In this document: positions 1-64,000 of the stretch, piece by piece
How positions within the stretch are numbered: the stretch's first letter is position 1
How the letters are laid out: each line of letters starts with the position of its first letter
DNA from: Chiloscyllium plagiosum
Lineage: Eukaryota
DNA length: 64,000 nucleotides
Assembly: GCF_004010195.1 (NCBI RefSeq)
Contig: NC_057752.1
Coordinates: 2,189,750 to 2,253,749 of the forward strand
Reading direction: 5' to 3'
Position numbers and translations under genes: made by a program
The notes under the pieces: generated by a model
What the model was told of the DNA's origin: nothing
Database searches by the model: none
The model's input: only the letters and a program-made list of their open reading frames with translations

Positions 1-623
1 GGCCTATGCGGGTGCCCATGGCTACTCCTTTTGTTTGGAGAAAGTGGGAGGATTGGAAAGATAAGTTGTTCAGGGTGAGGACCAGTTCGGTCAGTCGAAG
101 GAGGGTGTCGGTGGAAGGGTACTGGGTGGTACGGCGGGAAAGGGAGAAGCGGAGTGCTTTGAGTCCTTCGTGATGGGGGATGGAGGTGTACAGGGACTGG
201 ATGTCCATGGTGAAGATGAGGCGTTGGGGACCGGGGAAGCGGGAATCCTGGAGGAGGTGGAGGGCGTGGGTGGTGTCACGAATGTAGGTGGGGAGTTCTT
301 GGACTAATGGGGACAGGACCGTGTCGAGGTATGCGGAGATGAGTTCGGTTGGGCAGGAGCAGGCTGAGACGATGGGTCGTCCGGGGCAGTCAGGTTTGTG
401 GATTTTGGGCAGGAGGTAGAAACGGGCGGTGCGGGGTTGTGGGACTATGAGGTTGGAGGCGGTGGATGGGAGGTCCCCTGAGGTGATGAGGTTATGGATG
501 GTCTGGGAGATGATGGTTTGGTGGTGGTGGGTGGGGTCATGGTCAAGGGGACGGTAGGAGGAGGTATCTGCGAGCTGGCGTTTGGCCTCAGCGGTGTAAA
601 GGTCAGTGCGCCAAACTACTACC
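1..623 (-). mobile_element. Penelope-like element (PLE) reverse transcriptase fragment, runs off the left edge
   Basis: Hand translation of the minus strand from 622 is open to the window edge: VVVWRTDLYTAEAKRQL...FYLLPKIHKPDCPGRPIVS...IFTMDIQSLYTSIP...LQTKGVAMGTRIG, typical PLE RT motifs. The ORF track shows only a shifted frame. Confidence 0.9.
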
Positions 624-2260
624 AATCTAATCTAACCCAACCATGAAAAGAAGAGAGAGAAAAACTCGTAATAATAGATTGGTTAGCCTGAAATCGGTAG
701 TGGAGAAAACAGAAGAATCCTTGGTATAAAAGATTCAGTAGCAGAGTTCTTTGAAAACAGTGGCTGGTTTGGACAGAATCAGCATGGATTTACAAAAAGG
801 AAATCAAGCAGTGCAGGCTCAAAGAGCCGAATGGCTTACTCCTGCTCTGATTTTCTGTGTTTCTGTGTCCTTTCGGGAAGAAGACTCCAGACCACCATGA
901 TGTAGTTAACTCTTAACTGTACTCTAGGCAATTACGGTTGGGCATCAAATGCTGGTCATTGAATATCAATATCAATGAATATAATTGTAGGTGCACAGAG
1001 TGCATGCTGCCATGTTGTAGACTACCACTTGCACAGGAACCTCCTTCAGTTCACTTCTATCCTTCCCAATCTATGGGGAAGTTCAACCAGCTCATTGCTG
1101 GAGAAAGTTTGCATTGAGCCTTCAAATTGATGTATAATTATTCTTTCCAATGGCACATGAAGAATTAGAGGGGTGATGTGGGAAAAGCTACAAACTTTTA
1201 AATACAATGAGATTTTGTCTTTAGATTCTTCATAAATGGATGAAAAATCAAAAATGGAGTTTCAGAACCTTTGAGCAGTTATATCTCGTAATGGGTAAAA
1301 GCATAAAACTTTCTGAACTTCAAATGTCAAAAAATCATACATATGTTTCTTCTTTTGATACTTGTGATGATTCTTCCATAAGAAAAAAACTACCAAAGAA
1401 GTGAAGTAAAAGAATAATTTTATAATAATATTTCTAAAAATATTTTGTTATAATATTTCACTATATTTCACAAAACTCTACTTTGAAATCTTGTCCTTTC
1501 AACATGTACATTTGTGGATTAAATGGAGCAACAGACTACTGTAAAACATTAGGGTCCAATATCTTAATCTATATCAAAGGTCCACATACGTCCTTAATAC
1601 TTTACTTTGACCCCTCGCTAAGAAACTTTCTGGGCTTTTATGTTAGATCTCAGAAGAAATACAGCAATGCATGATTTCGTTCCTCAAGCTATCTTCTATT
1701 TAAGTCATGTACTGTATTTAATTTACTGGCCCTCAATTAACTTACACTGAAGCAGTTGATAAATTGAATTAGTGCTTGCTAAATCATTAAAGCAAAAACC
1801 AAATTGCAAAGCTGTGCAGTCAATGCTATTTACTGGCCGCCGTACTATACAAACCATCGTGAAGTTTCATCACAGAAAGAGACCGTTTCGCCAATTATCT
1901 CTGCACTGGCAGAATAAACAGACTGTCTGTCTGTTCTAATCCCACAGACCAGCCTTTGGTCTGCAGTCCTGCAGGTTCCAGTGCTTCAAGGAAAGATCCA
2001 AGTTCCTTTTCAATGGGCTGAGGGTTTGCACCTCAATCACTGAACCAGCCAGTGAATTCCAGGCAGTGAATTCCTCAGGTCCCCTCTAATCCTCGTACCA
2101 ATCATCGTAAATTGTGCTACTTGCTAATTGATCTCTCCAGTGGGGGAACACAGGTCTTCCTTGTCCACTCCAAGCCCTTCATTATTTTGTGCACCTCAAT
2201 TAAGTCACCCCTTAGCCTACTCTGTTTTAAGGAAACCAACCCTAGCTTCTCCAGAAGTTA

Positions 2261-2352
2261 GTGACACTCCTGTTCTTATCTGTCAGCCTTGATTGGATTA
2301 ACAGCTCATTTCCTGTGAGGTCCATCTGGCTGACCTTATTCCAATCACGACA
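2261..2352 (-). repeat. Partial, diverged solo LTR of the same family as the Gypsy LTRs at 6330-7500 and 11841-12053
   Basis: gacactcctgttcttatctgtcagcc...gattggattaacagc...gtgaggtccatctggctga...caatcacgaca aligns by eye with the right half of the LTR at 11937-12053. Confidence 0.7.
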
Positions 2353-2399
2353 GAAGGTCAGGTCTTACTAACCTAATTGAATCTTTTGGGCAAGTAACA

Positions 2400-2806
2400 A
2401 GGAGGATTGATGAGTGTACTGCAGTGGATGTTATCTACATGGATTTTCATAAGGCATATTAATGATAGGGTAAGTATACAAGGTCTTTTCCCTGGGGTGG
2501 GGGGGTCCAAAACTAGAGGGCATAGGTTTAAGGTGAGAGGGGAAAGATATAAAAGGGACCTAAGAGGCAACTTTTTCACACAGAGGAGGGCGCGTGTATG
2601 GAATGAGGAGCCAGAGGAAGTGGTGGAGGCTGGTACAATTGCAACATTTAAAAGGCATCTGGATGGGTGTATGAATAGTAAGGGTTTAGAGGGATATGGG
2701 CCAAGTGCTGGCAAATGGGACTGGATTAATTTAGGATCTCTGGTCAGCACGAACAAGTTGGACCAAAGGGTCTGTTTCCATGCTGTGAAGCTCTTGACTC
2801 AATGAC
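2400..2806 (+). mobile_element. CR1 LINE 3' fragment
   Basis: ORF 2407-2805 contains the CR1 ORF2 C-terminus (LFPGVGGSKTRGHRFKVRGERYKRDLRGNFFTQR...WN) followed by the CR1 3' UTR. Confidence 0.85.
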
Positions 2807-2807
2807 T

Positions 2808-3310
2808 CTATATCCCCAGATAATCTTTCATCCTCTTGGTTATCAAGAATCTATCTCCCTCTGCCTTCAACATATTGAATGATTCTACATCCACTGCCTT
2901 TTGAGGAAGGGAATTCCAAAGACTCACAACCCTCAGAAAAAAATGTTTCCTCATCTCCGACTTAAATGGGCAACCACTTATTTTAAAACAATGACCCCTA
3001 ATTCTAGATTCTCCCACAAGAGGAAACATCCTTTCCACATCCACCTGGTCAAGTCCCCTCAGAATATTATATGTTTCAATTAAGTCACCTCTGACTCTTC
3101 TGAACTCCAGAGGACACAGGCCTAGACTGTCCAGCCTTTCCTTGTAAGGCAATCCACTTGTTCCAGGGATTAGTCTCGGAAACCTTCTCTGAACTGCTTC
3201 CAATGCATTAACATTCTTTTTTATGTATGTTGACCTGTACTATACACAGCACCACAGATGTAATCTCAGCAATGCCCTGGATAATTAAAGCATAACCTCC
3301 CTACTCTTAC
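2808..3310 (-). mobile_element. CR1 LINE 3' fragment
   Basis: ORF 2808-3203: EAVQRRFPRLIPG...YKERLDSLGL..LEFRRVRGDLIETYNIL...SRIRGH...WNSLPQ, the CR1 ORF2 C-terminus. Confidence 0.85.
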
Positions 3311-3732
3311 ATTTGAACCATCCATTCCTCCACTCTTCATCTTGAATCAGCATTTGTGAGCTCAAGATCATTTCGTCCAATGAATCAGCTCTGTACAAAG
3401 ATGCTCTGGCTGCACGAACCTGGATGTGGTCAGCCTAATGTATTGTAAAATATGATGCACGTTTCTTGTGAGCTAATGACATTTGTGTAATGCCATGTGG
3501 ATTTGCAGGGATTTGAGCTCGACAGTAGATGCTAAAAATCCATTTATTTTCAAAAAGTTTAGTTGTTGTCGACAAAATGGTTTCAAATCCTTACCCTGAC
3601 GTTTGTCAACTTGCCATTTCACCCAAATCTTTTCAAGATCACTTGTATTCTTTTGCATTATCCAATCTAGGTAAATATTTCAATGAAGCTCCAATTGGAT
3701 GTAACTCTGTGTTTATTTATCTGTGTGTCTAG

Positions 3733-4014
3733 CTGGCTGCTGCGACAGCCACCTCTGCGGGCACTGTTTCGGAAGATGCGCTTGACGAAGACGAGGAAGG
3801 AAGAATGTCACAAAGCTCATCAGAGTTGTCGAAACTCAGCTCGAAAAGTGCCAAGGAAAGAAGGAACAGGCGGAGGAAGCGAAAGCAGACAAGGGGACAC
3901 TCCGAGGGGGAGGAGAAAGGCGACCATGAAAAGATTTTAAAGTCAGAATCTGACAATGGGATCAGTAAACGGGGCAGGCATTTAACACATGGAATGAAAT
4001 ACCCCATGAACCAG
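3733..4014 (+). CDS. SCN8A: Nav1.6 coding exon, start of cytoplasmic I-II loop (282 nt, phase 0/0)
   Basis: Acceptor tgtctag|CTG and donor CAG|gtacct. Encodes [17 protein letters not shown]...[25 protein letters not shown]...[15 protein letters not shown]...[13 protein letters not shown] and MNQ are Nav1.6-type. Confidence 0.93.
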
Positions 4015-4857
4015 GTACCTGGTTTCTTGATTTGTTCGAGCCGTTATGGTCTGTGATACAAATGGAGACAAAGGAGTCACAATTCACCAAGCAGCTTAGC
4101 TGATTGATGGCTATTCCATAGCAATAGGTCATTAGGCATATATTGTTCAGTCTTCATAAAATTACTGCTACCAAAGCAAAGTTAAATCATATATGAATAA
4201 TGAATTTAGCAGTGAGCTTGGTGAACCAATTATTGAAATACATTTTGCATCATCACCTCTGAGTGCAATCACAGCATTGCTCAGCAGCAGAGGTTTCTGC
4301 ATGTTTAAGCTGCAGTGTACTACAGATTGCAGTGGTCATTGTACTTCAGAGATTCTCCAAACTCTATCTTAAAGCTTTTCTTTGCTTGGCAGTTGAGATA
4401 CATGTTGAGAATTTGGTGTGGGTAAGCTTTTACCAGCATTTATACCAATGTGGCTAGGTTCCAGGAGGAATGTAAATGTCCTGAGGTGACGAGCCATAGA
4501 TTCTTCCTGATGCAATGATACCAGACTTTGACATGGAAGGTCTCATAGTGTTCTGCTTGAGATTAACGCCTTGCTTTGTCAAGAATTGCAGACTTGAAAT
4601 GGTATCCTGCCTGTACTTGGTGCAGTGGGTTGGCAACCGAAGTTGCACTATTTTTGTTCTCCATTTTAACAAAAGGTAGTGACATAGAAAGTGTAAATAA
4701 TGGAATTGCTGAAAGAAGGTATCAGCAGAGGTTCCATCATGGATGTGAACCCTTGAGTCAAATTTAAGCTGGACTCTTCCCAGCTCTGCAGGTTGGCCAA
4801 CATGAGGAGTGTTTCCTGGTGTATACCCATCAGCCTACTTTGTTTGATTCGTCCACA

Positions 4858-5455
4858 GGATGGACATCACTGGCTGGGCCAGTATTTATTGTCCATCCCT
4901 AATTAACTTGAAGAAGGTGATAGTGTGCCTTTTGAAACACTGCAGTCCACATGCTATAGATAGGCCTATAATATCCTTAGGGAGAGAATTCCAGGATTTT
5001 GACCCAGCGACACTGAAGGAATGGTGATATATTTCCAATTCAGGATGGTGAGTGGCTGGGAGGGGAACTTGCAGGTGGTTGTGTTCCCAAGTATCTGCTG
5101 CCCTTGTCCTTCTAGATGGAAGTGGTCATGGGTTTGGAGGATGCTGTCTGAGGGATTTTGATGAATTTCTGCAGGGCATCTTGTAGATAGTACACACTGC
5201 TGCTACTGAACATCGGTGGTAGAGGGAGTGGATGTTTGTGGATGTGGTGCCAATCTAGCGGGGGCTGCTTTGTCCTGGATGGTGTTGAGCTTCTTGAGTG
5301 TTGTTGGAGCTGCCCCCATCCAGGCAAGTGGGGAGTATTCCATCACACTCCTGACTTGGGCCTTGTAGATGGTGGAGAGGCTGTGGGAAGTCAGGAGGTG
5401 AGTTGTTCACTGCAGGATTTTAGCCCCTGATCTGGTCTTGTAGCCACTGTGTTTA
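4858..5455 (-). mobile_element. CR1/L2-group LINE 3' fragment (family also at 37110-37640, 47385-47710, 54990-55210)
   Basis: Reverse complement of the element at 37110-37640 and 47385-47710 (ccatctagaaggacaagggcagcagata...ggaaatatatc...gtcgctgggtcaaaatcctggaa), with a decayed RT C-terminal frame. Confidence 0.7.
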
Positions 5456-6444
5456 TCACCTTCCTAACTTTTGTCTTTTAAATGGTTAACAGGCTTTGGG
5501 GAGTCTCAGACCTCAAAGCCAGCAACTCAGTCCTCAGGACTAGAGTTAGTATGCAGTCACACCCTCTGGGGAGCTGGAACCTGTGACATTATTGGAAGTC
5601 AATGCATTTCGAAGTAACTTATTCTACCTCCCCATTGGTCAGCGGAAGGTATCTCCTCATATGTGAGTTAAACTGCAACAAAGCAAAATACCAGACTTCA
5701 AGGGGCTGGTGTCAAAACACATTAGTGCTCCAGTGCATTATTGTAGTGTGAGGGCTCTGTTTACTGTGACTTCCTAATCTCAACTGAACTGTTGCAGGAA
5801 GCTGAAGCTATGCCATTTTGCACAGTGACTCCTTCATCCATAATTGGAAACAACTGGTATTAACTGAAACTTGGGGACAGGCTGCATGTTCACCTCTATT
5901 AGGAAAATATTGCATTGTGCAGCAAGACATCTCTGGCTATTGTTCCAGGACATTAATCAAAATCAAATGAAATTATTTTGCTGCTCTATGTTGTGTTTTA
6001 TAAAATGCAAACCTGTTTCAGGACTCTCAATGATTAAATTATAATGGGCAACCTTACCTTGAAATTAAGCAATCCAAATCATAAAGTACAGTTGATGGCC
6101 AATTGGTCCATTGAACTTGCGAGTATTATTAAAACAATGACTGAATGTTGTTTGAAATCCAACTATTTTAAGAGGAGTTAATCTGTTTGTTTTAAGCATA
6201 CTTGAAACAGTGGAGAAAGCAATTCCATGCAAATGCACAGCTTAATTTCAAGGTTTGTAATCTATAGATAATTGCTTTGCTAAATGTTATTATCAGAAGC
6301 TTTTTTTAAATCTGTGAATAACACCGTACTGAAATAATTCCACAAGAGGCCAGTATCCTGTCACCCTTTCTTTACATGTGGATATCTACATATGACACTG
6401 ATCCAGCTCTCCGAGTGAACAGAACCTCGGACCCTCCTGTTTCT

Positions 6445-6740
6445 TTTTTTTTGAATCTCCTGTTTATTTTATTTTATTAAATAAATTACAAAACAGTTTA
6501 CAAAAAACATTTACAGCTGTACACAAGGGACAGAAATTTTACAAGGGAGAGGAGCAGCTAAGCTAGGCCCCAAACCCTACTGTTCAACCATTTTACAGGG
6601 AGAGGAGGACAAACCTCAAATCCCAGTTCCACATAGGACAAGACAGTGACAACAACATTTGTACATTAGACAATACTGTTACATACAAAAGTGCAGACAA
6701 TACAGACCCAGCCAGCCCCCATCCCTCCCACCTTCCGACA
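6445..6740 (-). mobile_element. 5'-truncated non-LTR retroelement 3' end (insert A, family unassigned, L1/Tx1-like tail)
   Basis: T-rich left end (poly-A and AATAAA on the minus strand), flanked by the direct repeat ACCCTCCTGTTTCT at 6431-6444 and 6741-6754. No coding sequence visible. Confidence 0.65.
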
Positions 6741-6754
6741 ACCCTCCTGTTTCT

Positions 6755-7384
6755 CTTTTTTTTCTTTTTTTTCTTTTATTTTACTCTTTTTTTTTTTCTT
6801 TTTTCTTTCTTTTTTTAACCCCCACACTACCACCTAAGTGCGGTAGTGCTTATTTTTCCCCCAGCACCCATGGTGTGTGTGTGCAGGTGTGAGACAGAGT
6901 GAAAGACACAAAGTGCACAAATCTTTATTCAAATTCCACCACCAGGAAGATAGGAAAACACCCGGGTGGCCAGTGACAAACACTGCCCTTCACATCAAAG
7001 GGCANNNNNNNNNNNNNNNNNNNNNNNNNNNNNNNNNNNNNNNNNNNNNNNNNNNNNNNNNNNNNNNNNNNNNNNNNNNNNNNNNNNNNNNNNNNNNNNN
7101 NNNNNNNNNNNNNNNNNNNNNNNNNNNNNNNNNNNNNNNNNNNNNNNNNNNNNNNNNNNNNNNNNNNNNNNNNNNNNNNNNNNNNNNNNNNNNNNNNNNN
7201 NNNNNNNNNNNNNNNNNNNNNNNNNNNNNNNNNNNNNNNNAATAGAATTGGAGGGAGAAATGATGCACTCCACTCCCTGCGGCGCCCACCTCTCCCTGAA
7301 CAACTCCAGGGTGTTGGTCGACACCGCGTGCTCCTTCTCCAAGGACACCCGGGCTCTAACGTAACCGCGGAAGAGGGGCAGGCA
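6755..7384 (-). mobile_element. 5'-truncated Tx1/L1-clade LINE (insert B), ORF2 C-terminus plus 3' UTR and poly-A; contains an assembly gap
   Basis: Minus strand CLPLFRGYVRARVSLEKEHAVSTNTLELFRERWAPQGVECIISPSNSI resembles Tx1-type ORF2 C-termini. Long T-rich tail at 6755-6816. Flanked by ACCCTCCTGTTTCT at 6741-6754 and 7385-7398. Confidence 0.75.
7005..7240. other. Assembly gap (N run); further gaps at 11386-11476 and 31981-31999
   Basis: Runs of N in the sequence. Confidence 1.
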
Positions 7385-10300
7385 ACCCTCCTGTTTCTAT
7401 CTGTCAGCCATGGCTATCTGATTGGACCAGATTAACAGCCCCAATCAGGGTATTCATAATGTATGAGGTCCACCTGGCTGATCTCATTGCGATTACTACA
7501 TCCCTCCCCCTCTGAGTCCAAGGACATAGGCTGGTTCTTTTTCTTATAACCCCTCCTGTGGCTTTTTAGCAGCGGGTCAGGTTCCCCTGACTCTGCCTCT
7601 GATATGAGCGTTGTGTAACAAAAAGCAGCTCATCTCTTGCACCCGGAGTGTCTCGGAAGAAATTAATTCTCCTCTTCAGGCAGCAAAGGCATCAAGGCAG
7701 TGACGTCCACCATGTCCATTTCAGATTCTGAGGTATCTTCAATGCTTGACGGAGAGGGAGAACCCATGGGTTCTAGAACAGTCAGAAAGCCCATTGCGTA
7801 GCCGGGCCTGTTTTGCTCCTGCCCATTTTGCAAGTTTGCAGCTTTTATATGGCCCACATTCTTGTTCAGGACTATCGCACCTACCCGAACGTTATACATC
7901 ACGAGACCTGACCTCATACAACCATGCCTCTTACCCATGCAGGGCCATTCCCATGGCTGCTGCACCAAACTTCATTCCATGAAGTAAACTGTCTCTCTTA
8001 TTTAGCAGAATCTTGGGTCTCGCATCAGTGTTCTTCATGCCATTTCACCACTCCCATCCCCCAGGTCCAGGAAGATCAGATTTAACCTGGTGCTGAGTCT
8101 TCTCCCCATTAGCAACTTTGCTGGAACTATCCCTGTACTTGCATGATGGGTGATCCTACAATCAAGAGGAAACCAGGACAAGTTGGCATCAAGTGAAGCT
8201 GTAGGCTGTTTCTTTCAGCCTGCCTTCAAAGTTTGGACTGCTCTTTCTGTTAGACTATTGGATGATGGATGGTATGGAGCTGCCCTTTTATAATGAATAC
8301 CATTTGACTTTAGGAAATACTCAAATTCCCTACTGGTAAACGGTGGCCCGTTATCTTCGATCAACACTTCCGGGAGTCCATGTTTTGCAAAAATTGTATG
8401 CAGTTTTTCTATCATTGTCCCCTTGTTCGACAAATCGGCCCTTTGTATGTCCAGCCATTTTGAGTTGCATCCACAATAACTAAGAACATTGAGCCTGTGA
8501 AAGGACCTGCATAAATGGTGTGTAACTGAGCCCAGAGTTTATCTGGCCATTCCCACAAATGTGGATAAGTGATTGGTGTAATCTTTGTCCTTGATGGCAC
8601 TCTGGGCACTGCCCGACCAACACAGTCTGCATCCAATCCTGGCCACCAGACAGAACTTCTCACCAACATCTTCATGTTGGATCCCCTGGATGACCCTGGG
8701 GTGGAGTTCAGTCAGTGTCTGGCAGCGACCTTTGCTCAGGACAATCACTCTTGCTCCCCATAATAATATGCCACCCTCTATTGTGGTCTGGTCTCTCTGG
8801 GTCCAGAAAGGTTTCACTTCTGGCTGTGATGGCCCTTTGGTTTCCCCCATCCCCACCAGCTGTTTCAGTTTTGCCAGGACTGGATCTTTATGCGTCCAAA
8901 GTCTGATATTGTCAGCTGTGACTGGAAGTGTGTCCAGAAAATTTAAAGCCATTACCGACTCTTCCAGTGGTGGTAGCACCGGTGGTGTATCTGCCAGTGG
9001 GAGGCACCTCAGTGCATCTGCATTTGCTACTTGGCCTCCCGGACAGTGTTCCAACATGTAATTGTACGCATGGAGAACGAGAGCCCGCTGCTGAATTAAA
9101 GCTGAAGCTATGGGCGGCACTGCCTTGGTCCTCTTTACGTAGACCTAGCAGGGGTTTGTGGTCCGTTATAGTTACAGATTTATGTCCGTAAAGGTATTGG
9201 TGGAACTTGCTGACTCCAAATATGACCGCCAAACCTTCCTTCTCTGTCTGGGTGTATTTTACACTCTGCAAAAGCCAAAGTCCTGGATGCATACGCTATT
9301 GAGCGTTCCTCTCCATTGGGCCACCTGTGAGCTAATACTACCCTGATGCCGTGCAGGGAGACATCGCATGTCAACACCAGATCTCACTGAGGATCATAGT
9401 GTGTCAACACCTTAGAGGATGATAGAGGTTTCTTCACTTCCCTGAAAATTTTGGCATGGCCAATGGATCCTTTCCAAGGCTGACCCTTTTATAAAAGTTA
9501 GCAGATGGATGGAGGCCAGGTTATGTATGAACTTTCTGTAAAAATTCACCAGTCCAAGGAAAGTCCTCAGCTCCGGTCCCAATGTGGGAGCTGAGGCACA
9601 TTTGACCACCCTCACTGTATCTTCCAACAGGTGTAACCCAGTCTTGTCGACTCTGTAGCCCAAGTAGGCCACTTGAAGTGCCTGAACGCACATTTTACCC
9701 TTCTAAGGCATACGCCCACCTGGGAGAAACGTCAAAGAGCTATGTCCAACTGCTCCTTATTGGTCTTCCTTGTTATTAGCACATCATTTAGGTAAATGGT
9801 AACCTGGGGGTAGACCTTGTAAAATGTTCTCTATTATCCGCTGCATAATGGCACAGGCTGACGATACCCAAATGGAAGTCTCGTTTATTGGTACAAACCC
9901 TTTTGGGTATTAATTGTAGCATACTTCTGGGAATCCTTATCTAACTGCAATTGCAAGTATGCATAGCTCATGTCCAGCCTCGTGAAGGACAATCCTCCTG
10001 CCAGCTTTGCATATAAACCCTCTGTGTGAGGGATTGGGTATTAATCCAGGTGTGAAAAACGGTTTACTGTTTGTATAAAATCCTCACAAAGGGGAACCGA
10101 CCTCTCAGGCTTCACAATCAGTACGACCGGTGCTGCCCATTCCATAACCTGGACTGGTTTGACGATTCCTTCCCTTTCCAGCCTCCTGATTTCTGCCTCT
10201 ACTTTTGCCCATAAGGCAATTGGCACTGGGTGGATCTCACAGAATCGTGGAATTGCCTCCTAGTCAACATGCAAGGTGGCCTTGGCTCATTTAATAGTCC

Positions 10301-11137
10301 CTAGACCTTCCTGAAAAACTTTCCTGAAAGACCTTTGTGTATTCAATTAGGATTTCACTCAAGCAGCCATTTTCTAATCGAAAAATATTGAGCTAATCAA
10401 GGTGAATCTTTCTTAACCAATTTCACCCCATCAAGCTTTGACCTGAACCTTTTACTACAATCAATGGTAACTGAACCAGCTGCTTCTCATAAGAGACTGG
10501 TTCTGATTTGGATCTTGTGAGGCAATGTAACTATTCCGTATCAGATGTTGGTGGATTTTCCAGGGTATGTACACTCCTGGATACTGGCCTATGGGTTCTC
10601 TTCCCCAATTTGGGTATGGTAGGTTTCTTTTGTCTGCATACTGGAAGCACTACAAGAGCTTGCTGCCCCAGATCCTGAAGAAAATTTTAACTGCTTGGCC
10701 GAGGCTTGGCTTTGTTTTGGGATTTTGCTGTGGGCTGACCTAGGGTCCCTCTGTTCAGAATATGTCTTGAGTGAGTGTCTGCATTTGCCTTCACTCAAGT
10801 GGTATTCCCCAAATTCAGTCAGCCTGGCAAGGGTCTATTTCATCAGAATTACCCTGCAGCTCATATGCTTGACTTGCTGCATTTTCCAGTGATAAAGCCA
10901 GTTGTAGTGTCTGTTTGAAGTCCAGTTGGGCTTCAGCTAGTCGGTGCTTTTACATGGTTACATCATCAATCTCACATACCAAATAGTGTCTCAGCATCTC
11001 ATTAAGGGTTAAACCAAACTCACATGCCTATGCCATTGGTCTTAACCTAGTCAAAAATCCCGATACGGATTCCCTTGTTTCTTGAATTGCTGAATAAAAC
11101 AGATAGTATCTCAGAATTAGAGGATGCTCATTTGAAC

Positions 11138-11536
11138 CCGATGTGGCCTCCTCTATACTGGGGAGACGTGCCGCCTACTTGCGGAACGTTTCAGAGAGCA
11201 CCTCTGGGACACCCGGACCAACCAAGCCAACCATCCTGTGGCTCAACACTTCAACTCCCCCTCCCACTCCACCAAGGACATGCAGGTCCTTGGACTCCTC
11301 CATCACCAGACCATAGCAACACGACGGTTGGAGGAAGAGCGCCTCAACTTCCGCCTAGGAACCCTCCAACCACAAGGGATGAACTNNNNNNNNNNNNNNN
11401 NNNNNNNNNNNNNNNNNNNNNNNNNNNNNNNNNNNNNNNNNNNNNNNNNNNNNNNNNNNNNNNNNNNNNNNNNNNNTTTCCAGCAACACATTTTCAGCTC
11501 TGATCTCCAGCATCTGCAGTCCTCACTTTCCCCTCG
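11138..11536 (+). mobile_element. PLE 3' fragment (GIY-YIG endonuclease end plus terminal repeat) inserted in the Gypsy gag region
   Basis: Translates RCGLLYTGETCRLLAERFREHLWD...HPVAQHFNSPSHSTKDMQVLGL...RRLEEERLNFRLGTLQPQGMN. After the gap comes the same terminal repeat as at 14494 (ttccagcaacacattttcagctctgatctccagcatctgcagtcctcactttc). Confidence 0.87.
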
Positions 11537-11840
11537 AAGCTCAGGATTCCTAAAGGTTTTCGTATCTGATATCTCAGGAAACATTAGGTTCCTAATAACC
11601 TAAAAAATTGTGGATCCACAAACTGTCAGGAGAATTACTCATTGCTTTTCATCTGCCCCAATGTCATTTGAACGGAAAAATTAATGCATTCTTTCCACAT
11701 ACTGGACCCAGTCTTTGACAGCAGGATCAAATGAGTCAAGCTTCCTAAATAGTGGCATGAGGCCAGAAATGCCTACCCCAACTCAAGGACGAATGTTACG
11801 AGCATATTTCTTCAGGAACATGCTGCTCTTTTGTTGCTAC

Positions 11841-12053
11841 TGAAATAACTCCACACAGGCCAGTATCCCATCACCCTTTACTTACATGTGGAAAGCCCTT
11901 GACACTGATCCAGCTCTCAGAGTGAGCAGGATGTCTGACACTCCTGTTTATATCTGTCAGCCAGGATTCCCTGACTGGATCAGATGAACAGCCCGGATCA
12001 GGGAACTCATATTCTGAGGGGTCCACCTGGCTGATCTCGTTACAGTGACTACA
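11841..12053 (-). repeat. 5' LTR of the Gypsy element (213 bp)
   Basis: tgaaataact...gtgactaca. On the minus strand it is followed by GTAGCAACAA, a possibly decayed TGGCGACGA-type primer-binding site (inference). Confidence 0.88.
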
Positions 12054-12213
12054 CACACAAGTTGGGATTTTTGAACAACCTTGTATTAATTAGATTTTTC
12101 AAATGAAACATTTGCTGAGTGCTAATTCAGAGCTTCTTGATACTCTTCAATGAATATTGCCCTCAGAGTCATTAAAGGACGTCATCTGCCCACGACTGAA
12201 CAAGTGACAGATC

Positions 12214-12592
12214 CATAAGTCGCAAGAGCAGAAATGGGCCATCCAACCCATTGAGTCAGCTCCACCATCCAATCTGATCATGGCTGATCATCCAACTCAG
12301 TACCTGTTTCTACATTCTTCCCATGTATTTTGATCCTTTTAGCCGAAGAACATATATCTAACTCCTTCTTGAAAATATTAAATATTTTGTCCTCAACCAC
12401 TTTCTGTGACCGAGAATTCCACAGGCTCCCACACTCTGGGTGAAGACATTTCTCCTCATCTCAGTCGCAAATGACCAACCCCAGATCCTTAGACTGTGAC
12501 CCCCTGGTTCTGGACTCCCCGGTCATCGGGAACATCCTTCCTGCATTTACCCGGTCTAGTCCTGATGGAATTCTTTAGGTTTCTATGAGATC
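12214..12592 (-). mobile_element. CR1 LINE 3' fragment
   Basis: Reverse complement of the CR1 tail (gaattccacaggctcccacactctgggtgaagacatttctcctcatctcagtc...tgaccccctggttctggactccc). Confidence 0.8.
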
Positions 12593-12671
12593 TTAATAAG
12601 TGTGTCCAATATTTTTGAGTCAAATTTATTATTGTGCCAATATTAAAATGTGTATTTTTTTTATGTTGCAG

Positions 12672-13055
12672 TCTCAGCTGAGCATCTTGGGGTCTCCGAA
12701 CCTAACGCGGTTCGACAGCAAAAGCAGCATTTTCAGTATTAGAGATCGGAAAGAACCCGGTTCAGAAACAGAATTTGCTGACGATGAGCACAGCACGGTG
12801 GAAGAGACAGATGGCAACCGGAAGAATTCTTTGTTTGTTCCGAACAGGGAACCCAACAGGAGGAATAGCTACAGTGGCTACAGTCAACCCAGCAAGTCGT
12901 CAAAAATGTTTCCCGTCCTTCCAGTCAATGTGAAAAGGAACAGCACAGTGGACTGCAATGGTGTGGTCTCACTAATCGGTGGCCCAGGAGCTACCCTGTC
13001 TGGTGGACGCCTACTGCCTGAGGTGATAATAGATAAGGCAGCTACTGATGACAGT
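12672..13055 (+). CDS. SCN8A: Nav1.6 I-II loop exon with two in-frame donors: short form ends 13022 (351 nt), long form ends 13055 (384 nt)
   Basis: Acceptor ttgcag|TCT. Encodes SQLSILGSP...SKSSIFS...[17 protein letters not shown]...[18 protein letters not shown]...GGRLLPE then [11 protein letters not shown]. Donors GAG|gtgata and AGT|gtaagg. Confidence 0.95.
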
Positions 13056-14493
13056 GTAAGGAAGTCAATAAGTAGATCAGTTTAGGCATGGCGGTCTAAC
13101 CTCTCTGCATTTATGTATGCCGCCCTTCCCAACAGAAGATGCCACTTAGGAATGGAACTTGGTTTGTGCAATAGAACCTACATGCACTTCTCCAAAGTCC
13201 AAATTGTTACCTATTAGTAAGCGTGTTCAATTGGGAACCTGTTTCTAAAACAAAACCCCTTCTGAAAATGACTTAGGATGAATAATCTCTCAACACCCGA
13301 ACCCTTTTCCACCCAAAAGCAGTGCCTTCACTGATCTCTAATCCACTGCTTAATTTATATTTGTATGCACTAACCCTCATGACAGGCCCATGAGAATTTA
13401 GAAATAACTTGGACTGTATGTGTTGACCAACTCTCCCTCTCTCTCCTTAGTGGATTTTGTAGATTGTCTGAATGAGCAGTGGGCCAAGTTGTTTTTATGG
13501 TGAACCCTTTGGAGGAACACATTGGAAATGAAAGTGAAACAAAAGCCCAATTGCATGTAATGAGATACAGATGACATCTTGACACATTAATGTACAGTGC
13601 ATTTGTTAAGGGATTCACCAAAGGAGAAATTTGATGGTTTTGTACTCCCAAAGAGCCATGCTCAAATGAAACCCAGTTAAGGAAATCAATGTGCCGTTGC
13701 TGTAACCCTAACTCTGATTGTATTCCCACTGAGTGTGGCTCCCCACTCAGAATGCAAGATTGCTAAATATATTAATGTTGCACACTGCAATTTCACTCCA
13801 ACTGTGATTAGTCATTGTGTCCCATTTCTTCTTGTGATAATCCAGGTCTTAAAACAACATATTTCAAAATGCTTGGGTGGAAAAAGGACATCCAGTTGGA
13901 TTTAATACTTATTACATTCTAAGGCATTTTCTGAGATCCTGCAACCAGCATTTAACTCCCCACTTCTCTGTCTCTTCCTAGTCCACCCCCCTCCCCTCCC
14001 ATCCAGTGAGCACATGTACCTTCAGGTCTATATCTGTAGAACTAGCATGCCAACACAGCCGTATCGAAGCTTTATGGCTAATGCATGGAGCATGAAGAGT
14101 TGCTTGTACCCAGATAAAGCTTTGTGTTAACAGAAGGTCCTAAACAGACAGTATCCTTTTCATTTGTGCTGTTTAGGGACAGACCTGATCTGCTTCAAAA
14201 TGCCAATTTTTAACATTGTGGTCTTTACTAATTCCATTGCCTGTTTATGCCTCATTTACATTGGAGAGCTGTGGACAGGCAGTTATTCTCAAATTGCATT
14301 TTTGTGCTTTTATATTTCTGGCCCAGACCTTGCTAAATGTTGCAGGAGTGGGAAGTTGGGAATGGTGGATGGGCAGGGTTCATCCTGACTGAGGCTGTGA
14401 AACTGTTGGCACTGATAGCAGGCAAGACTGCAACCCAGTCAAATTTTGCCATGAGATTGTTTGGGAGGTGATATTGCCTACCATTTATGTCTT

Positions 14494-14694
14494 CGAGGAG
14501 AAAGTGAGGACTGCAGATGCTGGAGATCAGAGCTGAAAATGTGTTGCTGGAAAAGCGCAGCAGGTCAGGCAGCATCCAAGGAACAGGAGAATCGACGTTT
14601 CGGGCATGAGGAAGGGCTTCTGCCCGAAACGTCGATTCTCCTGTTCCTTGGATGCTGCCTGACCTGCTGCACTTTTCCAGCAACACATTTTCAG
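14494..14694. mobile_element. PLE-derived fold-back element with 15-bp TSD
   Basis: 74-nt inverted arms at 14533-14606 and 14621-14694 with one visible mismatch. TSD TACCATTTATGTCTT at 14479-14493 and 14695-14709. Confidence 0.88.
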
Positions 14695-14867
14695 TACCAT
14701 TTATGTCTTATTTATTTTACAGTACCTGTTTGCAAAAGCAGGGCTGTTCTATAAATGGAGTGCCATGTCAATTTTTAATATGCTTTGCTAACAAATGATT
14801 GTGCTAACACCGATCATTTAATCTGTCCCCAATTGTAAGATTGTTTCAAAATATGTTCCTTTTTGTC

Positions 14868-15205
14868 CATGGGAATGTGGGTGTCACTGGCTGGGGCAGC
14901 ATTTGTTGCCCATCCCTGATTGCCCAGAGGACATTTTAAGAGCCAACTACATTGCTGTGGGTCTGGAGCCACATGTAAATCAGACCAGGTAAGGATAGCA
15001 CTTTCCTTCCCTGAAGGACATTAGTGAACCAGAAGGGTTTTTACAAAAATTGACAGTTTATACATGGTCGCCATTTCAGATACTTGTTTTAAATTGAATT
15101 CAAATTTCATCACCTGCCGTAGAGGGATTTGAACCCATGTCCCCAGAACATTAGTTTGGAATTTCTGGGCTATTCATCTGCTGATATTACTGGTATACCA
15201 TCTCC
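14868..15205 (-). mobile_element. tRNA-derived SINE, multi-copy family (other copies about 26520-26755 +, 30030-30300 +, 32165-32375 +, 50030-50200 +, 59945-60230 -, 61415-61655 +)
   Basis: Shared core aaacccatctggttcactaatgtcctttagggaaggaaatctgc..tccttacctggtctggcctacatgtgactccagac across copies, with a B-box-like gggttcaaatccc head. Confidence 0.75.
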
Positions 15206-18200
15206 CCAAGCAGCAGCCAGCCTCTAACTTGACCAATGTAACTGGTTACTTTAGACCTCTCTGAAATTCATCACATTCCATGAAATTGAATATGAATGTT
15301 TTTTTTAAGGAGCATTGAGAAGCTGCTGTAGCAGTACATCTGTCAGAAAGTTGTTTGCTATCACGTGCATCTGTTACAAAAACAATTTGTTTTACAGAGT
15401 TATCTGCTTCAAAAGGGGGACACAACAGTTTGGGCAAAACTTTGTGTTATTAGGTGGAAGTTAGTGGATGAATTCTGGATTCCACTGTAACTCTGGCATT
15501 GCTTTTACGTTCTCCATCAATAAATGGGCAAAGGTTTGTCAAAATAATCTCCAGTGAAGACATTTCCCACTAACATTCTTTTTATTTCTCTACGCTTTTC
15601 TCATTTTTATATATTTTTGTTTGATCAGCAAACCCTGATGACATTGTTGATATGCTGTACAGTTCAGTCCAAAAACAGCAAAATTGTTTGCTGTTTGTGA
15701 CAGGACAGAACTCATACAGGGATGTCACCAAACCTAGTGTTTAAGCAGGAGATGAATTAACAGAATCATTGACCTGAACTTCTGGAGCAAATTGAGTGAT
15801 TCATTAATAAAAGCATCTCTCTCTATTTCTCTCACATTTAGGCTCAGGCCATTATTTTCAGACAACCATCCCTTAATAATGTCATCAGTGATCATAGTAT
15901 GAACAGAAATATATTTTAACAAAAAAAAGAGAACAAGGCAGAGAAAATGCAAAAGGGTGTGAAACATGGGAAAGTTTTGCCATGAAACAAGTAAATTCTA
16001 TATTTTAGTAAGAAATGCAAAGAAGATTTAACTTTTGAACTGATTAAAATTATAAAGGATACTGTCTCTTTAACTATATCTAGCATAATGCATGAGCTTA
16101 AACTGTTTTGATGGATGTTGGTTTTTCACTATATGTGGACCAGATCACACTCAAACAAGGATTGTAAAGCCCCGTTACAAGAGGACTGTTATAGATAAGT
16201 CATTAGTTCATTTTGCTTCGAAGGCTCCATGCTGATTCCAAACAGCCTCGATTGATAGATTTGAGAGACTTTGAGATTAGTGTTGTTGGATAACAATACA
16301 ATGCTGAATACACTCGTCTTAAACTCCTATCTCTCTTGGATTAGCAAAGATTTTAATTATCCATTTGAAATGCTTAGTAGATAGGAATTTAATAAGAGAG
16401 TATTATCCATTTGTACTCTGAGCACAATTTCAAGACCAGAGCGCAAAGACGCCATGGTTAATCATTGTGCAGTTTTGCTAAATTATTCTCTTTTGGATTC
16501 TAGTCGACTTGAAGTACATTTTTGTGCTCCAGGTTTTGATCTTCAGAATGATGCAGGATCTTGGAGGTCCAAGTTACATTGCCAATTCTGTACATGGGAT
16601 ATTAAGCTTTCTGTGTACCCACTGGCACCCAAGTACTGGTTCCATTTTAGTGTAAACAGAAAAATCAAAATTCACAAGTTTAAAAGAACAGAATCCGATT
16701 GACCATCTGGAACCTTTTCAAGCATTTGCATTTGTGTGTACCAATTGTAGTTTACTGCAGTCAAGGTGCAACTCTGAATGTGTTCACCTTCCTCTTCAAG
16801 ATGGTCTCATTTTCGATAGCTTCCCCACTGAATTTAGAACAGTGTTTCAATTGCTGCAAAGCATTAACTGATTCCCATTATCACAGAACATGTTGTGTCA
16901 CTTAATTGGACTGTAACCGGATTGAAAACCGCACCGGTGCTGGTGTAACTTAGTCCCAGAGACAGGAAATGCTTTTACATTTTATGCTTCTGCAGTTTGG
17001 TCATGGGAGACCAGAATCAGTGTGTCAGCTCCCCGTGTTTACATTTCTAAAGCCAACTCCCTTATCACTGAAACAACAAAAACATGGATCTGAGCTGAAA
17101 AACATGACCTGCATTGAGTGATCTAAACTCAGGGAGCTGGTGCAAAGATGGTGCTCTCCAGTGGCTTGAAATACAGATGCAGCACACGTAAAAATGCCTG
17201 CCGATCTGATTCCAACTATCATTTATGGCAAAAAAAAATCAAGGATTGCTTTGTTGCCCAGATTACATCGTGTAGGTGAATCTTCTTCAGAACTGAATTT
17301 GCATTTTTCACCAAACTTGGCAAAATATAATTTAAGCAATCATAAAATATTCCTTCGGATACAGAGTTGAGCAACCAAATATCTTTTTGCATCTGAGACT
17401 TGGATTGGAATCCAGGAATAAGATCTTTCTCTTTTAGTTTCCCCTCCACCTTTCTTTCTCCCTCCTTTGTTCCCCTTCTCCTGCAGTCCATGTTTCCAGT
17501 AAGTGTAGGCAGTACAGATTCTGTTCCTGTTGGGCACAAGTCTGCTGCCCCCAATTCTTGTTAAATTGACATGTTTACTCCAAAGCCACCTGATGGCTGA
17601 GATGACGAATCATAACAAGACTTTAGTGTGGTCAGAGGGTGTTCTTCTGAGGTTGTGGGGGAACACATTGTTGGTTACAGCACAGAGGGAGCTTTACTTT
17701 CCATGTAACCTGGCTATTAGCTGACCTGTGAGTGCTTGATACTGATACAGAGTACCCAAAGTGTTTCATTCTGCAAAATCTACATCACTCCACTTCAAAT
17801 GGAGGCCAGGCCAGGAAATTCCTTGGAGCTGTCACAGCTCCGCCATGAGTGTGACAGAAGCCCCATTTACACAGATAAACAGGATTTCTGATTCAACTTC
17901 AGGCAAAAGGATACTAGCTGAGTGGGAGCAGTTCCAAGGAATTCCCTGGCCAAAAAATCCTCCCTGCAACATATTCTTAGTGAATGATTGTTTTGGCAGA
18001 AATTCTACATAAAATTCAGTACTTTTGAGGACGGATATGAAATGACAATTAAGCTGAAAATGATTTAGGCAACCAGGAGAGAAAGGGATATTTGGTTGAG
18101 AGATGAAGTATATCCCTGCCTGGTTTTGATTCCCACAAACATGGCCTAATTGATGCAAAGTTTTTTGCCGAGTTGCAAGTTACTGCCGTATGTCTGTCCC

Positions 18201-18879
18201 TTTATTATGCTCACTGCATTCTTCTATTCTCGCACTAATATAAACTATATATATATATATATATGCTTATACATAATGTAATGAACATTTTTGGGTTTAA
18301 CTTGTATCAGTGAAGGTATTTAGATATTTTTAATTAGAAAGGTAATCTAATTTATGGTATTTTGTAAGTCCTTTGCATGAATCTGTTCTGTTGAATGCAT
18401 AGTGTAAACTCTTGGCTGTCTCTGTTGTTTTTGAATCTCTCATTTCAATCATTTTCTCTCTTCTTTGCAGTCTCCTAATCCCAGAAATCATTTTCTCAGC
18501 TAGAAAAGAGGCCTGCCCTCACCCCTTACTGTTTACTAATATCTGTCTAACAGCTTCTGAGAAGGCACATACCACAGCAATTTGGGGACTGTCTATCTGA
18601 GTTTCTCTTCCCCCACAGGGAACCCTTCTCATATACTTGACACACTTGGCCCAACCCAAGTTCAGGAATTCACTGTGGATGGAGTGCCATGTAAGCACAT
18701 CTTTACATTCAATGGCACAGTACATTGGTATATCCCACAAAGCTCATCAAATATATCCATTTAATTTTGTAATCCCAAAACCCCAGGTGAGAGGGCATTG
18801 CCATTCCTCATGGAGTTTGGAGGGAAGGAGAATAAGCCAGCACCTTTTGATTCCCAATATTTCAGCTCGGTTCACTTGG

Positions 18880-19270
18880 TAGCCCCCTAAATCAGAAAGT
18901 TGTTCAAACCCCACTCCAAAGACTAAAGGGTGCAATCCAGGCTAACGCATTAGTGCAGCACCAAGGAAGTGTTACGTTGTCACAGATTTTGTCCTTTAGT
19001 TGAGACGTGATCTTGAAGCTCCATCCACCTGCTCAGGTAGATAAATCCCCCGGAACAGTCTGAAGAAGGTCAGGGAGTTGTTCCAGTGTCCTTGGGGCCA
19101 CCTTTCCATCGACAAATGTAACGAGAAACAGATTAATTGGTTACTCATCTCATTGCGATTTGTGGGATCTTTCTGCGTGCAAAATGGCTGTCACATTTGT
19201 CTGCATCACAGTCACTGCTCTTCAAAGGAATCGGTTGTATGTGAAATGCTATGAAATGCTTCTGACAAAC
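18880..19270 (+). mobile_element. Old Deu-domain SINE (SacSINE1/AmnSINE1-like)
   Basis: catctcattgcgatttgtgggatctttctgcgtgcaaaatggctg...cagtcactgctcttcaaagg resembles the Deu-SINE core and tail as I recall them. Related copy at 29185-29605. Confidence 0.6.
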
Positions 19271-21825
19271 TTGATATGCTACCAAACTGCATGCCTTCTT
19301 TATAATGGCTGATTCAAGCGATATAGATGGAAGCCTGGGTGTGAGCCCCTTAAATTGGGCTTACTGGGGCTTAAAGGTGGGAAAGTTAAATAATGGGAAA
19401 ATGTACATATTATTTGAACAAAAGTGTTGTACAAATATACCTACTAGGAACAGAAGCATCATCTTCTATCTAAAACTAGAAGATCCAAAATCATAATCCT
19501 GCTCAGTACTAAGTATTTTAAACTGGGGCCTTTTTGCCTTATGAGTGAGGTAGAGGAAAGAAAATCTGCAAGGATTCCTGTTGTTAACTGCTATTCACTG
19601 GGTCCTGCTGCCAAATTTGTTGAATGGTTTTGGGCAAAGGTAAGATTAGTCCTGATGCTTCCCAAGGCATAATGACTCCTGGCAGTCCGGGGCTGAAAGG
19701 AACAAATGGAAAATACTCAAGGGCAGCCAGCGCCCACATGGCTGAAAGAACTGGGCAGGAACAAAGAAAATTGGGGAAAAGCATAAAAGTATACTTGGTT
19801 GCCAAATTTGTCTCAGCTCTAACACAACTGTATTTCTTCATCTGCTCCACCTGCCATTTTGTGTTGACTTTTCAAAACACAAGTGCAAAAAAAACTGTGC
19901 TCAGTATATGACAGTGAATAATCATTGCACTGGTGTGAACGTTCAAAAAGGCTAAATTTGGGATGATGGAGATTCGTATGTTGGTGTTGCAACAAAAATG
20001 ACTTTGTTTGGACACAAGTGTGATCTGAAACAGTTTGGCAGCTGCTCTGCCACACTGCATATTTCCTCTTATTTTCTGGTTAGAATGGGGTCTTTTAAAG
20101 TTTGTGTGTATCCCACAATGAATGCTGATTTCCTTTACTGATACTTTTGACGAGTATTAGTAGATGCAGAGATTGTGGAACTGCACTGGGAAGACTGATC
20201 AGAGCCACAGTTTTCACAGTGACTGAATAAGTTGAGCGATAACATGATTTTTCATCACTTTGAAATCACATTTTGCAATTATAGACCCATTTTTGTTTCA
20301 AGACTAAATCAGTAGCTTTAGTTTATAACTTTGATCTAAAATCTATTTTATGAATGGGGGAATGGCTTGTTAATTTACATAATCTTATTAATTTTAATAT
20401 AATCCCCTTCCCTTCAAAGGCGTTTGCCTACATTCAGTTTCTTTCATCCTGAGGCATGTGGGAGAAGTGAAATACATGACTTGGCTGTCAATGTTCCACG
20501 TTAAGCTGACTATACATTTTCTGCCACAATCAGAGCACCTACTGTAGTGTGTAAATGGCATCAAGTGGTGTTGTCATATATATCAGTTTTGACATGATGT
20601 AGTTCATGAGAAGGAATTTGTCTTTTTGATGAAAACAACAGAACAGATGAACATTTGTGTTCTAAGTTCAGTTTTTAAAAATAATACAGATTTTATGATC
20701 TAATTTATCCTCTGGAATACTAACTATGTCCTGTGTTTGGGTGGAATTTTCCCTTCCGTTGAACAATGGTGAGAAAGGTGGGAAAATGCTATAAGAGAAA
20801 AAGGGAAACACGCATCTGAAGCATCTTATGGCTCTTAGCTTGCATTCACTCACTTTGCCTCTACTTGGAAGCTGCCAGCCACTGTGTACTTCACATTGCG
20901 TTATTTGAGCACACTGGCAAACTTATAGGCTGCCAGTCTCTGCATGGCTCACATTCCTTTCTTAGCACATGGTCTTCAGTGCTATATTCCAGGCTTAGAA
21001 CTCTGTGGCTTACATTGCTTTTTAGTGCAGAGGGAGAAGTAAGCAGCTTATGATGGTGGAGGTCACTGAACAGTCAATGGATGAACATTTCACTGTATGG
21101 CACTGTGCTACAGCAGTGTCAGACCTGCAGTATGTGCCAGCAGCTCACATGGCAAGCACAGTGCATTTGCTTCTGAAAGTCAGTGGGAGCAGTCATTACT
21201 TGGGTGAAGTGGGACTACCATCAGTCTGGGGGTACTCTACAGTCAGTCACATCCCCATCCAATTCCAATCTTAGGTGGCACTTTATCAAATGTTTTTCGA
21301 AGTCCATTTACACCTAATCAATAGCATTGCTCTCATCAACCTCATTTTAAAAATCTGCATCAGTCAGTCAAACACAATTTGCTGTTAACCTATCTATGCT
21401 GACTTTCCTTCATTAATTCTCATTTGCCCAAGTGACTGTTAATTTTATCCTGATTTCTACAACTGACTGTTCTGTAATTGTTGGATTTATCCTTCTACTG
21501 TTTTGGAACAAAAGTAGTTTTGAACAATATTTGCAGTTCTCCAGTCCTCTGCTCTGGCGCCAGCTCTGTATCTGAGGGAGGATGGAAGATTGTGGCCAGT
21601 GCTTACACTATTTCCAATCCCATTTCCCTCATTATCTTGGATATATTTTACCCAGCCCTGGTGACTAAGCAACTTAGCAACCTATCTCATACCTCTTTAT
21701 TAATTTTTAGCCCATCCAGTGTCTCAATGGCCTTCTCTTTCCCCGTTTTGGCAGCATCTTCTTCCTTGTTATCGAGTGAAAGTACTCATTTGGTACCTCA
21801 GCCACACCCTCTGACTCTATGCTTA

Positions 21826-21960
21826 CTTAAGCGAAAGTGAGGACTGCAAATGCTGGAGATTAGAGTCAAGAGTGTGGTGCTGGAAAAGCACAGCAGATCA
21901 GGAAGCATCCGAGGAGCAGGAGAATCAGGATTCATGCAGGGCTTTTGCCCCACACTCTAA
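21826..21960. mobile_element. Short PLE terminal-repeat insertion with 12-bp TSD
   Basis: aaagtgaggactgcaaatgctggagattagagtc...gctggaaaagcacagca...gcatccgaggagcagg...gggcttttgccc. Direct repeat ACTCTATGCTTA at 21814-21825 and 21961-21972. Confidence 0.75.
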
Positions 21961-22717
21961 ACTCTATGCTTAATTAGCTTTGTTGCTCCTTAATAAACCT
22001 TGGTCCTCCTTTTACTACTTATATGTTTACAGAAAACTCTTAGATTCTCTTTTATGTGTACTGCCAACTTTTTCTCATACTCTTCTTTGCGCCTCTGATT
22101 ATTTTACTTTCCTTCTGGATGTTTTGTGTTCATTTCCATCTTCATTCCTTCAGGAGAGGAAAGGTAGAAAACTTTGCTACATTGAAGAGGGAAGAACAAG
22201 GTCGATTCCAGACTTGGCCTTTAAAAACATTTTTTGGCAACAATGGCAATTAATGGTACAACTTCATAAAGCATGTTGATTGCTAAGTGGGCATTTTGTC
22301 TCCCCCTCCTCACTCTGATTCCTTGAACTACAGACATGCAGGTTACATGGAGAAGAGACTAAAAATGGCATCTTCAACCATGTCCTAAAGCTATGAGCTG
22401 AATGAAAGTGGTCACAAAGTTCAGACATTTGTTATTTTAATCTGCACTCTTCTGCCTCTGGCCAGCATTTACTTGGCAAGGAAGCTATTATTGCTAGCCT
22501 GATCAGGCCAAAATCACTGATCAGGTGCTGATTTTGTCATCAGATCCCAATGCACATGTTTAACGAGATTCCTTCAGCTTGGTGAATTGACTTCTGAATT
22601 ACAGCCATACAAACCAGAGGAGAGAATGAGTGGACAAAACAGACAAATTTTCAGCAGGGGTCCTCAAACTGCTAATTTGCATACGTGACCTGTTAGCATC
22701 TATTTCAGACAGGTTTT

Positions 22718-22799
22718 AGATTAGATTAGATTACATTAGATTAGATTACATTACAGTGTGGAAACAGGCCCTTCGGCCCAACAAGTCCACACCGACCCG
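22718..22799 (-). mobile_element. 82-bp CR1/HE1-type 3' tail flanked by a 45-bp direct repeat
   Basis: Minus strand gggtcggtgtggacttgttgggccgaagggcctgtttccacactgtaatg...(tctaa)n. Identical 45-mers at 22673-22717 and 22800-22844. Confidence 0.85.
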
Positions 22800-23364
22800 T
22801 AATTTGCATACGTGACCTGTTAGCATCTATTTCAGACAGGTTTTCTCCACATTCCTTTATTGCCTTATTCAAGGGATTTGAGCAGAACTGCATTTTGGGG
22901 ACTGTTTCAACAAATTTCTATTATTTCCCAATGGGTCCCCTCCATTTTCACAGGTTAATGAAGGTAGCAGCCCAAAGCATGATTGAACTGTGATCTTGTC
23001 CATGTTGGCCGAATACCAGTTGTTACCATCTAGTGGATTCAGTTTCACCTTTACAGCAGAATAATACATTGCCCATCATTTGGTTCTTGTCAAACATATC
23101 TGACTCAAGAGCCCTCGATATTAAAATATTGACTACAAATCCACAGTAGGAGCAAGAATAGGTCATTCAGCCCTTTGAGCCTGCCCCACCATCCAGTTAA
23201 GTTGTGACTGCTCTTCTCCTCAAAGCCACATTCCTGTACCATTTCATATCCTGTAATGTCCATTAGCTTCCCAAAACCTATTCATTTCTGTCATAAACTG
23301 ACTCAGCGATTGACCTTCTGCAATTGTTCAGGTCTTCAATTTTGTTGAAATCCAAACCATAGAG

Positions 23365-23910
23365 TGAGTGCACCAAAGGTTCATCAGACTGATCCCAGAG
23401 ATGGCATGATTGTTGTACGAGGCGAGATTGAAGAGACAAGACCTGTATCCTCTAGAGTTTAGAAGAATGAGTGGTGAGCTCATTGAAGCTTCCCAAATTC
23501 TGACAGGACAGATGTGAATAATAGCTAGCAATAATAGCTTCCTTGCCAAGTCTAGAACCAAAGGACACAGTCTGTGAATTAAGAGGCAGGCCTTGTAGCA
23601 CAGAATCACACAAATGTTGCAAGGCGAGAGGAGACTATTTGGCCCATCATGTAAGCCTGAGAGGAGGAGAAATTTCATCCTTCACTTGCTACAGTGAGTC
23701 TTGGAATTCTCTACTCCAGAAGACTGTGGAAGTTCAGTCATTGAGTATATTCAAGACAAACATTGAGAGATTTCTCAAGGCAGTCATTAAATGAGGTGGG
23801 GACAATGTGGATGGAAAAAATAGTGTTGAGGTTGTGGACCAGCCATGATCCAATCGAATGGCAGCGCAGGGTGAAGTGGCTGAGTGGCTCTTATTTCCTG
23901 TGTTTCCATG
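23365..23910 (+). mobile_element. CR1 LINE 3' fragment, decayed
   Basis: gtgcaccaaaggttcatcagactgatccc...tctagagtttagaagaatgagtggtga...tggaattctctactccagaagactgtgga and a CR1 tail. Confidence 0.75.
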
Positions 23911-24364
23911 TAATGAGAATGCAGCTTAAGGCCTGAAGTGATATGGTGTGAGGCCTGAGTGCTTTAATTGTAGGAATGTCTGAGGTGAAACTGATTTTTC
24001 ACAATTTCCAATAAGGCAGGGAATAAATGAAATGCACAGGATGTCGATCAGGTATCTATAATTAGGGACCAAATCAGTTAATTTGCGAGGATCTGAGTGA
24101 ATTCCTTTTTGCTTTATGGAACTTGTTTTACAATAGCTGGCTCAGGCAAATATCAGGAATTGATAAGTAACATTCAGGAGGCCCAAATAATACATGGGTA
24201 TAGTGGCGGTTGACAACTTTGACTCACAGGGGGCTATTACCATTGAACCAGAGGGTTGTTGTAGGCTGGAGGCCCAATAGATTGATGCTTCAGAGCAGTA
24301 CTGAGGTGTACTGCTCTCTTCAAATACAATTCTCAAGTGGACATTAGAAAATTCTTTGCTTATA

Positions 24365-24745
24365 AAAACAAAGTACTGCAAATGTCAAAATCTGAAGTAA
24401 AGGCACAAAGTGCTGAAGAGACTTAGCAGATCTAGCAGAATCTGTACAGAGAGAAGCAGAGTTGATGTTTCGAGTCTGGTATGACTTTCCTTCAGAACGC
24501 ATTTCTTGACACTGTTCACAAAAGGAGCAGATGATTTCGAATGTACTGGCTAGTATCTGTCCTGAAGTCTGTGTTGTCTGCAGGACCCATCTGTGCATTA
24601 ATTGATTCTGAAGTGACTTGAGAAGTCTAATCATCATGAAATGCAGTTCTGACAAAGCATCGTTGGACTCGAAATGTTAACTCTACTTCTCTCTTCACAG
24701 ATGCTGCCAGACCTGCTGAGCTTCTCCAACACTTTCTGTTCTTGA
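24365..24745. mobile_element. Older PLE-type fold-back element (diverged inverted terminal repeats)
   Basis: Left arm (cagagagaagcagagttgatgtttcgagtc, about 24447-24476) is the approximate reverse complement of the right arm (gactcgaaatgttaactctacttctctcttcacagatgctgccagacctgctgag, about 24666-24720). Confidence 0.6.
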
Positions 24746-27700
24746 TTCATGAGCTGCACTATGCTAGTTTGGTCTGTACTAACCCTTGAGAGTGCAGCAG
24801 CAGAATCTGAAATGGGACAATCCTTAATTCGGGCCAAAGTGCCGCAAAGTCACAAAGTGGCTCCAGCAAGAAGCAGGAAGGTGAGAACAGCAACTGTCTC
24901 TGAGACTGACTTAACTGTTCTCCCGACTGAAGTTGTACATGAAAGGGTTGCAAAAATGACAGCGGGTGAAGAGAAGTCTGCAGCCAGCTAAAGCTAAATG
25001 GAAGGAAGTGACACGGGCAGTGAGTGGCAACTCCCTCATCCTCAAGGCACCTACACTAGTCTGAAGCTCCATGACTGCACAAGGCCAGCAAAGGTAAGCT
25101 GCCATTCATCATCTTTACCTCTAAATGTTCAGTACAGATGTGAACTGTGCAGATGTGTTCACAATTATGCTGCTGCACTGGAGAATCTTACAATGGGCAC
25201 ATGCCTTTGCGGGATCATTTTCAGTTTCAATATTCTATAAGGAAAGTCTTATATATGTTCTGGTAATTTTTAAACAAACAGCTCTCTATCCAAAAGTAAT
25301 CAGGGTTCTGTTTGCATGCAGGAAAACAAATTAGGCGTAATTTGCAGGAAGACTCCATTGCATAAGGAAGAACAGAAATCATTCATCCACTAATCAGTAT
25401 GAAGAGGAGGCAGCCATTATACAGGGGTCCCACTCTTCTGAGGTGGAGATGTGCATCGTCAAGTGAAAAGTGCACCACAAGTACCATTGTGCATAGCCAA
25501 CAACACAAGTCGCTTTCCTGACTGTCTGTGCTTACAGAAGACCCAGATATGAACAGACCAAGAAAAAAGCCAGCTTGTATGAAACACATAATATTTCCCC
25601 ATTTATTTCCCTCCACAGAATTGGAAAACCCATTCAATAGCAACATCTTCAAAAACTTGCCCAGCGGGAATTCACTCATGCCATCATGAACCACGGGTTT
25701 GAAGTCACCAACAGAAGTGGGGTCACTTCAAGAGTTAATGGCATGAAATGGAGACCAGAGAATTAATAGATACCAGGAGAGATTGATCTTGTGTAGTAGA
25801 ATGAGTGGCATCAAGCCAATCCCCCATTATATGCTCTGGTCCTTGTTAGTTCCATTGCGGAGTGTATTTCAAACAGACAGTATGATGCTATTGGTTTATC
25901 ACTACTGCCCAAGATACACTCCTACCCAAGAGTGCTGCATAACATTCAAGGAAGACAGTGAAGAGGGTATTGGAAGTAGAGAGGATAGTCACAAGTGTTT
26001 GATGAAGAGATGCCAGGCTTCAGCTGAAGATCATTTGGCGCATTGCAATGTCGAAGTCTCTGAAACTGTTTGACAGAAAAAAGGTTATAGCTGCCAAATC
26101 CCAGGTGCCCCTCTGCAACATCGTCCAACAGAGACTCCTGACTCAACCTCTTGGGTGTTGATTGGACTGGGTGACTGAATGAGGATGCACTCACCTGCTG
26201 CGCTGCTTCCTGCTCCAGCAAATAAATTATACAGAGGAGAATTTCAGTTGGAGAAATCTTTTTGCAGAAGCTCACTCCATTCTAGAGAAGGAAGAACTAT
26301 TCACAAGGGAAACTTGGACATGAAGCAAAGAGTGATCAAAATAAAGAACAGAAATGTTTTGGCAAAAACCTAATCCAACCTCTGACTTAAGAAATAATAA
26401 TTCACCCTTAAGTTCTAAGAATCATCCTTCCTTAGTTGCTGTTCTACACTATCCAGTTTCATCCTGTTTGAAATGATTGTATTTTATAATAGTACAAGTT
26501 AGACTGGTGGCTTAAGGAGGAGGTGATGGCTTAGTGATAATTTCACTGTGCAACTATCATCGATTATTTATAAAACCCATCTGGTTCACTGATGTCCTTT
26601 AGGGAAGGAAATCTGCTGTCCTTACCTGGTCTGGCCTACATGTGACTCCAGGCCTACAAGGTTGACTTTTAAGCAGGCCAAGCAAGCCATTCAGTTCAAG
26701 GGCAATGTGGGATGGGCAATAAATGCCCACCCTACCAGTGATGCCCATATATGAAAAAAACTGAATTTGAATGAAGCATTCACTCTATCCCCTCAGCTCC
26801 TGAAAGCTGCACATGTAAAGTGGGTGAGATTGCAATAGAATAGACCCCACACACACCCACTTTCCATGACTGGCTAAGTGATTGGAGAATGTACATTTAG
26901 GACATATACCTGAAGTATTAATTTGCCCTTTCTCTGTTCAGATACTGATGTACATGCTATATGTTTCAAACATTTTCTGTTTCATGCTTTCAGTCAGCTA
27001 AAATGTCTTTTGTCTTCCATTTCCTCATTAATTCAAACAGTTGGGGGAAAAAAAGGGAAACTAAATGATGCCACATAGCATTGCCCTTCTACGAAGGATC
27101 AAAGAGGATCATTTAAAATGAAGAACTAAAATGTCAATACCTTGCCCTCATTCTTGAATACAACAGATTGCATTCATAGTGTTTTATTCATAAATTTGTT
27201 CTGTTATGGGTATCAGTGACCAAGGACTGCTGAGTCATCTTACAACAATAGTGGACATCCTCTTGAGCCTCTGCAGTTCTTGAGTGAGTCTGCCACCATA
27301 TTGTTTGATAGAGGACTTTCAGGATCTTCACCCAGATGATAAAGGAATAGCACTATACATCCATTTTATGATGGATGGTAACTTGGAGGTGCTCCAATGA
27401 CATTGCCACTCTTGTTGTTTTCAGTGTTAAAACTTGCAGGGGAGGGGGCTGCAGCAGAAGTGAGCTTGGTAAATTGCTTGAGTGTATCCTGTACATCATA
27501 TATAATCCATCTGTAATCCATTGGTGAAGGCCAGGAAGACTGTTGAGAAAATCAGTGCTCAAGGTATTGAAGATGTGAGATTTGGGATTCAGGACTGTTT
27601 GGGGGAGGGATGAGAGTTTTAGGTATAGAGGGTTATACAATGAACTAACTGTGAAGTCACAATATTTTAAACTCACTAATATGTTCAGCACGGAAAAGAT

Positions 27701-28095
27701 ACTGATGGAATAACTGCATTTGCTGCATTTCTTCAAAATATACTTATTTTCCTTTACATTGTTCAGAGTTAGTGTGTACTGGCTAAGTGTAAATCTCTCA
27801 ATTATTTTGAACAGTGATATTACATGTGACAAGTATAATGTAATGTACAGATTATTCAATTTGATTATACAAAGAGGAAACTGGACATCAACTCGGTGAG
27901 ACACTTAGCTAAGCTAGTTGCAGTGGAGGATTCTATCCTTGATGAGTGCCGATTGCTGTATTGAACTGACACTTGTATCCCCTCTCCCTTCCCCATTCCT
28001 TACCTGCTTATCTATGGATGAAGCATGCAAGCTGCACAATGCCATATTTCTTAAGCGAATAGGAACTATATTAATTGAAATGTAACCATTTACAG

Positions 28096-28228
28096 CCTAC
28101 CACTGAAATCGAGAGCAAGAAGAAACATTCGGGCTCCCTCCTGGTGTCAATGGACCAGTTAAATGCATCCTTCGGAAGGAAGGACAGAGCGAACAGTGTT
28201 TTAAGTGTTCTGACAAACACTCTGGAAG
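28096..28228 (+). CDS. SCN8A: Nav1.6 I-II loop exon (133 nt, phase 0/1); absent from the ORF track
   Basis: Acceptor tttacag|CCT and donor GAAG|gtgcgt. Encodes [54 protein letters not shown] and GRKDR are Nav1.6-type, and the phase fits both neighbours. Confidence 0.93.
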
Positions 28229-29184
28229 GTGCGTAGAATGTTATCCTTTTCACTTTCTAGATCGGTGACCTTCTGTTTCAAATGAGCTACTCAAGTAATG
28301 TCCTTTGATTCCAACAATACTTAAAGTTTTAAATGAATTGGTTCTTTGATCTCCTTGAGTGTGTAGTGAGTACTGTACAGGGCCATACAGCATGCTGTGG
28401 AGGGACAAGCCTCCCACCAGAGTTCCCACTCTTGATTGCTGTCCAGGAGCTGCTGCAGGAAGTTTTGCGATCAGATCTTCCTCAACACCCCCCAACAACC
28501 ATTTCCCCTAAAACCATGAAAAATAAACTGATGTTAAACCGAACAAAATAGAAGAATGTTAGCATTCATTGGAATCCCTTCTTGATGAAAGGTCTTTATT
28601 AGCTTTTTTACTATTCAAGGGGCAAAATCACTGGAAATCCATTCACTGCCGTCCTTTTGAATTCAGAGACCAAGTTGTACATGTGAGACATGTGGAAATT
28701 CAGCAGGACAGTCTGCTTATGGTCCCTCACCATGGAATCCTCAAGCCTCCTGCGGTGAAATGACAGAGGCCCAATGGCACTGATTCGCCACTGTCTTTGG
28801 AAGCTTCCTGCAATGCTTTGAGGGTCAGAAGCCAGAAGTGGCTAAGGTCAGAAACAGGAGACACCCTAAACTGGGAATTGTGACCCAAGGAAGTTTAGAA
28901 CCCAGTACATTTGTGATAAGCTTGGCAAGCCCATCACCGTGTTGATGTCTTTGATTACAGTTCCTGAAGAATATCTGCACACCATTCAGCAGTGTTCTGT
29001 TTCATCAACATTGACTGCACATTCTGTCCGTTAAGAAACACTCTTCTAAATCTGATGGTGTGACCTGTGTGTGTTGGGCAAATACAGTACGACCAAACTG
29101 CTCTGCATCAGCTAACACTGTAGCTTATGTCTTTCTTACTGTTATGATTCTAGACTTTACAGAAATATCCATATCTCATGTGTG

Positions 29185-29605
29185 CCAGCCATGACTCAAT
29201 TGGTAGCATGTTCATCTCTCAAAGCTCTGGGTTCAAGTCCCACTCCAGGGTTTGAGTGTAAATTCCAGGCAGGTACTCCCATGCAGTACAAAGTGTGTTC
29301 CACCATCTTTGGGTGAGATGTTAAACTAAGGACCTGGCTACCCTCTCAGAGGTGTAAAGGTTGCCATGGCACTTTCCAGAGCAGAGCAGGGCAACTATCC
29401 CCAGTATCCCAGCCAAAATTTAATTCACAATTAACTTAAGCAAAAAAAAAACCAAAATTATCTATTCTTTATTGTTGTTTGTGACCATTTACCATGTACA
29501 CATTACAACACTGGCTACACTACAGCCGTGCTTGATTGACAGTAAAGCACTTTGCGATGTCCAGTGGTTGTCAAGGGTGCTACTTAAGTACAAGTCTTTT
29601 CTTTG
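29185..29605 (+). mobile_element. Deu-domain SINE with tRNA-like head
   Basis: A/B-box-like tgactcaattggtagca...gggttcaagtcccactccag, plus body and tail (acattacaacactggctacact...gtaaagcactttgcgatgtcc) similar to 18880-19270. Confidence 0.65.
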
Positions 29606-31049
29606 TATAAATGTTGTGCTTTACAGTGTCAAATTGAAGTTAACAGCAAGCTTGCAGTTCTCCCTCCATTGGCAATGCTTATTCTTGTTCTGGCAGCTGG
29701 AGAGATGTACTTCCTTGTGGACTGTGAGAATTTAGCTGACATGTTCTGAAGACTGACCCCCATCAGTATTGCAAACAGCAGTCACATGCCAATATAAGGC
29801 TCTGAAATCAAGAGTTGAAAGGAAGCCTGAGACTTCATTTCTCTCTCTTGTCTAGTTTTGCTGAAGATGTGAATGGCATTTAATAGAGAACAGTATTTGC
29901 TCCAGTATGTTTAGTGTTTCAGTCAAGAATGAATGACAGTGCTGTAGCACAAGTTGTTAGTTCCTGAAATATTGTGCTCAGCAGAAAAATCATTTAGGGT
30001 CATCACAATTTGATTCCCCATGTAACAGCAGAGATGTAGTGGTAATGTCACTGAATTAGTCATCCAGAAATCCAGGTTAATATTGCCATCAGTTGTTGTA
30101 AAAACCCACCTGGTTCACTTTTAGGGAAGGAAATCTGCCATCCTTACCTGGTCTGGCCTACATGTGACTCCAGACTCAGAGCAATATGGTTGACTCTTAG
30201 CTGCTCTGGAAATCTCTCAGGCCGTTCAATTCAAGGACAATTAGGAATGGGCAATGAATGCTGTCCTTGCCAGCAACATCGACATCTGATGAAAGAATGA
30301 TACAAAAAATTCCAGTCACTGTATCACCCAGTCTGTTCTCAAGATGTTTGTATAGTGCATTGCCATATTGTCTAGGTCAGGCTCCTCACTCGCTGCTGAG
30401 TTTATTTGTCTGATCAGTGTAGAAGCTCTGGTGCTACAGTGACCTGGGGTTAAATAGTGTGACTGGAGTTTACCTGTGCTGAATGTTCTGGAAATCCTGC
30501 TGAAAATGAACGTGGATTGATGTCCAGGGCATTGACCTACTGATAAAGCCCTCTGTGGTTGCCACTTTGGGCAGGTATTTGTGTCTTTCAAACCAGCCCT
30601 TAGCAAAGAGTAAAATTGGACATGGCCACAAAGCATGTTGAATCACGTTGAATGCCTGTCCAACACTCTGCTGAGCATTCAGTTCCATTTTCTGTTGTAG
30701 AACCCAAGATTATGTGTGGTATAAGAGGCAAAAGAAAAGCACGCCCATTTGTTTTAAGCCCTTGCCCCGAGTCCAATTTCACCCCATCCCTTTGGAAGAT
30801 CCTTTCAACACACTAATGGCAGGTGGTAAAAGCTGGAGAGATTCATGGTCAGTCATGTGATGGGGAGAGAATGGAGTCCACAACTCCAGATGACAACATG
30901 CAGCTAAACATGCACATTGCCCGAGCAACTGTAACAGCCACCACCTTCTGAACGGGATTGGGGGAATTCATGAAGCACTGAACTATGCTGCACACAACTT
31001 TAGCAGTTGTGGCTATCTTATCTCAAACTCTTTGGCTTTGTAATTTCAG

Positions 31050-31288
31050 AGCTCGAAGAGTCTCAGAGGAAGTGTCCACCCTGCTGGTATAAATTTGCAA
31101 ATATGTTTCTCATCTGGGAATGCTGTCCGCTGTGGTTGAAGTTGAAAGAGTACATGCATCTGTTTGTGTTTGATCCATTCGTGGACCTAGCCATCACCAT
31201 TTGTATTGCACTCAATACCCTCTTCATGGCAATGGAGCACTACCCGATGACACCGTCCTTTGAAAATGTTTTGGCTGTGGGAAACCTG
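31050..31288 (+). CDS. SCN8A: Nav1.6 exon, end of I-II loop to DII S1 (239 nt, phase 1/0)
   Basis: tttcag|AG...CTG|gtaagg. [26 protein letters not shown]...[27 protein letters not shown]...VLAVGNL. Confidence 0.97.
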
Positions 31289-31899
31289 GTAAGGCACACT
31301 GTTTAATTTCTCTTTTCAAAGCAGCAGTGGAAAATGTAAAGACAGATTATTGAGCCCAGCCATCTGTTCTGGTGTTTATACCCCACACAAACCTCCTTTC
31401 ACCGCTTTTGAGCTTATCTTGAATCCTCTCAAGCGTAGTTACACTATTCACCTCGCCTACTTCCCTGGAAGCCTGTTCCACACTCTGAGTAAAGCCATTT
31501 CTCCTGCATTCTTTCTTCACTTCTATCCCATTATGGGTCCCTCCTTCTGGAGTTGCCTGCACATGGAAACAGCCTTTACATCTTTTCTACATTGACTTGA
31601 TAAAATGCCTGCATAGTCCTAAAGATCTTGATCAGGTCACTACTTCCTATTTCAGCCTGAGGCTCTCTGAATTTTTCTGGTAACTATAACCATTGGTTGA
31701 GAGGAACTTCAGTTTCCCTGCAGAAACAAGCAAGCAGAAACAATCTCTGAATTCTCAGTGGTCTTAATCAGTGCTTGGCCAGCAGGCTTTGGCAAAATGT
31801 GTTCTCTCAACTTTTCCAATGAGTTTTAATTTGGGGTTAAAATAAAATATTGAGCTTCCCTGGTTTTGTCTCTAGCAATTGTTGCAGTCTCTGGACTGT

Positions 31900-32132
31900 A
31901 TCTGTCCTCTCTGTCTCTTGCTCTCTCTTGTCTCTTAGCTCTCTCTCTTGCCTCCTAGCTCTCTCTCTTGCCTCCTAGCTNNNNNNNNNNNNNNNNNNNC
32001 TCTGTCTCTCCTCAATCTTCCTCGCTATCTCTCTACCATCTCCCTCTCTCTTTCTCCACCACTTCTCTCTACCTCCCCCTCCCCCATCACCTCCCCTTCT
32101 CTCTCTGTCTCCAACATCTCCCCCTCTCTCCT
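31900..32132. repeat. CT-rich low-complexity tract with a small gap
   Basis: ctctctcttg and cctcctagct repeats and pyrimidine runs. Confidence 0.9.
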
Positions 32133-33409
32133 TGCACAATGGCAGCTGTGAAATTTTAATTAAAGTAGTTGAAAGAAAGTCTTAACGATAGTGACCATGA
32201 TAACTATCATTGATTGATGTAAAAGCCCATCTGGTTCACTAATGTCCTTTAGGGAGGAAAATCTGCTGTCCTTACCTGGTCTGGCATACACGTGACTCCA
32301 GACCCACAGCAATGTAGTTCACCTTGTCCTTTTGAGATGGCCAAGCAAGTCACTCAGTTCAAGGGCAGTTAGGAACAGGGAACAAAAGATTTGGGATGGA
32401 AAGGTGCAAATGCAGCCTGATTCCATCTCTATTTTGGGTCTTCAGTGAAGGATTGAAATGATTAAATCTGCATGCATTTCAGTGCCTATAATGTAGGACT
32501 ATTGTATTGATTCATAACTTTAATTCAACATTTCCTTTCCTTTAATAACCAGGCAACCATTTCCCTGTTCCCTGACAATTAGGTTGTCTGTTTTTGTTAC
32601 CACATATTTGTTATCTGTTTGCAGGTTTCAAGCATGATCGCTTTACACTACAGAGGGATTTTTTGATGTTTGTCGCACTGTAGTTCAGTCGTTTGGCTGC
32701 AAGTGTGTTTCTTGTGGAAAAGAATGCCATCATTACTAAAATGCAGGGTTTTTTTTGATGACAGCAAAATATTAGAGGAACTAGGTGTGACAATCAGGAA
32801 GTGCACACAAATGGGAAAAAAATTGTTTGCAACTCCTGTTGTGATCAGGAGAGAAAGTCGCATAAGTGTGTGGATGTGTGACTAAATATTGAGGTTGACG
32901 GTAACACTGAAAAACAACATTACCTTACGCCTAAAAGGATTGGAGGGTTTTGTCACATGCAAAAGGCATCCTGCTTGGAGACAGCTGTATTTTTCCTGTT
33001 CTCGAGCCCTCCCATTGTTTGTCAATGGTGATTCATGCAGGGAAGTGTCATAAATACAATATGTTCTTATATAATGCTGGCACAACATGACTGTTTCTGG
33101 TGTTAGATACTGAGCCACGACAGAAATAGTGAGGTGCAGTTCCACAACCCACTCATTTAGCACAGGCACACACACATTGATACTCAATTGGACATCTAGA
33201 GTAATGCATACTGTGTGTGTCTGTATTTGAATTTGACAATTTTTGGTGTTTTAAGTTTATACTGTGACTTTGTTATGTTTGGCTGTATGGCTTCAGGTGA
33301 ATCAAGGAAAGCAGACAGCTAACATATAAAGTGAACTACTGAATTATTTTCAAATGCACACGCAACCAATCTACAGCTGGGAAATGAAGGACGCTTGGAC
33401 CATTCGATG

Positions 33410-34140
33410 TAAGAGCAGAAGTAGGCCATTCAGCCCATTGAGTCTGCTCCACCATTCGATAAGATCAAGGCTGTTCTGATCATCCTCAACTTCACTTTCC
33501 TGTCTTTTCTCCATATTTGATTCCCTTATTGATTAAAACTTCATCTATCTCAGCCTTGAATTTACTTAATGACCCAGCCTTGACAGCCCTCTGTGGTAAA
33601 AAATTGCATAGATTCACCACCCTCAGAGAAAAACTTCCTCCTCATTTCTGTTTTAAATGTGCGACCCTTTATTCTGAGATGATGCCCTCTGGTCCTAGAC
33701 TCTCCCACAAGGAGAAACAACCTCTCCATATCTCCCCTGTTGAGTCCCCTAAGAATATTGTATGTTTCAATAAAGTAGCCTCCCATTCTTCTAAATTCCA
33801 ATGAGTATGGGCCCAACCTACTCACCTACTTCGCATAAGACAGTCCCCTCCATACCTGGCATCGACCCGAACCTTAACCCTAAACTTGCAAGATCCTCCC
33901 TCACTGTGTTGAGTGGCTCTGGACTGCCTCCAATGCTGCCAGTCTATCTTTCCTGAGATAAAAGGACCCAAACTGTTCACAGTATTCCAGCTGTTGTCTG
34001 ACTACAGCCTTGTCATGTTTTAGCAAAGCATCCCTACTTTTAAATTTTATTCCCTTTGAAATAAAGGCCAGCATTCCCTACTACTTACTGAACTTGGATG
34101 CTAGTTTTTTGTGATTCATGGATGAGGACTCACAATCTCT
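33410..34140 (-). mobile_element. CR1 LINE 3' fragment
   Basis: ORF 33562-33825 minus: SRLGPYSLEFRRMGGYFIETYNILRGL...GESRTRGHHLRIKGRTFKTEMRRKFF. Confidence 0.85.
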
Positions 34141-34238
34141 CTGTTCTCCTTGAGGCTACCTGTAATTGTTGGCAATTGTTACTTGATTAAATCACTTGTG
34201 AATGATGAATAGAATTTTTTTTTTGCCTTCTCTCTCAG

Positions 34239-34412
34239 GTTTTCACTGCGATCTTTGCAGCGGAAATGTTTATGAAGCTCATAGCAATGGACCCTTACTA
34301 CTATTTTCAGGAAGGGTGGAACATCTTTGATGGCTTTATCGTGTCCCTCAGTTTAATGGAGCTTGGTCTGGCAAATGTTGAAGGACTGTCTGTGCTGAGG
34401 TCCTTCAGATTG
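34239..34412 (+). CDS. SCN8A: Nav1.6 exon, DII S2-S3 and start of S4 (174 nt)
   Basis: tctctcag|GTT...TTG|gtaaat. [58 protein letters not shown]. Confidence 0.97.
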
Positions 34413-35985
34413 GTAAATATCATGTTTTGTTTCATTCTGTTCACAGTTGCTTGCAATCACCTTTGGGCTATGACACCTGAGAAAGTTGCAAGGTTCTCCC
34501 TCAGTATGTTGTGTCTTTTGACACCACTGTGTCAACCAAAAAGTTGCAACTGCAATGGGCATGTGATAGGTCTCATGGCAGCCCTGACTCTTTCACAGCA
34601 AACAATGTCTGTCTATTTAAATGGCAACTTGCAGAATGCAGTTTACCAAGTCTATTTAAACAACACGTTGCAGCACACAGTCCATTTAAACAGAGTCCCA
34701 ACTACAGCAAATGGCTACTCATGACTGAAACTGTGACAATGCCTCCCAGTTTAAAAAGAGAATGATTTCACCATTAAGTTTCATTAAACAAGGCATGGCT
34801 ACATATTATAAATTTGTCATTTCTATTGCAAAATGTTATAATTGGGTGATAGTTACATGCACAGTCTATGTGTAAAATCAATCTAATATCAGAAGCATAA
34901 GCAACTAAAGTGGCTCACAACCAGAAAGAGGAATTTATCTCATTTGCAGTGTTTGCATATAAATTAACAGTGACTACAAAAGCAACTCGCTGATAACTAA
35001 AAGCCCCTTGAGACATCCTGAAGGTATACAAGTTTTATGATCCCAGCTGACGTTACTCCTGGACAACTCTGATCCCAGAATAAGATCTTGCTTAATAGAT
35101 CATTATCTGTCTTTTTGTTAATTTAGCATGGCAGTCTTTCAGTGAAGTATAAGCACACAAGGCTGCAGATTTGGTTTAACAATAAAACAGAAATTTCTGA
35201 CAAAATAAATAAAAGCAAAATTAAACAAACCAACCCATCTAAATATAATAGTTTGAAAGATTTAAAAGCACACAGCAAAACAAAATCACATCTATTCCTA
35301 ACACTATCACTTTACTTACTCAACAACTAGAGGAATTCCTTCCTTGTCAAATCTGTATGCTTGACTTAACTTCTTCTGAGTTCTGGTTCCATATGCTGTG
35401 AAACCTTTTCCTTCAATCCTCACACAACTAATCTTAGACTTTCTCAGTCTTTGGATAATCTGCACAGTTCGAACCAAACATTTTGGGTTTGGAAGTTTCA
35501 CCACCTACACTCTTTCACGGAGTTAACTTTATTCCTTAACTTCTCTGAACAATCTCCTTTATGTAGAAGAGATTACACTTGTATCTGACTTCAGTCAGAC
35601 TTCCTTCAAACTGGCCAAAAGCTTTTGAAGAAGATTTTTTAAAAATCTGTTCACCTCAGATTCTGATAAGCTACTAATTTAATGCTTTCTCTTTCTAATT
35701 GTACAACATAAACAAATGCCCGTGAACACTCCAGGAGGCATATTCTGTTTAAAATGATGTTTCCAGAAAGACTGTCCTAGTTAAGTTTAAACCCCTTCAC
35801 AAATATAGACCAACAACTATATGCCACTAGTTTAAAATCCCAACTGTTTTTAAAAAAAAATGTTAAATCACTTACCCTTCATCACACAAAAGAGGGTGTG
35901 AATGCTTATGATTATGTGACCTCTGATGATTTGTGATTGAAATTACTGTCTGTTCAATTGATCAAACTTTCTTTTCATTTTATAG

Positions 35986-36525
<540 letters not shown>

Positions 36526-37067
36526 TAGAATTGAAAATTAGATGTAATTTTTAGTAGGCAACTATAAAGAAAAGGTTTCATTTCTTGTGTCCACATTTAT
36601 TGCATGTAATTCTTGCCTATGTAATTCTAATATGACAGTCAATGAGTTTAACGAAGTATGAAAATGTTTATTTTAAAGTCGTGTTCGCACAAATTTCTAA
36701 GAGTGCATCGAGGTGTACAAATACATCCCAGAAGAAATGAATGTCTCAGGAGTTTGTTTTATTGCAAGGTTCTGTGTTTCATTTTGACTGATTATGTGAA
36801 GGTCTAATTCTCAGACTGAAATTTCTGGCTCATTGACAGAGCTACCTTGCTTGGGCAATATTTGGCACTGCCCGAATGGGGAGTTCCTGGTGACTGTAGG
36901 GGTTACTCTCAACTTTGACAAGACTGGTATATGCCAGGATCATGTATCAGGAAATTGTGAATCCCAGATAGCAATTGGCAATCAAATTCACAGTGTCAGA
37001 ACATTTCCAGTTCTGCATTCCCAGCGTGTGTTCAGATTAAAATCTAAACTGTCTTCAGCATTTATAG

Positions 37068-37306
37068 ATGCTGAGAAACAAAAATATTACTTTGCTGGTC
37101 CTCAACATCAAGGCGCCAGCTTGATTAACACCCTATTCAGCACCTTCGTCATTCATTCCCTCCTCAACCAATGCTCAGTAGCAGCATGCTGAGAAACAAA
37201 AATATTACTTTGCTGGTCCTCAACATCATCAAGGCGCCAGCTTGATTAACACCCTATTCAGCACCTTCGTCATTCATTCCCTCCTCAACCAATGCTCAGT
37301 AGCAGC
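37068..37306. repeat. Tandem duplication of about 118 bp spanning a LINE 5' junction
   Basis: Copy 1 at 37068-37185 and copy 2 at 37186-37306 are identical except for an extra 3 nt (caacatcatc) in copy 2. Confidence 0.9.
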
Positions 37307-37640
37307 AGTGTGTACTATCTACAAGAAATCCACTAAAGATCCTCAGACAGCACCCTCCAAACCCATCACCACTTCCATCTAGAAGGACAAGGGCAGCAGT
37401 TACATGGGAATACCGCCCCCTGCAAGTTCCACTCCAAGCCACTCACCATCCTGACTTGGAAATATATTGCCGTTCCTTCAGCGTCGCTGGGTCAAAGTCC
37501 TGGAACTCCCTCCCTAAGGGCATTGTGGGTCTACCTACAGCACATAGGATGCAGCGGTTCAAGAAGGCAGCTCACCCCCACATTCTCAAGGGCAACTAGG
37601 GATGGACAATAAACCACACCCACATCCCATATACAAATAT
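37110..37640 (+). mobile_element. CR1/L2-group LINE 3' fragment
   Basis: Same family as 4858-5455 and 47385-47710; ends tctcaagggcaactagggatggacaataaa...cccacatcccat. Confidence 0.7.
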
Positions 37641-37916
37641 AAAAAGAAAACAGGTCTTGTGCCCTGAAATCAGAGCCTCTTAATATTTGTGTGGGACTTT
37701 TCCTTGAATACTACTTTAACAAATGTTTACTTTCAGTGGTTAAGTTCAAGACAGTTGTGTGTAATTTTAAACACAGTCTGAGAATACTTCAACAAAGATG
37801 CGTTTCAAAAGATCAGAATTTTTCCTAAATAAATGAGCAGAGCCCTATCACTATGAAACATAGGAGAAGCTTTCCTTCTGCTGTCCTGTTTTATGTTCAC
37901 ATTTGTTTCACCATAG

Positions 37917-38387
37917 GTGCTGAACCTGTTCCTGGCCTTGTTGCTGAGCTCTTTCAGTGCTGATAACCTTGCAGCGACTGATGATGATGGTGAGATCAAC
38001 AACCTTCAGTTGTCTGTGATTAGGATCAAGAAGGGAATCGCCTTCATGAAGGCCTATGGGCATGCATTTGTTCAAAAACATTTTAAGAGCAAAGATGCAG
38101 ATGAGGCCAAACCACTAGATGAGCTTATAGACAAAAAGGTGAACTACATTGGAAACCATACCGGTGCTGACATCAACCGAGAAATGGACTACCAAAAGAA
38201 TGGCAATGGCACCACCAGTGGCATTGGGAGCAGTGTGGAAAAGTACATTATTGATGACGACCATAATTCCTTTATCCACAATCCTAATCTTACTGTCAGA
38301 GTTCCAATAGCAGTTGGGGAGTCAGACTTTGAAAACCTAAATACTGAAGACTTCAGCAGCGAATCTGAAGTTGGTGGGAGCAAAGAG
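37917..38387 (+). CDS. SCN8A: Nav1.6 exon, end of DII S6 and II-III loop with ankyrin-G binding motif (471 nt)
   Basis: ccatag|GTG...GAG|gtagga. [26 protein letters not shown]...KPLDEL..KK.N.I.NHTGADI...[21 protein letters not shown]...[24 protein letters not shown]. The loop sequence is diagnostic for Nav1.6. Confidence 0.97.
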
Positions 38388-39944
38388 GTAGGAAGGCATA
38401 TTCGTAGTTCTTGGCTGTGATCATTGCTTTTTTTTTGTTGTCAAACTACCAGTCAACATTCAGTAATTCAGCTGAATATACCAGAGGCTGAACATCAGAG
38501 TGAGAAAATGCTTTCAGGCTAACCAATCCATTCCCCATCCCAAGCACCTTCTGTTTGAAAGGTCTACATTGAACATTTACGCATTTGACAGGATAGTCCA
38601 AATTTTTTCTGTCTGATCTGTAGCCTAAGTTTTAACCATGCCAATTTCACTGCTGAAGGAGTGGAGAAATTAATTTCAGACGAATGCATTAAGAATCATT
38701 TTATAACCTTTTTTAACATTTGGTTTTTGAAGGTTGAAGTTTTTATTTTCCCTCAGTGACAATGCTCCAAAACATTCTGGGAATGTTCACTGTTCAGACC
38801 AGTCATCTTGAGGAAGAATAAGATTCTAGCCCTGAAAAGATTCCAGAACTTAATAAGTAAGTGAGAAACTGGAATTTAGTTTCAGGATAACCACTAGTGG
38901 CACATTTTCAGCCAGTGCAGCAACAGGCACATAAGGGCAGTACATGCCTGACTAGGGGCATGACATAGGAGAGAGAGAGAGAGTTGAGATTAGTTGAGCT
39001 GTTGCCTGCACCATGTCATGGAGAAATATCTGAGCCTACTTGAGCTAGCCAGATGTGAGGGGATGTCCTCAGAAAGCATGTTTGGCTGAGAACCGAGACT
39101 AACATAAGCATGAGTTGAGCAAGGGCTCTGTTTTGACAATTGAAGTTGATCTTGACTTTGTTTGATTGACAATTCTATGCGGTTTTAAAACATTGTTCTT
39201 TCTGTGATCACTTTCGTCAAAGTCTCATGTTTATTTGGACAAGGTCAAGGGATGCTAACTGTTTGAAACTCTGTTGATACTTAATGGTCTGTCTGATTGA
39301 AACTTTCATTGAATTGTAAAGAACAAAGGAACACTTACCATTGTTAATATATCAGCTCGTTGGATCTATACTTAGTACATCCTAAATAATTGAGCATGGA
39401 AGGGGATTAAGTTCTCATAGAGAGTATGGGGGAATCATGAAGAGTGGCAGAGGTGGCATTGGGTTGACATGGGGGATGTGAGAGGCACGGGGAACAACTG
39501 AGGGGTGTGGGTAGAACTCTTTAAACTTACTTTTCAAAAGGTTGCATAAATCATAAATCCAGACTATGGTTCGTGACTTCTTTGAGCAGCCAGTGCCCAC
39601 AAATTGTGGAGAAGCTGGGTGACTCCATTGAAATTGTGAGAGAGCTTGGGAGTTGTTAGGAGATCAAGAAGATGCCTACCTGTACAAAGGAGCCAGCCAG
39701 GTCAGCAGTGCAGGGACTATGTGCATCAGTTTAAAATAACTCTGCAATAACCTGGCCATAGAGGCCAAAACAACATTTGACCCCATTGACTAAAATAACA
39801 AACCATGATGCAGCAGGCTTCCACTGGAGCTGACAACCACTAGGTCAGGATTGCCAGTTAAATTTTACAAGGAATAACACTTAAAGAAAAGATGAAAGGG
39901 AGGAGGATAGTAGCAACTGTTGTTAGAATACTGAATGGACTCAC

Positions 39945-40082
39945 AAACTCTTAACATTTGCCTGTACCTGTGTTTTTGTTTTTGTCACTGTTTACCTGTT
40001 ATTTCCTTATCTATGCCTGTATTGCTGGCAAGAGAAAGCTTTTCACTGTGCCTCGGTACACGTGACAATAAATTCAATTCAA
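39945..40082 (+). mobile_element. LINE 3' tail fragment (family unassigned)
   Basis: aaagcttttcactgtgcctcggtacacgtgacaataaa followed by a (ttcaa)n microsatellite tail. Confidence 0.5.
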
Positions 40083-40324
40083 TAACTAGAAACAAATTAA
40101 TACTATTAAAGAAGAAAACAGTTAAGTGGCTGAAATAGCATCCCTACTGGAGGGGGAATTAAATGTTTGAATGGTTTGCTCAGCATTTAGTAATTAAAGA
40201 GCCAGATTGCAGGGATTCAAAGTAATTGCTTGAGGAGAAAGAAATGGTGCAGATTTGATGGGTTGAACAGCCAATTTCTGTCCTATAATATTGCATCAGT
40301 TTGACTTTTTCTGAATGCAGTTTT

Positions 40325-40891
40325 AGGAGAAAGTGAGGACTGCAGGTGCTGGAGAGTCAGAGTTGATAAAGCATGGCACTGGAAAAGCAGAGCAGGTCAG
40401 GCAGCATCCAAGGAGCGAGAGAGCCAACGTTTCAGGCAGGACCTTTCTTCAGGACTGGGGAGGTGGAAGGGGGCTGAGAGATAAATGGGGGGACATGGGG
40501 CTAGAGGAAAGGTAGGTAGAATGGCAATAAATGGGCGAAGGTAGGAAGTGAATGCGATAGGCCGTTGGAAAGAGTGGAGCGAATATGTGGGAAGGAAGAT
40601 GGACAGGTAGGTCAGGTCAAGAGGGCGGATCTGAGTCAGAGGGTTGGATCTGGAATGGGGTTGGAAGGAGGTGAGATTTGTAAAATGGTGAATTCAATAT
40701 TCATGCCATATGGATGTCGGCTCCTCATCTTTCCCTCGCCCCACACCGTCCCACCAACCCCCATTTATCTGTCAGCCCCCTTCCCCATCCCCATTCCTGA
40801 AGAAGGGTCCTGCCCGAAACATTGACTCTCCTGCTCCTCAGATGCTGCCTGACCTGCTCTGCTTTTCCAGCACCACACTTTATCAACTCTC
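40325..40891. mobile_element. PLE-derived element with inverted terminal repeats and 11-bp TSD
   Basis: Left arm (about 40358-40455) and right arm (about 40796-40890) are approximate reverse complements. AATGCAGTTTT at 40314-40324 and 40892-40902. Confidence 0.8.
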
Positions 40892-41069
40892 AATGCAGTT
40901 TTGCCCAGCTCTCAAGTGCCAGTTGGATTAATCATTAACCATCATGCTAGAATAAATTGCAATTGTCTGGTCTTTTCTAATAGTTTTGACTGAAACTAGG
41001 GTGTCAATTTTAACCCCATGCAGATTTAAAAAGACAGGAGCAGTGCCAAATTTCAAGCCTGGGATGTTA

Positions 41070-41895
41070 AACAGATTATGATCTGAACGGTGTTAGATTG
41101 AGAAAGGGGAATGTGCAATAAGACCTGGGTGTCTTTGCACACCAATCGCTGAAATTAGACATTGCAGGTGCAGCAGGCGGCGAAGAAGGCAAATAGTATG
41201 TTGGCCTTCATAGTGAGGAGCAGGAAGGTCTTGCTGCTATTGTACAGGAGTCTTGGTGAGACCACCCCTGGAGTACTGTGTGCAGTTTTGGTCTCCTTAT
41301 CTGAGGAAGGATGTTCTGGTGATGGAGAGTTTATCAGACTGATTCCTGGGATGACATATGAAGAGAGACTGAAATAGGACTATTTTCACTGGAGTTTAGA
41401 AGAATGAGGGGGTGGATCTCATGGAAACCTATAAACTTCTAACAGGACTAGACAAGGTAAACATAGGAAGGATGTTCCTCATGACCATGGTGTCCAAAAT
41501 CAGGGATTGCAATCTAAGGATATGGGGAAGGGCATTTAGGACTGAGATGAGGAGAAATTATTTCACCCAGAGAGTGATGAGCCTATGAAATTCTCTGCCA
41601 TAGAAAGCAGTTGAGGCCAAAATATTGAAAGTTTTCAGAGAAGGAGTTAGATTGAGTTCAAAACAAACACAGAGTACACTGTAGAAACTCAGCAGGACTG
41701 GCATCATCTGTGGGGAGAGAAACAGTTAATGTTTCCAGTCCAGTATGCTTCTTCTTCAGAACTGAAAGAATGTCAGGATATGGGGAGAAGGTAGAAACAG
41801 GAACTGAATTGGACAATCAGCCATGTGCTTATTGAATAACAGAGCAGGCTGAAAGGGCTGAATTTCTTACTTCTCCTCATTGCTGCATTTCTATG
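41070..41895 (+). mobile_element. CR1 LINE 3' fragment with a nested PLE terminal repeat (about 41660-41765)
   Basis: QVQQAAKKANSMLAFI...LLLYRSL...LEYCVQFWSP-like frames and a CR1 tail. The nested gaaactcagcaggactggcatcatctgtggggagagaaacagttaatgtttc resembles the 24365 element. Confidence 0.8.
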
Positions 41896-42540
41896 TTTAA
41901 TTCCCTGGGGCTCATTTGATTGCTCATTGCTCCAATTCCCGCTCCAAAATAGGCAGCATTAGGGTGCAGACTGGCTCAAAGTGTGGTGGGGCTCCTTGCA
42001 CGTGAGGATGATGGTGAATATTTGGAGACCTGGTAGAAATAGGGGAGTCTGTAGTTGATGAGTGAAGCTCCTCCTGTGAGGCCTCACAATGCTTGTCCAG
42101 CTGACCCCCACATAGACACATTTGACAATTGCTTTGGAGACCTCTTCTGTCTCCAAAGCCAGCTACAGACCAGTTTTAAGGAGCTACCTCATCTGATTAC
42201 AAAATCCAAAATACTGTGAACAGGTAACTTGTGATGCGATAGTAATGTCTCTACCTCTGGGCCAGGAGGCTTAGGTTCAAGTCCCAGCTGCTCCAGAGAT
42301 GTATCATGGCATGTCCCAACAGGTTGATGAAATTGCTACCTGCTTGTCTTCACTACCTGCCTAGTCTCTGCCAGCTACCTTGGAGAGTGATTTTAATCCT
42401 GCATCTATGTCATGCTTAGAAAAATCTTTGCTGGGAATTACAGGGAATTTAGAGCTGTAGCATCTGTTGGTGGTTTTCCACCAAGTGCTTTTGTTGTACA
42501 AAGTCTGGCAGAGGTTTCTTGTAAATGCTCTATCTCTGCT

Positions 42541-42810
42541 AAGGTGAGAGGAGAAAGATTTAAGAAGGAACTGAGGGACAACTTCTTCATGCAGAGAGTG
42601 TGTGTGTATGGAATGGGCTGCCAGAAAATATGGTTGAGGTCATACAATGCTTTAAAAAGCATTTGGATAGATACATGAATGGGAAGAGTTTAGAGGGATA
42701 TGGACCAAATGCAAACAATTGGAACTAGCTGAGCGGGCACCATGGTCAGTATGGGCCAGTTTGGGCCGAAGGGCCTATTTCCTTGCTGTTTTACTCTATG
42801 ACTCTGTGAC
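42541..42810 (+). mobile_element. CR1 LINE 3' fragment
   Basis: KVRGERFKKELRDNFFMQRV, with a tail gggccgaagggcctatttcc...ctctatgactctgtgactct. Confidence 0.8.
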
Positions 42811-44597
42811 TCTAAGTGTTTGATAGCGCAGTATTTAAAGAACCTCAAATTCATATAGAATGAAAGCCTAATCAAAGTATCTAAAATTATTCAAAGTCAA
42901 GAGTGGACTAGAGGTCTTGTGGTGCAGTGCCTCTGAGCTAGAAGCTCTATGTTCCAGTAGTGGCTGCTGAGGTGCTGTGCCTTTGGACAGAGGACTGAAT
43001 AAAAGAAGGTGAGGTGGCCAAGAAGCCCAATTCCCTTTCAATATGGGGTCCATAACCAGGGGCATAGATTTCAGGGAAGAGGTTTCAAGGGCATTCAAGC
43101 AGAAAGACTTTGACCCGGAGGTAAATGGGAATCGAGAACATACTGCCTGAAGGGTTGATAGAGGCAGGGATCCTCATAAAAAGGGCTTGGAGCTGTACTT
43201 GAGATAGCATGGCCTACAGGGTTACAGACCCCAAGAGTGAAACATGGCATTAGGTTGAAAGGATCTTTGTCAACTTGTACAGACATGGTGGGCCAAATCG
43301 GCATATTTCATAAAGTAAATTCAATGATATTAGATAAGATGCTGCTTTATCTTAGATCTTGAAATATTTGACACCACAGATGCGGTAGAGAATTTTTAAA
43401 TCATTGGTGAATGTGAGGGACAGCAACAGTGGTCAATTGTGTTTCTTTTTTTCTATACACTTATCAGTATCACCAAAGGTTTTCAAAATGGGGAGCATCA
43501 GATCAGGCCCTTCCTTAGTCCTGTTCCTTTGACAAATGGTCTTGTTTTGCTTTGCTAAACATTTTGATGTAAAAAGCTAATTATCTTCCAAAACGTTTTT
43601 TCAGTTGGTTTATTTCCACAAAGGGTGTTAATACCCAATGGTTACTGTCACTCTTCTGGGTAGCAACTTGAGTGGATGTTTGGTACGGACTGTGGAAAAA
43701 TGTCAAAAATGGGTATTTGTGCGATTTTCCCAGGGTTTTGTTTACCGTGAGTGAACAATCTGAGATTTCTGGTCAGAAATATGAAAAATAGGAGTGGGAG
43801 TAGGTCATTCAGCCCTTCAAGCCTGCTCCATTAGTCAATCAGATAATAGCTGGTCATCCACTTCAGTACCCTGTTCTTGCTTTCTCCCCATATCCTTTGA
43901 TCCCTTTAGCTTTCCGAACAATATCCAATTCCTTCTTGAAAATGTTTCAGAGACATTTTTCCATTTGTTGCTTACAAACCCTGTTGTGTTGCTTGATAGC
44001 TTAAATATTTGCCAAACATTTTCAAAGTTGTAGTCTCTGAAATTTTGAATTTTGTTATGCCACTCTGAATGTCTTGTGATGAAACTGTTGGATAGTTTCA
44101 AGATCTTCAGAAACAGGAAGAATAAGTGGAAGACTATAAAGGCGGGCAAAGTTCCTGGGGGTCCAGTGTTCACAAGTGGCATCAGGGTGCCAGTTTGGTG
44201 CCCAATTACATGCAGAAGAGGCATGATTTTGATGGTCTTTATCAATAGCCACCAATCACGCTGCCTTTCTCACTGCTAAAGCTGCTTCCCCTGGAAATTC
44301 TTAATTGTCTATGCTGGCTGCAAAGCATGAGGAAACACATGTCCCCTTTCCCCAAATGCTGCATTATTCACTTAATTGCCACACCAAAACAAATTGAATC
44401 ACCAATGCAGAGCAAGATTCACTTATATTACACTGAAATGGAAAAAACTCAAATAGATTTAAGAGTGTGCATTGAGGAGCGGGATGGTTTAAGTTAAATA
44501 GGGGATAAAGTGAGAGAGATCCATTTCCTGGTCCAAAGTGTACTCCTGGTGCCACAAAGCAAAGCTTTGAACTGGCTGCATCTCCCCTGTCAAGTCC

Positions 44598-45130
44598 TGT
44601 CAGAATTGTATATGTTTCAATAAGGTCACCTTTCATACTTCTCAACTTCAATGAGTACACACTCAACCTACTCAACCTCTCCTCATAAGACAGTCCCTCC
44701 ATACCCTTGAATATATTTAATGACCCAGCCTCAACAGCTCTCTGCTGTAAAGAATTCCACAGATTCACGGCCATCTGAGAGAAGAAATTCCTCCTCATCT
44801 TGCTTCAGTGTGGGACCCCTTATTCTGAGATGATGCTCTCTGGTCCTAGACTGTCCCATAAGGGGAAAACAACCTTTTAGCATCTACCCTGTCAAGTCCT
44901 CTAAGAATTTTATATATGTCAATAATGTTGCCTCTCATTCTTCTATATTCCAATTAGTCCAGAGGCAATGTACTCATAAGACAGTCCCTCCACACCTGGA
45001 ATCAGCCCAGTGAACCTTCTCTGGACTGCCTCCAATATCAGCATATCTTTCCTTCAATAAGGGCTCATAATTGTTCGGTTATGGTTTGACTGCTACCATG
45101 TATCATTTTAGCAAGATTTCCCTATTTTTA
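44598..45130 (-). mobile_element. Rearranged CR1 LINE fragments
   Basis: ORF 44364-44798 minus joins MRRNFFSQMAVNLWNSL to EGLSYEERLSRLSVYSLKLRSMKGDLIETYTIL, which is out of normal CR1 order and implies two pieces. Confidence 0.75.
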
Positions 45131-46069
45131 TACCATCTGTTTATTGCCAAATGTTAGCCCCATTGCCCTCCTTCCAAAGATGCTCAAGGGCATCCAATTT
45201 TCCACCAGCTTCCCACTGTTTTCCAGCTGGATTTAAATGATGCCTGGTGTTCAAATAACCCAGGCTTTCTTTCATGAGCAGTAAGTCTGTTTTCAACTCA
45301 CTCTACTGCTCACCTGCCCAGAGTTAAGCCTTTATCTCTATGTTGTCCATTAATGAAGTGGCATTATTGCTTTAAGACTTTTAACCCTTACAGTACTAAA
45401 CCAGTACGTAGAATAAAAATGTAATACCATAAATGAATTATTACAAGCTGTGTCACTTCAGACAAGAGAGTCGAGGTGGGAAGTATATCCTCAATAATGT
45501 AACTGACAGTGGAATAAAATGGCAACTTCTGTATACTGCATGTACTTCAGAATCCCCATCAATAATGATCATGCATTATTGTGATAGCACTCTTTCATCA
45601 ACCTCAATAGATGAATATCTGAACAAGATATCTTTCATGTCCCCTTCCTTTTCCATGTTTCCTTTAGCATGCTATCAAGGGATTTGAAATTTCATGTGCA
45701 AACTTAGTAAAAAATGCATCATTGGCTAATCATCTTCCTTAAAGCAAGCAACAAAGTAAATTATGGGAATACAACAATGATGGGCAGGACAAGACCTTGA
45801 TCTGTTCAGCTCCAAGGAATAGTTTGTCACAAAAGATTGACTTGCCATACCAATTGAAGCTGTATGGACTTCCAAAGTGCCTGAATGTGTTTATTATTGC
45901 TGTTTCACAGGAACAAAGTATATTGTTGTGTCAAAGACAATAATTCCACAGTGAAAGTACACTATGTATCCAGACACTTTGGTATATTTTGAACTTTGAG
46001 GCCTCAGCGTCCAGCAGTTTGGCAATTATGCGGAAAGTTGGGATTGTCAGTGCAAAATATCTAAAGGAC

Positions 46070-46500
46070 ATTTGAGTTATAATGAAAGGCTGGATAGACT
46101 GGGACTTGTTTCACAGGAGCTTAGGAGGTTGACAGGCAACCTGATAGAAATGTATAAAATAATAAGGGGTATGAATAGAGTTATTGTCTTTTCCCTGGGA
46201 TGGAAGATTTCAAGAGCAGGGCACTCATTTTTAAGGTGAGAGGAGAAAGATTTTAAAAAGACATGAGATGGAAATTTTTGACACAGAGTGGTTTGTGTAT
46301 GGAAAGAACTTCCTGAGGAAGTGGTGAATGCAGATACAATTACACCGTTTAAAAGATATTTTGATAAGTACCTGAACAGGAAAGGTTTGGAGGGATATGG
46401 GCCAGGAGCAAGTAGGTGGGAGTAGTTTAGTTTGGGATTATGTTCGACATGGACTAGTTGGACGGAAGGGTCTATTTCTGTGCTATATGACTCTAGGACT
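46070..46500 (+). mobile_element. CR1 LINE 3' fragment
   Basis: gaaaggctggatagactgggacttg...ttttaaggtgagaggagaaagatttt...gagggatatgggccaggagc and a CR1 tail. Confidence 0.8.
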
Positions 46501-47086
46501 CAGCTTATGACAACCAAAGGGATTGACTCTCCATCTTGACACCATCTTTTCCAGCATTTCTCTTTGATTTTCTGCAGAATGGAATAACTGCTGTGTAAAT
46601 TTAACCACATGATCTGTAAGACATCCTTCTTTGTATATATTTTTGCCTCAAGCATCGCAACTTTAAATAAAAAGAAACAGCCGCTCTTTCTTTTATTTCC
46701 CAAGGCGATGCTTTGGTCTTCAGCAATCAGAGACATTCCGCTTGTTTTAAAATGTATACAAAAGTTTGGCAGTTAACTGTCAGTCATCATTCGCAGGATC
46801 AGTCTTCATGGCAAAACCTCTACCAATTAACACTGACTTCATTTACAGTATAAAGATTATGACCCCTTTAAATTAAAACTCTTGTCAATTGTCTGGATGA
46901 GTGCATGTATCAACAAAATATGTCTTTTTCCAGAAATATCAAAAAAAAGTACTAAAAACTGATGGTCAGGACAAGATAGCATTGCGTATAAGTCTGTCTG
47001 CTTTTGTTGTGATGACATCTATTCCTTCAGCATTGCTTATGTTGTTATGGAGTTACCAATCATTCGCTTGTCTTATGAATTTGCAG

Positions 47087-47207
47087 AAACTGGATGATAC
47101 CAGCTCGTCGGAAGGAAGCACAATAGATATAAAGCCAGAAGGAGAAGAGGGCCCACCAGTAGAGCAACCTGAAGAGTACTTAGACCCTGAAGCATGCTTC
47201 ACTGATG
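47087..47207 (+). CDS. SCN8A: Nav1.6 II-III loop exon (121 nt, phase 0/1)
   Basis: ttgcag|AAA...GATG|gtaggg. [40 protein letters not shown]. Confidence 0.96.
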
Positions 47208-47384
47208 GTAGGGCCTGACTAAATGACATTGTGAAATCACAGTTAGCATTGCAAAAGATGAGTTGGGTTAGAATGACTTATACTGGGTGCAAGTCATGGA
47301 CAACTGATGTATTCTTCATGCTCTTTTTCTACAATAGATAAGAACTTAAGAAGGTAAAAACAATCTTTACCATCTAAAAGGTGC

Positions 47385-47710
47385 ACTGCAGAAATTCACC
47401 AAAGGTCCTTAGACAGCACGTTCCAAACCCATGACCACTTCCATCTAGAAGGACAAGGGTACCAGATACATGGGAACACCATCACCTGCAAGTTTCCCTC
47501 CAAGGAACTCACCATCCTGACTTGGGAATATATCACTGCTCCTTCAGTGTCGCTGGGTCAAAATCCTGGAACTCCCTCTCTAAGAGCATTGTGGGTCTAT
47601 CTACAGCATGTAGACTGCAGCTCACCAGCACCTTCTCAAGTGGCAACTAGGGACAGACAATAAATATTGGCCAGCCAGCAACACCCACATAGCATGAATG
47701 AATAAAAAAA
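47385..47710 (+). mobile_element. CR1/L2-group LINE 3' fragment
   Basis: Same family as 37110-37640; ends ggcaactagggacagacaataaatattggccagccagcaacacccacatagcatgaatgaataaaaa. Confidence 0.7.
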
Positions 47711-47920
47711 ATTTAAGTTAATCAGAAAGGGATGGTCTTGTTGGTCAAAATGTCCTTTCTCATTGTTGGATGAAATAATAATTGCTGAAAAGTGCGGATT
47801 CAGAAATTGCATTCTGTCTTTGAGCGAATTGGTCACCTTAGCTGAATATCATTGAGATAATTAACTGAGAAATTATCCCACCCCAATAGTCATTGAACCG
47901 TGTGTTTGCATTTTCCATAG

Positions 47921-48075
47921 GTTGTGTGCAACGCTTTAAATGTTGTCAAGTTAGTATTGAGGAAGGCTGGGGAAAACCATGGTGGACTTTGCGAAAGACC
48001 TGCTTCTTAATTGTGGAACATAACTGGTTTGAAACCTTCATTGTTTTCATGATTCTGCTCAGCAGTGGAGCTCTG
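47921..48075 (+). CDS. SCN8A: Nav1.6 exon, end of II-III loop and DIII S1 (155 nt, phase 1/0)
   Basis: ttccatag|GT...CTG|gtaagt. [52 protein letters not shown]. Confidence 0.97.
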
Positions 48076-48138
48076 GTAAGTCCTTGTAAAGTCGAGCAGC
48101 ATTTGCCTTGGGCATGACTGTACATTTATTGTCTTGTC

Positions 48139-49342
48139 ACTTAGCCAAATGAAAAGCAGAATTCTGAAGCTGAGTCTAATGCCCATTTTCTTTTGTTGTA
48201 GTTATATGCTGCCTGCATTTTCAGGTGTTTTATCTTCCTTTCAGTGCAAACTCTTTCTGGGATTCAGGTCCCATAGGTGCCAGGCACTGTTCAATTCTCT
48301 TAATGGTCATTTAACATGAGTGCATGTGAACAGCCTGTGGCCTCAATTGCAACTGAGCCTTCTCTTGTGGTCTTGTCCAAATCCAAGATTTTCCAGCAGC
48401 CTCCCTTTCCATCTGACCCTATCAGTATAATCTTAGTGAGAGATACTGGCACACTGGTAACAGCACCAGGCTAGTAATCCAAAGCACTGGGGACATGGGT
48501 TCAAATTTAATGAATAGATCTGGAATTGAAAGGTTGTCTCAGCAACAGTGACTATTGCTGTACGGGTATATCAGCTTATTACCCTGTCTGAACTGCTGGT
48601 CATGATGAAGGTTGCTGCCACCATCCTGTTTGAGTGTAGAAAACTACAGGCCTGTTCGGTCTCGTGTGGGAGAGGAAAACCACCTCCTCGTCCAACTAGA
48701 AGAGGCTCATGTAGTTCACAAGGTGTAGTTTATTGCATGTACTTAGCCAAATGAAAAGCAGAATTCTGAAGCTGAGTCTAATGCCCATTTTCTTTTGTTG
48801 TAGTTGTATGCTGCCTGCATTTTCAGGTGTTTTATCTTCCTTTCAGTGCAAACTCTTTCTGGGATTCAGGTTCCATAGGTGCCAGGCACTGTTCAATTCT
48901 CTTAATGGTCATTTAACATGAGTGCATGTGAACAGCCTGTGGCCTCCATTGCAACTGAGCCTTCTCTTGTGGTCTTGTCCAAATCCAAGATTTTCCAGCA
49001 GCCTCCCTTTCCATCTGACCCTATCAGTATAATCTTAGTGAGAGATACTGGCACACTGGTAACAGCACCAGGCTAGTAATCCAAAGCACTGGGGACATGG
49101 GTTCAAATTTAATGAATAGATCTGGAATTGAAAGGTTGTCTCAGCAACAGTGACTATTGCTGTACGGGTATATCAGCTTATTACCCTGTCTGAACTGCTG
49201 GTCATGATGAAGGTTGCTGCCACCATCCTGTTTGAGTGTAGAAAACTACAGGCCTGTTCGGTCTCGTGTGGGAGAGGAAAACCACCTCCTCGTCCAACTA
49301 GAAGAGGCTCATGTAGTTCACAAGGTGTAGTTTATTGCATGT
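48139..49342. repeat. Near-identical 602-bp tandem duplication
   Basis: Copies at 48139-48740 and 48741-49342. I see three substitutions by eye (gttatatg/gttgtatg, ggtcccat/ggttccat, ctcaattg/ctccattg). Duplicated ORFs appear in the track. Confidence 0.95.
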
Positions 49343-49404
49343 TGCAACATGTTACTGGCTACATTGATATTATAGACATTGTTCCAGAGACTTTGAAGAG
49401 GACC

Positions 49405-49885
49405 CAGACTGATTCCTGGGGTGGCAGAACTGACGTATGGAGAGAGACTGAATTGGATTAGGCCTATATTCACTGGAGTTTAGAAGAATTAGGGAGGGTC
49501 GCATAGAACCCTATAAAATTCCACCAGGACTAGACAGTATGGATGCAGGAAGGATGTTCCCAATGACTGGGGAGTCCAGAACCAGGGGGTCACAGTCTAA
49601 GGATCAGGGTAGGCCATTTAAGACTGAGATGAGGAGAAATGTCTTCACCCAGAGAGTGGGGAGCCTGTGGAATTCTCTGCCACAGGAAGCAGTTGAGGCC
49701 AAAACATTGAATGTTTTCAAGAAGGAGTTAGAGATAGTTCTTAGGTTTAAAGAGATTAAAAGGATGGAGGGAGAAAGCAGGAACAGGGGACTGAGTTGGA
49801 TGATCAGCCAGGATCATATTGAATGGGGGAGCAGAGTCAACAGGCCAAATGGCCTACTCCTGCTCCTATTTGCTAAGTTTCTATG
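49405..49885 (+). mobile_element. CR1 LINE 3' fragment
   Basis: ORF 49539-49889: DAGRMFPMTGESRTRG...FKTEMRRNVFTQRVGSLWNSLPQEAVEAKTLNVFKKEL. Confidence 0.85.
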
Positions 49886-50974
49886 TTAGGTGCCACTCCT
49901 TTGTCGAGCCCAGAATGATCTGCCCATAAGTTCACATGACATCATTATAGAAGTTGATGCTTATGACGTTCCTCAGTATTATCTCTGTCAAACCCATATA
50001 CAATAACCAGGGCAATATCTGGATGACTAATATCCTTTCAGGAAGGAAATGGCCATCTTGCCCAGTATGGCCTGGATGTGACTCCAGACCCAGAGCAATG
50101 TGGTTGACTTTGAACTACCTTCTTAAATCGCCTGGCATGACACTTGAGTTCAAGAGCAACAAATAATGGCTTTGCCAGTGATGCTAATCTCCCATGAAAG
50201 AGAGAAGTTTTTTCTTCCTCATGGATTGATCTGTCTTCCCCTTAAGTACATCAACACCATTCCCCTCGATTACTCCATGTGGAGACAGGTTATGCATCTT
50301 CTGGGGAAAGAGGTTTCTTCTGAATTCCCAATTGAATTTGTTAGTGACTATCTTCTCCTTAGGATCCCTAGTTCTGATCTTGCAGACAAATGGAAACTTT
50401 TCCATATCAAAGCTCTCCATAATCTTTAAGAACTTTAGGAGGTCAGTTTTAAGTTGTCTCTTTTCTGGAGAGAAGAGCCCCAGCCTATTCAGTCTTTCCT
50501 AATGGTTATTTATAGCCCCCTGGCTCTGCTGTAAGTTGAGTGAATCCTTTAATTAATCAAGCCAAATTTGTAAAGATAAAAATTATACCATTGCATGGCA
50601 TGATGGTATTAGCTGCAACATAGGTATGACTATGGATTCTTTACTAAATAGGTTTCAGGTTTAATCCCCAGGCTGTGCATCCAGTGTCTGAAGTTAGTGA
50701 GGGCAATTTGTGAAAGTATTACAGCAGTCTACCAGGACTGGGGAGAGGGGGTGCCAGCTTGGGTGACTCCAGCGGATTGTCTAGCATGGGAAGAAGAACC
50801 TGGGGCAAACTAAAATAACACCACAACATACACACACAATTTAATACAAGGCCAACAATCAAGAAATAAGGAAAAAAGGCCAGCCGATGTCTGAGGAGCC
50901 AAGCCTTGGCTCAAGACAGTGCATTTCGAAGAGATATTCTTTTGTTTCCAAGAACAATTGCTGTACAGTTTTAA

Positions 50975-51229
<255 letters not shown>

Positions 51230-52804
51230 TAGTTATGTTTAGTTATATTCTCATCTAGCAGTATAAATGTGTTTAATTCAACATAATATATTTAAGGTAC
51301 AATGAACTGTTGTGCCAATCTTGTCAAGGTGTGTTATGAGCAAGGAAGTTTAGTCTCATAAATAAGCCTAAAATTGAACAGCAAATTATGTCAATGAGAT
51401 GCCTCCGTAATGGTTTTACAGGTGACTTCAGGGCTTAATCTGGTAAATAAATTGGTTTAAGAGATGGAGGGTTTTGGTCAATAGTTTAGTAGCGAATCTG
51501 AAGAAGACTTAAATCTTCATTCCATTCAGATTCCCTTCACCTAAGAAAGCTTGAACCATTCCCTTTTTTGGCAAATATATTATTTGTTAATTTTAAGTTC
51601 AGAGGTTAACAGGCAGTGTCAAATGATCTCTTAAAAGATAAAATTTGTACTAACAAAATCCCAGTGTATTTAAAAATGGAAATATTGATAGTGAATGTAA
51701 GATGTTGGAGATGCAGTGCTTTTATTTCTAATTCATTTTGCAGAAATTAGAGCCAAATATTGTCCTTTATTCATATCTGCATTGATTTGTAGCTCTTTTT
51801 CTGTATACAGAAAAATTGAGGCCCAGATTTTAAGGGTACCCTGTCCATTAGCCATCTTTCAATCATTTAAACATTCAAATGTTAACATATGGTAAAGCTT
51901 GTTTTGTGATGTTGTCATAACTTGGAATTTTATGTTCTGCCACCAGAGAAATACCTGTGATTTACTTTCATTGTTTGAAGCATTTGTCTGTGCAAATCTG
52001 TTGCCTGTGCTGGGTTGTTCTATTATAGCACTATTATGCAAACCTGTTCCAAAATAATTAAGTTGCCATTTCAAATTTGGGTGTTTTGTTGAACGAGGAA
52101 GGCATTGACTTCAGGAAGTTATGTATGTGTAACAATGTTCTCCTGTGATTCAAATGGCAGTTTGACATATGACAGGACAATATGGTCTCCTTAATGTTAT
52201 ACTGGGCATCCTTAATGCAGTGCTTCCTTTTAATCTGCCACAGGCTTTCCTTTATTAGCTGCTATATTGAAGTGTTGACATTTCTTTTTGCTGTGGGATA
52301 ATTGAAAAGTATATTTTTGTCATGCTACTACACTCAAGCTTCAAAGTTGCCAATGCTGTTGTAGTAATTTTCAGTATGTCCTTAGAAATGGGTGCCATAC
52401 ATTGCACAGTGCAACTACAAGCCAAGCATAATACACAAGGCATGTCATATTTTTATTTTCTAATAACCTGTTCAGAGCCATTATGACACACTTCCAGAGC
52501 AGATGGGACTTGAAGCCGGGACTCCTGGTTCAGCGGTAGGGGCACTACCACTGTGCCACAAGAACCTCAATGTATGTTATTCTCTTATAGCATAGTTTGG
52601 GGTAGAAATTTGCCTCGAGTGAGCAGGCAAAATAGATTATTAGTATTGAATTATCTGGCCATTCTATGCCATCCCAAATGAATTCCATTCATTTGAATCT
52701 ATCAAGTCAGGTATATAGTCCAGACAACACTCATGTTTAGTTGGCCATTCAGTCCTTTGAGCCTCCTCTCCTGTGGCTAATCCTCTTTCTCAATGCCATG
52801 GGGG

Positions 52805-53003
52805 TGTCGATTAGCTCAGTTGGTTGGATGGCTGGTTTGTGATGTAGAGTGACCCATCAGTATAGGTTCAATTCACACACTGGCTGAGGTCACCAAGAAG
52901 GTCCCACCTTCCCAACGTTACCCCTCACCTGAGGTGTCACCACCAGTCATCTCTCTAATAAGAGAATAGCCCTGTGGTCCTCTGGGACAACAGTGACTTT
53001 ACC
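52805..53003 (+). mobile_element. tRNA-derived SINE (second copy about 63735-63955)
   Basis: A-box ttagctcagttgg and B-box-like ggttcaattc. Body gaggtcacc...ccagtcatctctctaat..gaga...gccctgtggtc is shared with 63740-63955. Confidence 0.7.
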
Positions 53004-53579
53004 TTATCCCAATGCCTGCTTTCTCCCCATACCCCTTCATGTCTTTAAAACTAAAAATGTATCGATCTCTTTCTTGAATATGTTCAGTGACTTGGCATCC
53101 ACAGCCTTCTGTGTTTCAATAGGGTGACCACCTTCTGAGTAAAGAATTCTTTTCTCATCTCAGTCCTAGATGGTCTACCCCTATCCCGAGATTGTGACCC
53201 TTGGTTCTAGACTCTGTCACCAGGGGAAATAAAATAATAAAGAATAAAATTGATAATAATAAATTAATAGTCCATTTGAAAGGAATAGTTTAATGCCTCC
53301 ATTAAAATAGTGGCTAAAGTAATGCACACAACATAATCTCTGGACGATGATGTTTAATTTCAATAAAACATCATTGGGGTAGAAAGTTGTCACCGACAGT
53401 GATGTAGAACGAGCAGTATTGAATCAGCTGCCTGATATTAACTCAATTGCAGCCAATGGGCCCAGATGAATTCCTACCCTAGAGTTTATCTCTGTAATGA
53501 GTCTAAAAATCCATGTCACTTTTAGCCAAAATTTTAATACACATGTATTAAGAGGTTGAAAGTCTATTTTAGCAGATAG

Positions 53580-54262
53580 ACCATAAGACCATCAGATATA
53601 GGAGCAGAATTAGGCTATTCAGCCCATCGAGTCTGCTCTACCATTCATTCATGACTGATGTGTCTCTGAACCCTATTCTCCTGCCTCCTCCCCATAACCC
53701 TTAATCCCCTTACCAATCAAGAACCTATCTATCTCTGTCTTAAATACACTCAATGACTTGGCTTTCACAGCCCCCTGTGACAAAGTGTTCCACAGATTCA
53801 CCTCCCTCTAGCTGAAGAAATTCCTCCTCATCACAGTTCTAAAGGGTTGTCCCTTCATTCTGAGGCTGTTCCTCATGTGATAAGCCCTTCATCACCAGGA
53901 TCATTCTTGTGAACCTCCTTTGGACCCCTTCCAAGGCCTGTGCGTCCTTCCTTAGATTCGGGGCCCAAAACTGCTTACAATATTCCAAACGTGGTCTTAC
54001 CAGAGCCTAATACAGCCTCAGCAGTACAGCCTTGCTCTTGTATCCTAGCCCTCTTGAAATGAATGCTAACATTGCATTTGCCTTCTGAACTGCCAACTGA
54101 ATGTGTATGTTAATCTTAAGAAAGTCCTGAACTAGGACTCCCAGGTCGCTTTTGTGCTTCAGGTTTCTGAAGCCTTTCCCCATTTAGAAAATAGTCTATT
54201 CCTGTATTCTGCCTACCAAAGTGCATAACCTGTCACTTTCCTTCATTGTAATCCATCTGCCA
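53580..54262 (-). mobile_element. CR1 LINE 3' fragment
   Basis: Reverse-complement CR1 tail (ggagcagaattaggctattcagcccatcgagtctgct...) and ORF2 remnants (ggggcccaaaactgc..acaatattccaa). Confidence 0.8.
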
Positions 54263-54385
54263 TTAGCAATAGTTAGTACATTCATCCATAATTTTTAGGA
54301 AAAGCATTTACTTTAAAGAAATAAAGGAACTTAGCAGATTTATCAATGCATTACAAATGCCAGTAACAATTTGTATTCATTGAGC

Positions 54386-54670
54386 TCTGCTCTTTTTTAA
54401 AATATATTTTTATTTAAAATAGATTTTTAAATTTTACAACAAATACAAAATAATACAATTCAAAACAATGCAAAGAAAGAACACCAAAAAAAATTTTAAA
54501 AACCCAAACCACCCTCATGTACAAGTGTATAAATCTGTATATTAAAAAATGTATAATAAAAACCCAACTACTCAACTAAATAAATAATAACCAACAACAA
54601 ACTAATAAATAATAATAATACAGCTCAGCCAGATAAAACACTAACTCTCAAATATCAAGAGCATTAATTT
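54386..54670 (-). mobile_element. Probable L1/Tx1-type 3' UTR fragment with 10-bp TSD
   Basis: T-rich left end, AC-rich plus strand, and direct repeat TTCATTGAGC at 54376-54385 and 54671-54680. Confidence 0.5.
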
Positions 54671-57584
54671 TTCATTGAGCCCTTTAATGTAATATAATTG
54701 CTCAAGGTGTTTCACCAAGAAATTTTGAAACAAAGTCCTATAGAGCTTCAACCTGATGGAGAATAGCACATAGTGTACAAAATGATGAAATGTTATACAA
54801 TGCATATGTTATTGGAGATTAATATACACACTATCCTCATTCTAAAATGAACGAATTTCAAAAGAGGCTGTCCCACTTGTTCACGAGAAGGAAGGAAAAG
54901 TTAGAAAATGTTTTGCAGCACATTGATGCTTTAAATGACTTCTTGAAATTTAACTATTTATTGGTTTTCTTTACATTCATTTTTGGGATATAGATGTTGT
55001 TGGCTAATTTCCCTTGAGAAGATGGTGGTGAACTGCCTCTTTGAACTGCTGCAGTCCATGTGCTGCAGTGAGACCCACAATGTCATTAGGGAGGGAATTC
55101 CAGGAGTTTGACCCAGTGACATGAAGAAACAGCAATATATTTCCAAGTCAGGCTGGTCACTGGCTTGGAGGGGAACTTGCAGGTGATGGTGTTCTCATGC
55201 ATCTGCTGTCTTATTGGTCATTCCTAGTTCATAAAGCACCAAGTTTATTGTCAATTTTGCTTTTCCAAGAGACTGAACCACTGAATGTTATTCTTTGAAG
55301 AAAGTTTGCAATTTAATTCTTGCAGTCCCCTCTCCCTCATTTTGTTCAACATCATTAGTTTCTCTTCGCTTGTGTAACCCCCTCACCCAAGTAGACTGTC
55401 CCAGGATCTGAGGTATCTTCATGTACACCACCAATGTCAAGCTAAACCCACTTGACAGATATAGGTGCTGGAGTCTGCTTTCTTATGCTCAAGTAGCAGG
55501 GCTAAGACTGTCAAATGGAACATGGGCAGGAATGCAGAAGGAATTGCATTGTACAAGTCACCATTTATACCCACCATGTACCCCTTTGTTTCTGGAGAGA
55601 GTCAATATGTCATTGATAATCCAAACTCGAAACTTGAATTTCAGTCTAAGTATGTGTGTGTCAGTTATTCTAAAGCAACAATATAAAACTTTACATAATG
55701 AAGGTTAATAATGACTTTGTGTTTTAGCCCAAAGATGCTTCCAATGATTGTTTTCAAACTTGTTAGTATAATATGAATGTGGAATAGTCTGATGGCATAA
55801 TGGTGGCAAATGATCTCTATTAGTATTTTGCCTGTGGATTTAAATTTCCATGTTGGTTGCATTGATTAGATAAACACATAATAATTAACATGTTACATAC
55901 AGATCTCATTAACTTCCTTTTCAGAGTCTTGGACGATCAGCATCTTTACTTTTCCTTTTGGCTTCGGGTACAATAACCATTGTAAACAGGTGGACGTGAG
56001 CATGCTTAGTATTCCATCTTGTCTGAAGGTGAACTAACAGAGTTGATAACCTGTAGATCAATTTATTGTCTCCTTTCCTTGTAGAATGGATTTCTCCCTC
56101 TTATTATGTTAAGAGTGAACACTGACAACATTGTAAACATGTCTTTAAATTTATAGCCTTTTGGAAGATTTTGAATTGTTTCAGTCTACTGTGTGTCTTC
56201 TGTAAAAGTTCGAAGAATGAATTGATTTTAAGATGTTTTCCATTTGTGCAGAACAATTCCTGTTCACCCCTCTGACTACTGAAGACAGATTTGGGTCTGC
56301 TATATTGCTTATGGTAGCTAACTTCCTCAGCATATTCCTGCTGTGATTTCTGGGGACAAGTGTAACATCCAGTACCAATTATCTCTGTTAAATTACTATT
56401 GTTTGTTTAGTGATTTATGTCAATTATAAGCTCAGCTAAAATGTTGAGTCAGAAGTCATAATGGACAAACCAAATGTTTGTATTTGTTATTTAGTGGACG
56501 GCTTATCTCTATTATATTGTCTTCAGTGCTCAGAGTGTGTAAAAAGAAAGCAAGTTGAAATGCTGGCAAAATAGATTTTGGCTCCTTCATTTGTTTCCTT
56601 ATGGCCAAGTATCTTTTGAGTGCGAAAGACTACACTCACAATGATTACTAGAATAAATATTAGGTATTAAAACACATGGATCAGGGAGATGCTAGTACAT
56701 TTATTCTACACATGCATCAAACCCACGTCATATATAATCTCTGACCTTTCCATCATGGTGAAAGAGCTACATTACTGTATCAGTGCAACATCGACCCAGT
56801 TGCAGATGCCATTAATTTAGTTATTCAAAATAAGATCCAATCTAAGCATCAATATCAAGCCATGCTGAATGGACATCCTTTAGAATTTAAATTTTAAGCC
56901 ATTTGGAGATAGAGTGGGGAATTCTGTCTTCCCTAGGAGGTACTAAGGAAAACAGATTTCACTTATTTGACATATTAATACTAATGTGTGTCAAACCTAG
57001 CCCCTTAGACTCTGTGATTTCCTCCCCCACCGCCCCACGTCTCTGCTGCCCTCAGCCTTGCAGCTGTGTAGTGCACCTATACAAACATTGAATAGAGAAC
57101 TGAACAAGATCTTCTTCAGTGTCCAATTTTTAAAGTTCTCACTTTAGCAACGACTCAAACTTTCGAGCATGTTTTGCTTGAAGGCCTGGTACTGTCTTCA
57201 AATTGTTCCTTGCCCGTGAGTCTTTTCAAACCTGATTTAACAACAAGTAACATTTCAGAAACTTCCCGAAGAGACTGAGCTAGAGTGCAGCTTCCAATTG
57301 AAATTTCCTGGGAATCCCTCTTAATTTTGTGCATTTGAATTTGAGTACAAAATGTTAAACTGAACGTGACTGGGCTTAACACATTACAGAATGTCAGTTT
57401 GACTATCATTAGGATCAGTTTGTTTGCAGATGGAACCCTGTGTCCCTCTGCCACCCACATCCTCCCCCCCGCCCTCCACCTCTGATCCCATGATCCCTTT
57501 CCAATGCAGTGCCTCTGTATATAAAGGATATATCAGAGGTTAGTTTGATATGCAGCACAGATTTACCTGTATTCTTTTTTGTAG

Positions 57585-57666
57585 GTACCTTTTATTTGTG
57601 TCGCTTAATTTTCTGGGCTTTTTCTCCCCTCACTTCGATCGGATCTTCACAAAGTAAAGGGCAAGG
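57585..57666 (+). other. SCN8A: Poison exon homologous to SCN8A exon 18N (82 nt, in-frame TAA at 57606-57608)
   Basis: Acceptor attcttttttgtag|GTACC and donor GTAAAGGGCAAGG|gtaagg. Phase-0 reading VPFICVA*. Lies 292 nt upstream of 18A. Its start and end resemble both exon 18A and mammalian 18N as I recall it (GTACC...GTAAAGGGCGAGG). Confidence 0.88.
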
Positions 57667-57958
57667 GTAAGGTTCTTATCGTCCATTGGGCGTTTTCCTC
57701 CAACAGGTCCCCTTTAGTTGTCTGTGTGTCTGTGACCCTTCTTTTCACTTTTCTTCCTTTTGTTCTGTCTTATGCCTCTTCTCAACTACGCATTTCCTTC
57801 TAGGTCACTAGGAATTACTTCAGGCAAGGGAAGTAGGGAGCTGGCCTCAGTTCATCGCATCGAGCTTGAGGCAATCTCACAATTAGTCCATTTTGTTTCA
57901 TCAGCAATAGGGCCTTTGCTAACAGTATTGGGAACTTTGCTTTTCTGTTTCTGTATAG

Positions 57959-58099
<141 letters not shown>

Positions 58100-58107
58100 T
58101 GACCTTC

Positions 58108-58137
58108 TGCATGCATATGAGAACAAGTTTAAGCATG
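58108..58137 (+). promoter_or_regulatory. RBFOX intronic splicing enhancer motifs downstream of exon 18A
   Basis: TGCATG at 58108-58113 (+27 from the exon end) and GCATG at 58133-58137. Mammalian 18A inclusion is known to depend on an RBFOX site just downstream of the exon. Confidence 0.8.
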
Positions 58138-61100
58138 CTAGAATTGATCAATAAACTCTGGGGAGGGGTAAATTAACCATGACACAGCTGCTGAACTTAT
58201 CCCCTCTCCCTGTTATTCCCCCACCTGCACCCTCTCCTGAAAGGGAGATACATTAGGCTGCCTCATCACATTTAGACTGGCCCAAACTACATGCCATCGT
58301 AGAACATACATCAGCCGTTCTCATTTGGCCTGGCTTTCCTTTAGTGTTTAAAAGGGTTTTTCTGCTGTAACCTAAATGGAGAATCACCAGGTGCAAAGAA
58401 GTACACATGGAGCATATGCACAAATATGGATCAGGCCAATGTGCGTGATTGGAAATTGATCCACAAAGTGACAAACTTGATTAAATTCATTGATGGGAAA
58501 CTGTGATCATTGTATCCAAATCTGAGGTGCAATCGACTGTTTTTGACGTCTGAATGTATGTGTGATCAGAACGGCATGTTTCTCAGCTTGTTAAATATAT
58601 GCACAACCATGGTGTTCATCTTGTTGTACCTGGTTGTTCTCAATCCAGTCCACTGGAGACTGGTGGCCTTGTCTGACAGCTTTTCCTTCCACTCCCTCCC
58701 TTCTTTATACCATGCTCTATGGTACTCCTGTTGTGTCACTTTAAATGAATCTGAACACAATCAAGCATTGCACTGACTGAGTTTGATGCCATCATAACAT
58801 TTGAAAGATTTGACATCAGATAATGTGGGATGAAACTCACTGCTGTTGATTGCATGGAATCCGTATTGAGTAATCAACCAGATATTTTGAAGGTGCGTGT
58901 AAATTACAATGTACCAGTACCTTTGTTTTGAATGAGCATGTACACAGCACAGGCCATCCAATGCTAATTAAACAGACAACGTTTGGAGAAACAGCATTTT
59001 TTTTTCCCAGCTTTGCATTCAATGGCTTGCAAGCATCCCTAGTTTGGATGTATAGTATGGTCAAAAGGAACTGTATGACCAATCAATCCAGTTTAAACCC
59101 CAAACCTAGGACAGGCAAAACTGCTGTGGAAGGTGACTTATAGAAGAGCAAAATGAAGGAATGTGTTCCAAAGATGTACTTGACCTCTAATCACCCCACA
59201 CTCATAGAGTAAGGTACAGATTGACAAATTCAGTCCATCCCTTATTTTATGCTTTATGTCCACACATTTTAAACACACTTTTATACTTGCCCTGTTTTTG
59301 AAAATTGCCTGCTGCAAAGCCAAGGTGAGTACACTGTAGAGAATAAAGGCTCGACTTTCACTCCCGAGATGACAATCAGGTGAGTGCTGAAGTAGGCTGC
59401 TTTGAAGGCCTGCCTCAGTTCCCTGGGAATAGCTTCCATTTCTTGTAAAAGATCATAACCCCTCCAGCCCTCATATCTCTAACCCTGTGTCCACTCCCTA
59501 TGGCCTCTCTATACCAACACATGCCACTCACCCAGCGCCCTCGGTGACAGAGCTCAGTAGCCAACTGGAGATGGGAAAAAACAAGCTTATAACAACTTAT
59601 TGGATCTCTCACTCATGCATTCTTTAATGCAAATATCGTCCATTTGTGAAAGCCATTCAAAGGTTTTAATTCCCCTCATTGTCCAACCTATATTAAAAAC
59701 CAAGTTCTATTTGGTAACCAGATAAAAATCAGCCAATGCTTTAATAATCTCTTTAAACTGTCAATCAAAATGCAAACCCTGCTGTCCCAGTTGATAGAAA
59801 TGTTCTTTTAATTTTTCAAACTCAGCCAAGATTTCAGAATCATGTCAGCTATAGTAACAACCCTTGGGAAATCCCAACCAACAACTCCGTTGATACTGCA
59901 GGAACAAGTGGTAATCGTTTTGTTTTTCTTTCTTTATTATTATCTGGGATGTGGGCATCACTGGAAGGGCTGGCTTTTGTTGCCAATTCTCAATGGCCCC
60001 TTTAACAGAATGGCTTGCTAGAGTCATTTCAGAGGGCAGTTAAGAGTCAAACACATTGCTGTGGGTCTGGAGTCACGTATAGGCCAGACTGGGGAACATT
60101 GGCAGATTTCCTTTCATAAAGATAATTAGTGAAGCAGACAATTACAACAACTTACAACGGTTACATAGTCAACGTTGGGTTAGCTTTCAGCTCAGGATTT
60201 TATTGAATTCAAATGTCACCATCTGCCACTGCCTCCCCCTTGCTAATAGACACCTGATTGCCTATGAATTAAAGCAGTCTCACAGAATCACAGAATTGTC
60301 ACAATGCAGAAGGAGGCCATTCAGTCCATTGTGCCTGTTCCTGTTCTATCCCCTAGTGCCAATCTCCTGCCTTTTCCCCATATCTCTGCACACCATTTCT
60401 ATCCAAATAATCAGTCCAGCAAAGGATTTCCTTTTAATGCTAACTAACAGATTCAGCCTTTTTTTTTCCTTGTAAAGTGCTGGGTTGGATAAGCGGTCAA
60501 ATCATGACACTTAAACAGATCTCATCTGTCTTTCACGAGCGTTTATGTCTACACCATCTTGCAGTCTCACACTGTGGGTTAAGGCTTTTGGAACAATAGA
60601 AATGGGGTCTGATTGATTGATTGAAGCACTGATTTCAAATGGCCGTGCTGTGTTTGGGTTTTCTGCCTATGTGATTCACACGAGTTTGAAGGGGTGAGGG
60701 CACCTCATTGGGCAGGAGGATACCAAGTGAGAATCCTGCTGCCATCCTGCCTCTGCACCAATTAAGTCCAAGGTGGGAAGGCTTGTGGATGGCCTTCCTC
60801 GATGCCAGTTGAGGCCCTTTACCCCAGCACTGCAGATATTGACCCAGCATTGGCAAGGGAGTTTGAAACACAGAAAAAGGAACAGGAGTAGGCCATTCAG
60901 CCCTTTGAACCTGTTACACCATTCAATATGATCCTAGCTGATTATCCAATTCAGTCTCCTGTTTCTGCTTTCTCCCCATACCCTTTAGCCCCAGGAACTA
61001 TATCTAACTCCTTCTTGAAAACATTCAATGTTTTGGCCTCAGCCACTTTCTGTGGTCGTGAATTCCACAGGTGGCCCCCCCTCACTCTCTTGGTGAAGGC

Positions 61101-61699
61101 ATTTCTTCTCAACTTGGTCATCTAACTCCTTCTTGAAAATTTGCTCTTCGGGAATTATAATGAACCTTGTCAGGGTGCCTGGAGGGACTCTGCAGGGGTC
61201 AGAGATCAGGAAGGAGGCAAGTGGTCAAGGGAATGGGCATTGAGAAGAGGTTTCCCACTGAGAGCCATCTCCTCTATCCGAGCTCCCAACATAACACCTC
61301 ACCTCAGGACCACTTCTCAGTGAAACAGCCTCTCCACTTTGAAAGACTGTACCACACAGGCTGTACTTTATGGCAAGCTTCCTTCAAACGATCATCCGAA
61401 TAATTCAATTAATGGGAGATGGCGATGGGAATGTCAATGGATTAGTAATCCAGAAGCCCAAAAATGTTCTGGGGATGTGGGTTCAAATTACAGCCACTGA
61501 TGGAATTTAAATTCAATGAATATATCTGGAATTTGAAAGCTAGTCTCACTGATGGTGATCATGAAACGATCATTGAGTGTCATAGAAATCTATCCAGTTC
61601 ACTAAAGTCCTTCAGGGAAGGAAATCTGTCGTTCTTACCTCGTCTGGTCTACTGCAGGTAGATGGCATGATTTCACAGCTCAAACACTTGAAGACTGAT

Positions 61700-62031
61700 G
61701 TCATAGAATCATAGGATCTCTACACTGCCAATAGTACCCATTCGGCCCATCGAGTCTTCACTTAACCTCCAAAGAGCATCCCATCCAGACTCAGCCCCCT
61801 GCTCATCCCTGTAACCCCACACTTACCGAGCCTGCATGTCCCTGGACACTATGAGCAATTTAGCATGGCCAATCCACCTAACCTGCACATTTTTGGTCTG
61901 TGGGAGGAAACACACACAGACACGGGGAGAATGTGCAAACTACACCCAAACAGTCACCCAAGGCTGAAATTAAACTCCAGTACCTGATGCTGTGAGGTAG
62001 CAGTGCTAATCACTGAATCACTGTGCCACCC
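61700..62031 (-). mobile_element. HE1-type V-SINE
   Basis: Minus strand GGGTGGCACAGTGATTCAGTGATTAGCACTGCTACCTCACAGC...GTTTGCACATTCTCCCCGTGTCTG...GTGCAGGTTAGGTGGATTGGCCATGCTAAATTG: tRNA head, V-domain and CR1-like tail. Confidence 0.8.
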
Positions 62032-62147
62032 CAATGTCTGGAAGTTCGTTGCATGAAAAGCAGTCACTCAAAGAACAAAGAAAATTTACAGCCCAGGAAA
62101 AGGCCCTTCAGCCGTCCAACCCTGAGCTGATCCAAATCTACTGTCTA

Positions 62148-62425
62148 GATTAGAGTGGTGCTGGAAAAGCACAGTAGGTCAGACAGCATCCGAGGAGCAG
62201 GAAAATTGATGTTTCGGGCAAAAGCCCTTCATCAGGAATAGAGGCAGGGTGCCTGCGGTGGAGAGAGAAATGAGAGGGGCGTGGAGGTGGGGAGAAAGTA
62301 GCATAGAGTACAATAGGTGAATGTGTGTGGGGATGGAGGTGATAGGTCAGGGAGGAGGGTGGGGAAAGGTAGAAAAGAGTACAATGGATGAATGGGAAGG
62401 AATATAGGCAGGTAGGACAGGTCAC
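62148..62425 (-). mobile_element. PLE terminal repeat with hammerhead-like core
   Basis: Minus strand TTCCTGATGAAGGGCTTTTGCCCGAAACATCAATTTTCCTGCTCCTCGGATGCTG; same family as 14494, 21826 and 40325. Confidence 0.8.
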
Positions 62426-64000
62426 TATTTATTTCCCCACATTGTATATCTTCCATATCCTTCTCCACGTAAACACTGATGCATAAAATTCATTTAGTAT
62501 TTCCCTGGTGATAGTGAAAGCAAGTGAGAAAGTGTGCTTGTGTAGCCACTAAAGCCACTTAACCAAGCTTCTGTCAGTGGTGAAATCTCTTAATCAATGA
62601 AAGTGAAGACATGCACAAGTTGGCACAATGAAGATTTTTGGGGGTTTTGGGGGCATATTGTGTTTGATAAATTGGACCTGCTACTATTTTCCCCACACCG
62701 TTTAAATGGTGCAAATGATTGGATGTACCATTTGAAATCGAAGCAGCTCATGAGGAATTTCTACAAGACTCCATGAGGTTCTTGAAACTGAGAAAAAACA
62801 GTGTAGCAGTTGCAGTTTAGCCAATGGTAGAAATGGATGACTGCAAGAGAAGCCAGGAGCTTATTGTTGATACATTATGTAGAGCTTGTTTACAGCACTG
62901 GCTTGGAAGAGCTAGCAGACCGGTGTCAATTGACAAACGTTCAGAAGCAAAGATTTGAAATCTGCAATATTAGAATAGAATATAAGTTTGTTTTCACCTG
63001 TGCATGAAAAATACAGGGGAAAAAATTTATAACTTATCAACCCACCATGGCACCCACATCAGTGACATGTTACCAATGTAAATAAGGAAAGTGAATGCAT
63101 CCAGAGCGCTTCGCAGTTGGAGAAGTGAATTTACTAGCCTTTGCTGAACAAGGACATAGAAAAAAAACATGACGTGCACCAATTGCTCAAAGACAAACAG
63201 CAAATACCGCAAAAGCCCTGGGAGAAATGACACCTTTTGTTTTTGACTTGAAGGAAATGAACTATTTCATGTTCTGGCTATTATTCAGATTCCTTCAGAA
63301 TAAGACAGGTTTCAAAAAAAAAGATACTCAAGAAGTTCCACTGAAGGTGAGAGCATATCCCAAATGAATTTCTATCAAATAATGGTTCCTGCCCCCCATT
63401 TGATTTGAGAAAATTGCAACAGTTTGCAGTCATTCCACCAGCTCACAAGCCAGACAGAAAGGTAGAGAGTATTCCAAATTGCAAAGGTTTAATCCAGCTC
63501 CTTACTTCAATCCTCCTGGCAATACAATACAGCAAGTGAAACACCAGACAGTTCATTTACTGGATGCTCTAGCCAGATCAAAGACTATTTGACCCTTTCC
63601 CATGAAACTAACAGTGGTAAGTGATATAAAAAGCAAGCTATTCTTCAGGAGCATGAAGGTCCAGCTCCACAGGAAAGGCACCGAAGACCTTACTGAGCTT
63701 TGAGAAGGAGTCATTAGAGTTGTACCAAACAGTGGGAATCAGTTTAGTTCAGTTGGCTGGATTGTTGGTTTACAAAGCAGTGTAATGCCAACAGTGTGGG
63801 TTCAATTCCCATCACCAGTTTGAGGTTACCATGAAGAACTCTCTTTCTCAACCTGTTCCCTTGCCTGAGATCTGGTGGCCCTCAGGTTAAATCACCACCA
63901 ATTGCTTCTCTCTAATGAGGGAGCAGTCCCTATGGTCTGGTCAGACTATGGCGACACCACAAGAATCAGACAGTGGAGGAAGTGGATGGGGATGAATGCA

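Follow-up and report, generated by a model that had tools for sequence, protein, structure and literature searches.

A probable ortholog of the SCN8A poison exon 18N in a cartilaginous fish

The window, by which we mean the whole 64,000-nt stretch of DNA analyzed here, contains 11 coding exons of SCN8A. These exons encode 860 residues, and 860/860 are identical to the Chiloscyllium plagiosum SCN8A-like protein XP_043537665.1. Human Nav1.6 is the top PDB match for two variable loop exons (114.5 vs 96.8 bits for one and 80.6 vs 49.7 for the other). In a tree calculated from 33 chosen proteins and covering exons 15–17 only, shark, skate and chimaera sequences group with gar, lungfish, axolotl, turtle and mouse SCN8A in an SCN8 clade with support of 100/98, and the SCN8A rows separate from the SCN1/2/9, SCN4 and SCN5 types. 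Judged from its sequence, the host gene is SCN8A of the bamboo shark or close kin. The PDB matches, the protein identity and the SCN8 clade bear out an earlier sequence-only reading, which had named the gene SCN8A and its host a cartilaginous fish. Exon 17 has an equal length of 174 nt in shark, human and mouse. A 6.8-kb intron separates it from exon 18A, and the reading frame remains open when the two are spliced directly. Exon 19 has no match anywhere within the 64,000-nt window. The features of this region are listed in Table 1.

The candidate exon 18N lies within this intron, 6,418 nt downstream of exon 17 and 292 nt upstream of 18A. In mammals, 18N is described as a small off-switch exon that keeps Nav1.6 silent outside mature neurons (excerpts of PMC8383430, PMC3809569 and PMC13011093). 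The shark segment is preceded by a pyrimidine tract and AG, and its 3′ end reads AGG/gtaagg. The branch-point consensus is yUnAy, and a candidate branch point with this pattern is found just upstream of the acceptor. When exon 17 and 18N are joined in phase 0, seven codons are read before a TAA, giving a predicted product of 1,275 residues (P0001 numbering). The same seven residues precede the stop whether or not 18A is also included, and a transcript that combines the two exons would carry the 18N stop too. The length of 82 nt is not divisible by three and breaks the frame as well. The exon first proposed here, 82 nt long and bounded by AG and GT, with TAA at codon 8 and a frameshifting length, 292 nt before 18A, is reproduced in full from the sequence. 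It is also longer than the roughly 70 nt of mammals, as had been remarked: 82 nt in shark compares with 70 nt in human and a listed 68 nt in mouse (PMC8383430 supplement 3, available part). 18N is not repeat-derived within the window, and an Rfam scan of intron 17 gives 0 matches.

Table 1. Features of the exon 17 to exon 18A region of shark SCN8A (window coordinates)
Feature	Position	Strand	Remarks
SCN8A exon 17 (CDS 19), upstream partner of 18N and 18A	50993..51166	+	174 nt, phase 0; in-frame match to P0001
Candidate branch point (A at 57565), pyrimidine tract and AG acceptor of 18N	57562..57584	+	yUnAy fit; acceptor 10.5 bits
Predicted 8-bp hairpin over 18N branch A and acceptor AG; candidate	57564..57587	+	57564–57571 with 57580–57587; probability 0.94, one fold
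Probable exon 18N ortholog	57585..57666	+	82 nt; homology rank 1/25,846, splice-strength rank 1/13,133 (+ strand)
In-frame TAA, codon 8 of 18N	57606..57608	+	58 nt before 18N 3′ junction
About 15 extra pyrimidine-rich nt, missing from turtle exon	57618..57632	+	alignment gap, placement approximate
18N donor (AGG/gtaagg) and 5′ arm of predicted 15-bp helix	57664..57678	+	donor 8.3 bits; helix probability 0.9
Pyrimidine-rich first half of 18N–18A intron	57667..57812	+	71% C/T; 12 TCTT/TTCT/CTCT words
Consensus 18A branch point (A at 57922)	57919..57923	+	about 255 nt from 18N donor
3′ arm of predicted 15-bp helix, between 18A branch point and its AG; candidate	57929..57943	+	duplex −19.7 kcal/mol
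SCN8A exon 18A (CDS 20), domain III S3–S4 voltage sensor	57959..58081	+	123 nt
Two Rbfox-type motifs downstream of 18A	58108..58137	+	TGCATG 58108–58113, GCATG 58133–58137

The candidate was compared with a null set of all 25,846 AG..GT pseudo-exons of 55–110 nt on both strands of the window, 13,133 of them on the + strand. Splice sites were scored with a matrix built from the gene's own 11 coding exons. Both sites of 18N fall within the leave-one-out ranges of the true coding exons, which are 1.4–10.9 bits for acceptors and 3.3–10.6 bits for donors. In splice strength 18N is first on the + strand, first of 1,295 in intron 17 and second of 25,846 on both strands; these ranks are not p-values, because the pseudo-exons overlap. 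Splice strength and likeness to 18N are separate scores, and both pick the exact boundaries 57585–57666 first (for splice strength, on the + strand).

Likeness to 18N was measured against three annotated peptides from two lineages, mouse and sea turtle, which were back-translated; the comparison is thus with peptides and not with 18N DNA. The mouse protein XP_017172008.1 ends nine residues past exon 17, and the sea-turtle models CAM4657574.1 and CAM4604722.1 extend 37 residues past it. The last 13 turtle residues and the stop come from exon 19 in a shifted frame (14/14 codons compatible), and the turtle 18N is therefore deduced to be 71 nt long. Mouse and turtle peptides fit a single DNA read one base apart at 9/9 codons; a fit of at least 7 is reached in 9 of 3,000 residue shuffles. 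With the combined peptide profile anchored at AG..GT, 18N scores 16.8 vs 3.6 for the best non-overlapping pseudo-exon, and with the turtle-only anchored profile 15.4 vs 5.1. The unanchored turtle profile gives 18N a score of 15.7, the second highest in the window but not significant, since the null maxima span 12.9–21.3, and with the unanchored mouse profile the 18N site is not among the top six peaks in the window. The proposed homology to known 18N is therefore upheld by the anchored mouse and turtle profile, with rank 1/25,846, but not by the unanchored profiles. Exon order and spacing in the shark (exon 17 of 174 nt, 6.4 kb, 18N of 82 nt, 292 nt, 18A of 123 nt) agree with human (174 nt, 5.8 kb, 70 nt, 377 nt, 123 nt) and mouse (174 nt, 5.3 kb, 68 nt, 354 nt, 123 nt), both as listed in the available part of PMC8383430 supplement 3. 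It is highly probable that 57585–57666 is homologous to 18N. With human and mouse 18N it shares the gene and the intron, a position 290–380 nt before 18A, phase 0, Val-Pro start codons, an alignable 5′ core and 3′ end, a premature stop and Rbfox motifs after 18A. The sea-turtle exon aligns with it over the whole exon, with both ends anchored.

The shark exon differs from human and mouse 18N in length (82 nt vs 70/68 nt), in about 15 extra pyrimidine-rich nt in mid-exon and in its stop at codon 8, which lies in a different frame. The pyrimidine-rich insert accounts for most of the extra length. Near codon 4, a peptide-based alignment shows the shark without 2 nt and the mouse without 1 nt relative to turtle, so that shark, mouse and turtle each read one shared core in a different frame. 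The shark TAA falls in what mouse reads as Leu-Ile, and at the position of the mouse stop the shark has a sense triplet. The first stop is at codon 10 in mouse and at codon 8 in shark, while the turtle models have no in-exon stop and are truncated by a frameshift, 13 codons into exon 19. A stop-codon position shared with mouse is not found in shark, where the stop arises in another frame. The mouse position is not a defining feature of 18N, because the turtle models also lack an in-exon stop. All four lengths (68, 70, 71 and 82 nt) break the frame. The three-frame pattern argues that the targets of selection are the RNA and the break in frame rather than a truncated protein. We infer that an RNA splice unit and its frame-breaking power are conserved, rather than a given stop codon or peptide. 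Plummer and colleagues are said to have described in 1997 an 18N in bony fish with a conserved in-frame stop; the turtle state may be derived, if pufferfish has the mouse-type stop.

The excerpts of PMC3809569, PMC13011093 and PMC8383430 describe mammalian transcripts with 18N as having a premature stop codon and as substrates of NMD. They add that fetal brain either includes 18N or leaves out both exons, and that the adult form is brought about by Rbfox1/2 through UGCAUG located 3′ of 18A. The in-frame skip of 18A is a third mammalian isoform (PMC8383430, same excerpts). Regulation of 18N has been demonstrated in mammals only. The available part of PMC3401437 makes similar statements, but this paper is retracted and is not relied on here. 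In the shark, 18A alone among the 11 coding exons is followed by two Rbfox motifs within 150 nt; four of the others are followed by one. Such a motif pair occurs in 36 of 6,390 sliding 100-nt windows. No Rbfox motif lies within 150 nt of 18N. Another TGCATG is present at 51221–51226, 55 nt downstream of exon 17. The TCTT/TTCT/CTCT words in the first half of the 18N–18A intron are possible PTB-type sites. For NMD the rule is a stop 50–55 nt before a junction, and the shark 18N stop, at 58 nt before the next junction, is compatible with it. The limit for steric interference is roughly 50–60 nt; steric exclusion of 18N vs 18A is ruled out by the distance of about 255 nt from the 18N donor to the 18A branch point.

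Among the matches listed, 36 chondrichthyan SCN8 proteins were collected. Twenty-three contain 18A, eight (from five species) skip 18A in frame, and five from Callorhinchus are probable read-through. The skip models are not specific, because exon-18 skipping is also seen in models of the paralogs P0430, P0447, P0450 and P0256. The shark 18N peptide is found in 0/36 of the chondrichthyan SCN8 proteins and in 0/482 of all collected proteins, with 15 of the 83 members of the main shark cluster listed. NMD isoforms are seldom annotated as proteins. The expectation that automated annotation misses 18N is borne out by the 36 proteins from sharks, rays and chimaeras, but pipelines have captured 18N in mouse and in sea turtles. 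The Callorhinchus tails past exon 17 (P0004, P0005 and P0149–P0151) were considered as 18N and set aside by eye as probable intron read-through. Callorhinchus SCN8 models without 18A probably come from an assembly gap on a 14-kb contig and do not indicate that the exon was lost. Short proteins with an 18N peptide at their end were looked for twice, and none was found among 120 listed of 515 and 120 listed of 563 matches, most of the short-protein matches being intron read-through. A scan of metagenome contigs by motif, aimed at host DNA containing 18N, gave a single match (L001), a chance match without a Nav exon.

Two RNA structures are predicted around 18N; both were spotted post hoc in folds of the shark sequence alone. 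The 15-bp helix contains six G–U pairs, and its core pair probabilities are 0.84–0.99 in four folding contexts. Its duplex energy, third among 144 donor–acceptor pairs, is equalled by 74 of 4,864 39-mers of the window and by 10 and 13 of 3,000 shuffles. The 8-bp hairpin would cover the branch A and the acceptor AG of 18N. The overall fold of 57520–57958 is not unusual compared with shuffles (z = −1.08). We found no report of an SCN8A 18N RNA structure in the literature searched. The helix would mask the 18N donor and the 18A acceptor region and would thus favor skipping of both exons. On this modeling, it is rather unlikely, though well short of negligible, that the helix matters for splicing.

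Our reading is that 57585–57666 is orthologous to SCN8A 18N and, as a non-productive exon used in place of 18A, probably acts as a working poison exon; we place the probability of this reading, from sequence, at about 0.85. By analogy with mammals, the shark would use 18N in fetal and non-neural tissue, switch to 18A and dispose of 18N transcripts by NMD. In embryo and non-neural tissue, where neuronal Rbfox is lacking, the spliceosome would take 18N or skip both exons, and the 18N mRNA would be degraded by NMD or translated into an inactive fragment of two domains. In mature neurons, 18A would be promoted by Rbfox bound downstream of it, resulting in full Nav1.6.

Other explanations may be weighed against this reading. 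The segment could be orthologous to 18N but unspliced in sharks, an intronic regulatory element or decoy that controls 18A skipping, with the double-skip isoform as the off state. The 8/36 chondrichthyan proteins that skip 18A, none with 18N among the matches listed, would fit, as would a predicted helix masking the 18N donor and the 18A acceptor region and a predicted hairpin covering the 18N acceptor. The helices are predictions, however, and the two splice sites, which match constitutive exons in strength, form the best pair on the + strand, whereas unused sites are expected to decay. The in-frame stop and the frame-breaking length are both retained as well. We consider an unspliced element quite unlikely.

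A spliced 18N might instead serve to produce a truncated Nav1.6 that has two domains, is stable and performs a role of its own. Truncated proteins are annotated in mouse and turtle, and the mouse and shark stops are at nearly equal places. Yet the C-terminal peptides are unlike in frame, sequence and length (9 residues in mouse, 7 in shark and 37 in turtle), and a stop 58 nt before the next junction with more introns downstream fits NMD, of which mammalian 18N transcripts are targets (PMC13011093, available part). A functional truncated protein is very unlikely. Slightly less likely still is a chance pseudo-exon in the 6.8-kb intron. Intron 17 offers 1,295 AG..GT candidates and the unanchored profile scan is not significant, but chance would have to account for two unrelated scores that both put the exact boundaries first, in a segment that matches the position of human and mouse 18N and is not repeat-derived within the window.

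An echo of 18A at the ends of 18N had been noticed before and is real, but over the whole exon the likeness is weak, equalled by 55 of 2,000 shuffles and by 18 of 1,326 pseudo-exons, so that a duplication origin gains little from it. The turtle alignment and the 18A alignment both need a 2-nt gap in the 5′ part of shark 18N but put it at different positions. In the turtle register, the shark peptide equals 18A at positions 1, 9, 11 and 12 (125 of 20,000 shuffles; 559 of 20,000 for turtle). The best one-indel DNA identity of the 5′ part to 18A is equalled at 21 of 8,658 AG sites. Because these 5′-part tests were chosen after the alignment had been inspected, an origin of 18N by duplication of 18A is suggested only. 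Intact, divergent coding copies of the domain III S3–S4 exon are present in the SCN5-type channels P0229, P0264, P0443, P0446 and P0448 (cichlid, carp, sturgeon, eel, rattlesnake). In three of these models the extra copy precedes the canonical exon, the side on which 18N and 20N lie. The extra SCN5-type exon is possibly the same ancient duplication, kept coding.

The paralogous SCN1A exon 20N, the Dravet poison exon, precedes the domain III S3–S4 exon in the same way, and its use falls as the brain matures; it differs from shark 18N, beside which it is set here by description, in its gene, in its length of 64 nt and in poisoning by frameshift with a stop in exon 21 (available part of PMC7790302). 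The same source gives 57% identity between 20N and 18N in human and 37.5% in mouse. Since shark SCN8 groups apart from the SCN1 type, which has 20N, a shared exon must predate sharks. The earlier dating of the switch to the jawed-vertebrate ancestor is a sound inference, though already implied by the 20N/18N paralogy, because of which 18N in the shark was expected. Another parallel is provided by the 5N/5A exons of Nav channels, a duplicated S3–S4 exon with Rbfox sites, proposed intronic RNA pairing and jawed-vertebrate age; in this case both copies are protein-coding and belong to domain I (bioRxiv 10.1101/2025.08.16.670673, available part). That preprint traces the exon 5 duplication and its control elements to elephant shark, and its main text does not mention 18N. 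The accessible part of PMC9741552 makes no mention of sharks or poison exons. No report of 18N in a cartilaginous fish was found in the literature searched, which left most subscription journals outside its coverage. The shark exon is a range extension of a known element, not a surprise.

A wider account would join these observations. 18N would have started as a copy of 18A that decayed and at first poisoned only through its frameshift, like SCN1A 20N and turtle 18N; in-exon stops would have arisen later and independently in sharks and mammals. A conserved helix joining the donor of 18N to the acceptor region of 18A would partly determine whether 18N, 18A or neither is used, and the same ancient duplication would persist in the SCN5-type channels of fish and snakes, as an intact alternative that codes for protein. 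As a whole we regard this account as unlikely and offer it tentatively. The shark exon places, by direct sequence evidence, a splicing switch of an epilepsy gene under clinical watch in the jawed-vertebrate ancestor. It also offers a remote point of comparison for identifying the nucleotides of 18N and its flanks that are important, of use in reading non-coding variants and choosing antisense targets.

Several other features were observed in the window. Three runs of N (7005–7240, 11386–11476 and 31981–31999) are all distant from 18N. On the − strand at 8200–10260, broken reading frames resemble by eye a pol remnant, presumably of an LTR retrotransposon to judge from their motifs. A head-to-tail duplication of about 605–615 nt with 99% identity lies at 48125–49342, just after exon 16, and is either recent or an assembly artefact. 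The exon that ends at 13022 has a second donor 33 nt further downstream, whose use adds 11 residues (13023–13055); we take it to be a known SCN8A alternative donor. Both donor forms are present in shark and ray models and in two turtle models.
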